Shown here piece after piece: positions 1-64,000 of a DNA stretch of 64,000 nt. The notes under the pieces were generated by a model. It was not told the origin of the DNA and ran no database searches. It was given only the letters and a program-made list of their open reading frames with translations. The position numbers and the translations under genes are program-made. The stretch's first letter is position 1, and every line of letters begins with the position of its first letter. The stretch comes from Spirochaetia bacterium (GTDB lineage: Bacteria > Spirochaetota > Spirochaetia > SZUA-6 > Bin103), in assembly GCA_965198005.1 (NCBI GenBank), contig CBDAOI010000003.1, forward strand, positions 448,001 through 512,000, in the 5' to 3' direction.

Positions 1-13
1 GTTAAGATACGCC

Positions 14-1420
14 ATGGTCAGGGGCCGGCTGCCGATCGGGATACAGACCTTCCGCAAGCTCCGGGAGCGGAACTGCTACTACGTCGACAAGACGGCTTAC
101 ATAGACCGGCTGCTCCACGAGGGCACGCACTACTTTCTGTCGCGGCCGCGGCGGTTCGGCAAGAGCCTGTTCCTGGACACGCTGAAGGAGCTGTTCGAGG
201 GCAACGAGGAACTGTTCGCGGGGCTCTACATCCACCAGCGCCACAACTGGACGGAGCGCCATCCGGTGGTGCGGCTGAGCTTCGGCGGCGGCAACTTCAA
301 GGAGCCGGGGGAACTGCACGAGGACGTGATGCTCCAACTGGAGGATCTGGAGGAAGAGGCTGAGATCGCGGTCCGCCGAGTGAGCGCCCCGGCGCGCCTG
401 CGCCGCTTGCTGCAGGCGCTGCATCGCAAGACCCGGCGGCGGGTGGCGGTGCTGGTGGACGAGTACGACAAGCCGATCCTGGACGCGCTGGTGGAGAAGC
501 CGGAGGTGGCGCGCGCCAACCGCGACTACCTGCGCGGATTGTACGGGGTGATCAAGGACAGCGACGCGCACGTGGAGTTCACGTTCGTGACCGGCATCAG
601 CAAGTTCTCGAAGGTGAACCTGTTCTCGCAATTGAACAACCTCACCGACCTGACGCTGGATCCGGTCTATTCGGCGATCTGCGGATACACGGAGCGGGAT
701 CTGGACACGGTGTTCGCGCCGGAGCTGGGCGGGCTGGACCGGGAGCAGGTGCGGGAGTGGTACAACGGCTACCTGCTGCTAGCTGGCGCGAGGGACTGGT
801 TCGGAGAAGGTGTACAACCCGTACGACCTGCTGCTGCGGAGGCGCTGCTGTTCCAGACCGGCTACCTGACCATCACGGGGGAAGAGGAGCTGGGCGGCAT
901 GGCGCTGTACCGGCTGGGCTATCCGAACCGGGAAGTGCGGCAGAGCCTGAACCGGGTCCTGCTGAGCCATCTGGTGCAGGACACGGCGCGGCAGACGGTG
1001 AACAGCATGCGCCTGGCGCGGCTGCTGGACGCGGTCGATTGCGAAGGCCTGCGAGGTCTGTTCCATGCCTTCTTCGCGAGCATCCCGTACGAATGGCACA
1101 CCAACAACGACATCGCCGACTACGAAGGCTTTTGCGCGAGCGTGTTCTACTCGTACTTCGCGGCGCTGGGGTACGAGATCGTGGTGGAGGAGTCGAGCAG
1201 CCACGGGCGGCTCGACATGGCGGTGCGCGCCGGCGGGCAGGTGTACCTGTTCGAGTTCAAGGTGGCGGAGCTGGCGCCGCCGGGGTCTGCGCTGGCGCAG
1301 TTGCGGGAGCGGGACTACGCGGCCAAGTACCGGGGCGGAGGCGAGCCGATCCACCTCATCGGCGTGGAGTTCAGCCGCGACACGCGCAACGTGACCGCGT
1401 TCGAGGTGGCTGCCGGCTGA
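14..1420 (+). pseudogene. AAA-ATPase-like + PD-(D/E)XK nuclease (DUF1703-type), copy 1; open frame but scrambled and internally deleted near 775-840
   Basis: LPIGIQTF start, Walker A RPRRFGKS, Walker B VLVDEYDKP, C-terminal GRLD..YLFEFK..ALAQ..Y nuclease motif. About 50 codons (FDS..AHWFETGTP..IGT) present in the 22218 copy are missing. Confidence 0.85.
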
Positions 1421-1572
1421 CGATCTGTCGGCATGACGCGTCATTGTACCAATCCTGCTCACATTTGTCGTTTTGACGAACACAGCCCAGGCGCGCCTGC
1501 CGGTCTTCGAAGCGGCGCGTCGCGTCCTCCAGGAAACGATCGATCGTCCGCTCCACCTGTCCGGCGCCCCGA

Positions 1573-1613
1573 GACATAATATAATTATGTAATAGGAATA
1601 ATTGTATTATGTC
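1573..1613. promoter_or_regulatory. AT-rich 16-bp inverted repeat (operator or dif-like site)
   Basis: gacataatataattat-N9-ataattgtattatgtc, 1 mismatch, in otherwise very GC-rich DNA. Confidence 0.6.
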
Positions 1614-1878
1614 AAAGGACTTGCTGGCTCATCCTCTTGACATGACTGCGCAATGTCCAGTTCCATTTCGCCCAAGACGGCCGTAGCGCAACCGTGTGTG
1701 GACAGGCCATCGGAAGCGGGCAAACCCGCTCGCGGCCCGGAGCCTGGCAAGCGGGAGTGCGTCGTCGGACCGCGGGGGAGATTGCACGATGGGCTCTACT
1801 GGTGACTGTAGTTCGTTCGAGGCCATGACTGCGCTCCGGGCGCGGGAGCAACGCCGCGTAAGCACCGGCCTTATACAT

Positions 1879-3425
1879 ATGCCGCATCCGCCGCTGACCG
1901 GGCGGCGGGCCCCGCGCGGCGGGCGGCCCGGCCTCCGCCGCTTCGCCCGGGCGTTCGCCGCCGCGGCATTGCTCGCGCTCTTCGGCGCCCTCGCTCCGCC
2001 GGCGCAGGCCCAGACCTGCACCGACAACGACATCGACCTCGTGCGGGGAAAGAACGAGTCGGAAGGCAGCGTCCAGATCTGCCACGACAACTAGTGGCGC
2101 TCGGTCTGCGACGACGAACTAAAGGTTGCTTCCGAGCTTCCGACAACATTACTGCCAACGGCTGGGCGTTCGCCGGGGTCGTGTGCCGCCAGCTCGGCCA
2201 TGCCACCGGGACCCCGACAACCTCGTCGCAGTTCGGCGCGATCTTTCCCGTGAGTTTCTGGCTTGACGACGTGGTGTGCGACGGCACGGAGGCCAATCTC
2301 GGCGCCTGCGCGCACGCCGGCTGGGGAACGAACAACTGTTCCTTCAGCGAGCGGGCGGGCGTGCAGTGCACGGTGGCCGCGTCGGGGCTGACGGCGACGG
2401 GCGGAGACAACGCCTCGAGCTACACCGCGACCAAGCATGTCAACCTGATCGATTACGTGTTCCAGGTGCGCGCGGTGAATGCCGGGGGCGGGAGCGGGCC
2501 GTCGAACGAGGCGGCGGCGACGCCGCTGCACCCGGACGCGCCGCCGGCGCCGACGGTGAGCGCGCCCGCGGGCACGGCGGGGCTGCTGGAGGTGAGCTGG
2601 ACGGAGCCGACCGCTGGAGCTTACGTGGTGCGGTACTGGCCGGCCGATGAAGACGGCAGCACGCGGCGGACCAGGTCGGCGTCGGACCAGAACGCGCTGG
2701 TGGCTCTGGTCGCCGGCGTCAGTGACTGCGCCGATGTCACCACCGCCCATCTCGCCGCCATCACCGGCGAGTTGGACCTGGGAAATCAGGACCCCAAGAT
2801 CACCGCCCTCGCGGCCGGGGATTTCGACGGGCTGAACTCGCTGACGACACTGGGTCTGTCGGGAAACGCTTTAACCACGCTGCCCGCCGGGGTGTTCGAC
2901 GACCTGACCGCACTGAACAGGCTGGATCCTAGCCACAACACTCTGACCGAGCTTCCCGCCGGGGTGTTCAAGAAACTGACCGCGCTGAGGTTTCTACTGT
3001 TGCGGTACAACGATCTGACCGAGCTTCCCGACGGGGTGTTCGACGGGCTGACCGCGCTGAGCCAGCTCTGGCTGGACCGGACCGCGCTGACCGAGCTTCC
3101 CGAAGGGATGTTCGTCGAGCTGACCTCGCTGAACTTGGGTGATCGGTCGGCAAACGGTCATCAGGATCGAAGCGGACTCCCGCTCGGTGGTGGACGAAGG
3201 CGCACCGTTGCGCTTCACGCTGTCGCGCGACCAACCCCACGGCAGCCTCCGATCGCGAAACCGGCGGAACACGAAGTCGCCGCAAGCGCCGCGGTGAACG
3301 TGACGGCGGTGAACGACCCGGCCACGGGCGCGCCGATGGCCGGCCGTGTGCGGCACCTCCTCCCCCTGTGGGCAGTACGAGTTGACGACAAGTGGTCTTG
3401 CTATTGGTCTCGGGATGACTACTAG
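1879..3425 (+). pseudogene. Disrupted secreted mosaic protein: signal peptide, SRCR domain, FN3 fragments, LRRs, cadherin-linker remnant
   Basis: Signal ending AQA-Q; EGSVQICHDN*WRSVCDD..VVCRQLG..WLDDVVCDGTE..C.HAGWG.NNC..ERAGVQC; YVFQVRAVN; LPAGVFDDLTAL repeats. TAG at 2092 and frameshift at about 2120-2160. Confidence 0.8.
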
Positions 3426-3480
3426 AGAGCCGAGTGTCGGGATGTGCAGTGGCCGTCGAGGACGCGGCGCGGGTCTTCCC

Positions 3481-6400
3481 ATGACCTCCGCCGTCGACCC
3501 CGGTCCGGTGCGTGCCCGCGCAGGTCGGGCCTGGCCCGCAGTGGCTGGACTGCTGCTGCTCGCGACGCTGGCCCCGGAGCCGGCCCATGCGCAGACCGGC
3601 ATCTGCGGGCGGACAGAGGTGGTGCGCGACGCGCTGGTGGCTCTGGTCGCCGGCGTCAGTGACTGCGCCCTTGTCACCGACACCCATCTTGCCGCCATCA
3701 CCGGCGAGCTGGACCTGGAAGGCGAGCTGGATCCGGAAACGGGAAATTATGTCCCCAAGATCACCGCCCTCGCGGCCGGAGATTTCGACGGGCTGACCTC
3801 GCTGACCACGCTGGATCTCTCCTTCAACGATCTGACCACGCTGCCCGACGGGGTGTTCGACGAGCTGACCTCGCTGACCACGCTGGAACTGCTCCACAAC
3901 AACGATCTGACGCTGACCGACGGGGTGTTCGACGAACTGACCTCGCTAACGGGTCTGTATCTCTTCAACAACGGGCTGACCACGCTTCCCGACGGGGTGT
4001 TCGACGAGCTGACCTCGCTGACCCATCTGCAACTGCACCACAACAACGATCTGACGCTGCCCGACGGGGTGTTCGACGGGCTGACCTCGCTGACCGTTCT
4101 GCAACTGCATGTCAACGGGCTGACCTCGCTGCCCGACGGGGTGTTCGACGAGCTGACCTCGCTACTGAGTCTATTTCTGAACCATAACGAGCTGACCTCG
4201 CTGCCCGACGGGGTGTTCGACGAGCTGACCTCGCTAACGGGTCTATTTCTGAACGATAACAAGTTGACCACGCTGCCCGACGGGGTGTTCAACGAGCTGA
4301 CCTCGTTGACCACGCTGAACCTGCAGGAGAATCCCGGGGCGCCCTTTGCGCCCACCGCCGTGGCCCTGCCCGATGACGGAACGATTCCCCTCGCCGGAGG
4401 CACGGTGACGCTCGACGGCAGCGCTAGCGGCGGGGCGTGGGGCACGAATGTCACCTATTCCTGGGCGCTGACCAATCCGGCGAACGGGGTGACGGTGACG
4501 TTTGACGATAACGCGAGCGCCAAGCCGGTGGTGACGATCCCGGCGCTGGCGGAGAACACCGAGCTTACCTTCACCCTCACCGTGACCGGTCAAGGCGGCA
4601 CACACGGCATTTCCCCCGCCACCGCCACCGCCACCGTGACGGCGAGGGCAAACACCGCCCCGGACGCGACGGACGCGACGGTCAGCACCGACGAGGACAC
4701 GGCCTACGACTTCGATGCCAGCGACTTTAACTTCACCGACGACGACTCCGGCGACACGCTGGCGAGCGTGAAGATTACGTCCCTGCTTGGGTCCGGCAAA
4801 GGCAGCCTGACGCTTGACGGGTCGGCTGTGACGGCAGACCAGGTGGTTTCCGGGGCCGACATCGATGCGGACAAGCTCGTCTACAACCCGCCGGCGAACG
4901 CCAACGGCGATGACTACGCCAGCTTCGGCTTCAAGGTGAGCGACGGCACGGATGAGAGCGTCTCGGCCTACACCATGACGATCGACGTCACGGCGGTGAA
5001 CGACGCCGCGACGGGTGAGCCGGCGATATCGGGCACGGCCCGGGTGGGGAGTGAGTTGACCGCGGCCAAGGGCACCATTGCCGACGTCGAGGGGTTGACG
5101 AGCGTCAGCTACAGCTACCAGTGGATACGTGTCGACGGCACGGAAGAGACGGACATCACCGGGGCGACGTCAAGCACCTACACCCTGGTGGCCGCCGACC
5201 AGGGCAAGAAGGTCAAGGTGAGGCTCGGCTTCACCGATGACGGCGGCACCGGCGAGGCGCGGACCAGCGCGGCCTATCCGGACGGTGCGACGGTGCTTCC
5301 GCCCCCGGCGGTGCTCATCAGCGGCGCCGACGACCTCAAGACCGGTGAAGATGGCACGACCGCCACTTTCCAGGTGCGGCTCGCCGCCGCGCCGGTGAAC
5401 GAAGTCACCGTGACGCCTTCGAGCAGCGACACGGGCGAGGGCACGGTGTCCGGGGCGCTGACCTTCACCACGACCAACTGGAACACCGCCAGGACGGTGA
5501 CCGTGACCGGCGTGGACGATGCGGACGTGGACGGTGAGCAGTCTTTCAGTATCACTTTCAGGGTTGAAAGCACGGACCCGGGTTACGCCGGCATCAGCGT
5601 CCCCGCGGTGTCCGTGACCAACGCCGATGACGAACCGCTGGCGCTGATCCTCGACGCGATCGCCACCGACAACACGGTGAACATCGCCGAGAAGGCGGCG
5701 GGGTTTGCGATCTCGGGCGCCACCGGCTCGCAGGGGGGTGTGAGTGTCACCGTGACGGTGGGCACGACGGAGCTGACGGCGACCTCCGTCGCCGCCGACC
5801 CGGCGACCTGGTCGGTGGCCGTGCCGGCGAACGCGGCCTACCTCACCGGCACGAGCGTGGCGGTGGCGGTGAGCGCGAGCAAGACCGGGTACACGGCGCC
5901 GGGCGACGTGACGCGCACTCTCGCGGTGGACCTGGCGGCGCCTTCGGCGACCTACACGGCGCCCTCTTCGCTGCAGGTGGGGGTGGCCATCGGCGCCATG
6001 ACGCCGAGCACCACGGACCCCGACATCGCCTCCTACGGCGCCACGGGTCTGCCGTCGGGGCTGGGCATCGACACCGGCACCGGGGTCATCGACGGCACGC
6101 CGGCCACGGCCGACGCCAACACCGCCGACGCCACGGTGACGGTGACCGACACCGCCGGCAACACCGCCACGGTCGACATCACCTTCCCGGCGGTGGCCAA
6201 GGGGGACCAGACGCTGACGGGGTTCGCCTACAGCCCCGCCACGGTGACCTATGGCGACACCGCCCCGACGGTGACGGCGCCGGGCGGGGTGCAGACCACC
6301 CTGTTGTACTCGGCCACGCCGGCCACGGTGTGCACGGTGGACGCGTCCACCGGCGCCCTGATCCTGGCGGGGGTGGGCGACTGCGTGATTACCGCCACCG

Positions 6401-9400
6401 CGGCAGGCGCCGCCGACTACAACGAGGCCACCGCGGCGTTCACCGTCACGGTGGCGGCGGCCGGCGCGCTGGCGCTGACCCTCGACGCCATCGCCACCGA
6501 CAACACGGTGAACATCGCCGAGAAGGCGGCCGGGTTTGCGATCTCGGGCGCCACCGGCTCGGAGGGGGGTGTGAGTGTCACCGTGACGGTGGGCACGACG
6601 GAGCTGACGGCGACCTCCGCCGCCGCCGACCCGGCGACCTGGTCGGTGGCCGTGCCGGCGAACGCGGCGTACCTCACCGGCACCAGCGTCACGGTGACGG
6701 TGAGCGCGAGCAAGACCGGGTACACGGCGCCGGGCGACGTGACGCGCACCGTCGCGGTGGACCTGGCGGCGCCTTCGGCGACCTACACGGCGCCCTCGTC
6801 GCTGCAGGTGGGGGTGGCCGTCGGCGCCATGACGCCGAGCACCACGGACCCCGACATCGCCTCCTACGGCGCCACGGGTCTGCCGTCGGGGCTCGGCATC
6901 GACACCGGCACCGGGGTCATCGACGGCACGCCGGACACGGCCGACGCCAACGCCGCCGAGGCCACGGTGACGGTGACCGACACCGCCGGCAACACCGTGG
7001 ACGTCCCGATCACTTTCCCGGCGGTGGCCAAGGGGGACCAGACGCTGACGGGGTTCGCCTACAGCCCCGCCACGGCATGGCGACACCGCTCCGGCGGTGA
7101 CGGCGCCGGGCGGGGTGCAGACGACCCTGTCGTACTCGGCCACGCCGGCCACGGTGTGCACGGTGGACGCGTCCAGCGGCGCCCTGACCCTGGCGGGGGT
7201 GGGCGAGTGCGTGATCACCGCCACCGCGGCGCCGAGCGACGACTACAACCAGGGGACGGCCACCTACACGGTCACGGTGGCGGCGGCGGGCACGCTGGCG
7301 CTGACCCTCGACGCCATCGCCACCGACAACACGGTGAACATCGCCGAGAAGGCGGCCGGGTTTGCGATCTCGGGCGCCACCGGCTCGCAGGGGGGTGTGA
7401 GTGTCACCGTGACGGTGGGCACGACGGAGCTGACGGCGACCTCCGCCGCCGCCGACCCGGCGACCTGGTCGGTGGCCGTGCCGGCGAACGCGGCGTACCT
7501 CACCGGCACCAGCGTCACGGTGACGGTGAGCGCGAGCAAGACCGGGTACACGGCGCCGGGCGACGTGACGCGCACCGTCGCGGTGGACCTGACGGCGCCT
7601 TCGGCGACCTACACGGCGCCCTCGTCGCTGCAGGTGGGGGCGGCCATCGGCGCCATGACGCCGAGCACCACGGACCCCGACATCGCCTCCTACGGCGCCA
7701 CGGGCCTGCCGTCGGGGCTCGGCATCGACACCGGCACCGGGGTCATCGACGGCACGCCGGCCACGGCCGACGCCAACACCGCCGAGGCCACGGTGACGGT
7801 GACCGACACCGCCGGCAACACCGCCACGGTCGACATCACTTTCCCGGCGGTGGCCAAGGGGGACCAGACGCTGACGGGGTTCGCCTACAGCCCCGCCTCG
7901 GTGACCTATGGCGACACCGCTCCGGCGGTGACGGCGCCGGGCGGGGTGCAGACGACCCTGTCGTACTCGGCCACGCCGGCCACGGTGTGCACGGTGGACG
8001 CGTCCAGCGGCGCCCTGACCCTGGCGGGGGTGGGCGAGTGCGTGATCACCGCCACCGCGGCGCCGAGCGACGACTACAACCAGGGGACGGCCACCTACAC
8101 GGTCACGGTGGCGGCGGCGGGCACGCTGGCGCTGACCCTCGACGCCATCGCCACCGACAACACGGTGAACATCGCCGAGAAGGCGGCCGGGTTTGCGATC
8201 TCGGGCGCCACCGGCTCGCAGGGGGGTGTGAGTGTCACCGTGACGGTGGGCACGACGGAGCTGACGGCGACGTCCGTCGCCGCCGACCCGGCGACCTGGT
8301 CGGTGGCCGTGCCGGCGAACGCGGCGTACCTCACCGGCACCAGCGTCACGGTGACGGTGAGCGCGAGCAAGACCGGGTACACGGCGCCGGGCGACGTGAC
8401 GCGCGCCCTCGCGGTGGACCTGGCGGCGCCTTCGGCGACCTACACGGCGCCCTCGTCGCTGCAGGTGGGGGCGGCCATCGGCGCCATGACGCCGAGCACC
8501 ACGGACCCCGACATCGCCTCCTACGGCGCCACGGGTCTGCCGCCGGGGCTCGGCATCGACACCGGCACCGGGGTCATCGACGGCACGCCGGACACGGCCG
8601 ACGCCAACGCCGCCGACGCCACGGTGACGGTGACCGACACCGCCGGCAACACCGTGGACGTCCCGATCACTTTCCCGGCGGTGGCCAAGGGGGACCAGAC
8701 CCTGACGGGGTTCGCCTACAGCCCCGCCACGGTGACCTATGGCGACACCGCTCCGACCGTCACCCCCCCTACCGGGGCTCAGACCACCCTGTCGTACTCG
8801 GCCACGCCGGCCACGGTGTGCACGGTGGACGCGTCCAGCGGCGCCCTGACCCTGGCGGGGGTGGGCGAGTGCGTGATCACCGCCACCGCCGCGCCGAGCG
8901 ACGACTACAACCAGGGGACGGCCACCTACACGGTCACGGTGGCGGCGGCGGGCACGCTGGCGCTGACCCTCGACGCCATCGCCACCGACAACACGGTGAA
9001 CATCGCCGAGAAGGCGGCCGGGTTTGCGATCTCGGGCGCCACCGGCTCGCAGGGGGGTGTGAGTGTCACCGTGACGGTGGGCACGACGGAGCTGACGGCG
9101 ACCTCCGTCGCCGCCGACCCGGCGACCTGGTCGGTGGCCGTGCCGGCGAACGCGGCCTACCTCACCGGCACGAGCGTGGCGGTGGCGGTGAGCGCGAGCA
9201 AGACCGGGTACACGGCGCCGGGCGACGTGACGCGCACCGTCGCGGTGGACCTGGCGGCGCCTTCGGCGACCTACACGGCGCCCTCGTCGCTGCAGGTGGG
9301 GGCGGCCGTCGGCGCCATGACGCCGAGCACCACGGACCCCGACATCGCCTCCTACGGCGCCACGGGTCTGCCGCCGGGGCTGGGCATCGACACCGGCACC

Positions 9401-12400
9401 GGGGTCATCGACGGCACGCCGGCCACGGCCGACGCCAACACCGCCGCCGCCACGGTGACGGTGACCGACACCGCCGGCAACACCGCCACGGTCGACATCA
9501 CCTTCCCGGCGGTGGCCAAGGGGGACCAGACGCTGACGGGGTTCGCCTACAGCCCCGCCTCGGTGACCTATGGCGACACCGCTCCGGCGGTGACGGCGCC
9601 GGGCGGGGTGCAGACGACCCTGTCGTACTCGGCCACGCCGGCCACGGTGTGCACGGTGGACGCGTCCAGCGGCGCCCTGACCCTGGCGGGGGTGGGCGAG
9701 TGCGTGATTACCGCCACGGCCGCAGGCGCCGCCAACTACAACGAGGCCACCGCGGCGTTCACCGTCACGGTGGCGGCGGCGGGCACGCTGGCGCTGACCC
9801 TCGACGCCATCGCCACCGACAACACGGTGAACATCGCCGAGAAGGCGGCCGGGTTTGCGATCTCGGGCGCCACCGGCTCGCAGGGGGGTGTGAGTGTCAC
9901 CGTGACGGTGGGCACGACGGAGCTGACGGCGACGTCCGTCGCCGCCGACCCGGCGACCTGGTCGGTGGCCGTGCCGGCGAACGCGGCGTACCTCACCGGC
10001 ACCAGCGTGGCGGTGACGGTGAGCGCGAGCAAGACCGGGTACACGGCGCCGGGCGACGTGACGCGCACCGTCGCGGTGGACCTGACGGCGCCTTCGGCGA
10101 CCTACACGGCGCCCTCGTCGCTGCAGGTGGGGGTGGCCGTCGGCGCCATGACGCCGAGCACCACGGACCCCGACATCGCCTCCTACGGCGCCACGGGTCT
10201 GCCGCCGGGGCTCGGCATCGACACCGGCACCGGGGTCATCGACGGCACGCCGGCCACGGCCGACGCCAACACCGCCGAGGCCACGGTGACGGTGACCGAC
10301 ACCGCCGGCAACACCGCCACGGTCGACATCACCTTCCCGGCGGTGGCCAAGGGGGACCAGACGCTGACGGGGTTCGCCTACAGCCCCGCCACGGTGACCT
10401 ATGGCGACACCGCTCCGGCGGTGACGGCGCCGGGCGGGGTGCAGACGACCCTGTCGTACTCGGCCACGCCGGCCACGGTGTGCACGGTGGACGCGTCCAG
10501 CGGCGCCCTGACCCTGGCGGGGGTGGGCGAGTGCGTGATCACCGCCACCGCGGCAGGCGCCGCCGACTACAACGAGGCCACCGCGGCGTTCACCGTCACG
10601 GTGGCGGCGGCCGGCGCGCTGGCGCTGACCCTCGACGCCATCGCCACCGACAACACGGTGAACATCGCCGAGAAGGCGGCCGGGTTTGCGATCTCGGGCG
10701 CCACCGGCTCGGAGGGGGGTGTGAGCGTCACCGTGACGGTGGGCACGACGGAGCTGACGGCGACGTCCGTCGCCGCCGACCCGGCGACCTGGTCGGTGGC
10801 CGTGCCGGCGAACGCGGCGTACCTCACCGGCACCAGCGTGGCGGTGACGGTGAGCGCGAGCAAGACCGGGTACACGGCGCCGAGCGACGTGACGCGCACC
10901 GTCGCGGTGGACCTGGCGGCGCCTTCGGCGACCTACACGGCGCCCTCGTCGCTGCAGGTGGGGGTGGCCGTCGGCGCCATGACGCCGAGCACCACGGACC
11001 CCGACATCGCCTCCTACGGCGCCACGGGTCTGCCGTCGGGGCTCGGCATCGACACCGGCACCGGGGTCATCGACGGCACGCCGGACACGGCCGACGCCAA
11101 CACCGCCGACGCCACGGTGACGGTGACCGACACCGCCGGCAACACCGTGGACGTCCCGATCACCTTCCCGGCGGTGGCCAAGGGGGACCAGACGCTGACG
11201 GGGTTCGCCTACAGCCCCGCCACGGTGACCTATGGCGACACCGCTCCGGCGGTGACGGCGCCGGGCGGGGTGCAGACGACCCTGTCGTACTCGGCCACGC
11301 CGGCCACGGTGTGCACGGTGGACGCGTCCAGCGGCGCCCTGACCCTGGCGGGGGTGGGCGAGTGCGTGATCACCGCCACCGCGGCGCCGAGCGACGACTA
11401 CAACCAGGGGACGGCCACCTACACGGTCACGGTGGCGGCGGCGGGCACGCTGGCGCTGACCCTCGACGCCATCGCCACCGACAACACGGTGAACATCGCC
11501 GAGAAGGCGGCCGGGTTTGCGATCTCGGGCGCCACCGGCTCGCAGGGGGGTGTGAGTGTCACCGTGACGGTGGGCGGGACGGACCTGACGGCGACCTCCG
11601 CCGCCGCCGACCCGGCGACCTGGTCGGTGGCCGTGCCGGCGAACGCGGCGTACCTCACCGGCACCAGCGTCACGGTGACGGTGAGCGCGAGCAAGACCGG
11701 GTACACGGCGCCGGGCGACGTGACGCGCACCGTCGCGGTGGACCTGGCGGCGCCTTCGGCGACCTACACGGCGCCCTCGTCGCTGCAGGTGGGGGCGGCC
11801 GTCGGCGCCATGACGCCGAGCACCACGGACCCCGACATCGCCTCCTACGGCGCCACGGGTCTGCCGTCGGGGCTCGGCATCGACACCGGCACCGGGGTCA
11901 TCGACGGCACGCCGGACACGGCCGACGCCAACGCCGCCGAGGCCACGGTGACGGTGACCGACACCGCCGGCAACACCGTGGACGTCCCGATCACTTTCCC
12001 GGCGGTGGCCAAGGGGGACCAGACGCTGACGGGGTTCGCCTACAGCCCCGCCACGGTGACCTATGGCGACACCGCTCCGGCGGTGACGGCGCCGGGCGGG
12101 GTGCAGACGACCCTGTCGTACTCGGCCACGCCGGCCACGGTGTGCACGGTGGACGCGTCCAGCGGCGCCCTGACCCTGGCGGGGGTGGGCGAGTGCGTGA
12201 TCACCGCCACCGCCGCACCGAGCGACGACTACAACCAGGGGACGGCCACCTACACGGTCACGGTGGCGGCGGCGGGCACGCTGGCGCTGACCCTCGACGC
12301 CATCGCCACCGACAACACGGTGAACATCGCCGAGAAGGCGGCCGGGTTTGCGATCTCGGGCGCCACCGGCTCGCAGGGGGGTGTGAGCGTCACCGTGACG

Positions 12401-15400
12401 GTGGGCACGACGGAGCTGACGGCGACCTCCGCCGCCGCCGACCCGGCGACCTGGTCGGTGGCCGTGCCGGCGAACGCGGCGTACCTCACCGGCACCAGCG
12501 TCACGGTGACGGTGAGCGCGAGCAAGACCGGGTACACGGCGCCGAGCGACGTGACGCGCACACTCGCGGTGGACCTGGCGGCGCCTTCGGCGACCTACAC
12601 GGCGCCCTCGTCGCTGCAGGTGGGGGTGGCCGTCGGCGCCATGACGCCGAGCACCACGGACGCCGACATCGCCTCCTACGGCGCCACGGGCCTGCCGCCG
12701 GGGCTCGGCATCGACACCGGCACCGGGGTCATCGACGGCACGCCGGACACGGCCGATGCGAACACCGCCGAGGCCACGGTGACGGTGACCGACACCGCCG
12801 GCAACACCGACACCGTGTCGATCACTTTCCCGGCGGTGGCCAAGGGGGACCAGACCCTGACGGGGTTCGCCTACAGCCCCGCCACGGTGACCTATGGCGA
12901 CACCGCTCCGACCGTCACCCCCCCTACCGGGGTACAGACAACCTTGAGCTACTCGGCGGCGCCCGAGGGTGTGTGCACGGTTGACCCGTCCACGGGTGCC
13001 CTGACGCTCGCGGGAGTGGGCGAGTGCGTGATTACCGCCACCGCGGCGTCGAGCGCCGACTACAACCAGGGGACGGCCATCTACACGGTCACGGTGCCGG
13101 AGCTGACTTTGGTGAGCGTGTGGGACGCGCAGGCCGGGGAGGGCGAGGACATGACCTTCACGGTGTGGCTCTCGAAGACGACCGGGACGGACGTGACGGC
13201 GGACTGGACGGCCTCGATCGAGCGCGGCGACACGGCGGCGGCGGCGGATCTCGGGTCGACCACGAGAGGGACGGTGACGGTCGCGGCGGGGTCGAGGACA
13301 GGGACGTTCAGCGTCGCGACGGCCGACGATGCCACCGACGAGGAGAACGAGACCTTCACGGTGCGGCTGTCGAACCTGTCGTCGAACTCGCAGATTGGAG
13401 ACCCGGGGGCGACGGGCACGATCATCGACGACGACGTCTCGCCGTTCGAGCCGGCAACCATCCGCAGCGTGACGGTGGTGAGCGGCCCGGGCGCGGAAGG
13501 GGTATGGAGCACCGGGGAGCGTGTCGAGGTCGAGGTGCGCTACGACAAGCCGGTGGTGGTGGAGCGGCCGGATTGCTGGACCTACAACGCCGACGGAAGC
13601 TGCCGGCCGCCGGGTCCGTACGTGCTGGTGGCATTCCGCTCCGACGCGCGCCCGGGGTACGGCGAAGTGCTGTCGGACCCGCCGGCGCCGTACGAGAGCG
13701 GCTCGGGGACGGACCGGCTGAGGTTCGCCTACACGGTGGGCGCGGACGAGGACGGCGCGCGGGGCGTGTGGCCCTTTAGCGACGGCATGTTGCTGCGGGG
13801 CGCGACGATCCGCACGCTGGAGGGCGGGGAGGGCGCCTCGAGGTACACGCGCACGGGGGTGTTGCAGGTCACGGTGGAGCCGCGGTCCGGCGCGTGGACG
13901 GCGGGCGACCGGGTGCGGGTGAAGGTCAGGTTCGCGGGTTCGGTGCAGTATACGCCGCCCGCGGAGCCGCAGAACCTGGACCGGGTGGAGGTGACCGGGG
14001 GCACGCCGACGATCGGTCTGCTGGTGGGGGACCCGGAGCAGCGCAGGCTGGCGCGCACGGCGTCGTACGAGAGGGGTTCGGGGACGGACACGCTCACGCT
14101 CACGTTCGAGTACGCGGTGACGGGCGGCGACGGGCGGGTGAGCGCGGTGGAGGTGGTGGCCGACAGCCTGGCGCGCAACGGGGCGACGATCCGCAACGAG
14201 CATGGCTACGACGCGGAGCTGGATCACCTGGGTACGCTGTGGCACTCGTCGCTGGCGGATCGGCCGGGTTCGACGACGGAGCCGGTGACTATGTCGGTGG
14301 CGGACGCGCGGGTGCGCGAGGCGCCGGGTGCGACGCTGGACTTCGCGGTGACGCTGAGCCGTGCGGCAGCGGGTGCGGTGACGGTGGCCTATCGCACGGT
14401 GGACGGCAGCGCGCGGGCGGGGTCGGACTACACGGCGCGGCAGGGCACGCTGAGCTTCGCTGCGGGCGAGACGGCGAAGACGGTGCGGGTAGCGGTGCTG
14501 GACGACGCCCATGACGAGGGCGAGGAGAAGATGGGGCTGGTGCTGTACCGGGCGTCGGGGGCGATCCGGGATGACTACGTGGCCGTGGGGACGATCGAGA
14601 ACGCGGACCCGCTGCCGGCGGCGTGGCTGGCGCGGTTCGGGCGCACGGCGGCCGGGCAGGTGCTGGCGGCGGTGGGCGAGCGGCTGCGCGGCGGCGGGCA
14701 GACGCAGGCGACGGTGGCCGGCCAGCGGCTGCAGGCGGCGGACGCTGAGGCGGTGGCCGCGGCGCAGGCCGCCTACGAGCGGGCGTGGGCACAGCGGCTG
14801 CAGGAGGGCCGCCTGCAGGAGCGGCCGCGGGCGCCGGCGCTGCGCGACCTGGTGGCGGGCAGCTCGTTCAGCGTGACCGCTACGGCGGACGCCGGCGCGG
14901 AGCAGGCGCCGTCCGCGGAGCCGGGCGGGCGCTGGACGGTGTGGGGGCGCGGGGCGTGGTCGCACTTCGCCGGCAGCGCCGACGGCGGCGAGCTGCAGGT
15001 GGACGGCGACGTGATCGGCGCCACCGCCGGCGCCGACTACGAGCGGGGGGCGCTGCTGGCCGGTCTGGCGCTGGCCTACAGCACCGGCAGCGGCACCTAC
15101 GACCATGACTCGGAGCGCTCCGGAACCGTGGCGAGCACCCTGCTGAGCGTGCACCCGTACGCGCGGCTGGCGCTGCACGAGCGGCTGGCGGTGTGGGGGC
15201 TGTTCGGCTACGGGCTGGTCGGGCACCTGGAGCTGGACGATGCGGCGGCGGACGCGGTGGAGACCGGCACCGGGCTGCTGCTGGGAGCGTTCGGCGTGGA
15301 CGGGCTGCTGCTGGCGGCGGCGCACAGCGGCGGGCTGGAGCTGGCGGCGCGGGCGGACGGACTGCTGCTGCGCATGAGCTCGGCGGCGGCCACGGGGCTG

Positions 15401-16042
15401 GCGGCGAGCGCGGCGGACCTGAGCCGCTGGCGGCTGCTGCTGGAGGCCAGCTACGCCGGGCTGCCGCTGCTCGGCGGCGAGCTGAGGCCGGCGGTCGCGG
15501 TGGGCGGCCGCTACGACGCCGGCGCGGCGGAGACCGGCGCGGGCCTGGTGCTGAGCGGGCGGCTGAGCTACGCGCTGCCGGCGTTGGGGCTGACGCTGAG
15601 CGCCGGCGGCGAAGGGCTGCTGGTGCACGAGGAGGAAGGCTTCCGCGAGTGGGGAGCCGGCGGCTCGCTGCACTTCGATCCTGGAGCGCCGGGCCGCGGG
15701 CTGGCGCTGAAGGTGGAGCCCTCCTGGGGCGTGGCCGGCAGCGGCGCCGGCCGCCTGTGGGCGCTGCCGGACGCCGCCACCCTGGCGCCGGCGGCGGCGC
15801 AGCCGTCCCCCGGCGCGCGCCTGGCCGCCGAGCTGAGCTACGGCCTGGACGCGCCCGGCGCGGCCGGTGCGCTCACCCCCTACGCCGGCGTGGCGCTGGC
15901 CGCCGACGGCGCGCGCACCTGGCGCCTGGGCACCCGCCTGCGCCTCGCCTCCGGCCTCGCCGTCAGCCTGGAGGGCACCCGCGCCGAGCTCGTCTCCGCC
16001 GCCGAGCACACCCTCGCCCTCATCGCATCGCTGCGCTGGTAG
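3481..16042 (+). CDS. Giant autotransporter-like adhesin (~4,190 aa if repaired): signal peptide, LRRs, PKD/cadherin-like, 9 Ig/He_PIG repeats, Calx-beta, C-terminal beta-barrel; one frameshift near 7075
   Basis: ORFs 3346..7079 and 7097..16042 join once a 5-nt deletion (acggcatggcg vs acggtgacctatggcg in other repeats) is restored. ATGLPSGLGIDTGTGVIDGTP, DDAHDEGEE, amphipathic strands and terminal W. Confidence 0.85.
3757..4330 (+). repeat. 72-bp (24-aa) leucine-rich repeat array, about 8 units
   Basis: gacggggtgttc recurs at 3847, 3919, 3991 and onward; LTSLTxLxLxxNxLTTLPDGVFDE. Confidence 0.9.
5638..13095 (+). repeat. Nine tandem 831-bp (277-aa) near-identical repeats
   Basis: Unit starts at 5638, 6469, 7295, 8126, 8957, 9788, 10619, 11450, 12281; unit 2 is 826 bp. 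Confidence 0.95.
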
Positions 16043-16096
16043 TTCTCATGCTTCGTGGCGTGGGATCACGGAGTGACGTGCGGACCCGTCGGGTTT

Positions 16097-16917
16097 AAGC
16101 AGGTGCGGGAGTGGTACAACGGCTATAGCTGGATGGGCGACGAGAAGGTGTACAACCCGTACGACGTGCTGCTGCTGCTGCGCCGCCGAAAGTTCGCCGC
16201 GCACTGGTTCGAGACGGGGACGCCGGCGTTCCTGGTGGACACGCTGTTCGAGCGGCGGGTGTCGTCGGTGGCGTTGGACGAGATGGTGAGCACCGCGGAG
16301 CTGCTGTCGACCTTCGACGTGGAGGCGATCGGCACGGAGGCGCTGCTGTTCCAGACCGGCTACCTGACCATCACGGGGGAAGAGGAGCTGGGCGGCATGG
16401 CGCTGTACCGGCTGGGCTATCCGAACCGTGAGGTACGGCAGAGCTGAACGAATACTTGCTGAGCCATCTGGTGCAGGACCCGGCGCGGCAGACGGCGAAC
16501 AGCATGCGCCTGGCGCGGCTGCTGGAGGCGGTCGATTGCGAAGGCCTGAGAGGTCTGTTCCACGCCTTTTTCGCGAGCATCCCGTACCAGTGGTACACCA
16601 ACAACGACATCGCGAACTACGAAGGGTACTACGCGAGCGTGTTCTACTCGTACTTCGCGGCGCTGGGGTACGAGATCGTGGTGGAGGAGTCGAGCAGCCA
16701 CGGGCGGCTGGACCTGGCGGTGCGTGCCGGCGGGCAGGTGTACCTGTTCGAGTTCAAGGTGGTGGAGCTGGCGCCTGCCGGGTCTGCCCTCAAGCAGTTG
16801 CAGGAGCGGGACTACGCGGCAAAGTACCGGGGCGAGGGTCAACCGATCCACCTCGTCGGGGTGGAGTTCAGCCGCGACACCCGCAACGTGACCGCGTTCG
16901 AGGTGGCCGCCGGCTGA
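16097..16917 (+). pseudogene. AAA/PD-(D/E)XK copy 2: 3' half only, 1-nt frameshift near 16445
   Basis: QVREWYNGY..NREVRQS then LSHLVQDPARQ..FEVAAG; the upstream leader gggtttaag is fused directly to mid-gene. Confidence 0.9.
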
Positions 16918-17135
16918 CGATCCCCCGACCGGCGGCGTGGGCGACGGCGAAGGTCCGCGCTAGCGACGGCTCGGTGCCGTGCTTCGGGGACCGAACGTGC
17001 GCGGCGCGAACTCTTCCGTGATCTCGAATCGCGTAAATCGCGTAACAAGAATCCACGGCTTGTCATACCGTGTAAAGGTAAATTACACTTTGCGCATGAT
17101 CGGGCGCCTCTGCGGATAATGGGTGCCCCCGGAGG

Positions 17136-17378
17136 ATGATGATGCCCCTACCCAAGCGACCGAGAGACGGCAGCGAGCTGGCCAAGCTGGTGGTGGACAT
17201 GGCGACGGGGAGCGTTCCCAACGACAAGGAACAGGTACTCGCCGAGCTTGAGCGCCAGGCCGCACCGCCCACCGGGCGCGCCAAGAGCGCCAAAGCCCGC
17301 GCCGCCAGTCAGACGCCGGAGCGCCGCCGCACGGTGGCCGAGAAGGCCGCCGCCGCACGCTGGGGGGCACCGGCATGA
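17136..17378 (+). CDS. Small basic protein of the type found beside IS1/IS1595-family transposases
   Basis: KRPRDGSELAKLVVDMATG..KARAASQTPERRRTVAEKAAAARW; GGAGG RBS. Confidence 0.7.
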   Translation: MMMPLPKRPRDGSELAKLVVDMATGSVPNDKEQVLAELERQAAPPTGRAKSAKARAASQTPERRRTVAEKAAAARWGAPA

Positions 17379-17632
17379 CCGAGCAAGAACGAGACCAGCT
17401 TCTAAAGCGGCTGGAAGCGAGTGCGCAGCGCATCGAGCGCGACCACGGCGAGCGGCTGGAGCGCATCGAGTGCATCCAGCGCGACCACGGCGAGCGGCTG
17501 GAGCGCATCGAGCGCGACCACGGCGAGAAGCTGAAGCAGTTGAAAGAGAGCGTTGACGGCATCGAGAACCGGCTCGATGAATGGCTGGTGGAGCTTCAAG
17601 ACAAGCAGTTGCTGGACCCGGCAACCCGCTGA
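17375..17632 (+). CDS. Hypothetical coiled-coil protein with a 33-bp internal repeat
   Basis: ATGA overlap with the previous gene; RIERDHGERLE about 3 times. Confidence 0.55.
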   Translation: MTEQERDQLLKRLEASAQRIERDHGERLERIECIQRDHGERLERIERDHGEKLKQLKESVDGIENRLDEWLVELQDKQLLDPATR

Positions 17633-17749
17633 CCCCTGGGGACACCTGCGGCCGCACGGTCGGAAGGGGCCGACAAAGTGGGTGGGGTGTTGCGTGACGG
17701 GGGCTTCCAGGGCAGCGTCTGCAACGGAATGAGCGCGCTCCATCGATAC

Positions 17750-17850
17750 CGCCGTCCCCTTTATGCGCGACCTGGCCGGCCGGCTGCGGAACCGCGTGCA
17801 GTTGACCACGGACGGCCACCGCGCCTACCTCTCGGCTGTGCGTGGCGCTG
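17750..17850 (+). mobile_element. IS1-family DDE transposase fragment
   Basis: FMRDLAGRLRNRVQLTTDGHRAYLSAV. Confidence 0.7.
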
Positions 17851-17865
17851 CTGAACAGCCCCGGC

Positions 17866-18060
17866 CAGTACAACGGCTCCGAGCGGACGGTAGTCAGCGC
17901 GCTCAGGCAGCGTACCCGCCTGCGCGCTCTGCTCCACTTGCCCGAGGCGCCGGCGCAACTCGTCGGTGATCTCTTCGGTGGGGCTTTCGCGCAGGGTGGC
18001 GAAGTCGAGCGTTGCGGCCCACCCGGCGGGGCGTCGCGGGGCGAGGAAGCCGCAGCGCAC
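17866..18060 (-). pseudogene. Rpn-family nuclease fragment
   Basis: PAGWAATLDFATLRESPTEEITDELRRRLG resembles LDWSTLTLQDRSYVDEEL of the Rpn at 23913-25000. Confidence 0.55.
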
Positions 18061-18250
18061 GTGAGCGACAATCGCATCTCTTTCCGTGCGCGTCGGCGAA
18101 CAGGTGACTTCGGAGTGAACTTAGAAATAAAAACAGTATTCAAAAGCCACAACAAAACGCTCATGTCAAGAATCCGGCCCCGGCGGCCCCGGCCCGGCCG
18201 GCCTGATCCGCCCCACGCGGCGTGAACCTCCGTGCGGGCGCGGTGACGCC

Positions 18251-21200
18251 ATGGGCCGAGATTCCCACCGCAGGCGCCGCACCGGCCGTGCCGCCGTGGC
18301 GGGCGCGCTGCTGGCGTTGATCGCTCTGACAGTTCCGGACGGGGCGCAGGCTCAGACCGAGCAGACGCTGGTCAGCAATCTCGACACATCCACTACCTCC
18401 GGCCTGACAATCGAGAACAGGGAGCTGGCTCAACAGTTCGGCATCGGCAGCGAAGCAGCCCAGTTGACGAAAGTCGAATTGTATACGCGATTCTCAAACG
18501 AATAAGACGGGGACGGTGACGTTCGCGCCCGGGGACACGGAGCAGGACTTCCGGATCCGGGTGATCAACGACGACCGGGTGGAAGACACCGAGAAGTTCC
18601 TGGTCACCCTGCGCCCGGCGGACCCCACGCTGGTGACGGTCGCCATGTCCGAGCGCGAGTACACGATCGTCGACCTCGACGGTCTGAAGCTGTCGCTCGA
18701 CGTGGAGACGGTCGTGGACGAGGACGCGGGGGCGGCCACGATCACGGTCTACGCCGACGCGGCGCCCGTGGACTTCGAGTTCCGGTTCGACTACGAGACC
18801 CAGCCCGGCATCGTGGTCCCGGAGGCGCTGCAGGGTGACGCGGATTACACGGCCTACGTGGCGGAGGCGGCGGCGCTGACGTACGCGGCGGCGACCGAGG
18901 GTGCGGACTACCGGCGCACCACGGGGACGCTGACGTTCAGGCCGGGGGCGCAGCAGCGCACGATCACGGTGCCGCTCGTCGACGACGGCGCGGAAGAGGA
19001 GCGCGAGCTCTTCCAGGTCTGGCTGGTGCGGCGGAAGGAGACGGACAGGCGGATCCAGGATCCGGGGCGCCCGGGCCGGGTCGTGATCGAGGCCAGCGAC
19101 CTGCCGGTGGTGAGCGTCGGGCACGCGCAGGCCACCGAGGGCGATCCGGTGGAGTTCACGGTGCGGCTCGATCCCGCGAGCGGCAAGCAGGTGACGGTGG
19201 ACTGGGCGGCGTCGGCGGAGCCCGGCGACAGCGCCGGCGCGGGCGACTTCACGGCGGCGAACGGCGCGCTGACCTTCACCGCCGGCCAGAGGTCGAAGAC
19301 GGTCACGGTGGCGACGACCGGGGACAGCGCCGCCGAGGACGACGAGACCTTCACGCTGCGGCTGTCGAACGCGACCAACGCGACGCTGGCGAACCCGACC
19401 GCGACCGGCACGATCAGGGACGACGACGCGCCGCCGCCGGTGGCGCCGCAGGCGGAGGCGGTGGCGGGCTCGTACACCAGCCTGGAGGTGCGCTGGGGGG
19501 CGCCGCCGCCGGCCGGCGGCCTGGTGCTCACCGGCTACGAGCTGCGCTACCGCGAGCATCCGGGCGGCGCCTGGACCGACTGGGCGCACGCCGGCCTCGC
19601 GACCGCGGCGACCATCACCGGGCTGCAGGTCGACACCGCCTACGACATCGAGGTGCGGGCGGTGTACGGCGAGCTGCGCAGCGTGTGGGTGCGGGTGCCG
19701 GGGAGCGTGCGCACCGCTGCGCCGGAGCCGGCGGTGATCCGCAGCGTGACGGTGGTCAACGGTCCGGGCTCCGACGGGGTGTGGAGCGCCGGCGAGCGGG
19801 TCGAGGTCGAGGTGCGCTATGACAAGCCGGTGGTGGTGGAGCGGTCGGAGTGCTGGACATACAACGCCGACGGAAGCTGCCGGCCGCCGGGTCCGTACGT
19901 GCTGGTGGCGCGCGGGGCGTGTGGGCCTTTAGCGACGGCATGTTGCTGCGGGGCGCGACGATCCGCACGCTGGAGGGCGGGGAGGGCGCCTCGAGGTACA
20001 CGCGTACGGGGGTGTTGCAGGTCACGGTGGAGCCGCGGTCTGGCGCGTGGACGGCGGGCGACCGGGTGCGGGTGAAGGTCAGGTTCGCGGGTTCGGTGCA
20101 GTATACGCCCCCCGACAAGCCGCAGAACCTGGACCAGGTGGAGGTGACCGGGGGCACGCCGTCGATCGGTCTGCTGCTGGGGGACCCGGAGCACCGCGGG
20201 CTGGCGCGCACGGCGTCGTACGAGAGGGGTTCGGGGACGGACACGCTCACGTTCGAGTACCAGGTGACGGGCGGCGACGGGCGGGTGAGCGCGGTGGAGG
20301 TGGTGGCCGACAGCCTGGCGCGCAACGGGGCGACGATCCGCAACGAGCGGGGCTACGACGCGGAGCTGGATCACCTGGGTACGCTGTGGTACTCGTCGCT
20401 GGCGGATCGGCCGGGTTCGACGACGGAGCCGGTGACGGTGTCGGTGGCGGACGCGCGGGTGCGCGAGGCGCCGGGGGCGACGCTGGACTTCGCGGTGACG
20501 CTGAGCCGTGCGGCAGCGGGTGCGGTGACGGTGGCCTATCGCACGGTGGACGGCAGCGCGCGTGCGGGGTCGGACTACACGGCGCGGCAGGGCACGCTGA
20601 GCTTCGCTGCGGGCGAGACGGAGCAGACGGTGCGGGTAGCGGTGCTGGACGACGCCCATGACGAGGGTGACGAGAAGATGGGGCTGGTGCTGTACCGGGC
20701 GTCGGGGGCGATCCGGGATGACTACGTGGCCGTGGGGACGATCGAGAACGCGGACCCGCTGCCGGCGGCGTGGCTGGCGCGGTTCGGGCGCACGGCGGCC
20801 GGGCAGGTGCTGGCGGCGGTGGGCGAGCGGCTGCGCGGCGGCGGGCAGACGCAGGCGACGGCGGCCGGCCAGCGGCTGCAGGGCGCGGACGCGGCGGCGG
20901 TGGCCGCGGCGCAGGCCGCCTACGAGCGGGCGTGGGCAGAGCGGCTGCAGGAGGGCCGCCTGCAGGAGCGGCCGCGGGCGCTGGCGCTGCGCGACTTGGT
21001 GGCGGGCAGCTCGTTCAGCGTGGCGGCGGACGCCGGCGCGGCACAGGCGCCGTCCGCGGAGCCGGACGGGCGCTGGACGGTGTGGGGCCGCGGGGCGTGG
21101 TCGCACTTCGCCGGCAGCGCCGACGGCGGCGAACTGCAGGTGGACGGCGACGTGGTCACCGCCACCGCCGGCGCCGACTACGAGCAGGGGGCGCTGCTGG

Positions 21201-22186
21201 CCGGACTGGCGCTGGCGTACAGCACCGGCAGCGGCGCCTACGACCATGACTCGGAGCGCTCCGGAACCGTGGCGAGCACCCTGCTCAGCGTGCACCCGTA
21301 CGCGCGGCTGGCGCTGCACGAGCGGCTGTCTGTGTGGGGGCTGTTCGGCTACGGGCTGGTCGGGCACCTGGAGCTGGACGATGCGGCGGCGGACGCGATC
21401 GAGACCGGCACCGGGCTGCTGCTCGGAGCGTTCGGGGTGGACGGGCTGCTGCTGGCGGCGGCGCAGAGCGGCGGGCTGGAGCTGGCGGCGCGGGCGGACG
21501 GACTGCTGCTGCGCATGAGCTCGGCGGCGACCACCGGGCTGGCGGCGAGCGCGGCGGACCTGAGCCGCTGGCGGCTGCTGCTGGAAGCCAGCTACGCCGG
21601 GCTGCCGCTGCTCGGGGGCGCGCTGAGGCCGGCGCTGGCGGTGGGCGGCCGCTACGACGCCGGCGCGGCGGAGACCGGCGCCGGGCTGGTGCTGAGCGGG
21701 CGGCTGAGCTACGCGCTGCCGGCGTGGGGGCTGACGCTGAGCGCCGGCGGCGAAGGGCTGCTGGTGCACCAGGAGGAAGGCTTCCGCGAATGGGGCGCCG
21801 GCGGCTCGCTGCGCTTCGATCCTGGCGCGCCGGGCCGCGGGCTGGCGCTGAGCGTGGCGCCCACCTGGGGCGTCGCCGGCAGTGGCGCGGGCCGCCTGTG
21901 GGCGCTGCCGGACGCCGCCACCCTGGCGCCGGCGGCGGCGCAGCCTTCCCCCGGCGCGCGCCTGGCCGCCGAGCTCAGCTACGGCCTGGACGCGCCCGGC
22001 GCAGCCGGCGCGCTCACCCCCTACGCCGGCCTGGGGCTGGCCGCCGACGGCGCGCGCACCTGGCGCCTGGGCACCCGCCTGCGCCTGGAGTCCTCCCTCG
22101 ACCTGAGCCTTGAAGCCACCCGCGCCGAGCCCGTTTCGGCCGCCGCCCGGCACACGCTCACCCTCGCCGCCACCCTGCGCTGGTGA
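18251..22186 (+). pseudogene. Second autotransporter-like adhesin (signal peptide, LVSNL-type N-domain, Calx-beta repeats, FN3, shared C-terminal half), broken near 18505 and 19909
   Basis: About 19730-22186 is highly similar to 13450-16042. A 124-nt deletion at ggc microhomology shifts the frame. Confidence 0.85.
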
Positions 22187-22217
22187 CCGTGCGGAGCCGT
22201 CGGGTTTAAGATACGCC

Positions 22218-23768
22218 ATGATCAGGCGCCGGCTGCCGATCGGGATGCAGACCTTTCGCGAGCTGCGCGAGCTGGATTGCTACTACGTGGACAAGACCGC
22301 CTACGTGAAGCGGCTGCGCGACGAGGGCAAGCACTACTTCCTGTCGCGGCCGCGGCGGTTCGGCAAGAGCCTGTTCCTGGACACGCTGAAGGAGTTCTTC
22401 GAAGGCAACGAGGCACTGTTTGAGGGGCTCTACATCCACCACCGCCACGACTGGACGGAGCGCCATCCGGTGGTGCGGCTGAGCTTCGGCGGCGGCAACT
22501 TCAAGGAGCCGGGATACCTGGATACCAACGTGATGGCGCAGTTGGACGGCATCGAAGTCGCGGCCGGCGTGAGTCCCCGGTACGCGACCGCGCCGGAGCG
22601 GTTCGGGTATCTGATCAGGTCGCTGCACGAGCAGACCGGGCAGCGGGTGGTGGTGCTGGTGGACGAGTACGACAAGCCGATCCTGGACGCGCTGGTGGAG
22701 AAGCCGGAGGTGGCGCGCGCCAACCGCGACTACCTGCGCGGGCTGTACGGGGTGATCAAGGACTCGGACGCGCACGTGCGGTTCACGTTCCTGACCGGCA
22801 TCAGCAAGTTCTCGAAGGTGAACCTCTTTTCGCAATTGAACAACCTCACCGACCTGACCCTGGATCGGCGCTACTCGGCGATCTGCGGGTACACGGAGGG
22901 CGACCTGGAGACGGTGTTCGCGCCGGAGCTGGACGGGCTGGACCGGGAGCAGGTGCGGGAGTGGTACAACGGCTATAGCTGGCGCGGGACGGAGAAGGTG
23001 TACAACCCGTACGACCTGCTGCTGCTGTTCGACAGCGGCGAGTTCGCGGCGCACTGGTTCGAGACGGGGACGCCGGCGTTCCTGGTGGACACGCTGTTCG
23101 AGCGGCGGGTGTCCTCGGTGGCGTTGGACGAGATGGTGAGCACGGCGAAGCTGCTGTCGGCGTTCGACGTGGGGGCGATCGGCACGGAGGCGCTGCTGTT
23201 CCAGACCGGCTACCTGACGATCACCGGAGAGGAGACGCTGGGCGGCATGGCGCTGTATCGGCTGGGCTATCCCAACCGGGAGGTGCGGCAGAGCCTGAAC
23301 GAATACTTGCTGAGCCACCTGGTGCAGGACCCGGCGCGGCAGACGGCGAACAGCATGCGCCTGGCGCGGCTGCTGGCGGCGGTCGATTGCGCAGGCCTGC
23401 GGGAGCTGTTCCATGCCTTCTTCGCGAGCATCCCGTACCAATGGTACACCAACAATGACATCGCGAACTACGAGGGCTTCTACGCGAGCGTGTTCTACTC
23501 GTACTTCGCGGCGCTGGGATACGAGATGGTGGTGGAAGAGTCGAGCAGCCACGGGCGGCTGGACTTGGCGGTGCGTGCCGGCGGGCAGGTATACCTGTTC
23601 GAGTTCAAGGTGGTGGAGCTGGCGCCGCCGGGCTCTGCGCTGGCGCAGCTGCAGGAGCGGGACTACGCGGCCAAGTACCGGGGCGGGGGCGAGCCGATCC
23701 ACTTGGTCGGGGTGGAGTTCAGCCGCGACACCCGCAACCTGACCGCGTTCGAGGTGGCGCCCGGCTGA
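22218..23768 (+). CDS. AAA-ATPase-like + PD-(D/E)XK nuclease, copy 3, intact (516 aa)
   Basis: Uninterrupted frame with Walker A and B, WYNGY, YNPY, WFETGTP and nuclease motifs. Confidence 0.92.
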   Translation: MIRRRLPIGMQTFRELRELDCYYVDKTAYVKRLRDEGKHYFLSRPRRFGKSLFLDTLKEFFEGNEALFEGLYIHHRHDWTERHPVVRLSFGGGNFKEPGYLDTNVMAQLDGIEVAAGVSPRYATAPERFGYLIRSLHEQTGQRVVVLVDEYDKPILDALVEKPEVARANRDYLRGLYGVIKDSDAHVRFTFLTGISKFSKVNLFSQLNNLTDLTLDRRYSAICGYTEGDLETVFAPELDGLDREQVREWYNGYSWRGTEKVYNPYDLLLLFDSGEFAAHWFETGTPAFLVDTLFERRVSSVALDEMVSTAKLLSAFDVGAIGTEALLFQTGYLTITGEETLGGMALYRLGYPNREVRQSLNEYLLSHLVQDPARQTANSMRLARLLAAVDCAGLRELFHAFFASIPYQWYTNNDIANYEGFYASVFYSYFAALGYEMVVEESSSHGRLDLAVRAGGQVYLFEFKVVELAPPGSALAQLQERDYAAKYRGGGEPIHLVGVEFSRDTRNLTAFEVAPG

Positions 23769-23912
23769 CGGCACCCGTACCGAGCCCGTCTCGGCCGCCC
23801 CCGACCACCCTCGCCTTCGCCGGCACAACGTGCACGCGGCGGCATTGGCCGCCCCGTGAGACAGCCTCCGAGACTGCCCCCGCCGCGCCGGAGCTTGCCG
23901 CGGGAATTCAGG

Positions 23913-25000
23913 TTACTCGGTCGTCCGATCCGACTCTTCGAGCCGTCGGCGGAGTGCCTGGAAGGCTTCCTGGTCGATACCGGTAGCCTCCTTGATGACC
24001 GACCACTCGATTCCAGCCCGCAAGAAGCTCTCGATCGTGCCAAGTTGGCCTTCCTGGCGGCCTTCCTGGCGGCCTTCCTGGCGTGGCGGCCCTCGTGGCG
24101 GCCCTCGTGGCGGCCCTCGTGGCGTCCCTTCCGGAGCCCCTCCTGGAGCCCCTCCTGGAGCAACTCCTCTGCGTAGGTCTTCATGTCTCCTCCCGGTCCT
24201 GGTACGTGCCGCCCCAACGCCTCGCCGAACTCCCTCACGTTCTGCTTGTCCTGCGTCGTAATGACATACCTCACGATGGCTCTGAACAGTTCGATCCGAC
24301 CGCTCCTGGCCAACTCGCCCATGTACTGCGCCGCCATCAGCAGCGCCGCGCGCACCTGACTCACCCGCCGCCGCGCCGCCGCCATCAGCGCAAGCTGCGC
24401 CACCCGCCCCAGCGCTTCCCCGCGCACCTCGCCCACCGCCGCCTGCGACTGGTCCACCAGCAGGTGCTCGAAGCGTGGCGTCCACGGCCACTCCCGTACC
24501 GCCTCCGCAAACAACTCCCCGAACTCCCGCGCGTGCCGCCAGCGCCGCTTACCCTGGTAGAACACGACCGGCACGATCGGCGGCAACTCCCGCCGCTTCT
24601 TGTCGGCCCGCAGGGCATCCGCCCAGACACGGCAACAGTACTCCAACAACCGGAAGCTCATCCAGCGGTTCGGCGTCGATTGATGCTCGAACAGCACGTA
24701 CAGCAACAGCCGCTGCGGCTCGCTCCCCGCCTCGCCGGCCCCCGCCTCGCCGGCCCCCGCTTGCCCAGCGCCCGCTTGGCCGTCACCCGCTTGCCACTGC
24801 ACCTCGAACAGCAGGTCGGACTGGCTGGCCTCCAGCTCTTCGTCCACGTAACTGCGATCCTGCAGGGTCAACGTCGACCAGTCCAGCCTGGTGCTCAGCC
24901 ACGCCGGCAGATTCGGGCGCAGCAAGCCGGCCGCCTCGGGCGCATTGGAGAACACTTTGCGGAACAGGTTGTCGTGCGGCTGATACAACTCGCGCGCCAT
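23913..25000 (-). CDS. Rpn/YhgA-like PD-(D/E)XK nuclease; frameshift near 24085 within the EGRx repeats
   Basis: PHDNLFRKVF, SDLLF, LFEHQS, LPPIVPVVFYQG, MKTYAEEL..EGRHEG. The natural C-terminus (..GIEWSVIKEATGID..) is in another frame ending at 23913. Confidence 0.85.
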
Positions 25001-25139
25001 GCCGTGCGCCCGCCACCGTATTGGCGCCACGAATCGCTGTCAAACGCAATCGATGCTGCGATGCTGCGGGGTGCGAGTCGTTGTCGGTGCCGCGCTCTGC
25101 AAGCCACGTCAGCCCCTTCAGAATCGCTCAATATGAGAC

Positions 25140-25260
25140 CTACACCCAACGGATAAAGGATAGGACTGTCCTGGTTGCTCCCGTGTCAACCATGAATGTG
25201 ATCGGGCCGTATTTGCGGAGCCGCGGGAGCCTGACTCCAACGGTTAGATTCCCTCTCTCG
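25140..25260 (-). pseudogene. Retropepsin-like aspartyl protease fragment
   Basis: ITFMVDTGATRTVL motif. Confidence 0.55.
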
Positions 25261-25399
25261 GTGGTGGATTCAAAGGTAGGTCCGGCGCCTGCTGCGCCAG
25301 TCAGGACAGAGCGAATATCCACGGGAAAAGCATCATCGGTAGGCACACCGTGCAACATCGGCGGAATCGGCGCAACTGGGTCTGGAAGCAAGCAAGACG

Positions 25400-26580
25400 G
25401 CATCGTCGAATCGGCGCGCGGCGCTGGACGAGGCGGACGAGACCTTCACGGTGACGCTGTCGGGCGTGTCGTCGAACGCGGAGCTGGGGAGCGGCGCGAC
25501 GGCGAAGGGCACCATCCGCGACGACGACGACCCGCCGGCGGTGTCGTTCGGGGCGGCGTCGTATGCGGTGGACGAGGGCGGCTCGGTGGAGCGGCCGGAG
25601 TGCTGGACATACCACGCCGACGGAAGCTGCCGGCCGCCGGGTCCGTACGTGCTGGTGGCATTCCGCTCCGACGCGCGCCCGGGGTACGGCGAAGTGCTGT
25701 CGGACCCGCCGGCGCCGTACGTGGGCGGCTCGGGGACGGACCGGCTGAGGTTCGCCTACCCGGTAGGCGCCGCCGAGGACGGCGCGCGGGGCGTGTGGGC
25801 CTTTAGCGACGGCATGCTGCTGCGGGGCGCAACGATCCGCACGCTGGAGGGCGGTGAGGGCGCCTCGAGGTACACGCGCACGGGGGTGTTGCAGGTCACG
25901 GTGGAGCCGCGGTCCGGCGCGTGGACGGCGGGCGACAGGGTGCGGGTGAAGGTCAGGTTCGCGGGTTCGGTGCAGTATACGCCGCCCGCGGAGCCGCAGA
26001 ACCTGGACCAGGTGGAGGTGACCGGGGGCACGCCGACGATCGGTCTGCTGCTGGGGGACCCAGCGCGGGCTGGCGCGCACGGCGTCGTACGAGAGGGGTT
26101 CGGGGACGGACACGCTCACGTTCGAGTACGCGGTGACGGGCGGCGACGGGCGGGTGAGCGCGGTGGAGGTGGTGGCCGACAGCTGGCGCGCAACGGGGCG
26201 ACGATCCGCAACGAGCGGGGCTACGACGCGGAGCTGGGTCACCTGGGTACGCTGTGGTACTCGTCGCTGGCGGATCGGCCGGGTTCGACGACGGAGCCGG
26301 TGACTATGTCGGTGGCGGACGCGCGGGTGCGCGAGGCGCCGGGTGCGACGCCGGACTTCGCGGTGACGCTGAGCCGTGCGGCAGCGGGTGCGGTGACGGT
26401 GGCCTATCGCACGGTGGACGGCAGCGCGCGTGCGGGGTCGGACTACACGGCGCGGCAGGGCACGCTGAGCTTCGCTGCGGGCGAGACGGAGCAGACGGTG
26501 CGGGTAGCGGTGCTGGACGACGCCCATGACGAGGGCGAGGAGAAGATGGGGCTGGTGCTGTACCGGGCGTCGGGCGCGAT
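25400..26580 (+). pseudogene. Third, degenerate copy of the adhesin Calx-beta/Ig region; no barrel
   Basis: Near-identical to 13560-14565 with small indels; truncated at gcgatc near 26580. Confidence 0.85.
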
Positions 26581-26700
26581 CTATCTGGGACGAAGAGAGC
26601 AAGGTCTTCATATCCCAAAGCAACATCTTGGGTTTGCACTTGGAAGCTGAAACCCTGGAAGAGTTTCAAGCCGCTGTGTTGGAACTAGCTCCACCAGTAT
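26577..26700 (+). pseudogene. DUF1902/HicB-like antitoxin fragment
   Basis: IWDEESKVFISQSNILGLHLEAETLEEF; lower GC. Confidence 0.6.
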
Positions 26701-27148
26701 TTCACTTTCTCGCCCTCCTATCTATAGCCGGGTGTCATCGGTGGCGTTGGAGTCGGACGTGCGTGCCGAGCGGCTGGGCCTGTTCCGTAGTTCTGCCGCG
26801 GGTTGGTTACCGTGTGTTGCACCGCGATGCCGCGCTGCTGGAGGATCTCCTGCGGGGTCGCGGGTTCGTGCTGCCCGTTGACTTCGGCCATGGGTACGCT
26901 CGCTGATCCGATGGTAGCGAACTTCGCGCGTTCCGGCAAAGCACATGATCTCGTATCGCGTAACAAGAATCGCCACGACGAGGACGAACTGGAGTACGCC
27001 ATCGTGAATCGGTGTAGTGATGCAATTTGCAGCACCCTCCGCGCGCTTCAGTGCCGAAAGTGTATCGAGAAAACCGAACGATAGACTTGCAAAATGAACT
27101 GATTGTCTGCGAAACTATGTTGCTCGGAACTCGGAATAAGGATCAGGC

Positions 27149-27940
27149 ATGAGAAGAAGAACTGTTGTCAGGTGGTCAGGTGAAGACGTGACCGCCGAGA
27201 GCCCACGCGTACGCGTGTCAGGGTGTTGCTTGATAGTGGCGGCCGTGGCCGGGCTGTTGACGGTATCGTCTTGCCGCGGCTCCTCTTTCCTGGGAAACGG
27301 TGCGTCCGCGACCGTACAGGCGTCCGCGGACCTGACCGCCACACAGACCATCGCCGTGACGGTGCAAGAGCCGGAGGTGGAGAACCGAGCGCCGCAGGCG
27401 GTAGGAAGCATTGCGGCGCAGACGCTGACGGTGGGCGCGGACACGACAAGGGTGGACGTTGGCGGATACTTTCGGGACCCGGACCACGACCGACTGACGT
27501 ATGCGGCGGTATCCAGCCGCACGGATACCGTGGTGGCGAGCGCGACGGGCAGCACGGTGAGCCTGACGCCGGTGTCGGCTGGGACTGCGACGGTCACCGT
27601 CAGCGCCAGCGACGGCAGCCTGACCGCCACACAGACCATCGCCGTAACGGTGCGAGAGCCCGATCTGCCGCTGACAGGCGTGAGTGTCGAGTTGTATGGC
27701 TCGCTGGCTCGGAAGACGAGCGTACTCATTTCACCGGTACCGGCGGGCGCCCAGTTCCAGCAAGTAGGGATCAGCCACGTCCCGATGGATGCGGGAAGAG
27801 CGTGCTGCGGTTTTCTCGGGGCGTCGGCCCACTTCGAGTTCGTGTGCGCCGAAAGCTACGTCGGCGACGTCACGCTCACGGCCATTGTCGACGGGAGCAA
27901 TCGCACCTTCGAAGCGTCTGTAATCTCCACGTGTCAGTGA
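27149..27940 (+). CDS. Putative lipoprotein with cadherin/Ig-like domain and a Cys-containing C-terminal domain
   Basis: LLTVSSC lipobox-like; NRAP..YFRDPD.D.LTY..GTATVTVSASDG. Confidence 0.7.
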   Translation: MRRRTVVRWSGEDVTAESPRVRVSGCCLIVAAVAGLLTVSSCRGSSFLGNGASATVQASADLTATQTIAVTVQEPEVENRAPQAVGSIAAQTLTVGADTTRVDVGGYFRDPDHDRLTYAAVSSRTDTVVASATGSTVSLTPVSAGTATVTVSASDGSLTATQTIAVTVREPDLPLTGVSVELYGSLARKTSVLISPVPAGAQFQQVGISHVPMDAGRACCGFLGASAHFEFVCAESYVGDVTLTAIVDGSNRTFEASVISTCQ

Positions 27941-28052
27941 CCCCGGCCGTGCTGCGCTCGAAGCGCAACTCCAACGCTTCCCGGATACTGTCCAGGAGCC
28001 CGCGCTGCCTTCCTGACCGTGCCGACTCGTCGCGTAGAGGTTAAGATACGCC

Positions 28053-29664
28053 ATGGTCAGGGGCCGGCTGCCGATCGGGATACAGACCTTCCGCAAGCTC
28101 CGGGAGCGGAACTGCTACTACGTCGACAAGACGGCTTACATAGACCGGCTGCTCCACGAGGGCACGCACTACTTTCTGTCGCGGCCGCGGCGGTTCGGCA
28201 AGAGCCTGTTCCTGGACACGCTGAAGGAGCTGTTCGAGGGCAACGAGGATACTGTTCGCGGGGCTCTACATCCACCAGCGCCACAACTGGACGGAGCGCC
28301 ATCCGGTGGTGCGGCTGAGCTTCGGCGGTGGCAACTTCAAGGAGCCGGGGGAACTGCACGAGGACGTGATGCTCCAACTGGAGGATCTGGAGGAAGAGGC
28401 TGAGATCGCGGTCCGCCGAGTGAGCGCCCCGGCGCGCCTGCGCCGCTTGCTGCAGGCGCTGCATCGCAAGACCCGGCGGCGGGTGGCGGTGCTGGTGGAC
28501 GAGTACGACAAGCCGATCCTGGACGCGCTGGTGGAGAAGCCGGAGGTGGCGCGCGCCAACCGCGACTACCTGCTCGGATTGTACGGGGTGATCAAGGACT
28601 CAGACGCGCACGTGGAGTTCACGTTCCTGACCGGCATCACCAAGTTCTCGAAGGTGAACCTGTTCTCGCAATTGAACAACCTCACCGACCTGACGCTGGA
28701 TCCGGTCTATTCGGCGATCTGCGGCTACACGGAGCGGGATCTGGACACGGTGTTCGCGCCGGAGTTGGGCGGCCTGGACCGGGAGCAGGTGCGGGAGTGG
28801 TACAACGGCTACCGCTGGCGCGGGGAGGAGAAGGTGTACAACCCGTACGACGTGCTGCTGCTGTTCGACAGCCGCGAGTTCGCGGCGCACTGGTTCGAGA
28901 CCGGGACGCCGGCGTTCCTGGTGGAGACGCTGTTCGAGCGGCGGGTGTCCACGGTTTCGCTGGACGAGATGGTGAGCACCGCGGAGCTGCTGTCGACCTT
29001 CGACGTGGAGGCGATCGGCACGGAGGCGCTGCTGTTCCAGACCGGCTACCTGACCATCACGGGGGAAGAGGAGCTGGGCGGCATGGCGCTGTACCGGCTG
29101 GGCTATCCGAACCGGGAGGTGCGGCAGAGCCTGAACCGGGTGCTGTTGCGCCGGCTGGTGCAGGACCCGGCGCGGCAGACGGCGAACAGCATCCGCCTGG
29201 CGCGTCTGCTGGACGCGGTCGATTGCGAAGGCCTGCGAGGTCTGTTCCATGCCTTCTTCGCGAGCATCCCGTACGAATGGCACACGAACAACGACATCGC
29301 CGACTACGAAGGCTTTTGCGCGAGCGTGTTCTACTCGTACTTCGCGGCGCTGGGGTACGAGATCGTGGTGGAGGAGTCGAGCAGCCACGGGCGGCTGGAC
29401 CTGGCGGTGCGTGCCGGCGGGCAGGTATACCTGTTCGAGTTCAAGGTGGTGGAGCTGGCGCCGCCGGGGTCTGCGCTGGCGCAGTTGCAGGAGCGGGACT
29501 ACGCGGCCAAGTACCGGGGCGGGGGCGAGCCGGTCCGGATGGGAGGCAACCGCCCCCGCTCGGAGCCAGCCGGTCTCGGCGAGGGGCAACCGATCCACCT
29601 GATCGGGGTGGAGTTCAGCCGCGACACCCGCAACGTGACCGCGTTCGAGGTGACCGCCGGCTGA
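28053..29664 (+). pseudogene. AAA/PD-(D/E)XK copy 4: 1-nt insertion near 28250 and a 20-aa insert near the C-terminus
   Basis: gaggatactg vs gaggaactg; the 5' part is almost identical to window 1-770, including the gttaagatacgcc leader. Confidence 0.9.
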
Positions 29665-29769
29665 CGGCACCCGCGCGCCGCCGCGCTACCGCACCTTCGC
29701 CGTCAGATGACCCACGTGCTCAAGGTATGGCATGTCGACCCCCTTCCTGGAGACCTTCATCAACCAAGA

Positions 29770-29900
29770 AACGCGAAGGCGTCGCGCTCGCAAGGCGTCC
29801 TTGGCGATCCGGCGGCGCTGCTCCGGCGTGAGTGCCGCAGCGCGGGCGGCGCCTCCCGCCTTGCCGCCGGCCTGCTTGGCCGTGTCGACGTACTTGCCCG
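29770..29900 (-). CDS. Small basic IS-associated-type protein or fragment, related to 17136
   Basis: GGKAGGAARAAALTPEQRRRIAKDAL; boundaries uncertain. Confidence 0.5.
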
Positions 29901-30010
29901 AGCACGACTTCCGGCTGACCGGCACCGTGCGCTGGTAGCGCCGTCCTGGGGCCGCGCCCCCGACCGGTGAACCGGGAACGCGGCCGGGAGCGGACTTGGC
30001 GCCGCGCCGA

Positions 30011-31219
30011 TCAATCGCTCCCATCGTTTATGGTGACCGTTCTCGTAACGCTGGATACCGCGTAGGAATCATCGAAAGCGTATAGCGAGATCGTGAGGGA
30101 CCTCGACGGCACGTCGACGCCGTCCGCCTGCACAGTGAAGAACGCTTGATCGGTCGTTTCCCCGCTGGCGAACGAGAAGGCGTACCTATCAGAGCCAGCG
30201 GCATACGAGTCGGCGAAGATCACGCTCCCTTCGATCTTCTCGGTCGGCGCCGGGCTGGCGCTCAACGTGACAAAAATGGTATCACCTTCCGGTACCGCGC
30301 TTGCCGAAACGTTTGTGATGCTCACGGTCGGCCTGCCGCCCGGCGGAGGATCGTCCGGATCATCGTCCGGCGGTGTCACAGTCTCGTCGTTGTCGGTAAC
30401 GGTTACCCTGGCCGGGTTGGGGCGGGCGACCGTGTAGCCGATGCCGCGGTTCACCGTTGCGGTCACCGTGCTGTCGCGCTCGTCCGTAGTGTCGTCGACG
30501 GTGTCCACCGTCCACGTCTGCGAGGTCTCCCCGGGTCCGATGATCCAGAACATGGGCAGCTCCGCGGAGGACGACAGCGTGTCGCCGGTTTCCGTGACCG
30601 TCACGCTCACCTCCAGATTCTCCGCCGGCGCCGGATTGGCTGTGATGGTGAACGACACCGCGTCGCCCTCGGTCACGCGACCATCGACGGCCGCGATCGT
30701 CACGTGCGGCAACTCCGGCGTCGCCGGCGGCAGCGTCGGCCTCGGCGTCGGCCTCGGCCCCGGCGTCGGCGTGGACGTCCCGTCATTGTCTGCCACCGTC
30801 ACCTCGGCCGAGTTGGAGGAGCCGATCCTGTAGCCGGTGCCGGGGTTCACCGTTGCGGTCACCCTGACGTTGGACTCGTCCGCTTCATCGTTGTCGGTGT
30901 CGAGCCGCAGCGTCGCGGTGGTCTGCCCGGCGGCGATCGTGACGTTCTGCGGCAGCTCGGCCGCGGCCAGCGCGGCTCCGATCTCCGTGACCGTCACCCT
31001 CACCACCAGGTCGGTAATCGGCGCCGGCCTGGCGGTAACCGTGAACGATACGCTCTCGCCCTCGATCACCCGAGGCTGGTCGGCCGTGATCGTCACCTGA
31101 GGACGAGTCTGGTCCGAAACCGAGCATGCGGCCACCATCAGCATGGTGAGCAGCAGCGCTGTGCCGTATGCCCGCGAGCGGAACGCGCGGGGCTTCCTGC
31201 CGACGTACTGAAGCGTCAT
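30011..31219 (-). CDS. Calx-beta-like repeat lipoprotein
   Basis: MVAAC lipobox; three EG..V.F..DD.DE.D domains; Pro/Thr linkers; GGAAGGAG RBS. Confidence 0.85.
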   Translation of the reverse strand: MTLQYVGRKPRAFRSRAYGTALLLTMLMVAACSVSDQTRPQVTITADQPRVIEGESVSFTVTARPAPITDLVVRVTVTEIGAALAAAELPQNVTIAAGQTTATLRLDTDNDEADESNVRVTATVNPGTGYRIGSSNSAEVTVADNDGTSTPTPGPRPTPRPTLPPATPELPHVTIAAVDGRVTEGDAVSFTITANPAPAENLEVSVTVTETGDTLSSSAELPMFWIIGPGETSQTWTVDTVDDTTDERDSTVTATVNRGIGYTVARPNPARVTVTDNDETVTPPDDDPDDPPPGGRPTVSITNVSASAVPEGDTIFVTLSASPAPTEKIEGSVIFADSYAAGSDRYAFSFASGETTDQAFFTVQADGVDVPSRSLTISLYAFDDSYAVSSVTRTVTINDGSD

Positions 31220-31299
31220 GGTTCTTGCTCCTTCCCTATTTATTTACCGGAGGATTTACTGGAACAAAACCGTGAACGAAGTTCAGAGAAAAGCAGACA

Positions 31300-31368
31300 C
31301 ACCGGTGCTGCAAAATGCAGCACCGGTGATGCAAAATGCAGCAGCCAAGTGCTGCAAATTGCATCACC
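31300..31368. repeat. Three ~21-bp palindromic tandem repeats upstream of the Calx-beta gene
   Basis: caccggtgctgcaaaatgcag / caccggtgatgcaaaatgcag / cagccaagtgctgcaaattgcat. Confidence 0.8.
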
Positions 31369-31611
31369 TGATTCACGGGAATGTCGTTGTGAAGAACTGG
31401 CGTTCGTTCGATTGCAATAGACCATGTTCTTCCCCCCCAATGAGAATCGGTATCCGATCGTTTGTACCTTAGTAACATGCTGCTTTTCCACGCGGTATCA
31501 GGAGCTACAGGAGCTGTTCCCGGAGATCATCCTGAAGCCAATTGTGTCCAATTGACTGTTGTGATTTCCTCCCATGATGGCCTGTGAGGCGGCGGCGCAA
31601 TCTCGTGGCCG

Positions 31612-32545
31612 ATTGGATTCCCCGCTTGGTTGAGCGACAGATCGAGGCGGCCCTGCAGCGGGCGCCGGCGGTGCTGCTGGCTGGTCCTCGAAAGGTGGGG
31701 AAGTCGGCCCTGGCACGGCGCCTGGTGGCGCAGCGTGGCGCCGGTGGCGATCGCTGCCCGCACTATCTGTTGCTCGGATCGGCGGCCGGCGAGCTGTTGC
31801 CGCGGCGGGAGGCTCTCGGCGGCCGGGGCACGCAGGTGGAGATGACGCCGCTGCTGCAGGAAGAGGCCGCCCGCGCGCAGGTGCCGCTCGGTGAGCTGTG
31901 GCTGCGCGGAGGGTTTCCCGGCAGCGTTACCGCGCCCGCGGCCGGCGCCAGCCTGCGCCGGCGGCAGGAACTGATCCGTTCGTACCTCGACGGGGAAGTG
32001 CGGCTGTTCGCGCCACGGCTGCCGGCAGAGACCGTCGGTCGGTTGTGGACCATGCTGGCCCATCTTCAGGGCGCGCCACTGAACAAGCACCTGCTGGCGA
32101 TCAGTCTGGAAGTGTCGCCCGCCGCGGTGCAGCGCTACCTGGAGTTGCTGGTCGGGCTGCTGCTGGTGCGGCTGCTGCGAGCGCCGAGGACGTACGTGCG
32201 CGACAGCGGGCTGCTGCACGCGTTGCTGGACCTGGGCGACCATGAGCGGCTGCGCGGGCATCCGGTGGCGGGGCCGAGGTGGACTTGGTGTTCGAGCGCA
32301 CGGGAATGGTGGAGCTGGCGATTGCGATCCGGCGCTCGGCGACGGCGCCGCTGGCGCGCGGTTTCCACGCCGGCTGCGCGGTACTGCGCCCGCGCGAGAA
32401 GTACTTGGTGCACGGGGGCGAGGAACGCGGGCAGGCGGCCGCCGGGGTATCCGTAATCGGCGTGCCGGCGCTGTGCGAACGGCTCGCGCGGCTGGGCGCG
32501 GTTACCGGCCTGCGCGGACTTGCCGAGCGGCTCGCCCGCGGCTGA
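31612..32545 (+). pseudogene. AAA_14/DUF4143-type ATPase with internal deletions
   Basis: GPRKVGKS, LLLGS, LWLRGGFP, YVRDSGLLHALL; Walker B region absent; frameshift near 32275. Confidence 0.75.
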
Positions 32546-32623
32546 CAGTCACATCCTGTCGGCGTCCCCAACGAGTCGTAGAACGAAGGGGATATTTCGC
32601 AACGACACTCGCTTGGAGGATCC

Positions 32624-34177
32624 ATGAAACGACCCATCGCCCTCGGCCTGTGCGCGCTCGTTCCGATGCTGCTCCTGGCGGAAGGTCAGCCGGAGGAGAT
32701 GCACGCGGGGATGTACCCGAAAGCAGCGACCAGGCAGGACGGAGAGGTCTACTTCGTCGACGGCCAGCGGGAACTGCAGCGGCTGCTCGGCATGAAGCTC
32801 AACACCAACCGCGCCAGCAACGTGATCCTGTTCGTCGCGGACGGCAACGGCGTGGCCACGGTCACCGCGACCCGCATCCTCGACGGCCAGCTCCGCGGGG
32901 AGTCGGGTGAGGAGAACTCGCTGGTCTACGAGCGGTTTCCGTTCATGGGCTTGGTGAAGACCTACACCATCGACATGCAGGTCCCCGATTCAGCCGGGAC
33001 CTCGACCGCCATGCACACCGGCATCAAGACCGACTCCGGCGTGATCGGCGTCGGCCCCGGCGTCGAGCGCGGCGACCACGCCACCGTGGCCGGCAACGAG
33101 CTGACCTTGATCCTGGGGCTGGCCGAGATGGCCGGCATGTCCACCGGCGTCATCTCGACGGCGCGCATCACGCACGCGACCCCCGCGGCCGCCTACGCCG
33201 TCTCCGCCGAGCGCGGCTGGGAGGCCGACAAGGACATCCCCGAGGAGCAGCTCGCTCTCGGTGCCGTGGACATCGCCCGCCAGCTCATCGAGTACCCGTA
33301 CGGCGACGGGCTGGAAGTCGCCCTCGGCGGCGGCCGCCGCAGCTTCCTGCCCGGCTCCATGGGCGATCCGGAGGACGAGGGCCGCACCGGCGAGCGCCTG
33401 GACGAACGCAACCTGACGCGGGAGTGGGTGGATCGGTATCCCAACGCCGCCTTCGTCTGGAATGCCGAGCAGTTCGCGGCCATCGATCCGGCCCGCACCG
33501 ACCACCTGCTCGGACTGTTCGAGCGCTCGCACATGGAGTACGAGCACGACCGCCCGACGGACGCCGGCGGGGAGCCCTCGCTGGCCGAGATGACCGGGAA
33601 GGCGATCCGCATCCTTTCCAGGAACCCCAACGGCTTCTACCTGCTGGTGGAGGCGGGGCGCGTCGACCACGCCCACCACGACGTCAACGCCTACCGAACC
33701 CTGACCGACGGGCTGGCGTTCGCCGACGCCGTCGCCACCGCGGCCAGCATGACCAGCGAGCAGGACACCCTGCTCGTGGTCACCGCCGACCACGGCAACG
33801 TGCTGACCATCGCCGGCTACCCCGCGCGCGGCAACCCGATCCTGGGGCTGTCGCGCAACGCCGCCGGCGAGCTGAACCTGGCCCTGGATGGCAAGCCGTA
33901 CACGACGCTGGGGTATGCCAGCGGCGCCACCGGTCTCATCGACGCGCCGCGCGCAGACCTGACCGAGGTCGACACCACCGATCCGGACTTCGTGCAGCAG
34001 GCGCTGGTGCCGCTGTCCAGCGAGACCCACTCCGGCGAGGACGTCGCGGTCTACGCCCGCGGCCCGTGGGCGCACCTGTTCCGGAACACCATCGAGCAGA
34101 GCTTCATCTTCCAAGTGATGGACTACGCGGCCGACATCCGCGGTCGCGCCGCGGCGGCGACGGCAGATGAGCTTTAG
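32624..34177 (+). CDS. phoA: Secreted alkaline phosphatase
   Basis: VILFVADG, PDSAGTST, VEAGRVDHAHH, TADH, ETHSGEDV; signal peptide; GGAGG RBS. Confidence 0.92.
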   Translation: MKRPIALGLCALVPMLLLAEGQPEEMHAGMYPKAATRQDGEVYFVDGQRELQRLLGMKLNTNRASNVILFVADGNGVATVTATRILDGQLRGESGEENSLVYERFPFMGLVKTYTIDMQVPDSAGTSTAMHTGIKTDSGVIGVGPGVERGDHATVAGNELTLILGLAEMAGMSTGVISTARITHATPAAAYAVSAERGWEADKDIPEEQLALGAVDIARQLIEYPYGDGLEVALGGGRRSFLPGSMGDPEDEGRTGERLDERNLTREWVDRYPNAAFVWNAEQFAAIDPARTDHLLGLFERSHMEYEHDRPTDAGGEPSLAEMTGKAIRILSRNPNGFYLLVEAGRVDHAHHDVNAYRTLTDGLAFADAVATAASMTSEQDTLLVVTADHGNVLTIAGYPARGNPILGLSRNAAGELNLALDGKPYTTLGYASGATGLIDAPRADLTEVDTTDPDFVQQALVPLSSETHSGEDVAVYARGPWAHLFRNTIEQSFIFQVMDYAADIRGRAAAATADEL

Positions 34178-34178
34178 G

Positions 34179-34554
34179 CAACGACATCGCGAACTACGAG
34201 GGGTACTACGCGAGCGTGTTCTACTCGTACTTCGCGGCGCTGGGGTACGAGATCGTGGTGGAGGAGTCGAGCAGCCACGGGCGGTTGGACCTGGCGGTGC
34301 GCGCCGGCGGGCAGGTGTATCTGTTCGAGTTCAAGGTGGCGGAGCTGGCGCCGCCGGGGTCTGCGCTGGCGCAGTTGCAGGAGCGTGACTACGCGGCGAA
34401 GTACCGGGGCGGGGGCGAGCCGATCCCGATGGGAGGCAACCGACCCCGCGCGGAGGGAGCCGGTCTCGGCGAGGGGCAACCGATCCACCTGGTCGGAGTG
34501 GAGTTCAGCCGCGACACCCGCAACCTGACCGCGTTCGAGGTGGCGCCCGGCTGA
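34179..34554 (+). pseudogene. AAA/PD-(D/E)XK copy 5: nuclease-domain fragment abutting the phoA stop
   Basis: NDIANYEGYYASVF..FEVAPG; carries the same type of 20-aa insert as copy 4. Confidence 0.9.
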
Positions 34555-34594
34555 CGGCACCCGCGCGCCCCTTCCGGCTCGGGCTCCAAAGGCG

Positions 34595-35689
34595 TTAGGG
34601 GCCGGTGGTGGCGGGGATCGTCGAGTCGAAGTCGTCGTATCCGGCCGCCAGCTCTTGCGCCCTGTTGATGGCGTTCTCCGGATCGAGCAGGCCGTATCCA
34701 TAGACCGCGTCGACGCCGGGCGCGCCAAGGTCACGAGCCGACTTCAGCAGAATGTACGCCAGTTGCTCCGGGGACAGCGTAGGGCACTTCTGACCGAGAA
34801 TCGCAAGCGCTCCCGTCACGCGCGGCGCCGCAAACGAAGTGCCGGCGAAGCCGCGTCCTCTATTGTCATCCGGAGCCACGATGAAGGCGTTGCGAGCGGC
34901 CCCCGCCCGGGCTGAGTGAGCAACTTCACCGTGCGAGAGCACCCACGTGTCTCCCGTCGGGGCGTAGTCGACGGCGCCTACCACCAGCACGGCGCTCTTG
35001 GCATGCAAGTACCCGCGGTCGCCGACCGGCAAGCCGCTGGCCAAGGACTCGACGAATCCGTTGGCGCGGATCGTGGGCTCGGCGCGGGCGGGATCGCCGC
35101 CCGGCAACGCGGTCGGGAAGTTTCCGGCTCCGTACACGTCCAGGCCCGCATACCTGCCGAACGTTGAGTCGTCTCTGAGGGCCCGCGATTGCGCGACCGG
35201 AAGCTCATCCTCGGCGTCCGGACTCAGCACCCCAAAGGACTTGTTGACGAGGTGGAGCCTGGTGTGATCCACGCCGGCCGGCAGGCTGTCGGACTGCCCG
35301 ATTAAAAAGAACGTCGCGTTGGGCGCGTACCGGCGCGCGATGCTGGCAACTCCCGTACCGTGGCTGGCGCTGCCGTCGGGGTAGAAGACGTCCGCTATGA
35401 CGACCTTGACACCGTGGCCGTTCCAACCCCGGGCATGCAGCCGTCGCAGTGCACGGCGTTCATGGTCGGTGAAGTCCAGCGCTTCATCGCCTCCCGAGTC
35501 GATGTCGTAGTTCCAGTCGCGCGTCGTCGGAGCCGGTTGACCGGCACAGACCTCCGGAGCCGCGGGCGCCGCGGGCGCCGGCGCCGACCCCGACGCCGAC
35601 ATGTCACCCATTTCACAACCGGCGATCGTCAGGATCGCACTGAGAGCCAACGCCACGCTGCCACACCGTGAACACCTGGTCGAACACAT
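34595..35689 (-). CDS. S8 subtilisin-like serine protease lipoprotein
   Basis: TIAGC lipobox; VVIAD, HGTGVAS, GTSFAAPRVTG, DLGAPGVDAVYGYG. Confidence 0.85.
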   Translation of the reverse strand: MCSTRCSRCGSVALALSAILTIAGCEMGDMSASGSAPAPAAPAAPEVCAGQPAPTTRDWNYDIDSGGDEALDFTDHERRALRRLHARGWNGHGVKVVIADVFYPDGSASHGTGVASIARRYAPNATFFLIGQSDSLPAGVDHTRLHLVNKSFGVLSPDAEDELPVAQSRALRDDSTFGRYAGLDVYGAGNFPTALPGGDPARAEPTIRANGFVESLASGLPVGDRGYLHAKSAVLVVGAVDYAPTGDTWVLSHGEVAHSARAGAARNAFIVAPDDNRGRGFAGTSFAAPRVTGALAILGQKCPTLSPEQLAYILLKSARDLGAPGVDAVYGYGLLDPENAINRAQELAAGYDDFDSTIPATTGP

Positions 35690-35868
35690 AGTCGACGGCA
35701 ACGTACACAAACCGGATCCCGCATGCAAGGACAATACCCCACGAGCGATGATTGCCAACGAAGACCAAGCGGGCCGGACAAGGACGGAGATCTCGACCGC
35801 GAGGTCTGCGCTGGTAGTTCGCATGCTCCGTGGCAGCACGACCAAAGTCCTGAACCCATGGACCTTAG

Positions 35869-36000
35869 GGGCCAGCACGTCGGCGAAGATGCGAAGATCG
35901 CCACCAGAATCAGTGCCGGCACGACCACGCCGCCGACGGTGCCGAGCGGCTTCTCGCGCCACAGCCGGACCAGGAAACCGACGCCGACCGCTTTAGCCAA
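35869..36000 (-). pseudogene. DppC-type ABC permease N-terminal fragment
   Basis: FLVRLWREKPLGTVGG..AIFADVLAP, similar to 57760 and 59395. Confidence 0.75.
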
Positions 36001-36090
36001 CGGTCAACCCAGTCCGTCGAGCAAGTCGTGCAACCGGCAAGACCGGCAAGCAAGGTTGATGCACTGACGCCCTGCTGCCATGATGCTCTC

Positions 36091-36385
36091 ATGCGAACCA
36101 CCGTCACGATCGATGATGGCTCGGAAGACGAGCGTGCTCATTTCACCGGTACCGGCGGGCGCTCAGTTCCAGCAAGTAGGGATCAGCCACGTCCCGATGG
36201 ATGCGGGAAGAGCGTGCTGCGGTTTTCTCGGGGCGTCGGCCCACTTCGAGTTCGTGTGCGCCGAAGCTACGTCGGCGACGTCACGCTCACGGCCATTGTC
36301 GACGGGAGCAATCGCACCTTCGAAGCGTCTGTAATCTCCACGTGTCAGTGACCCCGGCCGTGCTGCCGCGCTGCGCTCGAAGCGC
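36091..36385 (+). repeat. VapB-like start (MRTTVTIDD) fused to a duplicate of the 27705-27966 lipoprotein 3' end
   Basis: 36117-36385 is near-identical to 27705-27966. Confidence 0.85.
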
Positions 36386-36400
36386 TACCCCCGACCGGCG

Positions 36401-36462
36401 GATCGGGCTGGAGTTCAGCCGCGACACCCGACGTGACCGCGTTCGAGGTGGCGCCCGGCTGA
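36401..36462 (+). pseudogene. AAA/PD-(D/E)XK copy 6: terminal ~60-bp remnant
   Basis: ggagttcagccgcgacacccg..gcgttcgaggtggcgcccggctga. Confidence 0.85.
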
Positions 36463-36573
36463 CGATCGCGGCCGGGAGCGGACTTGGCGACAACCGGCGC
36501 TCGCACCGCCGGAATCCACGCGCGCCCTGGCCGGCGTTCCGCTGCCGCCGGCGCCGTGGAAGCGGATTGAGGT

Positions 36574-37692
36574 ATGGAGACCACCCGACACCAAATCCAG
36601 TTCGCCGACGCGCGCCGTATGGCCGCCGTCCCTGACACCACGATCGCGCTGGTGGTGACCTCGCCTCCCTACCCGATGATCGAGCTGTGGGACGAGCAGT
36701 TCGCCGCGGCGGACCCGCAGATCGCGCAGGCGCTGGCGGACGCGCACGGGAATCGGGCGTTCGAGCTCATGCACGGGCGCCTCGACGCGGTCTGGCGCGA
36801 GTGCCATCGCGTACTCCGGCCCGGCGGGCTGGCGTGCATCAACGTCGGCGACGCCACCCGCAAGATCGGCGGCGAGTTCCGGCTGTTCTCCAACCACAGC
36901 CGCATCCTGCAGGCGCTGACGGAGCTGCGCTTCTCGGTGCTGCCCGACATCCTGTGGCGCAAGCCGACCAACGCCCCCAACAAGTTCCTCGGCTCCGGCA
37001 TGCTGCCGGCCGGCGCCTACGTGACCTACGAGCACGAGTACGTCCTGATCGCCCGCAAGGGCGCCCCGCGGACGTTCGCACCGGCCGACAAGGCCCGGCG
37101 CCGGCGCAGCGCCTTCTTCTGGGAGGAACGCAACGAGTGGTTCTCCGACCTGTGGCTCGGTCTGGTCGGAACCCGGCAGCTCCTCGGCGACGCGGGGTCC
37201 GACGATCCCGACGCCCGCGCGCGCAGCGCCGCGTACCCGTTCGAGCTGGCCTACCGCCTGATCCAGATGCACTCGCTGATCGGCGACACCGTGCTCGACC
37301 CGTTCCTCGGCACCGGCACCACCACCGCCGCCGCCATCGCAAGCGGCCGCTCCAGCATCGGATTCGAGATCGAGCACAGCTTCGAGCAACCGATCCGCAC
37401 CACCATCGAGACCGCCGTCCCGCTCGGCCGCGCCTACGCCCAGCGCCGGCTGGAAGCACATCTGGACTTCGTACGCTCCCGCGAGGAGGCGGGACGCCCC
37501 TGTCGCCACGTCAACCGCCACTACGGGTTCCCGGTAGTGACCGGCCAGGAAGCCGACCTGCAACTCGTCGCCCCCGGCGTGATCGAAGCCGAGTCGGCAG
37601 CAACATTCACCGCCCGACATGAACCCGCACCGCTACCTGTCCACTCGTCTCAGATCGAGCTACCCTTCGCGAACGGCCATGCAGCGCGATGA
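36574..37692 (+). CDS. Beta-class N4/N6 DNA methyltransferase
   Basis: VTSPPY precedes VLDPFLGTGTT. Confidence 0.9.
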   Translation: METTRHQIQFADARRMAAVPDTTIALVVTSPPYPMIELWDEQFAAADPQIAQALADAHGNRAFELMHGRLDAVWRECHRVLRPGGLACINVGDATRKIGGEFRLFSNHSRILQALTELRFSVLPDILWRKPTNAPNKFLGSGMLPAGAYVTYEHEYVLIARKGAPRTFAPADKARRRRSAFFWEERNEWFSDLWLGLVGTRQLLGDAGSDDPDARARSAAYPFELAYRLIQMHSLIGDTVLDPFLGTGTTTAAAIASGRSSIGFEIEHSFEQPIRTTIETAVPLGRAYAQRRLEAHLDFVRSREEAGRPCRHVNRHYGFPVVTGQEADLQLVAPGVIEAESAATFTARHEPAPLPVHSSQIELPFANGHAAR

Positions 37693-38977
37693 ATTGGCGG
37701 GTCTGATTGGCTCAGGCGAGAACTCCGGTATCGAGTTCAAGCGGGATGACCTTCGCCCCGAGCGGGTCGCAAGAGAGATCGCTGCCCTGCTCAACCTGGA
37801 AGGCGGCCACCTTCTCATCGGGGTAGAGGACAATGGTGTGGTTTCGGGACTCTCCCGTGATCGCCGGCAGGCCGAGGAGTGGGTGATGGAGGTCGCCCGC
37901 ACCCACGTACGCCCGGCTACGATTCCCTACTGGGAAACGGTTGAATGGCGCGAGGGGGTGATTGTCGGCGTCGTGTCGTTGCCGGCGGACGCCCCGGACA
38001 AGCCCTACAAGGCGAAGCGTGGGTCGGCCTGGGTCACTCAGGTGCGTGTCGGAACTATCACCCGCGACGCCACCGATGAGGATGAGATGCGCCTCTATCA
38101 GCAGTCGGGGCGGCTGCAGTACGACCGAAAGCCGGTGCCGGGCACGTCGTTCGCCGATCTTGATCGGCGCCGTCTGATCAACTACTTCCGCGACCTGCGA
38201 CAGCAGGACTTTCCCGATCCGGCGGACGAGCACGCTTGGGCCCGGCTGTTGGTCAACACCGAGATAATGGTAGAGAGCCGCGGCCGGCCGATTACGAGTG
38301 CGGCGGGACTGCTCCTGTTCGGGAAGAACCCTAATCGCTATCTGCCGCAGGCGGGGGTCAGTGCAGCGGCCTATTGCGGAGTAGAGAAGGACTACGACGC
38401 AAAGGAGCGGGCCACGGTGCGGGGACCGGCGGTGTCGCTCGCGTTCCAACGGACCGACGCCGACGGATCACGCTACCCCAAGCAGCCGCGCACGTTCTCC
38501 GAGAACCTCGAGTGGGTCGAAAGCGGCGTGGTCGAACGCACGCTCGAGTTCGTGCGCCGGAACATCGGCCTGGAGGCATGGATCGATGCCGGCGGTCGCC
38601 GGCAGGAGCGCTGGGAGTACCCGCTCGAAGCGGTGCGGGAGGCGGTCGTGAACGCCATAGCTCACCGGGACTACACGATTACGGTGAGCGACATCGAGCT
38701 TTCGATGTACCCCGACCGCATGGAGATCATCTCCCCCGGCCGGCTCCCCAACACGGTCACGGTGGCCAAAATGCGCGCCGGCTACCGCGCCACGCGCAAC
38801 GAGCTGGTGAAAGAGGTGCTGCGCGACTACCTCTACGTCGAGGCTACGGGCCTGGGTGTGCCGCGCAAGATCGTCCGCGGCATGCGCGAGCACAACGGCA
38901 CCGAACCCGATCTGATCGAGGAGGACGACCGCTTCACCGTCCGGTTGTGGAAGCGCGGTCCATCGGTGGGCCGATAG
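37679..38977 (+). CDS. Schlafen/AlbA_2 domain + HATPase_c_4 (RecG-C-like) protein
   Basis: GENSGIEFK, ALLNLEGG.LLIGVEDNG; AVREAVVNAIAHRDY, ISPGRLP, RN, GLGV. Confidence 0.88.
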   Translation: MQRDELAGLIGSGENSGIEFKRDDLRPERVAREIAALLNLEGGHLLIGVEDNGVVSGLSRDRRQAEEWVMEVARTHVRPATIPYWETVEWREGVIVGVVSLPADAPDKPYKAKRGSAWVTQVRVGTITRDATDEDEMRLYQQSGRLQYDRKPVPGTSFADLDRRRLINYFRDLRQQDFPDPADEHAWARLLVNTEIMVESRGRPITSAAGLLLFGKNPNRYLPQAGVSAAAYCGVEKDYDAKERATVRGPAVSLAFQRTDADGSRYPKQPRTFSENLEWVESGVVERTLEFVRRNIGLEAWIDAGGRRQERWEYPLEAVREAVVNAIAHRDYTITVSDIELSMYPDRMEIISPGRLPNTVTVAKMRAGYRATRNELVKEVLRDYLYVEATGLGVPRKIVRGMREHNGTEPDLIEEDDRFTVRLWKRGPSVGR

Positions 38978-39048
38978 ATAGGGTGGGACTGCGTCGGGCA
39001 TACCGTGCACGATGGCGGAGTCTCTCTGATGGATTGAAGGAGTGCTTC

Positions 39049-41352
39049 TTGGCTACAGCGACCAATCTCGGGTTCCCTCGCATCGGTCCGCGCCGTGAAC
39101 TGAAGTGGGCGGTGGAAGCCTACTGGCGCGGGAAAATCGATCAGGACGAGCTGCGGGCGCGGGCGGCGGAGATCCGGCGCGCGAGCTGGCTGCTGCAGCA
39201 GCGGGCCGGCATCGCCCACGTCCCGTCGAACGACTTCTCGTTCTACGACCAGGTGCTGGACACGACCGCAATGGTCGGGGCGGTACCGGAACGCTACGCC
39301 GCGTCCGCCGCCGGCGGCGTGGACCTGGACACCTACTTCGCCATGGCGCGCGGGCGGCCCGCGTCCGCCGCGGTGCCCGGGGTCTCCGCCATGGAGATGA
39401 CCAAGTGGTTCGATACCAATTACCACTACATCGTCCCCGAGATCGACGCGGGCCAGCGGTTCGCCCTGCGCTCACGCAAGCCGGTCGAGGAGTTCACCGA
39501 GGCGCTGCGGCTGGGCGTCCGGACGCGGCCGGTGCTGCTCGGGCCGGTTACCTACCTGCTGCTCTCCAAGTCGTCCGATCCCGACTTCGATCCGCTCTCG
39601 CTGCTCGGCGAGCTGGCGGAGGTGTACGCGCAGGTGCTGGCCGAGCTGGCGGTCGCGGGCGCCGACTGGGTGCAACTGGACGAGCCGGCGCTCGGCCTCA
39701 CCCTCGACGACCCGCAGCGCGCGGCCTTCGGACGCGCCTATGCCCGGCTGGCCGCCGCGGCCCCCGGGCTCAACCTGCTGGTCGCGGTCTACTTCAGCGA
39801 CCTGCGCGACAACTTGGCGACGGCGCTGGCCCTGCCGGTGCAGGCGCTGCACCTGGACCTGGTGCGCGGGCCGGCCGACCTGGACCGGGCGCTGGCCGGG
39901 CTGCCGGCCGGGGTTGCGCTCTCGCTCGGCTTGGTGGACGGCCGCAACATCTGGATCACCGACCTGGCGGCCGCCATCGCCACCGCCCGCACCGCCACCG
40001 CGGCGCTCGGCAGCGACCGCGTGTTGATCGGCCCCTCCTGCTCCCTGCTGCACGCGCCGGTCGATCTTGACGGCGAGACCGAGCTGGACCACGTGATCCG
40101 CTCCTGGATGGCCTTCGCGAAGCAGAAGGTCGAGGAGATCGCCGCCATCACCCGGGCGGTCAACGGCGCCGAGGCGCAGGTGCGCGCCCTGCTCGACCGC
40201 AACGCCGCGGCCGTGGCGCGCCGGGCCACGTCGGTGCGCATCCACAACCCGGCGGTGCAGGAGCGCAGCCAGGCCGTGACCCCGGCCATGACCGAGCGCG
40301 CCCGCCCGTTCCCGCAGCGGCGTCAGGCGCAGCAGCAGGCGCTGCGGCTGCCGCCGTACCCCACCACCACCATCGGGTCGTTCCCGCAGACCGCGGAGAT
40401 CCGCAAGGCCCGCACCGGCCGCAACCGGGGCGTGCTCAGCCAGCAGCAGTACGAGCGGTTCCTGGAGCAGGAGATCGCCCGCACCATCCGCTTCCAGGAG
40501 CAGACCGGGCTCGACGTCCTGGTGCACGGCGAGCCGGAGCGCAACGACATGGTGGAGTACTTCGGCGAGCAGCTCGACGGCTACGTCTCGACCGCCAACG
40601 GTTGGGTGCAGAGCTACGGCTCGCGCGCGGTCAAGCCGCCGGTGATCTTCGGCGACGTGCGCCGCCGCGGGCCGATGACGGTGCGCTGGATCACCTACGC
40701 CCAGTCGCTGACCAGCCGGCCGGTCAAGGGCATGCTCACGGGACCGGTCACCATGCTGCAGTGGTCGTTCGTGCGTGACGACCAGCCGCGTAGCGAGACC
40801 TGCCGCCAGCTCGCGCTGGCGATCCGGGACGAGGTGCGCGACCTGGAGCAGGCGGACATCCGCACCATTCAGGTGGACGAGCCCGCGCTGCGCGAGGGAC
40901 TGCCCCTGCGCCGCGAAGACTGGGGCGCGTACCTCGACTGGGCGGTGGAATGCTTCCGCCTGGCCACCACCGGGGTCAGCGACCGCACGCAGATCCACAC
41001 CCACATGTGCTACGCCGCGTTCGACGACATCATCGACTCGGTGGCGGACATGGACGCGGACGTGATCTCCATGGAGAACGCGCGCAGCGACGGTGCGCTG
41101 CTGGAGACGTTCCGGCAGCACCCCTACCCGAACGAGATCGGGCTGGGCGTGTATGACATTCACTCCCCGCGCGTGGCGGAGACGGAGGAGATGCGCGCGC
41201 TGCTGGTGCGCGCGAGCGCGGTGCTGGCGCCGGAGCAACTCTGGGTGAACCCCGACTGCGGACTCAAGACTCGGCGCTGGGAAGAGGTCGCGCCATCGCT
41301 GCGCCACATGATCGAGGCCGCCCGCGCCCTGCGCGCCGCCGCCGCCGGCTGA
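39049..41352 (+). CDS. metE: Cobalamin-independent methionine synthase
   Basis: LGFPRIG, MTKWFDTNYHY, TTIGSFPQT, HTHMCY, WVNPDCGLKTR; TTG start with AAGGAG RBS. Confidence 0.97.
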   Translation: MATATNLGFPRIGPRRELKWAVEAYWRGKIDQDELRARAAEIRRASWLLQQRAGIAHVPSNDFSFYDQVLDTTAMVGAVPERYAASAAGGVDLDTYFAMARGRPASAAVPGVSAMEMTKWFDTNYHYIVPEIDAGQRFALRSRKPVEEFTEALRLGVRTRPVLLGPVTYLLLSKSSDPDFDPLSLLGELAEVYAQVLAELAVAGADWVQLDEPALGLTLDDPQRAAFGRAYARLAAAAPGLNLLVAVYFSDLRDNLATALALPVQALHLDLVRGPADLDRALAGLPAGVALSLGLVDGRNIWITDLAAAIATARTATAALGSDRVLIGPSCSLLHAPVDLDGETELDHVIRSWMAFAKQKVEEIAAITRAVNGAEAQVRALLDRNAAAVARRATSVRIHNPAVQERSQAVTPAMTERARPFPQRRQAQQQALRLPPYPTTTIGSFPQTAEIRKARTGRNRGVLSQQQYERFLEQEIARTIRFQEQTGLDVLVHGEPERNDMVEYFGEQLDGYVSTANGWVQSYGSRAVKPPVIFGDVRRRGPMTVRWITYAQSLTSRPVKGMLTGPVTMLQWSFVRDDQPRSETCRQLALAIRDEVRDLEQADIRTIQVDEPALREGLPLRREDWGAYLDWAVECFRLATTGVSDRTQIHTHMCYAAFDDIIDSVADMDADVISMENARSDGALLETFRQHPYPNEIGLGVYDIHSPRVAETEEMRALLVRASAVLAPEQLWVNPDCGLKTRRWEEVAPSLRHMIEAARALRAAAAG

Positions 41353-41406
41353 GGTCCGGCCAACGGCTTCCGACGGTTGACCGCCTACTGAGATCTGATA
41401 CGACGA

Positions 41407-41946
41407 CTAACGACGACTATCGAATATCCGCGATGCATCGAGTTCTTTGACGGCCGCTGTTGCCAGCCCCACGGAAACGTGCGGTTTCAACTTGTTTATG
41501 CGTTTCGCACGAACGTCTACGGATTCATCACCATGTGCGACAGTGACATAGAGGGCTGTAGACATCCTCTCCAGGTTCGCCACGCCGCGCGTACCCACAA
41601 ACCCAACGGTGCGAGCGACGTCATCCAAGTGACGGTGAATCGCTTCGCTGTAGCGGGTGATGTGATTCTCCATGATCGTGGTAGCACGCAGTCGAGGACC
41701 GTACGGCGGAGGGGAAGGCTCCTGCTTCAACATTCGGCGGCCCAATAGTCTCGAAATATCCAAACCTAGGTCAAAAGAATACGGACCATGTTTGTACAGC
41801 ACAAATGAATATCCCATCCCTATCCGACAGGCTGTCTGCAGAATGTAGATCGCCTTCTGCACGTGCGTCTCACCGCACCAGTTTTCTGCGTTTCGCAACT
41901 GCAAAACCAATTGACCCAAGAGTGCAACCCTGCTTGATTCTATCAC
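41407..41946 (-). CDS. YwgA/DUF4065-like helical protein, low GC
   Basis: GETHVQKAIYILQ..YSFVLYKHGPYSFDL; overlaps the upstream stop. Confidence 0.65.
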   Translation of the reverse strand: MIESSRVALLGQLVLQLRNAENWCGETHVQKAIYILQTACRIGMGYSFVLYKHGPYSFDLGLDISRLLGRRMLKQEPSPPPYGPRLRATTIMENHITRYSEAIHRHLDDVARTVGFVGTRGVANLERMSTALYVTVAHGDESVDVRAKRINKLKPHVSVGLATAAVKELDASRIFDSRR

Positions 41947-42612
41947 ACTATTCCTCCATAGGACGATGACTCTTCAAGTATCCTTTCGGTGTGTGTTCTT
42001 ATATACTCAAGCACATGAGAAGCCATCTCAGGCGCCACATATACGGAATCGAAACTGAGAGGCATATGCTGTTGCAACACATCGGACACGGATAAGGCAG
42101 ACGTTATGGAGCCGTCCTCCAAGAGCACCGGGAAGTCATGCACTCCACCGCTGTCGTAATTGACATCATGCTTGACGTTCGCCGGAAGAGCTTGGAAGAC
42201 GCTTCTCCCGGGTAAGATCGAATCGACCGTACGCAACGCCGGTATGGTGGGAGTCGCGGAGCAGGTAGTCCATTCGGTCAGCGCCAAACACCGGTCCCGA
42301 AACAATCTCGGTACTATTGCTTCCCATTCGGCAGTGTACTCTGGATTCCTGATTCACGTCGAGACGGTCCCTCACGTCTGAGGTTGTCCTCGCGTAACGG
42401 CATTGAATATCCTGTCGCTACGTCAGCAACCCCCAAAGAATTCTCGAAACGGGAGTCGCACCCGGGTAGACCATGAACGTAGTTGCAAGCTGATGGATAT
42501 GGCGGAGTCGCTGGATTACGGGTGAGTCGATGAGGCCCCGTTCCCGAGTAGTCAATCGCACGAATCCGTGAATGGCATCGCGTATCTCATGGTCTGAAAA
42601 GTCCTGGGCCTA
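41943..42612 (-). pseudogene. HD-domain (SAMHD1/YwfO-like) phosphohydrolase, fragmented
   Basis: Manual translation of about 42592-42430 gives HEIRDAIHGFVRL..IDSPVIQRLRHIHQLATTFMVYPGAT; also GADRMDYLLRDSHHTGVAYGRFD. Confidence 0.8.
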
Positions 42613-42681
42613 CACTACCCACGTTGCTGATGATACATATGATACGAGGATCGTCAAGTAGCGAAAGCAGGGAAAGCGGTT

Positions 42682-43557
42682 CTACCGGTCGGGGGAGGCG
42701 CTGCGGTCGGCCGTGCCGCTGAGCCGGGTCAGGGCGCTGTCCAGGCTGCGCACCTGCGCGCGGGTCTCGTCGTGGCTGCGGCCGAGTTGCAGGAGTTGGC
42801 TTGCCATGCGCTCGCCGGTGGCGGCCAGGTCGGTCACCTCGTCGCGCGCCCGCTGCAGGGTGTCGGCCAGTTCCAGACCGGCCGCGGCCAGCCGCAGGCC
42901 GCGCACGGCGTGGCCCACGGTGTGCAGGTAGAGGTAGAGGGCGGAGGGGCCGACCGGCACCACGCGCCGGCGCAGCGCAGCGCTCAACAGCGCCCCCTGG
43001 GCGTCGGCGAAGCAGCGCAGGTAGAGGGCGTCGCTGGGCACGTAGAGCAGCGCGAAGTTGTAGGTGCCCGCGTCCGGCAGCACGTACTTGTCCGCCACCG
43101 CCGCCACGTGCCGGCCGACGGCGCGCGCTGCGGCCTTGGACAGCGGCGCGTGCACCGCCCCCTCCTCCACCGCCTCGAACGGGAACTTGGCGTCGATCGG
43201 CACGCCGCGCGCGCCCAGCCGGACCACCGCGTCCACCCGCGCGCCTCCCGGCAGCGTCACCTGGGTGGCGTAGCCGGAGCGCGGCAGCCAGGTAGCGAGC
43301 AGGTCCTCCAGCAGCCGCTCCCCCAGCGCGCCGCGCTGGCGCGGCACGGTGAGCGCCTCCTCGAACCGCAGCAGCCGGCGCGCCAGCTCCTCCAACCGTT
43401 GCACGGGCTGCCGCAGCGGTCCGGCGCGGCGCGCGTACAGCAACACCACGATCACGATCAGCACCTCGCACACCAGCAGCACCGCGCCCCCGGCCAGCAG
43501 CAGCACTGCCGCGCCCGGCGAGAACGCGCCGCCCACCAACGCCTGCATCGCTTCCAT
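42682..43557 (-). CDS. rmuC: RmuC-family DNA recombination protein
   Basis: RGALGERLLE, VDAVV, PIDAKFP, FALLYVPSD; N-terminal TM segment. Confidence 0.85.
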   Translation of the reverse strand: MEAMQALVGGAFSPGAAVLLLAGGAVLLVCEVLIVIVVLLYARRAGPLRQPVQRLEELARRLLRFEEALTVPRQRGALGERLLEDLLATWLPRSGYATQVTLPGGARVDAVVRLGARGVPIDAKFPFEAVEEGAVHAPLSKAAARAVGRHVAAVADKYVLPDAGTYNFALLYVPSDALYLRCFADAQGALLSAALRRRVVPVGPSALYLYLHTVGHAVRGLRLAAAGLELADTLQRARDEVTDLAATGERMASQLLQLGRSHDETRAQVRSLDSALTRLSGTADRSASPDR

Positions 43558-43754
43558 CACTTGCTTCCAGTATCGGAATGCCGGCGGAATGCCGGCGGAC
43601 GCCGGCGGCTGGCGGAAGGCGGGAGCACCGGGTGGCCGATTGCACGCCGCGTGACGAGTACCCGCGGCACCCACTGGGCACCCTGCGCGAACCGGGGGAG
43701 CTACGGTACTATGGAAACCAGCAAGCAGCACGCAAGGGGCACGCAAGCAGCACG

Positions 43755-45100
43755 ATGGAAGACACCGGCGAGACCTACACCACGCGGGCGGCCTATGAAG
43801 CGGCCCTGGCGGCGCGCGCGCTGGTGCCGCGCGGATTCCGGTTTGCCGCCGCCACCGCCAGCTTCACCCCCGGCGAGCTCGGCGCCGACGCCGCGCCGCG
43901 GCCGATCAACCTGGCCGCGATTCTGGCGCCGGCCGCCACCCGCGCCTGGAGCGCGGTCCTGACCAGCAACCGGGTTACCGGCGCCCCGGTGGAGCTGGTG
44001 CGCAGCCGCCGCGACCGCGGCCTGCCGGTGCGCGGCATCGTGGTCAACAACCGGGTGGCCAACGTGTGCGCGCCCGACGGCGCCGCGGCCGCCCGGGCCG
44101 TGCTGGACGCGGTCGGCCGGAGCTGCGACCTGCCGGCGGCGGAGCTGCTGCCCGCCTCCACCGGCGTGATCGGCTGGCAGCTTCCGGTGCCCGCGCTGGC
44201 CGCCGCCGCGCCCGCGCTGGCCGCCGGCTTGGCCCACGGCACGCCGCTGGACGTGGCGCGGGCGATGATGACCACCGACGCCTATCCCAAGCTGCGCAGC
44301 GCGCACCTGCCCGGCGGCTGCCGGCTGCTGGGCGTCGCCAAGGGCGCCGGCATGATCGAACCCAACCTCGCCACCATGCTGGCATTCCTGGTCACCGACG
44401 CCCCGGCCACCGCCGCCGAGCTGCAGGACGCACTGCGGCGGGCGGTGGAGACGACCTTCAACCGGGTCACGGTCGACGGCGACCAGAGCACCAGCGACCT
44501 GGTGCTGCTGCTCAGCGCGCGCGAACGGGCGCCGGGCGCGCCGCCGGCGACCGGACTCGCGCCCGCGCTGGAGCAGGTCTGCGGCGCCCTGGCCGCCGAC
44601 GTCGTGCGCAACGGCGAGGGCACGCGCCACGTGATCGAGATCACCGTGCATTCGTCGCTGCCGGCGGCGGCGGCGGCCGCGCTCGGCAAGGCGGTGGCCA
44701 ACGCGCCGCTGGTGAAGACCGCGGTGTACGGCAACGACCCGAACGTGGGCCGGATCGCCGGCGCCGTCGGGGACTTCCTCGGCAACCGGCCCGCGCTCGA
44801 CCACGTCCGCCCGGCGGACCTGACGCTGACCATCGGCGACCGCGAGGTGTTTGCCGGCGGCACCTTCGCCATCGGTCCGGCCACCGAACGCGAGCTGAGC
44901 GACTACCTGCGCGCCTGCCGGAGCGACACCGGCGGCGGCTTCCCGCCGCACGACCGGCGGGTGCGGATCGGGATCCACCTCGCTCCCCGCGCCCGAGTTC
45001 CCGGCACCCGCATTCCCGCCACCGCCCCGGTGTCCGCGGTGCGCGTGCTGGGGTCGGATCTCGGCTACGAGTACGTGCGCGAGAACGCCGACTACCGCAC

Positions 45101-45104
<4 letters not shown>
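43755..45104 (+). CDS. argJ: Ornithine acetyltransferase
   Basis: ASTGVIG, MTTD, KGAGMIEPNLATML, VDGDQSTSD, ENADYRT. Confidence 0.95.
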
Positions 45105-46090
<986 letters not shown>

Positions 46091-46200
46091 CGGTCAAGCG
46101 ACCACCCCGGCGCGCCCGCCGCGAGCGCCGCCCCGAGCCGCACCCTCGCGGCCGCGGCGAGGCGCTGCCGCCGCCGCACCGGCCGCCGCTGGAACTCGAG

Positions 46201-47049
46201 GTGCGCCGCCTCGAGGTGTTCGCGCGCGAGTTGGTGGCCAGCCTGATGGCCGGCCGCCACCGGAGCGTGTTCCGCGGCCAAGGCATGGAATTCGACGAGG
46301 TGCGCGAGTACGTCGCCGGCGACGACGTGCGCCTGATCGACTGGAACGTGACTTCGCGCATGGGCACCGCGTTCACCAAGCTGTTCCGCGAGCAACGCGA
46401 GCTCAACCTGGCATTGCTGGTCGACGTGTCCGCCTCGATGCTGCACGCCAGTGCCGGGAAGCGCGAGCTGGCGGCGCGGGTGGTGGCGATACTCGCCCTG
46501 GCGGTCGAGCGTACCGGCGACCTGGTGAGCGCCTACCTGTTTTCGGACCGCCTGGAGCGGTGGCTGCCGGCACGGCGCGGCCGCGGCCACGTGCTGCGCC
46601 TGATCGAACAGGTGGTCGCCGTCCAGCCACGCGGGCAGGGCTCGGATCTGGCACTCGCGCTGCGCACCGCGGCCGCCACCCTGCACCGGCGCCGGACCTG
46701 CGTGCTGATTTCGGATTTCAAGACCGACGGCTTCTGGCCGCAGTTGGGGGTGCTGGCGCGCCACCACGAGGTGCTGGCGTTGCGGATCGCGGACGAGTAC
46801 GACACCAGCTTTCCGCCCGCCGGATGCATGGAGCTGCGAGATCCGGAGACCGGCCGGGTAATCTACGCCGACGCCGCCTCGCACCGGTTTCGCGCCGCCT
46901 ACCGGGAGCACGCCGAACAGCACCTCGCAACCCTGCGTTCCCGCTGCCGGCAGCATAACGTCGACCTGGTGGAGATCGCCGTGGGCGACGACCCGGCGGC
47001 GGTGCTGGCCCGTTTCTTTCGCCGCAAAGGGCGGCTTCGGCGCGCGTGA
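46201..47049 (+). CDS. DUF58 protein
   Basis: GQGMEFDEVREYVAGDDVRLIDWNVT; start uncertain. Confidence 0.9.
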   Translation: MRRLEVFARELVASLMAGRHRSVFRGQGMEFDEVREYVAGDDVRLIDWNVTSRMGTAFTKLFREQRELNLALLVDVSASMLHASAGKRELAARVVAILALAVERTGDLVSAYLFSDRLERWLPARRGRGHVLRLIEQVVAVQPRGQGSDLALALRTAAATLHRRRTCVLISDFKTDGFWPQLGVLARHHEVLALRIADEYDTSFPPAGCMELRDPETGRVIYADAASHRFRAAYREHAEQHLATLRSRCRQHNVDLVEIAVGDDPAAVLARFFRRKGRLRRA

Positions 47050-48011
47050 ACGCCCGTCTCACCGTCGGCCGCACCGCGACCACGCTGCTCGGCCTTGTCC
47101 TGCTGCTGATTGCCGCCGCCGCGGCCGGGCAGCAGCCGCAGCGGGTAACCGGCCTGACCCTCACGCCGGAGCTGTTCCACGTCGGTGACCGGGTGGTGGC
47201 GAGCATCGTGGTCGACGCCGGCTCCGCGCGCGTTCCGGCGCCGCCGGCCGTGCTCCCCGAGGACGACTGGGTGGTGGTCCACGCCGTCGAGGTGCTGCCG
47301 CACGGCGACGGGCGCTGGGAGGTACGCGTCGCCTTCAGCAGCTTTCAGCCCGGCGCGCTTACCCTGCCGGCGATCGACGTCGGTGCGTTCGAGCTGCGCG
47401 GTATCCGGGTCCAGGCGACCTCCCTGCTGCCGCAGGAGGGCGCCGCGCCGCTCGTGCTGCGCCCGTTGCGCGGCCCGCTGCCGCTGCCCGGCACCGCCGC
47501 CCGGCTGCTGGCCGCGGCAGTTGCCCTGCTGGCCGTACCCCATCTCCTGGTCAGCGCCGTGCTGGCGCTGTGGCGCCGGGTCCGCCGCTGGCAGGTGGAG
47601 CACGCCCGCAACCTGCCGCGGCAGCGGCTGCGGCAGGCGGTGCAGCGGCTGCACGGCGGCGCCACGCCGCCGGGGGCGCGCTCGTTTCACGTCCAGCTCG
47701 CACGGATCGTGCGCACCTACCTCTCGCAGCGCCTGCAGATCCGCGCGTACGCCGCGACCACCCGCGAGCTGCGCGCGGCACTGCCGTCGCTGGGGCTGCC
47801 GCCCGGCCTGGGGTCGGAGCTGACGGCGATCCTCGAAACCGCCGATCGCGTGAAGTTCGCGGGGCAGCGCGCCGAACCCGCCGAGATGCGGACCTTGTCC
47901 GAACGGCTGGTTGCCCTGGTGGACGCCATCGACACCGACCTGCAACGGCGCGAGCGCGGCGCCGGCCGGGCGCCCGGCGCACCCCAAGGAGCGGCCCGTG
48001 TGGAGCTTTGA
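47046..48011 (+). CDS. Membrane-anchored bat-operon accessory protein
   Basis: Signal peptide, TM helix, ATTREL and ADRVKFA motifs; operon position. Confidence 0.75.
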   Translation: MNARLTVGRTATTLLGLVLLLIAAAAAGQQPQRVTGLTLTPELFHVGDRVVASIVVDAGSARVPAPPAVLPEDDWVVVHAVEVLPHGDGRWEVRVAFSSFQPGALTLPAIDVGAFELRGIRVQATSLLPQEGAAPLVLRPLRGPLPLPGTAARLLAAAVALLAVPHLLVSAVLALWRRVRRWQVEHARNLPRQRLRQAVQRLHGGATPPGARSFHVQLARIVRTYLSQRLQIRAYAATTRELRAALPSLGLPPGLGSELTAILETADRVKFAGQRAEPAEMRTLSERLVALVDAIDTDLQRRERGAGRAPGAPQGAARVEL

Positions 48012-48999
48012 TCGGCCGCTGGTCCTGGCCGCGCTGCTGCTGCTGCCGCTCGGCATCTACTTTCTGCACTACCACCCGCGGCGTGGCGCCATCCCCCAAC
48101 TCACCTTCGATATCTGGGGCGGCGCGGGCCTCAGGGTACGGCTGAGCCCGGCCCGGCTGGCCGCGGTGGCGGCGCGTTGGCTGTTCTGGCTGGCCGTGGC
48201 GGCGCTCATCGTCGCCGGCAGCGGGCCGGTGCGCCTGCAGCGGGAACGGGTGTTCCTGACCCCCGGTCTCGACCTGATGATCGTGCTCGACGAGTCGCCG
48301 AGCATGTCCGCGCGCGACTACGGCGATACCACCCGGTTCGCGGCCGCGCGCGCGGTCATCCACGACTTCGTGCGCGGGCGCGAGAACGACGCGGTGGGAG
48401 TCGTCAGTTTCAGCGAGCAGGCGGTGCTGCGGGTACCCAAGACGCTGGACCGGGCCGCGGTGGTCGACGCCCTGGAGGAGTTGCGCGTGATGACGCTGGG
48501 AGATGCGACCGCGATCGGGATGGGGATCGCGGTGGCGCTGCTGCACCTGCCGGACCGCGGCGCCGCCGGCCGGGTGATCGTGCTGCTCACGGATGGCGAG
48601 AACAACGCCGGGGAGATTCCGCCCGAGACCGCCGCCGAAATGGCTGCCGACCGCGCGGTGCGGATCTACACCATCGGTATCGGCAGCGAGGGCGACGCCG
48701 TGCTCGAGTTCACTGATGCCGCCACCGGGCGCACCCACCGCGGCATCTACCACGGCCGGTTCGATCAGGCCCTGTTGCGGCGGATCGCCGAGCTCACGGG
48801 CGGACGCTACTTCTCCGCCGCGGAGCCAGGAGCGCTGAGCGCGGTGTTCCGGGAGATCGACGCGCTGGAGCGGATCGAGCAGCGCACCCGCATCGACGTG
48901 GTGCGCGAGCCCCGGCACGGTGCGCTCCTGCTGGCGGCCCTGGTGCTGCTGGTGATCGAGCTGCTGGTGCGGCGCGCCGTGCTGGGCGAGCTGTTCTGA
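47998..48999 (+). CDS. batA: BatA-like VWA protein
   Basis: DESPSM MIDAS, TAIGMGI, LLTDGENNAG, IYTIGIG. Confidence 0.88.
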   Translation: MWSFDRPLVLAALLLLPLGIYFLHYHPRRGAIPQLTFDIWGGAGLRVRLSPARLAAVAARWLFWLAVAALIVAGSGPVRLQRERVFLTPGLDLMIVLDESPSMSARDYGDTTRFAAARAVIHDFVRGRENDAVGVVSFSEQAVLRVPKTLDRAAVVDALEELRVMTLGDATAIGMGIAVALLHLPDRGAAGRVIVLLTDGENNAGEIPPETAAEMAADRAVRIYTIGIGSEGDAVLEFTDAATGRTHRGIYHGRFDQALLRRIAELTGGRYFSAAEPGALSAVFREIDALERIEQRTRIDVVREPRHGALLLAALVLLVIELLVRRAVLGELF

Positions 49000-50009
49000 T
49001 GCTGGTCGACGCCCCGGCCAACCTGGTGCTGCTGGTGCTGCTGCCGCCGGTGATCCTGTTGTTGATACTGTCCTATCGCCGCGCGCGGCGGGATCTGGCC
49101 GCCCTGCAGGGCATGGCCCGGTTCACGGCCGGCAGCCCCCGCCGCGCGCGTACCGTGTTTCGCGCCAAGCGCATGGCGGACGCGGCGTTGGTGACGGTCG
49201 CTCTGACCTGCGTGATTCTGGCAGCCGCGGGACCGCGCTGGGGGGAACGGCTGCGCGAGGACACCCGCACCGGCACCGAGCTGGTTGCGCTGATCGACCT
49301 GTCGCGCAGCATGGCGGCGCGCGATACCGGGATCAGCCGCCTGGAGCAGGGCCTGACGGCGCTGCGCGGCGCGCTGGAACGGCTGCCCGAAACCCGGGTC
49401 GCGCTGGTCGGATTCAGCGACGCGCCGCATCTGTTGCTGCCGTTCACCGACGACCGTGAGGCCGTGCTCCGGCAGCTCGAAGCGGTCGGCGCGACCGCGA
49501 TCACCCTGGGAGGTTCGGACCTCGAGGCGGCGCTCCGGTTCGCTGCGGCGGACCTCTCCGGCCGGCCGGGCGCCGCGCGTGTGATCCTGCTGGCATCCGA
49601 TGGCGAGGCCAGCCGCGGCTTTCCGCTGGCCGCGGCGCGCATGGCCGGCCTGCGCGGCGTACCGATCGCCGTGCTGCCCGTGGGCAGCGCCGCCGGCGCC
49701 CCGGTCCCGGACGCCCCCGGCACCCGGTCGGATGCGTCCGACGGCGCGATCGCGGTGTCGCGGCGGGACGATCGCGTGCTGCGTGCGATCGCGCGCATGA
49801 GCGGCGGCACGGTGGTGGATCCGCGACGGCCGGAGACCGGTGATGAGTTGGCAACCTACCGCAGACCGCCCGCCGCCGGCGCCCCGGCCGCCGCCCGCGC
49901 GGTGCGGGTCGAGTTGCGCGCGCGCTACCCGCTGCTGGTGCTGGGCGCCCTGCTGGCCCTGGGCGGCGTGGCCCTGAACCGGGCGTTGCGATGGCGCGAT
50001 ACCTTCTGA
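48999..50009 (+). CDS. batB: BatB-like VWA protein
   Basis: AGPRWG, DLSRSM, PFTDD, SDGE. Confidence 0.8.
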   Translation: MLVDAPANLVLLVLLPPVILLLILSYRRARRDLAALQGMARFTAGSPRRARTVFRAKRMADAALVTVALTCVILAAAGPRWGERLREDTRTGTELVALIDLSRSMAARDTGISRLEQGLTALRGALERLPETRVALVGFSDAPHLLLPFTDDREAVLRQLEAVGATAITLGGSDLEAALRFAAADLSGRPGAARVILLASDGEASRGFPLAAARMAGLRGVPIAVLPVGSAAGAPVPDAPGTRSDASDGAIAVSRRDDRVLRAIARMSGGTVVDPRRPETGDELATYRRPPAAGAPAAARAVRVELRARYPLLVLGALLALGGVALNRALRWRDTF

Positions 50010-50590
50010 CCACGGCCGCCGTGCTGGCGCTGGCGCTGGCTGCCGCGCTGTGGTTGGGGCTGGGCCGGGAGCCGCCGATCGCCACCGTGGCGGGCAACTA
50101 CGCGTTCGTCCGCGGCGACTACGTTGCCGCCACCATCCACTACCTGGCCGCCGCCGCGGGCGGCGCGGCCGGGGCGGAACCATCCCGGCAGCCGTACCTC
50201 GACTACAACCTGGGCAGCACCTACCTGGCGCTGGGGGAGGCGGCGGCCGGCATGGAGCTGCTGCGCGGCGCGCGCGCGACCGACCACCGCCTGCGCGGGC
50301 GGGCGGCGTTCAACCTGGGCAACGCCCACTACGAGTCCGGAAATTACCGCGCGGCGGCGCTCAGCTACCGCGACGCCCTGCTGCTGGCGCCCGACTCGGT
50401 CGACGCCAAGATCAACCTGGAGCTGGCCCTGCGCCGGCTGCAGACCAGCTCGCCGGCCGCCGCCACGCACCGGCGGCCCGCGGCTGCCGCGGGCGCCGCC
50501 CAGACCGCCCGCATCCTCGAATTCATTCGCCGCCGTGAACCGCCGCCGCCCGTGCGCCTCCCCCGGGATGCCGATGCCGCCGGCTACTGA
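49991..50590 (+). CDS. batC: BatC-like TPR protein
   Basis: YNLG, FNLGNAHY, DAKINLELA. Confidence 0.8.
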   Translation: MARYLLTTAAVLALALAAALWLGLGREPPIATVAGNYAFVRGDYVAATIHYLAAAAGGAAGAEPSRQPYLDYNLGSTYLALGEAAAGMELLRGARATDHRLRGRAAFNLGNAHYESGNYRAAALSYRDALLLAPDSVDAKINLELALRRLQTSSPAAATHRRPAAAAGAAQTARILEFIRRREPPPPVRLPRDADAAGY

Positions 50591-52694
50591 GCGGCCGTGT
50601 CCGCGAGCGTGCCGGCGGGCGGGGCGCTTGGGCACGGCGCTGCTGAGCGCGGCGGTGCTCGCCGTCGCCGCGGCCGCGGTCCAGGGGCAGGCCGGCCCCC
50701 GCGCCTGGACCGAGCTGTCGCCGCCGCAGCCGATGGCCGGGGAACCGTTCCGGGTCCTGCTCCACGTGCGCGGCATCGGATTGGATGCCATCCGCGTGCT
50801 GGAGCCGAGACTGCCGGCCGGAGTCGAGTGGGCCGGTGGTCCCGAGTTGCTGCCGCCCGCGGACGGTGCCGCGCATCCGCCCGCACGGGTGATTGCCTAT
50901 ACGCTGCGCGCACGCCGCACCGGACGCTACCTGCTGGACGGATTTCTCGTCCGGCTGACGGCACGGTCGCTGTACACCCGCGCCACCGAGCTCGAGGTGG
51001 TCGAGGCGGCGGCGGCCCCGCCTGCCAGACCGGCGGTGGCCTGGATTCCCGGCCGGCGCCGCGCCGTGGCCGGGGAAACGGTGAGCGTCCAGCTCGTCCT
51101 GCTGCAGGCGCCCGCGCTGCAGCTCCCGGATCGGATCGAGGTCCGCCCGCCGCGTGACAGCCGGTTCGAGCGGTACCGGGGCGAGGTCGCAATCAGCGAG
51201 CAGATGAGTGGCGGCCGCCGCGTCTACCGGGTGCCGCTCGCCGCCTATCTGCTCACGCCGACCGCCGCCGGAACCGTTACCCTGCCCGCGGCCCGGGTGA
51301 CGCTGCCGGCGGCGGAAGGCCCGCTCGTGCTGCAGTCCGAGGCAATGACCCTGGAAGTAACGGCCGCGCCGCCGGACATTGCGGCGACCGGCGCCGTGGG
51401 GACGCTCCGGGTCCGCTCCTGGATCGATGAACGGCGGCTGCCGGAGGGGCTCGAGGTCACGGCCAACGTAACGGTCACCGGAACCGGCAACCATCGATTC
51501 ATCGAGCCGCCGGAACCACGCGCCGCGGGAATGACCCTGGTGGACCGCACCGTGCATCAGGACCTGACGCTGCACGACGCCGGGTACCGCGGCCGGATCC
51601 ACGGCGTCTATCGCTACCACGTCACCCGACCCGGCACCTACTCCATCCAGGTGCCCGAATTCGCCTACTACGACACCGGCCGCGCAACCGTGGTGCGCGT
51701 TCCCGGCCGCGCCCACGTGGTCCGGTTCAGGGGCGCCCAGGCCGCCGCCGCGGCCGGCGCCGGTGGCGGCCCGGGGCGCGCGCTGGCGCCGCCGCCGCCG
51801 GGGTGGATCATGCGGCGTGGCTGCGTACCGCCGTGGCGGTTCTGGCCCCACTATCTGCTGCTGCTGCCGGGCGGGCTGCTGGCGGCCGCGGCCCTGCGGA
51901 CTGGCCCCCGCGGCGCCGGCGGCGAACGCGGACCCGGGCGCGCACTGCCGCTGGCGGGCGCGCTGGCGGTGGCCGCCGCCGGCAGCGGCGTGACGGCCGC
52001 GCTGCCCGCCGTCACGCTCGAGCCGCGGGAGCAAGCGCAGGCCGCGCTGGCGCACGCCGCACAGGCATACCAACGCGAGGACTATGCCGCCGCCGGCGCC
52101 GCCTTCGCCGCGGTGCAGCGGCGGTTCGACTGTTTCGCCGGGGTCAGCTACAACCGCGCGCTGGCCGAACGGGCGCTCGGCGACGACGCCGCGGCGATCG
52201 CGGCCGTGCGCGCGGCGGTCCGAGCCGCGCCGCTTACCGGCGCCTACCGCAACCTGCTCGGCGAGCTGGAGAGCGCCGCCGGGCTCGACACGCAGCACCG
52301 GCCGCCGCCGTTCCTGCCCCCCGCGCTGCCGTTCTACGGGCTCCTGGCGGTCGCCAACGGCGCCGGCCTGGCGGCCTGGATCGCCGCCCGCAACCCCGCC
52401 GGCCGAGCGCGCGTCAAAGGCACCCTCTGGCTGGGAGCGGCCGGCGGCGCCTGCATGGCGCTGCTGCTGGCCGGGGCAACCCTCGACCGGTCGCGCGAGC
52501 TGGTGGTGGCGCGCGCGACGGAGCTACGCCGCATCCCGGTGGCGGCGGCGCTGCCGTGGGTGCCGCTTACGCCCGGCTCCACGCTGGAGGTGCGCGGCGC
52601 GCACCGGGATCATCTCCTGGTGCGTACGGCCTACGGACTCGACGCCTGGGTCGACCGCGCTGCGGTCGTGGAAATCAACGCTCGCGATAGATGA
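50568..52694 (+). CDS. BatD/BatE-like fusion (beta domains, TPR, SH3-like tail)
   Basis: TGAVG, VTGTGN, YYD, TPR YN, C-terminal GLDAWV; start uncertain. Confidence 0.75.
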
Positions 52695-52893
52695 TGCGCC
52701 CGCGATTCAGGTCGTACGGGGACAGGGCAACGCGGACCCGGTCGCCCGGCACGATCCTGATGTAATGCCGGCGCATCTTCCCCGACAGATGGGCGAGCAC
52801 CAGATGGCCGTTCTGGAGCTCGACCCGAAACATGGTATTGGGCAACGATTCCCGTACCGTCCCTTCTATCTCAATGGCCTCTTCTTTCGCCAA
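52675..52893 (-). CDS. infA: Translation initiation factor IF-1
   Basis: (M)[36 protein letters not shown]. Confidence 0.97.
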
Positions 52894-53230
52894 AACAATC
52901 CTGGTGCGCCAGTACACGCGGCCGGGACGGTTTTGTCAACCGAACGCCACCCCGAGCGCCCTCCCCCAACACTCTGAACACCACCTAACGCCCCGAGACC
53001 GCGGCGCGGGCGGCCACGCTGTTGGCCCAAGCCGTCGATTCGCCGCTAACCGCTCAGGCCGGCCAGTGCCCACAGCGCCGGCGCTGACGCCCGGGTTACC
53101 AGCAGACATCCACCCCCAGCGCACGACGCTGCTCGCGGGTGGGACCGGTAGCCCGCCCGTGCCCCTGCGCAGCGCTCCAGCACCGCGGCCTGCTCTGCGC
53201 CGTCCGCGTCGAGCGCCGGGGTCGCAGGGC

Positions 53231-53583
53231 CGGCGCGCGGCTGTCGATGGTCGTCGGTCTGGCCGCGACCGCGCTCAATGTCGTGGTTGCTCTCCTGATC
53301 GGCGGCACGTCGGGATTCTTTGGCGGCAAGTTGGACCTGGTGGTGCAGAGATTCGTCGATGCCTGGATGGTTATTCCGGGGCGCCATGCTCAGCCGGGAA
53401 GGGCGTGAGTACATGCAGCAGGCGCCGTGGCTGGCGCTCTGGCCGGGCCTGTGCCTGACGATCGTGGTCTACAGTCTGAACATGTTCGGCGATGCGGTGC
53501 GCGACCTGCTCGACCCGCGGTGCGGGGTGGCGGCGGTCGTCTCGATGCCGCCGCCGCCGCCTGAGGACTACCACCGGCGGGCG
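53231..53583 (+). pseudogene. DppC-type permease fragment duplicating 59522-59978 with a further deletion
   Basis: GARLSMVVGLAAT..PWLALWPG..LLDPR; near-identical DNA. Confidence 0.85.
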
Positions 53584-53769
53584 TGGCGCCGCCCCTACGG
53601 AGAAGAGAAGCGCTCGCTCTGCAACGGGATGGTGCTGCAGCAGGTCGGTCACGGACTGGGCCTCGTCGAGTGATGCCCATAATCGTCTCGGCGCATTCAT
53701 GCGAAACTTCGAGAGATTGACCAACACGCCGGCTACTTGTACGGTTTTGCTGTACTGGAAGAACTTCCG

Positions 53770-54030
53770 ATGATCTACGAAACCACCTACAGCAACGCGC
53801 GTGCCCACTTGGCGTCGCTCATGGACCAAGTGACGGATACCCGCGAACCGATCCTGATTCGTCGGCGCGGGGCGGAATCCGTCGCGCTGGTCGCAGCCGA
53901 TGAGCTCGCCGGCTGGATGGAGACCGCCTATCTGCTCCGTTCGCCCAAGAATGCGCAGCGCCTGTTGGACGGCAGCCGCCGTGCCGCCGCCGGGGAAGGC
54001 ATTCCGTTGAGCGTCGAACAACTCCGCGTG
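53770..54030 (+). CDS. yefM: YefM/Phd antitoxin; 3' end runs into unrelated sequence, no toxin seen
   Basis: [32 protein letters not shown]. Confidence 0.8.
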
Positions 54031-54700
54031 CGCTGCGCGGACAGCTTGCCGGCGCCTGGTCCCGGCGTATCGACCAGGAGCACCGTCTGGTCTATCGAGT
54101 CGAACCAGCCTGCGTACGATTCATCGCAGCCCGGTACCACTACTGAGCAGCGCCCTGAACCGGCTCTGCCACTGGCGCGCATGGTTCACCAGTGGCACGC
54201 TAGCTCGCGGGCGCTGGCTGAGCCGCCACGGCGCCGGCTGTCTCAGTTGTCAGATTTCTTCGACGCAGGTGGTTGCCCCGAGTCCGGGTCCGTGCTACGG
54301 TCGCACGGTAGAGCCATGGACGGTCCCTGTAGCGCCCACAACAAGTTAGCGGTCTACCGTAGAGCCATGGACGGTCCCCCCCCCCCCACAACTTTCATAC
54401 ATCCTGTAGATCACTAGCCGCTCGGGCTCGCCGCGCCGCGGGCGCCTTCGCCTTCAACACCGGGGTCAGGGCCGGCTACACGTGGCGCGTGCTCGGACTC
54501 TCAAACCAAACATACGGTCCACGTCCCGACCACCGGCGTTGCCGGTCAATTACATCCACTACAACCCTGCCGGTATCCCGGCGCACAGGAGGTGCAAGTG
54601 ATACTCAAAGAACCGCACGCGCGCGGGGCGTGAGCCCCGATTGCCGTCTCTGTCTGGCCGCCTGCGTTGCGGGCGCGAGAGTAGGCAGGGCCCGGCAATT

Positions 54701-54774
54701 CGTTACTCGATACTCTCAAACCAAACATACGGAGTTACGTTACTCGATACTCTCAAACCAAACATACGGAGTTA
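54701..54774 (+). repeat. Perfect 37-bp tandem duplication containing the RBS; third 21-bp copy at 54497-54517
   Basis: cgttactcgatactctcaaaccaaacatacggagtta twice. Confidence 0.9.
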
Positions 54775-54777
54775 CGT

Positions 54778-56601
54778 ATGAACATTATGAACATCGTAAG
54801 AATCAGAATGACCTTCGCGGTTGCGCTGGTCCTGGTTCTGACCGCCACCGGCCTGTGGGCCGCTGGCGCAGAAGAGGAGCCGGCAGCCGCCGCCGAGAAG
54901 GAAATGGTGCTCGACCCCACCACCGGTGAGATGGTGACCGCGCCGGAGTACGGCGGGACAATTACTACCAAATGGTGGGCGACCTCCGACCCTGCGCATG
55001 GTGACACCTGGTATGGGGCACTCTATTATCATATCGGTAACCTCGTGTTAGAGACCCTGGGTATCGGGGACTGGGGACTAGACAGGGATGTATTTGACTT
55101 TAAATCGACCTATGTTACTCTGGCTGTCACTAAACCCCACCTAGCTGAAGGCTACGAAACGCCCGACCCGTTCACCACTATCTTCCACATCCGCAAGGGC
55201 GTTCGCTGGCATGATAAGGCACCGATGAACGGACGGGAGCTGACTGCTTATGACGTTGAACATTCCTTTCACCGATTTCTGGGTTTCGGCGATTTCGCTG
55301 AAGCCGGGCCAAGTCCTTTTGTACCCAGCCTTACCGGTCTGCCAATAGAATCGGTGACGGCGACTGACAAATGGACGGTTGTCTTCAAGATGTCGAGTTT
55401 CAGCTTTAATACGCTGGATACGATTTACTTCTCAAGTGCGGATGGTAGCTGGATACAGCCCCCCGAGGTGATTCAGCAGCATGGAGACCTTCAGGATTGG
55501 AGGAACTTGGTCGGCACCGGCCCGTATGAGCTGACTGACTGGATCAAGGGGAGCTCTATCACTTACACCAAGAATCCTGACTACTGGGGCTATGATGAAA
55601 AATACCCAAAGAACCGCCTGCCCTATGCTGACAAGATTAAGTTTCTGGTAATATCGGATGAAGCGACACAACTGGCGGCACTGCGCTCGGGCAAGATTGC
55701 TACGATGCTGGCTTCTGAGGGCGCGCTTGACCTTGACCAGGCAGAGAGCATGCGGCGTGCGTACCCAGAAATCGTGCTAGACGCCGCGTATCTCAAGATG
55801 AACGATTTTGGAATGGACGTGCGCAAGCCGCCCTTTGACGACATCCGGGTGCGTCAGGCAATGCAGTTGGCATTAGACAACGAGACAATCGCCAGAACCC
55901 TATATAGGGGCCATGCAGACCCGACACCTTATGGGATTATGGGGCCGGCGGCCGTCGGGTACTACGTCCCGTATGAGGAGTGGCCGGAAGAGGTCAAGGA
56001 AGGCTATCGCTATGACCCGGCAGGGGCAGAAGCGTTGCTTGAGGCGGCCGGGTATAAACGCGGCGCCGACGGCATTAGATTCAAGACTACCTTAGACTTC
56101 AGCGACGGCGCGCCGTATATGGATGTAGACTATGTACAAGTAAGCAAAGCCTATTGGGCTGAGATTGGCGTTGATGTCGAGCTTAATGTGATAGATACTG
56201 CTACTTTTAACGCCCGTATAAATGACCATACTTATGAAGGTATTACCACCGGGTTGAGAGGCGGGGATTGGGCGTTCACTTTCTTAAGAATCCTGGGTCA
56301 TTCGACCTCAGTGTGGAACATGCACGGAGGGCAGGACCCCGAGTACGACGCCATGGTTGAAGCTGCCGAAGCCGCTACCACCCTTGAGGAGCTGATGAGG
56401 CTGAGCAGAGAGGCAGATATGTATTTCATAAAGAAGCAATGGCAGACATGGGGTGTTCGACCTGCTCAGTTTAGCGCTTATTGGCCATGGCTCGGTGGTT
56501 TCAATGGAGAAACCGGTCTGGGAGGCGGTATGCGTCAGACCGTTCTCTCCCGGGTCTGGGTTGACTCAGACCTCAAGTACGAGCTGACGGGACAGAGGTA
56601 G
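54778..56601 (+). CDS. Family 5 (Dpp/Opp) ABC substrate-binding protein
   Basis: PEYGG, IRKGVRWH, VGTGPY, KNPDYW, PFDDIRVRQAM. Confidence 0.92.
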   Translation: MNIMNIVRIRMTFAVALVLVLTATGLWAAGAEEEPAAAAEKEMVLDPTTGEMVTAPEYGGTITTKWWATSDPAHGDTWYGALYYHIGNLVLETLGIGDWGLDRDVFDFKSTYVTLAVTKPHLAEGYETPDPFTTIFHIRKGVRWHDKAPMNGRELTAYDVEHSFHRFLGFGDFAEAGPSPFVPSLTGLPIESVTATDKWTVVFKMSSFSFNTLDTIYFSSADGSWIQPPEVIQQHGDLQDWRNLVGTGPYELTDWIKGSSITYTKNPDYWGYDEKYPKNRLPYADKIKFLVISDEATQLAALRSGKIATMLASEGALDLDQAESMRRAYPEIVLDAAYLKMNDFGMDVRKPPFDDIRVRQAMQLALDNETIARTLYRGHADPTPYGIMGPAAVGYYVPYEEWPEEVKEGYRYDPAGAEALLEAAGYKRGADGIRFKTTLDFSDGAPYMDVDYVQVSKAYWAEIGVDVELNVIDTATFNARINDHTYEGITTGLRGGDWAFTFLRILGHSTSVWNMHGGQDPEYDAMVEAAEAATTLEELMRLSREADMYFIKKQWQTWGVRPAQFSAYWPWLGGFNGETGLGGGMRQTVLSRVWVDSDLKYELTGQR

Positions 56602-56638
56602 GGTTTAGTAGGGATAATTGTTACTCGTGAGGGGAAAG

Positions 56639-56671
56639 AAGGGGCTGGGGGCTTAGGCGCTCAGCCCCTTT
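56639..56671 (+). terminator. Stem-loop after the substrate-binding gene (terminator or mRNA stabiliser)
   Basis: aaggggctg..cagcccctt. Confidence 0.55.
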
Positions 56672-56705
56672 ACTGAGCGACCTCGCAATGACGAGAGAGG
56701 GTGAC

Positions 56706-57671
56706 ATGCGAACCTACGTAATTAGAAGAATATTGCTAATAATTCCCACCGTGTTGATAGTGTCTATGATAGTCTTCCTCTCGGTACGTCTCATCCCTGG
56801 CGACGTAATAGACATGATGATGGCTTTGATGGGGCCTGAGGCTACCTCGGGGCTTGGCCTTGACCGTGAAGCGATTGAGCATATGCTGGGATTGGACGTG
56901 TCCATCCCGATCCAGTATGGACGCTGGATGGGAGACATTATTCTGCGCGGCAACCTCGGGGAATCGCTGCGTGGCGGTCCGAACGTGACTGACCAGCTGT
57001 TCAGTAGATTGCCAGTGACCATTGAGCTCGGCGTCTTGGCGGTGATTGTAGGACTACTAATAGCTTTGCCTATCGGTATCTATTCGGCGATACGGCAGGA
57101 TACACTTGGTGATTATGGAGGGCGTACTGTCGGCATTCTCTTTCTCTGCATTCCCAACTTCTGGTTGGGCACTATCGTAATGATTTACCCCTCAATCTGG
57201 TGGGGTTGGACGCCACCAATGGAGCTTGTCAAATTTGCCGACGATCCACTGGGTAACCTCGGAATGTTCACAATTCCAGCGGTCATTCTGGGCGCATCCA
57301 TGGCGGGAGTGACCATGAGAATGACACGCACCACGATGCTTGAGGTGTTGAGGCAGGACTATGTCAGAACTGCCTGGTCAAAGGGACTCAAGGAGAGGGT
57401 GGTCATCATGAGGCACACCCTGAAGAATGCGTTCATCCCAGTAATTACCATAGTCGGCATGCAGTTGCCTCTTCTAGTTGCCGGTGCGGTTATTATGGAG
57501 CAGATATTCGGCCTGCCCGGGGTAGGCCGTCTGTTTATAGGCGCTCTCATTGAGAGAGACTATACGATGGTCTCCGGGATAAACTTGTTTATCGCCACCG
57601 TGGTAATAGGCATCAATCTGCTGGTTGACCTCACCTATGGTTATTTGGACCCCAGGGTTCAAAACAGATAG
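56706..57671 (+). CDS. DppB-type ABC permease
   Basis: RLIPGD, RLPVTIEL, QDYVRTAWSKGL, DPRV. Confidence 0.92.
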   Translation: MRTYVIRRILLIIPTVLIVSMIVFLSVRLIPGDVIDMMMALMGPEATSGLGLDREAIEHMLGLDVSIPIQYGRWMGDIILRGNLGESLRGGPNVTDQLFSRLPVTIELGVLAVIVGLLIALPIGIYSAIRQDTLGDYGGRTVGILFLCIPNFWLGTIVMIYPSIWWGWTPPMELVKFADDPLGNLGMFTIPAVILGASMAGVTMRMTRTTMLEVLRQDYVRTAWSKGLKERVVIMRHTLKNAFIPVITIVGMQLPLLVAGAVIMEQIFGLPGVGRLFIGALIERDYTMVSGINLFIATVVIGINLLVDLTYGYLDPRVQNR

Positions 57672-57689
57672 GAGGAAGGAGCCGGGTGA

Positions 57690-58721
57690 GTGACGTTACA
57701 GATACATCTAGGAATTGAGGCGCACAAGAGACGTGGCCTGCTGGGCGATTTCTTTATCAGGCTGGTAAGAGAGAAGCCGCTCGGTACCGCCGGTGGGCTT
57801 GTCGTGCTGGTGCTGCTTTGCGCCGGCATCTTTGCCGATGTCCTGGCTCCTTATCCATATGCCGAGATCCACCTTGAGAGTATTCTGGAGGGCCCATCAG
57901 GCCAGTATCTTCTGGGTACCGACCAGTTAGGGCGGGATGTCCTCAGCCGCATTATCTATGGGGCTCGTGTTTCCGTGATTGTCGGTCTCGCGGCGACCAC
58001 TATTAGTGTATTGGGAGCTACAGCATTAGGTGGTCTTTGCGGATTCTTAGGCGGCAAACTTGACCTGATAGTCCAGAGGTTGGTCGATGCCTGGATGGCT
58101 TTCCCGGGATTGCTCGTATTGTTGACGATAATGTCCGTAGTGGGGCGGGGTGTGCCACAGCTGATAGTGGTCCTGGGGATAATAGGCTGGTTCGGTGGTT
58201 CAAGGGTATCCAGAAGCGCCGTTATTGGTATCAAGGAGAACATGTATATGATGGCGGCGAAGTCAATTGGCAGCCCAGCCTGGAGAACCCTTATACGGCA
58301 TGTCCTGCCCAATATGTTGGCTCCCGTAATCATCATGTTTACCACCGGGATAGGTGGTGTAATCCTGGCTGAGGCCTCTCTGAGCTTCCTCGGATATGGT
58401 CTGCCCCCCGATGTTCCCAGCTGGGGAGGTATGCTGAGCGGCGAAGGGCGTCGATTCATGGAGATGGCGCCACGGCTGGCTCTCTGGCCCGGTTTTTGCC
58501 TGAGTATTGTCGTCTACGGGACAAACATGTTTGGTGATGCACTGAGGGACCTGCTTGACCCGAGGCTCAGGGGCGGCGTCGGGCGTATGGGTGCCTATGG
58601 CGCGAAGTCGGTTAAGAACGCCATCAGGGGAACAAGACAGCACCAACCAAAAAATAACGACCAACTCAATCAAGTGGACCCTGCCACGCAACGGCTCATG
58701 GCGCCCAGGTTCCCATATTAG
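57690..58721 (+). CDS. DppC-type ABC permease
   Basis: LGTDQLGRDVLSRIIYGAR, EASLSFLG, PSWG, GDALRDLLDPR; start uncertain. Confidence 0.9.
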   Translation: MTLQIHLGIEAHKRRGLLGDFFIRLVREKPLGTAGGLVVLVLLCAGIFADVLAPYPYAEIHLESILEGPSGQYLLGTDQLGRDVLSRIIYGARVSVIVGLAATTISVLGATALGGLCGFLGGKLDLIVQRLVDAWMAFPGLLVLLTIMSVVGRGVPQLIVVLGIIGWFGGSRVSRSAVIGIKENMYMMAAKSIGSPAWRTLIRHVLPNMLAPVIIMFTTGIGGVILAEASLSFLGYGLPPDVPSWGGMLSGEGRRFMEMAPRLALWPGFCLSIVVYGTNMFGDALRDLLDPRLRGGVGRMGAYGAKSVKNAIRGTRQHQPKNNDQLNQVDPATQRLMAPRFPY

Positions 58722-58734
58722 CGGGGGGCCCATA

Positions 58735-59032
58735 ATGGCTGAAAGCGGGGGTGCTCGAAGAAAGCACGTTGAAACGAGCCGATACCGGAGCTCCTCAAGG
58801 CGGAGTGCTCAGCCCCATGCTCTCCAATATATTCCTGCACCATGTGCTGGATGAGTGGTTTGAGCGTGTGGCGAAGCCGCGGCTGAGCGGTTCGTGCCGA
58901 TTGGTGCGATTCGCTGACGATTTTGTGATGACCTTCGAAGACGACCACAGCGGCAAGCGCATGCTGGCCGTCCTGGGAAAACGGCTTGGCCGTTACGGGC
59001 TGGTCCTGCATGCGACCAAGACCCGGTATGTG
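58735..59032 (+). mobile_element. Group II intron reverse transcriptase internal fragment
   Basis: WLKAG..GAPQGGVLSPMLSNIFLH.VLD..RFADDF..GLVLHATKT. Confidence 0.88.
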
Positions 59033-59959
59033 GGTGCTGCGGCAGGACTACATCCGCACGGCCTGGTCAAAGGGGCTGAGGGAGAGAGCGGTCGTTGTCA
59101 GACACGCCATCAAGAACGCCCTCATCCCGATCGTCACTCTGGTTGGACTGCAGTTGCCCATCCTGGTGGGCGGCTCCGTTATCATGGAGAACATATTCAA
59201 CCTGCCGGGGTTGGGTCGTCTCATGCTGGCCGCGCTCACCGACAGGGATTACCCGATGGTCTCCGGAGTGAACCTGGTGTTCGGCACGGCGGTGGTCGGG
59301 GTGAATCTCATGGTCGACCTGCTCTATGGCTACCTGGATCCGAGGGCCCGTTATCAATGAGCGACCCCACCGCGGCACCGGGAGCCGCTTCTTTCTTCGT
59401 CAGGCTGTGGCGGGAGAAGTCACTCGGCACGATCAGCGGGATCATCATCCTGGTCGTGATCCCGGTGGCTATCCTGGCCGATGTCCTGGCCCCGTATGGA
59501 CCTGTTGAGCCGCGTCATCTACGGCGCGCGGCTGTCGATGGTCGTCGGTCTGGCCGCGACCGCGCTCAATGTCGTGGTTGCCCTCCTGATCGGCGGCACG
59601 TCGGGATTCTTTGGCGGCAAGTTGGACCTGGTGGTGCAGAGATTCGTCGATGCCTGGATGGCTATCCCGGGACTGCTCCTGCTGTTGACGATCATGTCCA
59701 TCGTGGTGGGGTGATCATCAGTGAGGCTTCGCTGAGCTTTCTCGGCTTCGGTCTGCCGGTCGGCGTTCCGAGCTGGGGTGCCATGCTCAGCCGGGAAGGG
59801 CGTGAGTACATGCAGCAGGCGCCATGGCTGGCGCTCTGGCCGGGCCTGTGCCTGACGATCGTGGTCTACAGCCTGAACATGTTCGGCGATGCGGTGCGCG
59901 ACCTGCTCGACCCGCGCCTCGGCGGTGGCGGCGGTCGTCTCGGTGCCGCCGCCGCCTGA
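59033..59959 (+). pseudogene. Second DppB 3' fragment plus internally deleted DppC
   Basis: VLRQDYIRTAWSKGL..DPRARYQ; MSDPT..REKSLG with deletions near 59500 and 59710. Confidence 0.85.
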
Positions 59960-60009
59960 GGACTACCACCGGCGGGCGCGACCTGCTGCTGGGCCGGGCT
60001 GCGCCGAGG

Positions 60010-60039
60010 TTGACAAGGCCAGACAATTGCCCCATATAT
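60010..60039 (+). promoter_or_regulatory. Possible sigma70 promoter of the dksA-like gene
   Basis: TTGACA-N17-CATATA. Confidence 0.45.
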
Positions 60040-60089
60040 GCGCAGCCCCGGTCACCGGCCGGGACCAAACGGACTGGGAGTCGAGGTAC

Positions 60090-60455
60090 GTGGATAGGCG
60101 TCTCACCGAGGACATGAAACAACGGCTGTTGGTGCTCAAGGAGGAAATCCTGGGTCACCTGGCCCAGGAGAACGCTGAGTTCCGGGAATTCTGGGAAAAC
60201 ATGGATCCCAAGGATCTGGTGGATGTCGCCGCGGAGGGCATCGACCGCAAGACCCTGGAAGCACTCGGCGCTCAGGAGACCCGGCGCCTCAACTTGGTGG
60301 AGTCTGCGCTCGCCCGCATTTCGAGCGGACACTACGGAGTATGCATGAAGTGCGGGTCGCGCATTCCAGTGGCGCGCCTGGAGGCGATACCCTACGCGCT
60401 GCTCTGCATCGGTTGTCAGTCCTCCGAGGAGCGGCGCGAGCGGCGCAACCGGTAG
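60090..60455 (+). CDS. dksA: DksA/TraR C4 zinc-finger protein
   Basis: DLVDVA, ALARI..YGVCMKCG.RIPVARLEAIP..LCIGCQ; GAGG RBS before GTG. Confidence 0.88.
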   Translation: MDRRLTEDMKQRLLVLKEEILGHLAQENAEFREFWENMDPKDLVDVAAEGIDRKTLEALGAQETRRLNLVESALARISSGHYGVCMKCGSRIPVARLEAIPYALLCIGCQSSEERRERRNR

Positions 60456-60537
60456 GGAGGGCCGGCCGCGGCGCCGGTGCGGCGGCTACCGCCCCAAGAC
60501 CGCCGCCCGGGATGGGCCAACAGCGGCACCCGGGGCG

Positions 60538-61068
60538 CTAGCGGGCCGCTTGCCGGATCGCGGTGGCGTGCAGGATCTCCTTGCCCAACGCCGCCAGGCG
60601 CGGGCCGTACCGGGACAGGCCGGTGTCCGCCTGCACCAGCGGCGGTGCCTGCACCGGATTCCGACTCAGCGTCAGATCGGGGTGCAGGAGAAACAGAACC
60701 ACCGCCTGCAGGTAGTAGTCGAAGAAGTCGGTCACGAGATGGATGGCGCCGCCCGGCCGCAGCCGGCAGGCCAGATCGGCCACCACGTCGCGGCGCAGCA
60801 GACGCCGGCGCCGGTGACGGCGTTTCGGCCACGGGTCGGGAAAGTAGACGTGCACGGCATCCAGCGCCGCCGGCGGGAGTTGCGCAAGCACCTCCTCGGC
60901 CCGGCCGCGGATGACCAGCCCATTCCGCGCGCCGGCCGCCGTCAGTTTGCGCGCGGCCTTGCGGCAGCGCTCGAGCTTGATCTCGGTGCCGATCGTCAGG
61001 GTCGTGGGATGCGCGCTGCAGTGGGCGGCCAGGAACTGTCCGCCGCCGCTGCCCACCTCCAACTCCAC
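60538..61068 (-). CDS. trmB: tRNA (guanine-N7)-methyltransferase; start may lie further upstream
   Basis: LEVGSGGG, YFPDPWPKRRHRRRRL, TD..Y. Confidence 0.9.
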   Translation of the reverse strand: MELEVGSGGGQFLAAHCSAHPTTLTIGTEIKLERCRKAARKLTAAGARNGLVIRGRAEEVLAQLPPAALDAVHVYFPDPWPKRRHRRRRLLRRDVVADLACRLRPGGAIHLVTDFFDYYLQAVVLFLLHPDLTLSRNPVQAPPLVQADTGLSRYGPRLAALGKEILHATAIRQAAR

Positions 61069-61169
61069 GCGCGCAGCACGTTCCAGCGCGGGCTGCAGGC
61101 GCGGAAGCTCGGACGGCGACCAGACGGTGCCTGCCTCGGCGGGGTCCAGCAGCGGTTGGAGCGTCGCGA

Positions 61170-61793
61170 CTAACCTTGGTTGCGGGCGAAGTCGACCGTT
61201 ATGCGGCGGCCCTTGAAGTTGGTTCCCGAGAGTAACGCGATGGCGTTCTGGGCCATCTGATCCGGCACCTCGATGAACGAGTAACTGTCCAGAATCCTGA
61301 TCGCCCCGAAGTCGGACGGCTGCACCGCTATCTTGGAGCTGAACAGTTCGGTCAACTCCTCGGGCTGGAGCTTGCGGTTGCGGCCCACGCTTACGAACAG
61401 GCGGCGCATGCCCTCCGGCGGCGCCGAGGTGTCGCGCGGCCGCGGCCGCCGCTCGGCGCGCGCCTCCCGTTCCGGGCGGCTGCTCCGGTAGGCGCGCGCG
61501 GACCGCTCGGGCCGCTCGGTGCGCGTGGCCGGGCGTGCGGCCACGGTACGCCGCGCGGCCGGCGCGGCATCGGTCAGCAGAGCCTTGATCATGTGTGCCG
61601 TCACGTAACCACGGAGATTGAACGGCACGTGCTTCCTGAACAGCTTGCGGTACTCTTTCAGTTCCTCAGGGTCATCCTGCTCGCGCACGGTCCGCACCAT
61701 GCGCTCCACTGCGGCCGTGACTTCTTCGGGCGATAATGGGGTGGCTTTCAACGTGACAGGTCTCCGGTACGAGTCTTCAGTATATAAAAGCAT
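61170..61793 (-). CDS. DbpA RNA-binding domain protein
   Basis: [29 protein letters not shown]. Confidence 0.85.
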
Positions 61794-61829
61794 AGCACGG
61801 GTCGCGGGTTACTGCTATGCTCTCGGGGC

Positions 61830-62846
61830 ATGAAGGTTCACTACGAGGACGACATCGAACGGGAGTGGATCGCGGACCGGAAAGTCGCGGTCATCGGCTA
61901 TGGCAGCCAGGGGTTCGCGCACGCCAACAACTTGCGTGACTCGGGCGTGGAGGTGGCCGTGGGACTGCGCCCGGACAGCCTCAGCGCCGCCAAGGTGCGG
62001 GAGACCGGCATTCCCGTGCTCGAAACCGCCGAGGCCGCCGCCTGGGCCGACGCGGTCATGGTGCTGGTGCCCGATCACCTCCAGGCCGAGATCTACGAGC
62101 GTGACCTCAAGCCGGGCCTGACGGCCGGCAACAACCTGATGTTCGCGCACGGCTTCAACATCCACTTCGGTCTGATCGAGCCGGATGCCGACGTCGACGT
62201 CACGATGGTCGCCCCCAAGGGGCCGGGACACACCGTGCGCCGCCAGTTCGAGCTGGGCTATGGCGTGCCGTGTCTGGTGGCGGTCGCCAACGACGCCAGC
62301 GGCCACGGCAAGAATCTGGCGCTGGCCTACGCCGCCGCCATCGGCGGGGCCCGCGCCGGCGTGATCGAGACCAACTTCCGGGAGGAGACCGAGACCGATC
62401 TGTTCGGCGAGCAGTCGGTGCTGTGCGGCGGCCTCACCCACCTGATGCAGGCCGGTTACGACACGCTGGTGGAGGCCGGCTACGCGCCGGAGATGGCCTA
62501 CTTCGAGACCATCCACGAGGTCAAGCTGATCGTCGACCTGATCTACGAGGGCGGTATGTCGCTGATGCGCTACTCGGTGTCGGATACCGCCGAATACGGC
62601 GACTACGTGTCGGGCGCGCGCCTCATCGATGACCGCATCCGGGGCGAGATGAAGCGCATCCTGAGCGAGATCCAGGATGGCTCGTTCGCGCGCCGGTGGA
62701 TGGAGGAGAACCGCTCCGGGCGCGGGCGCTTCCTGCAGATGCGGTCGGAGCACGCCGGACACCAGCTCGAGCAGGTCGGCGCCCAGCTCCGTGCCATGAT
62801 GCCGTGGATCGCCAAGGACCGGCTGGTCGACAAGTCCCGGAACTGA
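61830..62846 (+). CDS. ilvC: Ketol-acid reductoisomerase
   Basis: [33 protein letters not shown]. Confidence 0.97.
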
Positions 62847-62864
62847 AGTGCCGCCGAGTGCCGC

Positions 62865-63965
62865 CTACGGGAGGTAGACGCGCGGCACCCGCGCGGCCAC
62901 TGCGCAGGTGATCTCGTACGGGACGCTGCCAACCAGGCGGGCCAGGTCGGCCGCGCTGGGACCTGCCGGGTCCGGCCCGAACAGCACCGCCCGGTCATAG
63001 CGGGCTACCTCGGGATCGGGGCCGAGATCCACCATGCACTGGTCCATGCACACGCTGCCGACTACCGGATAACGGCGGCCGCGGATCAGCACCTCGGCGC
63101 GGTTCGACAGGGCGCGCGCGTAGCCGTCGCCGTAGCCCACCGGCAGGGTGGCGATGACGGTCGCCGTGCGCGGCCGGTAGGTCAGGCCGTAGGAGATGCC
63201 GGTGCCGGCCGCCACCCGCTTCAGGAACACCACCCGGGTCGCCAGTTCCATGACCGGCGTGACCGCGACCGTGCGCGGCTGGCAGTCGCCGGGGTAGTAG
63301 CCATAGGCGAGGATTCCCGGCCGTACCAGATCGAGATGGGCCGCCGGCAGGCCGGCGATGGCGGCCGAGTTGGCCGCGTGCCGCACCAGCCGCCGGTGGC
63401 CGGGGATCGCCTCGACCGCGGCCGTGAACGTGGCGAGCTGGGCCCGGGATGCGTTCTGATCCCGATCGGTCACGGCGAAGTGGGTGCAGACGCCGGTCAG
63501 CCGCAGGCCGCTCTGGTCGCGCAGCGCCTGCGCCACGGCCGGCGCGGCGCGCGGCGCACAGCCGATCCGGCCCATCCCGGTGTCGATCTTGAGGTGTACC
63601 TCCAGCGTGCGGTTGCGCCGGGCAGCGGCGCGCGCCAGATCGCGCCCCAGGGCGGCATCGGCGCACAAGCAGGTGAGGCGGGCGTCCACGATCGCGTCCG
63701 CCTCCTCCGGCAGCGGCAGGCTGAACAGCAGGATCGGTACGCTGATCCCCGCGTCGCGCAGCTCCACCCCCTCGGCCACGGTGGCCACGCCCAGGCAGGT
63801 CACGCCCGCCCGCAGCGCCGCGCGCGCCACCGGCACCGCCCCGTGTCCATAGGCGGCGGCTTTGACCGCGAGGCAGGTGCCGACCCGCGGCGGCAGCAGG
63901 CGGCGCAGGCGGTCGAGGTTGCGGCGGAGCTGCTCCAGGTTGATGGTCGCGCGCGTCGCCCGCAT
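62865..63965 (-). CDS. alr: Alanine racemase
   Basis: AVKAAAYGHG, KIDTGMGR, VRPGI, GYGDG, VCMDQ. Confidence 0.96.
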   Translation of the reverse strand: MRATRATINLEQLRRNLDRLRRLLPPRVGTCLAVKAAAYGHGAVPVARAALRAGVTCLGVATVAEGVELRDAGISVPILLFSLPLPEEADAIVDARLTCLCADAALGRDLARAAARRNRTLEVHLKIDTGMGRIGCAPRAAPAVAQALRDQSGLRLTGVCTHFAVTDRDQNASRAQLATFTAAVEAIPGHRRLVRHAANSAAIAGLPAAHLDLVRPGILAYGYYPGDCQPRTVAVTPVMELATRVVFLKRVAAGTGISYGLTYRPRTATVIATLPVGYGDGYARALSNRAEVLIRGRRYPVVGSVCMDQCMVDLGPDPEVARYDRAVLFGPDPAGPSAADLARLVGSVPYEITCAVAARVPRVYLP

Positions 63966-64000
63966 GGCGCCTGGTCAGCCCGGGCTCAGGCCGAGTGCCG

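Follow-up and report, generated by a model that had tools for sequence, protein, structure and literature searches.

An SRCR domain in a probable bacterial pseudogene from sponge metagenomes and its intact relatives on modular surface-type proteins

The SRCR (scavenger receptor cysteine-rich) domain, whose fold is a curved beta-sheet cradling one helix, is regarded as an animal pattern-recognition module and occurs by the hundreds in sponges. Group B domains, of the type found in DMBT1, CD163 and CD5/CD6, have a fourth cysteine pair, and DMBT1/SALSA provides the best-studied case of cation-dependent ligand binding by an SRCR domain. The cation-site residues of DMBT1 SRCR8 are D1019, D1020, D1058, D1059, N1081 and E1086, and mutation of D1019 or D1020 abolished binding (PMC7043408). 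In the sponge literature consulted, the domain is described as mainly animal and greatly expanded in sponges, which also have a 'group C' type with a seventh cysteine (PMC10855680), and it figures as a host receptor (PMC4850255). The sponge-symbiont literature that was searched likewise contained SRCR only as a host receptor, and the symbiont-genome papers were without the term. A literature search with the phrase 'bacterial SRCR' returned no paper, and nothing on bacterial SRCR was found in PMC4448552, on lysyl oxidases, or in PMC10469786, on the Palauibacterales. Sponge symbionts carry other eukaryotic-like domains (ankyrin, LRR, FN3 and cadherin) as animal-type extracellular modules in large secreted bacterial proteins, and the gene described here is built in the same manner. 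It differs in adding SRCR to FN3 and LRR, a domain that figures in PMC4850255 as a host receptor.

The window, that is, the whole 64,000-nucleotide stretch of DNA analysed here, comes from the genome of a high-GC, uncultured bacterium present in sponge metagenomes (4.89 Mb in four contigs, 90% complete). An SRCR domain lies at 2011-2372 on the plus strand, as do all features described below, downstream of a signal-peptide-like leader and followed by FN3 and LRR pieces. The leader marks the probable 5′ end of the dead gene and was placed at 1825-2010 by reading the sequence, with in-frame ATGs at 1825 and 1879. It consists of a basic stretch, the hydrophobic AAAALLALFGALA and AQA, followed by the mature QTC, and it resembles the N-terminus of the intact relative P0178 as well as the pre-leader motif of another relative, P0155. 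Such a layout suggests a signal peptide. In frame 1, the leader, ending in ALAPPAQA, runs on into QTCTDNDIDLVRGKNESEGSVQICHDN, a TAG at 2092-2094 and WRSVCDDE, and from about 2136 the reading continues in frame 3 through NGWAFAGVVCRQLG and on to FWLDDVVCDGTEANLGACAHAGWGTNNCSFSERAGVQC, ending at 2369.

The initial annotation had recognised an SRCR consensus running across the stop codon and the frame change, with FN3 and LRR pieces 3′ of it, and both parts of this reading held. The frame-3 piece matched the Pfam SRCR profile PF00530 with an E-value of 1e-12 and 48.6 bits (cut-off 26.1), over profile positions 31-100 of 100 and ORF residues 26-93, corresponding to 2169-2372 of the window. The frame-1 piece, which forms the N-terminal third of the domain (2011-2127, by alignment to P0178 and P0189), is 86% identical to P0178 residues 1-37 and 74% identical to P0189, and holds family cysteines 1 and 2 together with the first canonical cysteine and its two Asp residues. 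The remaining two thirds (2144-2372, by PF00530 and tblastn), at 79% identity to P0178 and 77% to P0191, carry the other five canonical cysteines as well as the cation-site positions WLDD, N-C and S-E-R-A-G. Pfam searches with the frame-1 piece alone and with the out-of-frame stretch 2095-2190 gave no match. All six canonical cysteine codons are present, spread over two frames, as are all six cation-site positions by sequence comparison; what is absent is a continuous reading frame over the whole domain, which the TAG and an 8-nt duplication at 2128-2143 interrupt. Over all six frames of the 4.89-Mb genome, PF00530 matched once, at this locus, with 51.7 bits. The agreement with SRCR at this locus far exceeds what chance would give.

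Three lesions, independent of one another, were found in the gene. The TAG at 2092-2094 stands opposite Gln in four of five intact relatives and opposite Glu in the fifth (alignment A2). TAG is an ordinary stop here, because it terminates 8 of the 17 Pfam-supported ORFs of the window, with TGA ending another 8 and TAA one. The second lesion is a tandem duplication at 2128-2143, located by repeat search and tblastn, where GCTTCCGA occurs twice, perfectly, so that frame 1 gives way to frame 3; it is the sole tandem repeat of 5-14 nt in 2095-2185. When P0191, a relative with a long loop, was used as a tblastn query, the frame-1 segment ended at 2133 and the frame-3 segment started at 2133, the two overlapping on exactly the residues encoded by the doubled 8-nt unit, and the duplication therefore explains the frame change. 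The third lesion lies in the FN3 remnants at 2373-2702 (Pfam fn3 and alignment to P0151 and P0178), where the first FN3 is short by 46 codons (138 nt); two Gly-Gly-Asp motifs flank the junction, near 2409. The protein P0151 has 46 extra residues at this junction, and its fn3 profile coverage is 7-81 versus 51-81 in the window. A second FN3-like stretch follows the shortened one, and 2391-2702 as a whole aligns with P0178 residues 268-371 at 78% identity; the Pfam fn3 match in the second ORF (E 2.7e-5, 24.7 bits) is slightly below the cut-off of 25.

Beyond the FN3 remnants, a leucine-rich repeat run at 2820-3131 (LRR_8, E 5.8e-21; LRR_14, residues 243-346 of the second ORF) breaks off, and its DNA is 76% identical to 3629-4093, the LRR head of the gene that follows. 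The ORF tail at 3132-3425 has no Pfam domain: in the ORF at 2094-3425, Pfam gave nothing 3′ of the LRR, neither a beta-barrel nor another anchor. Type Va autotransporter adhesins, in contrast, have a C-terminal beta-barrel translocator, and the window gene has no such region by Pfam. A Calx-beta-like fragment in another frame was sighted by eye at 3139-3297, and a search of the window's own genome with P0154 had the FN3 of this gene as its sole match.

Taken together, we put the probability at about 85% that 1825-3425 is a pseudogene, what decay has left of a gene whose multi-domain product would have been exported by Sec to the surface, with leader, SRCR, two FN3 and LRR following one another in that order. 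The stop codon falls after 27 residues of the SRCR domain, the LRR run is truncated and an anchor is missing. The initial annotation was right that the ORF track splits the domain in two (1696-2094 and 2094-3425), but its picture of a working module merely missed by annotation does not stand against three lesions and the lack of a membrane anchor. Codons for all eight cysteines and for every cation-site residue are nonetheless undamaged, indicating that the inactivation was recent or, less probably, that the gene is rescued somehow.

The gene could in principle be intact in the organism, if the TAG, the shifted frame and the shortened FN3 were all errors of long-read assembly. The genome is a four-contig, long-read-style assembly, and the adjacent giant gene changes frame as well, at about 6300-7100, which could mean error-prone repeats. 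Yet each of the three lesions differs in kind from the others (the stop is a substitution, the repeat an exact 8-nt duplication and the FN3 loss a 138-nt deletion), and none lies in a homopolymer. A 156-nt contig of short-read type from run X1, possibly the same sample as the assembly, is identical to 2021-2176 with zero differences and so covers both the TAG and the duplication. P0151, moreover, a 489-residue protein from a 30-kb contig of another assembly, begins with the same shifted, out-of-frame residues as the second ORF of the window. The lesions did not arise from a slip in assembling this record, and we regard an intact gene hidden by sequencing error as improbable. P0151, known here as a protein, differs from the window by substitutions and by the FN3 segment, and this shared shifted reading combined with differences elsewhere places the duplication before the split of the two populations. 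Variant contigs in X1 and X8, in which 2100-2170 or 2116-2170 is replaced by 33 or 20 other letters with the frame kept, are short-loop relatives like P0153.

Only a shade less improbable is that the locus is in use, whether through a reversible 8-nt slippage switch, through stop read-through with frameshifting, or as a short frame-3 protein starting from the GTG at 2094. The intact cysteine and cation-site codons would fit such use, and a two-copy repeat could in principle contract; contraction would, however, leave the TAG and the FN3 loss in place, and two copies of an 8-mer are atypical as a phase-variation tract. Phase variation and recoding were rejected as the main reading on these grounds, since the TAG and the FN3 loss persist and TAG is a common true stop in this DNA. 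The frame-3 ORF for its part would give a protein with no signal peptide and with a disulfide-bonded domain missing its first third. A 163-nt contig identical to 2941-3102 was found in the sponge metatranscriptome library X10 but does not establish transcription, as RNA libraries can contain DNA. The libraries X9-X13 hold small shares of the stretch, with X10 covering 4 of 30 bins, and these matches are read as occurrence in a sponge metagenome library, with no wider claim on habitat.

That the segment is sponge DNA, mis-binned or very recently transferred from the host, would account for a domain that is mainly animal and strongly expanded in sponges (PMC10855680) and for the animal DMBT1-like proteins among the top-scoring library matches. 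We consider this highly improbable. The GC content of the locus is 63-75%, as in its surroundings, it has no introns, and bacterial genes adjoin it without a break on a contig of about 2 Mb; bacterial contigs, the longest of 7.5 Mb, also carry its relatives, its identity to animal domains is only about 40-47%, and it falls in its own family clade (SH-aLRT 82) next to other bacterial SRCRs. The window also encodes MetE, ArgJ, MoxR, BatD, an oligopeptide ABC transporter, IlvC and alanine racemase (Alr), and this bacterial context excludes contamination by sponge DNA. The DNA is thus bacterial in style, as first proposed, with normal composition and bacterial neighbours. A pseudogene of the bacterium itself remains the reading adopted in what follows.

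The proposal that the gene belonged to an adhesin toolkit was borne out by its surroundings and relatives, which together make up a group of modular proteins of adhesin type whose domains include FN3, LRR, cadherin-like and Calx-beta. Further adhesin-type genes in the window carry He_PIG, Calx-beta, Big_9, FN3 and LRR domains, and the immediate neighbour is a giant adhesin gene at 3346-16042, with LRR, PKD-like, many He_PIG Ig and Calx-beta domains and an autotransporter-like C-terminus, whose reading frame shifts between about 6300 and 7100. The last 575 codons of this gene are 83% identical to the C-terminus of P0178. The autotransporter-barrel model TIGR01414 matched just 89 of its residues, at 20 bits (E 3e-4; cut-off 16), and its C-terminal region gave no Pfam match. 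Some intact relatives have a C-terminal region like the one with this weak barrel match, and surface display through an autotransporter-like barrel is plausible for them, though weakly supported, because P0178 itself has no match to TIGR01414 (at a threshold of E 0.01) or to the Pfam autotransporter families.

Intact relatives were sought with the SRCR-FN3 part only, which yielded 22 proteins from 3,452 candidates. Among them are two intact proteins, P0152 and the longer P0178 (1,408 residues) of the same cluster, which run from a signal peptide through SRCR, three FN3, a stretch without assignment and Calx-beta to a C-terminal region. PF00530 matched over its profile positions 2-100 in P0178, P0152, P0155, P0186 and P0182, with E-values from 4.5e-21 to 1.4e-34, that of P0178 being 4.5e-21 (75.5 bits). 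A second search gave 17 matches, namely six animal proteins and eleven further ENA proteins of 1,081-2,417 residues, ten of the latter with an SRCR of the window family. The eleventh, P0190, was rejected as a family member and treated as a different bacterial SRCR protein, having four SRCR domains of another type. One FN3 relative was labelled Candidatus Palauibacter (Gemmatimonadota). The window's IlvC has relatives at about 74% identity, in a cluster of which one member bears the label Spirochaetaceae. The intact relatives are surface-type proteins of about 1,400-2,400 residues with chains of FN3, cadherin, cadherin-like and Calx-beta domains, one of them encoded on a 7.5-Mb contig. The SRCR domain sits at the N-terminal tip, directly after the signal peptide, in P0178, P0183 and P0195, and inside the chain in P0186, P0182, P0188 and P0191. 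Each protein has one domain of the family type, some with an additional divergent SRCR-like stretch, and no tandem arrays were seen.

The family has a cysteine signature of its own. Eight cysteines are present in 16 of 16 family domains, and the six canonical ones are invariant both there and in all 53 rows of alignment A4. The extra pair was found in 15 of 15 family rows of the 53-row alignment versus none of the 38 other rows, and the group-B pair showed the opposite distribution (0 of 15 versus 10 of 38), its columns being occupied in the family by Ser, Trp or Thr and by His or Tyr, in agreement with an alignment to CD163. The extra pair probably forms a disulfide that ties the N-terminus to strand 2. 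Part of the family, the window copy included, also has a loop after Cys-Asp-Asp that is 10-17 residues longer. The cation-site positions are spaced as are D1019/D1020, D1058/D1059, N1081 and E1086 in DMBT1, and they are strongly kept: Asp35, Asp36 and Glu102 in 16 of 16 domains, Asp74 and Asp/Glu75 in 15 of 16 each, and Asn97 in 12 of 16, with Asp in three more.

An AlphaFold2 model of the SRCR domain of P0178, an intact relative about 80% identical to the window copy, was computed from the 53-row alignment and adopted the SRCR fold with a pLDDT of 93.7 and a pTM of 0.86; a prediction from a five-row alignment had reached a pLDDT of 36.5 only. The top Foldseek matches of the model were all SRCR domains (SCARA5, M2BP, SCARA1, DMBT1 and MARCO, with TM 0.8-0.9 and rmsd 1.2-1.6 Å), among them SCARA5 7c00 (E 2.8e-13, TM 0.82/0.87, rmsd 1.2 Å) and M2BP 1by2 (TM 0.89/0.91). 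When a profile of the family was compared with solved structures, MSR1 6j02 was matched with an E-value of 2.3e-24, and SCARA5, MARCO, M2BP, DMBT1 and CD163 were also found.

By these comparisons, the closest described domains by structure are those of animal group A (SCARA5, MSR1/SCARA1, MARCO and Mac-2 binding protein), which share the fold of the P0178 model at TM 0.8-0.9, rmsd 1.2-1.5 Å and 34-41% identity. Both have the six core cysteines and the acidic cation-site positions, and neither has the group-B pair. The family differs from group A in its bacterial carriers, which are chains of FN3, cadherin-like, Calx-beta and LRR domains rather than collagenous or transmembrane receptors, in its extra N-terminal cysteine pair (present in none of the 38 non-family rows), in the 10-17-residue longer loop of some members and, for the window copy, in being broken. 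DMBT1/SALSA, of group B, shares the equivalents of its six cation-site residues with the family at the same spacing, and DMBT1-like proteins are its best-scoring non-bacterial relatives. In contrast to DMBT1, the family lacks the group-B pair in all 15 rows and has a single family-type domain in place of a tandem array. The intact copies in related bacteria would thus constitute an undescribed SRCR family, set apart in the alignments by its own extra cysteine pair.

The domain was thought to be rare in bacteria, which agrees with its distribution among related genomes. PF00530 was found in one of 60 other relatives, with none among the 10 of the same genus; the one positive, G022 of the same family, has three domains of a different clade. 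In a sample of 400 other genomes from the class, two had a match. A pattern scan of species-representative genomes, based on two peptide patterns only and so detecting a subset of bacterial SRCRs, gave at least 13 loci, in MAGs of Alphaproteobacteria, Binatia, Myxococcota, Bdellovibrionota, Verrucomicrobia (Verrucomicrobiota) and Thermodesulfobacteriota. One of these genomes, G424, a MAG labelled Alphaproteobacteria, carries SRCR domains, about five in number, in ORFs as long as 7,361 residues, and one of them falls inside the window-family clade in the tree. Its IlvC is only 61% identical to that of the window, whereas the identity is 89% inside the genus and 75% inside the family, and the presence of a family-clade SRCR at this distance indicates that the module is common to distant lineages.

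Library matches were ranked by summed score, and the best 150 were nearly all multi-SRCR proteins, so domains were re-scored singly. The best non-bacterial matches per domain came from a scallop, a snail, sea urchins, a hemichordate, a priapulid and the sponge Oscarella, all of them DMBT1-like proteins at about 40-47% identity. The nearest non-bacterial SRCRs thus include one sponge but do not favour sponge domains, and the host mimicry proposed in the initial annotation is not shown by these comparisons. In a quick maximum-likelihood tree of 93 rows and 115 columns, in which 9 of 90 branches were well supported (starred), the window family formed one clade (SH-aLRT 82), adjoining, with weak support, SRCRs of Myxococcota and Bdellovibrionota and a few animal rows. 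Taken together, the bacterial SRCRs are dispersed over this tree, and neither a donor nor a direction of transfer can be named from it.

For the intact family, a function can be proposed from the residues it retains. The protein, built from FN3, cadherin-like and Calx-beta domains, would be exported by Sec and displayed on the surface, with the SRCR domain, at the N-terminal tip or within the adhesin chain, held off the cell. Because the six cysteines and the DMBT1-type acidic and amide residues are kept, we infer that the intact domain may act as a calcium-dependent binding module, whose ligands would be polyanionic or glycan in nature and could come from the sponge matrix, sponge cells or other microbes. 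The window copy, given its stop, frame shift, FN3 loss, truncated LRR run and missing anchor, is incapable of such binding.

The SRCR domain is genuine and so is its bacterial gene, but that gene no longer works, and the interest lies with the intact family. The dead copy is of value as a pointer to that family and as evidence of fast module turnover, in a gene that annotation pipelines will split or miss. As a tentative and rather doubtful extension, sponge-associated bacteria of at least two distant lineages might share an SRCR subfamily, with a six-cysteine core, a new N-terminal disulfide and intact cation sites, on giant adhesins as a counterpart or decoy of the expanded SRCR receptors of the host; such modules would be gained, moved between adhesin heads and lost quickly, the window being a recent loss. 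A conserved SRCR family on bacterial surface proteins from sponge samples would provide a concrete, testable molecule for symbiont-host recognition or evasion.

The gene adjoining the SRCR-FN3-LRR pseudogene is a giant adhesin gene (window positions 3346–16042) that comprises an LRR head, a PKD-like domain, He_PIG Ig modules, Calx-beta and an end resembling that of autotransporters. The He_PIG Ig modules number at least eight and form near-identical repeats. The reading frame switches at ~6300–7100, indicating that this gene, too, has been disrupted or else that its repeats were assembled wrongly. Adhesin-type genes of the window alternate with copies of an AAA-ATPase_like + PDDEXK_9 gene, which occurs as at least three full copies plus several fragments (1–1425, 16335–16922, 22206–23770, 28040–29666, 34179–34556 and 36402–36467) that share 85–97% DNA identity. 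These interleaved copies may represent an element that is mobile or prone to recombination and that rearranges the adhesin island.

The window also contains a Transposase_31 (YhgA-like) gene at 23663–25030 and a reverse-transcriptase (RVT_1) open-reading frame at 58751–59959, which probably belongs to a group II intron or a retron.

In three metagenome runs, contig depth jumped 10- to 50-fold across the stretch at 1801–1867, and many loose contig ends were found at position 1818. This stretch is present as a single copy in the window's own genome, and protein P0155 opens with a similar pre-leader, Met-Thr-Ala...Arg-Ala-Arg-Glu-Gln. The stretch may be a leader common to many genes in the community.

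Full-length SRCR domains were found in G070, another member of the class with a genome of 2.3 Mb, with five matches at E-values of 1e-31 to 1e-33. Three of these loci (L018, L020 and L023) lie within 8 kb at G070:C1:436878–444879 in open-reading frames of 310–410 residues, and the remaining two are at G070:C1:690127 and G070:C1:2179256. In the maximum-likelihood tree, the G070 domains form a separate bacterial SRCR clade adjoining animal DMBT1-like domains. Another SRCR family member, P0161, has about nine residues out of frame within the SRCR domain and is missing the first third of that domain, indicating that decayed copies are also present in other assemblies. The FN3 region of the pseudogene (2391–2702) is 73% identical to P0154, a protein whose cluster mates carry the label Candidatus Palauibacter, a member of Gemmatimonadota. 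These adhesin modules may thus be common to different phyla of sponge-associated bacteria.
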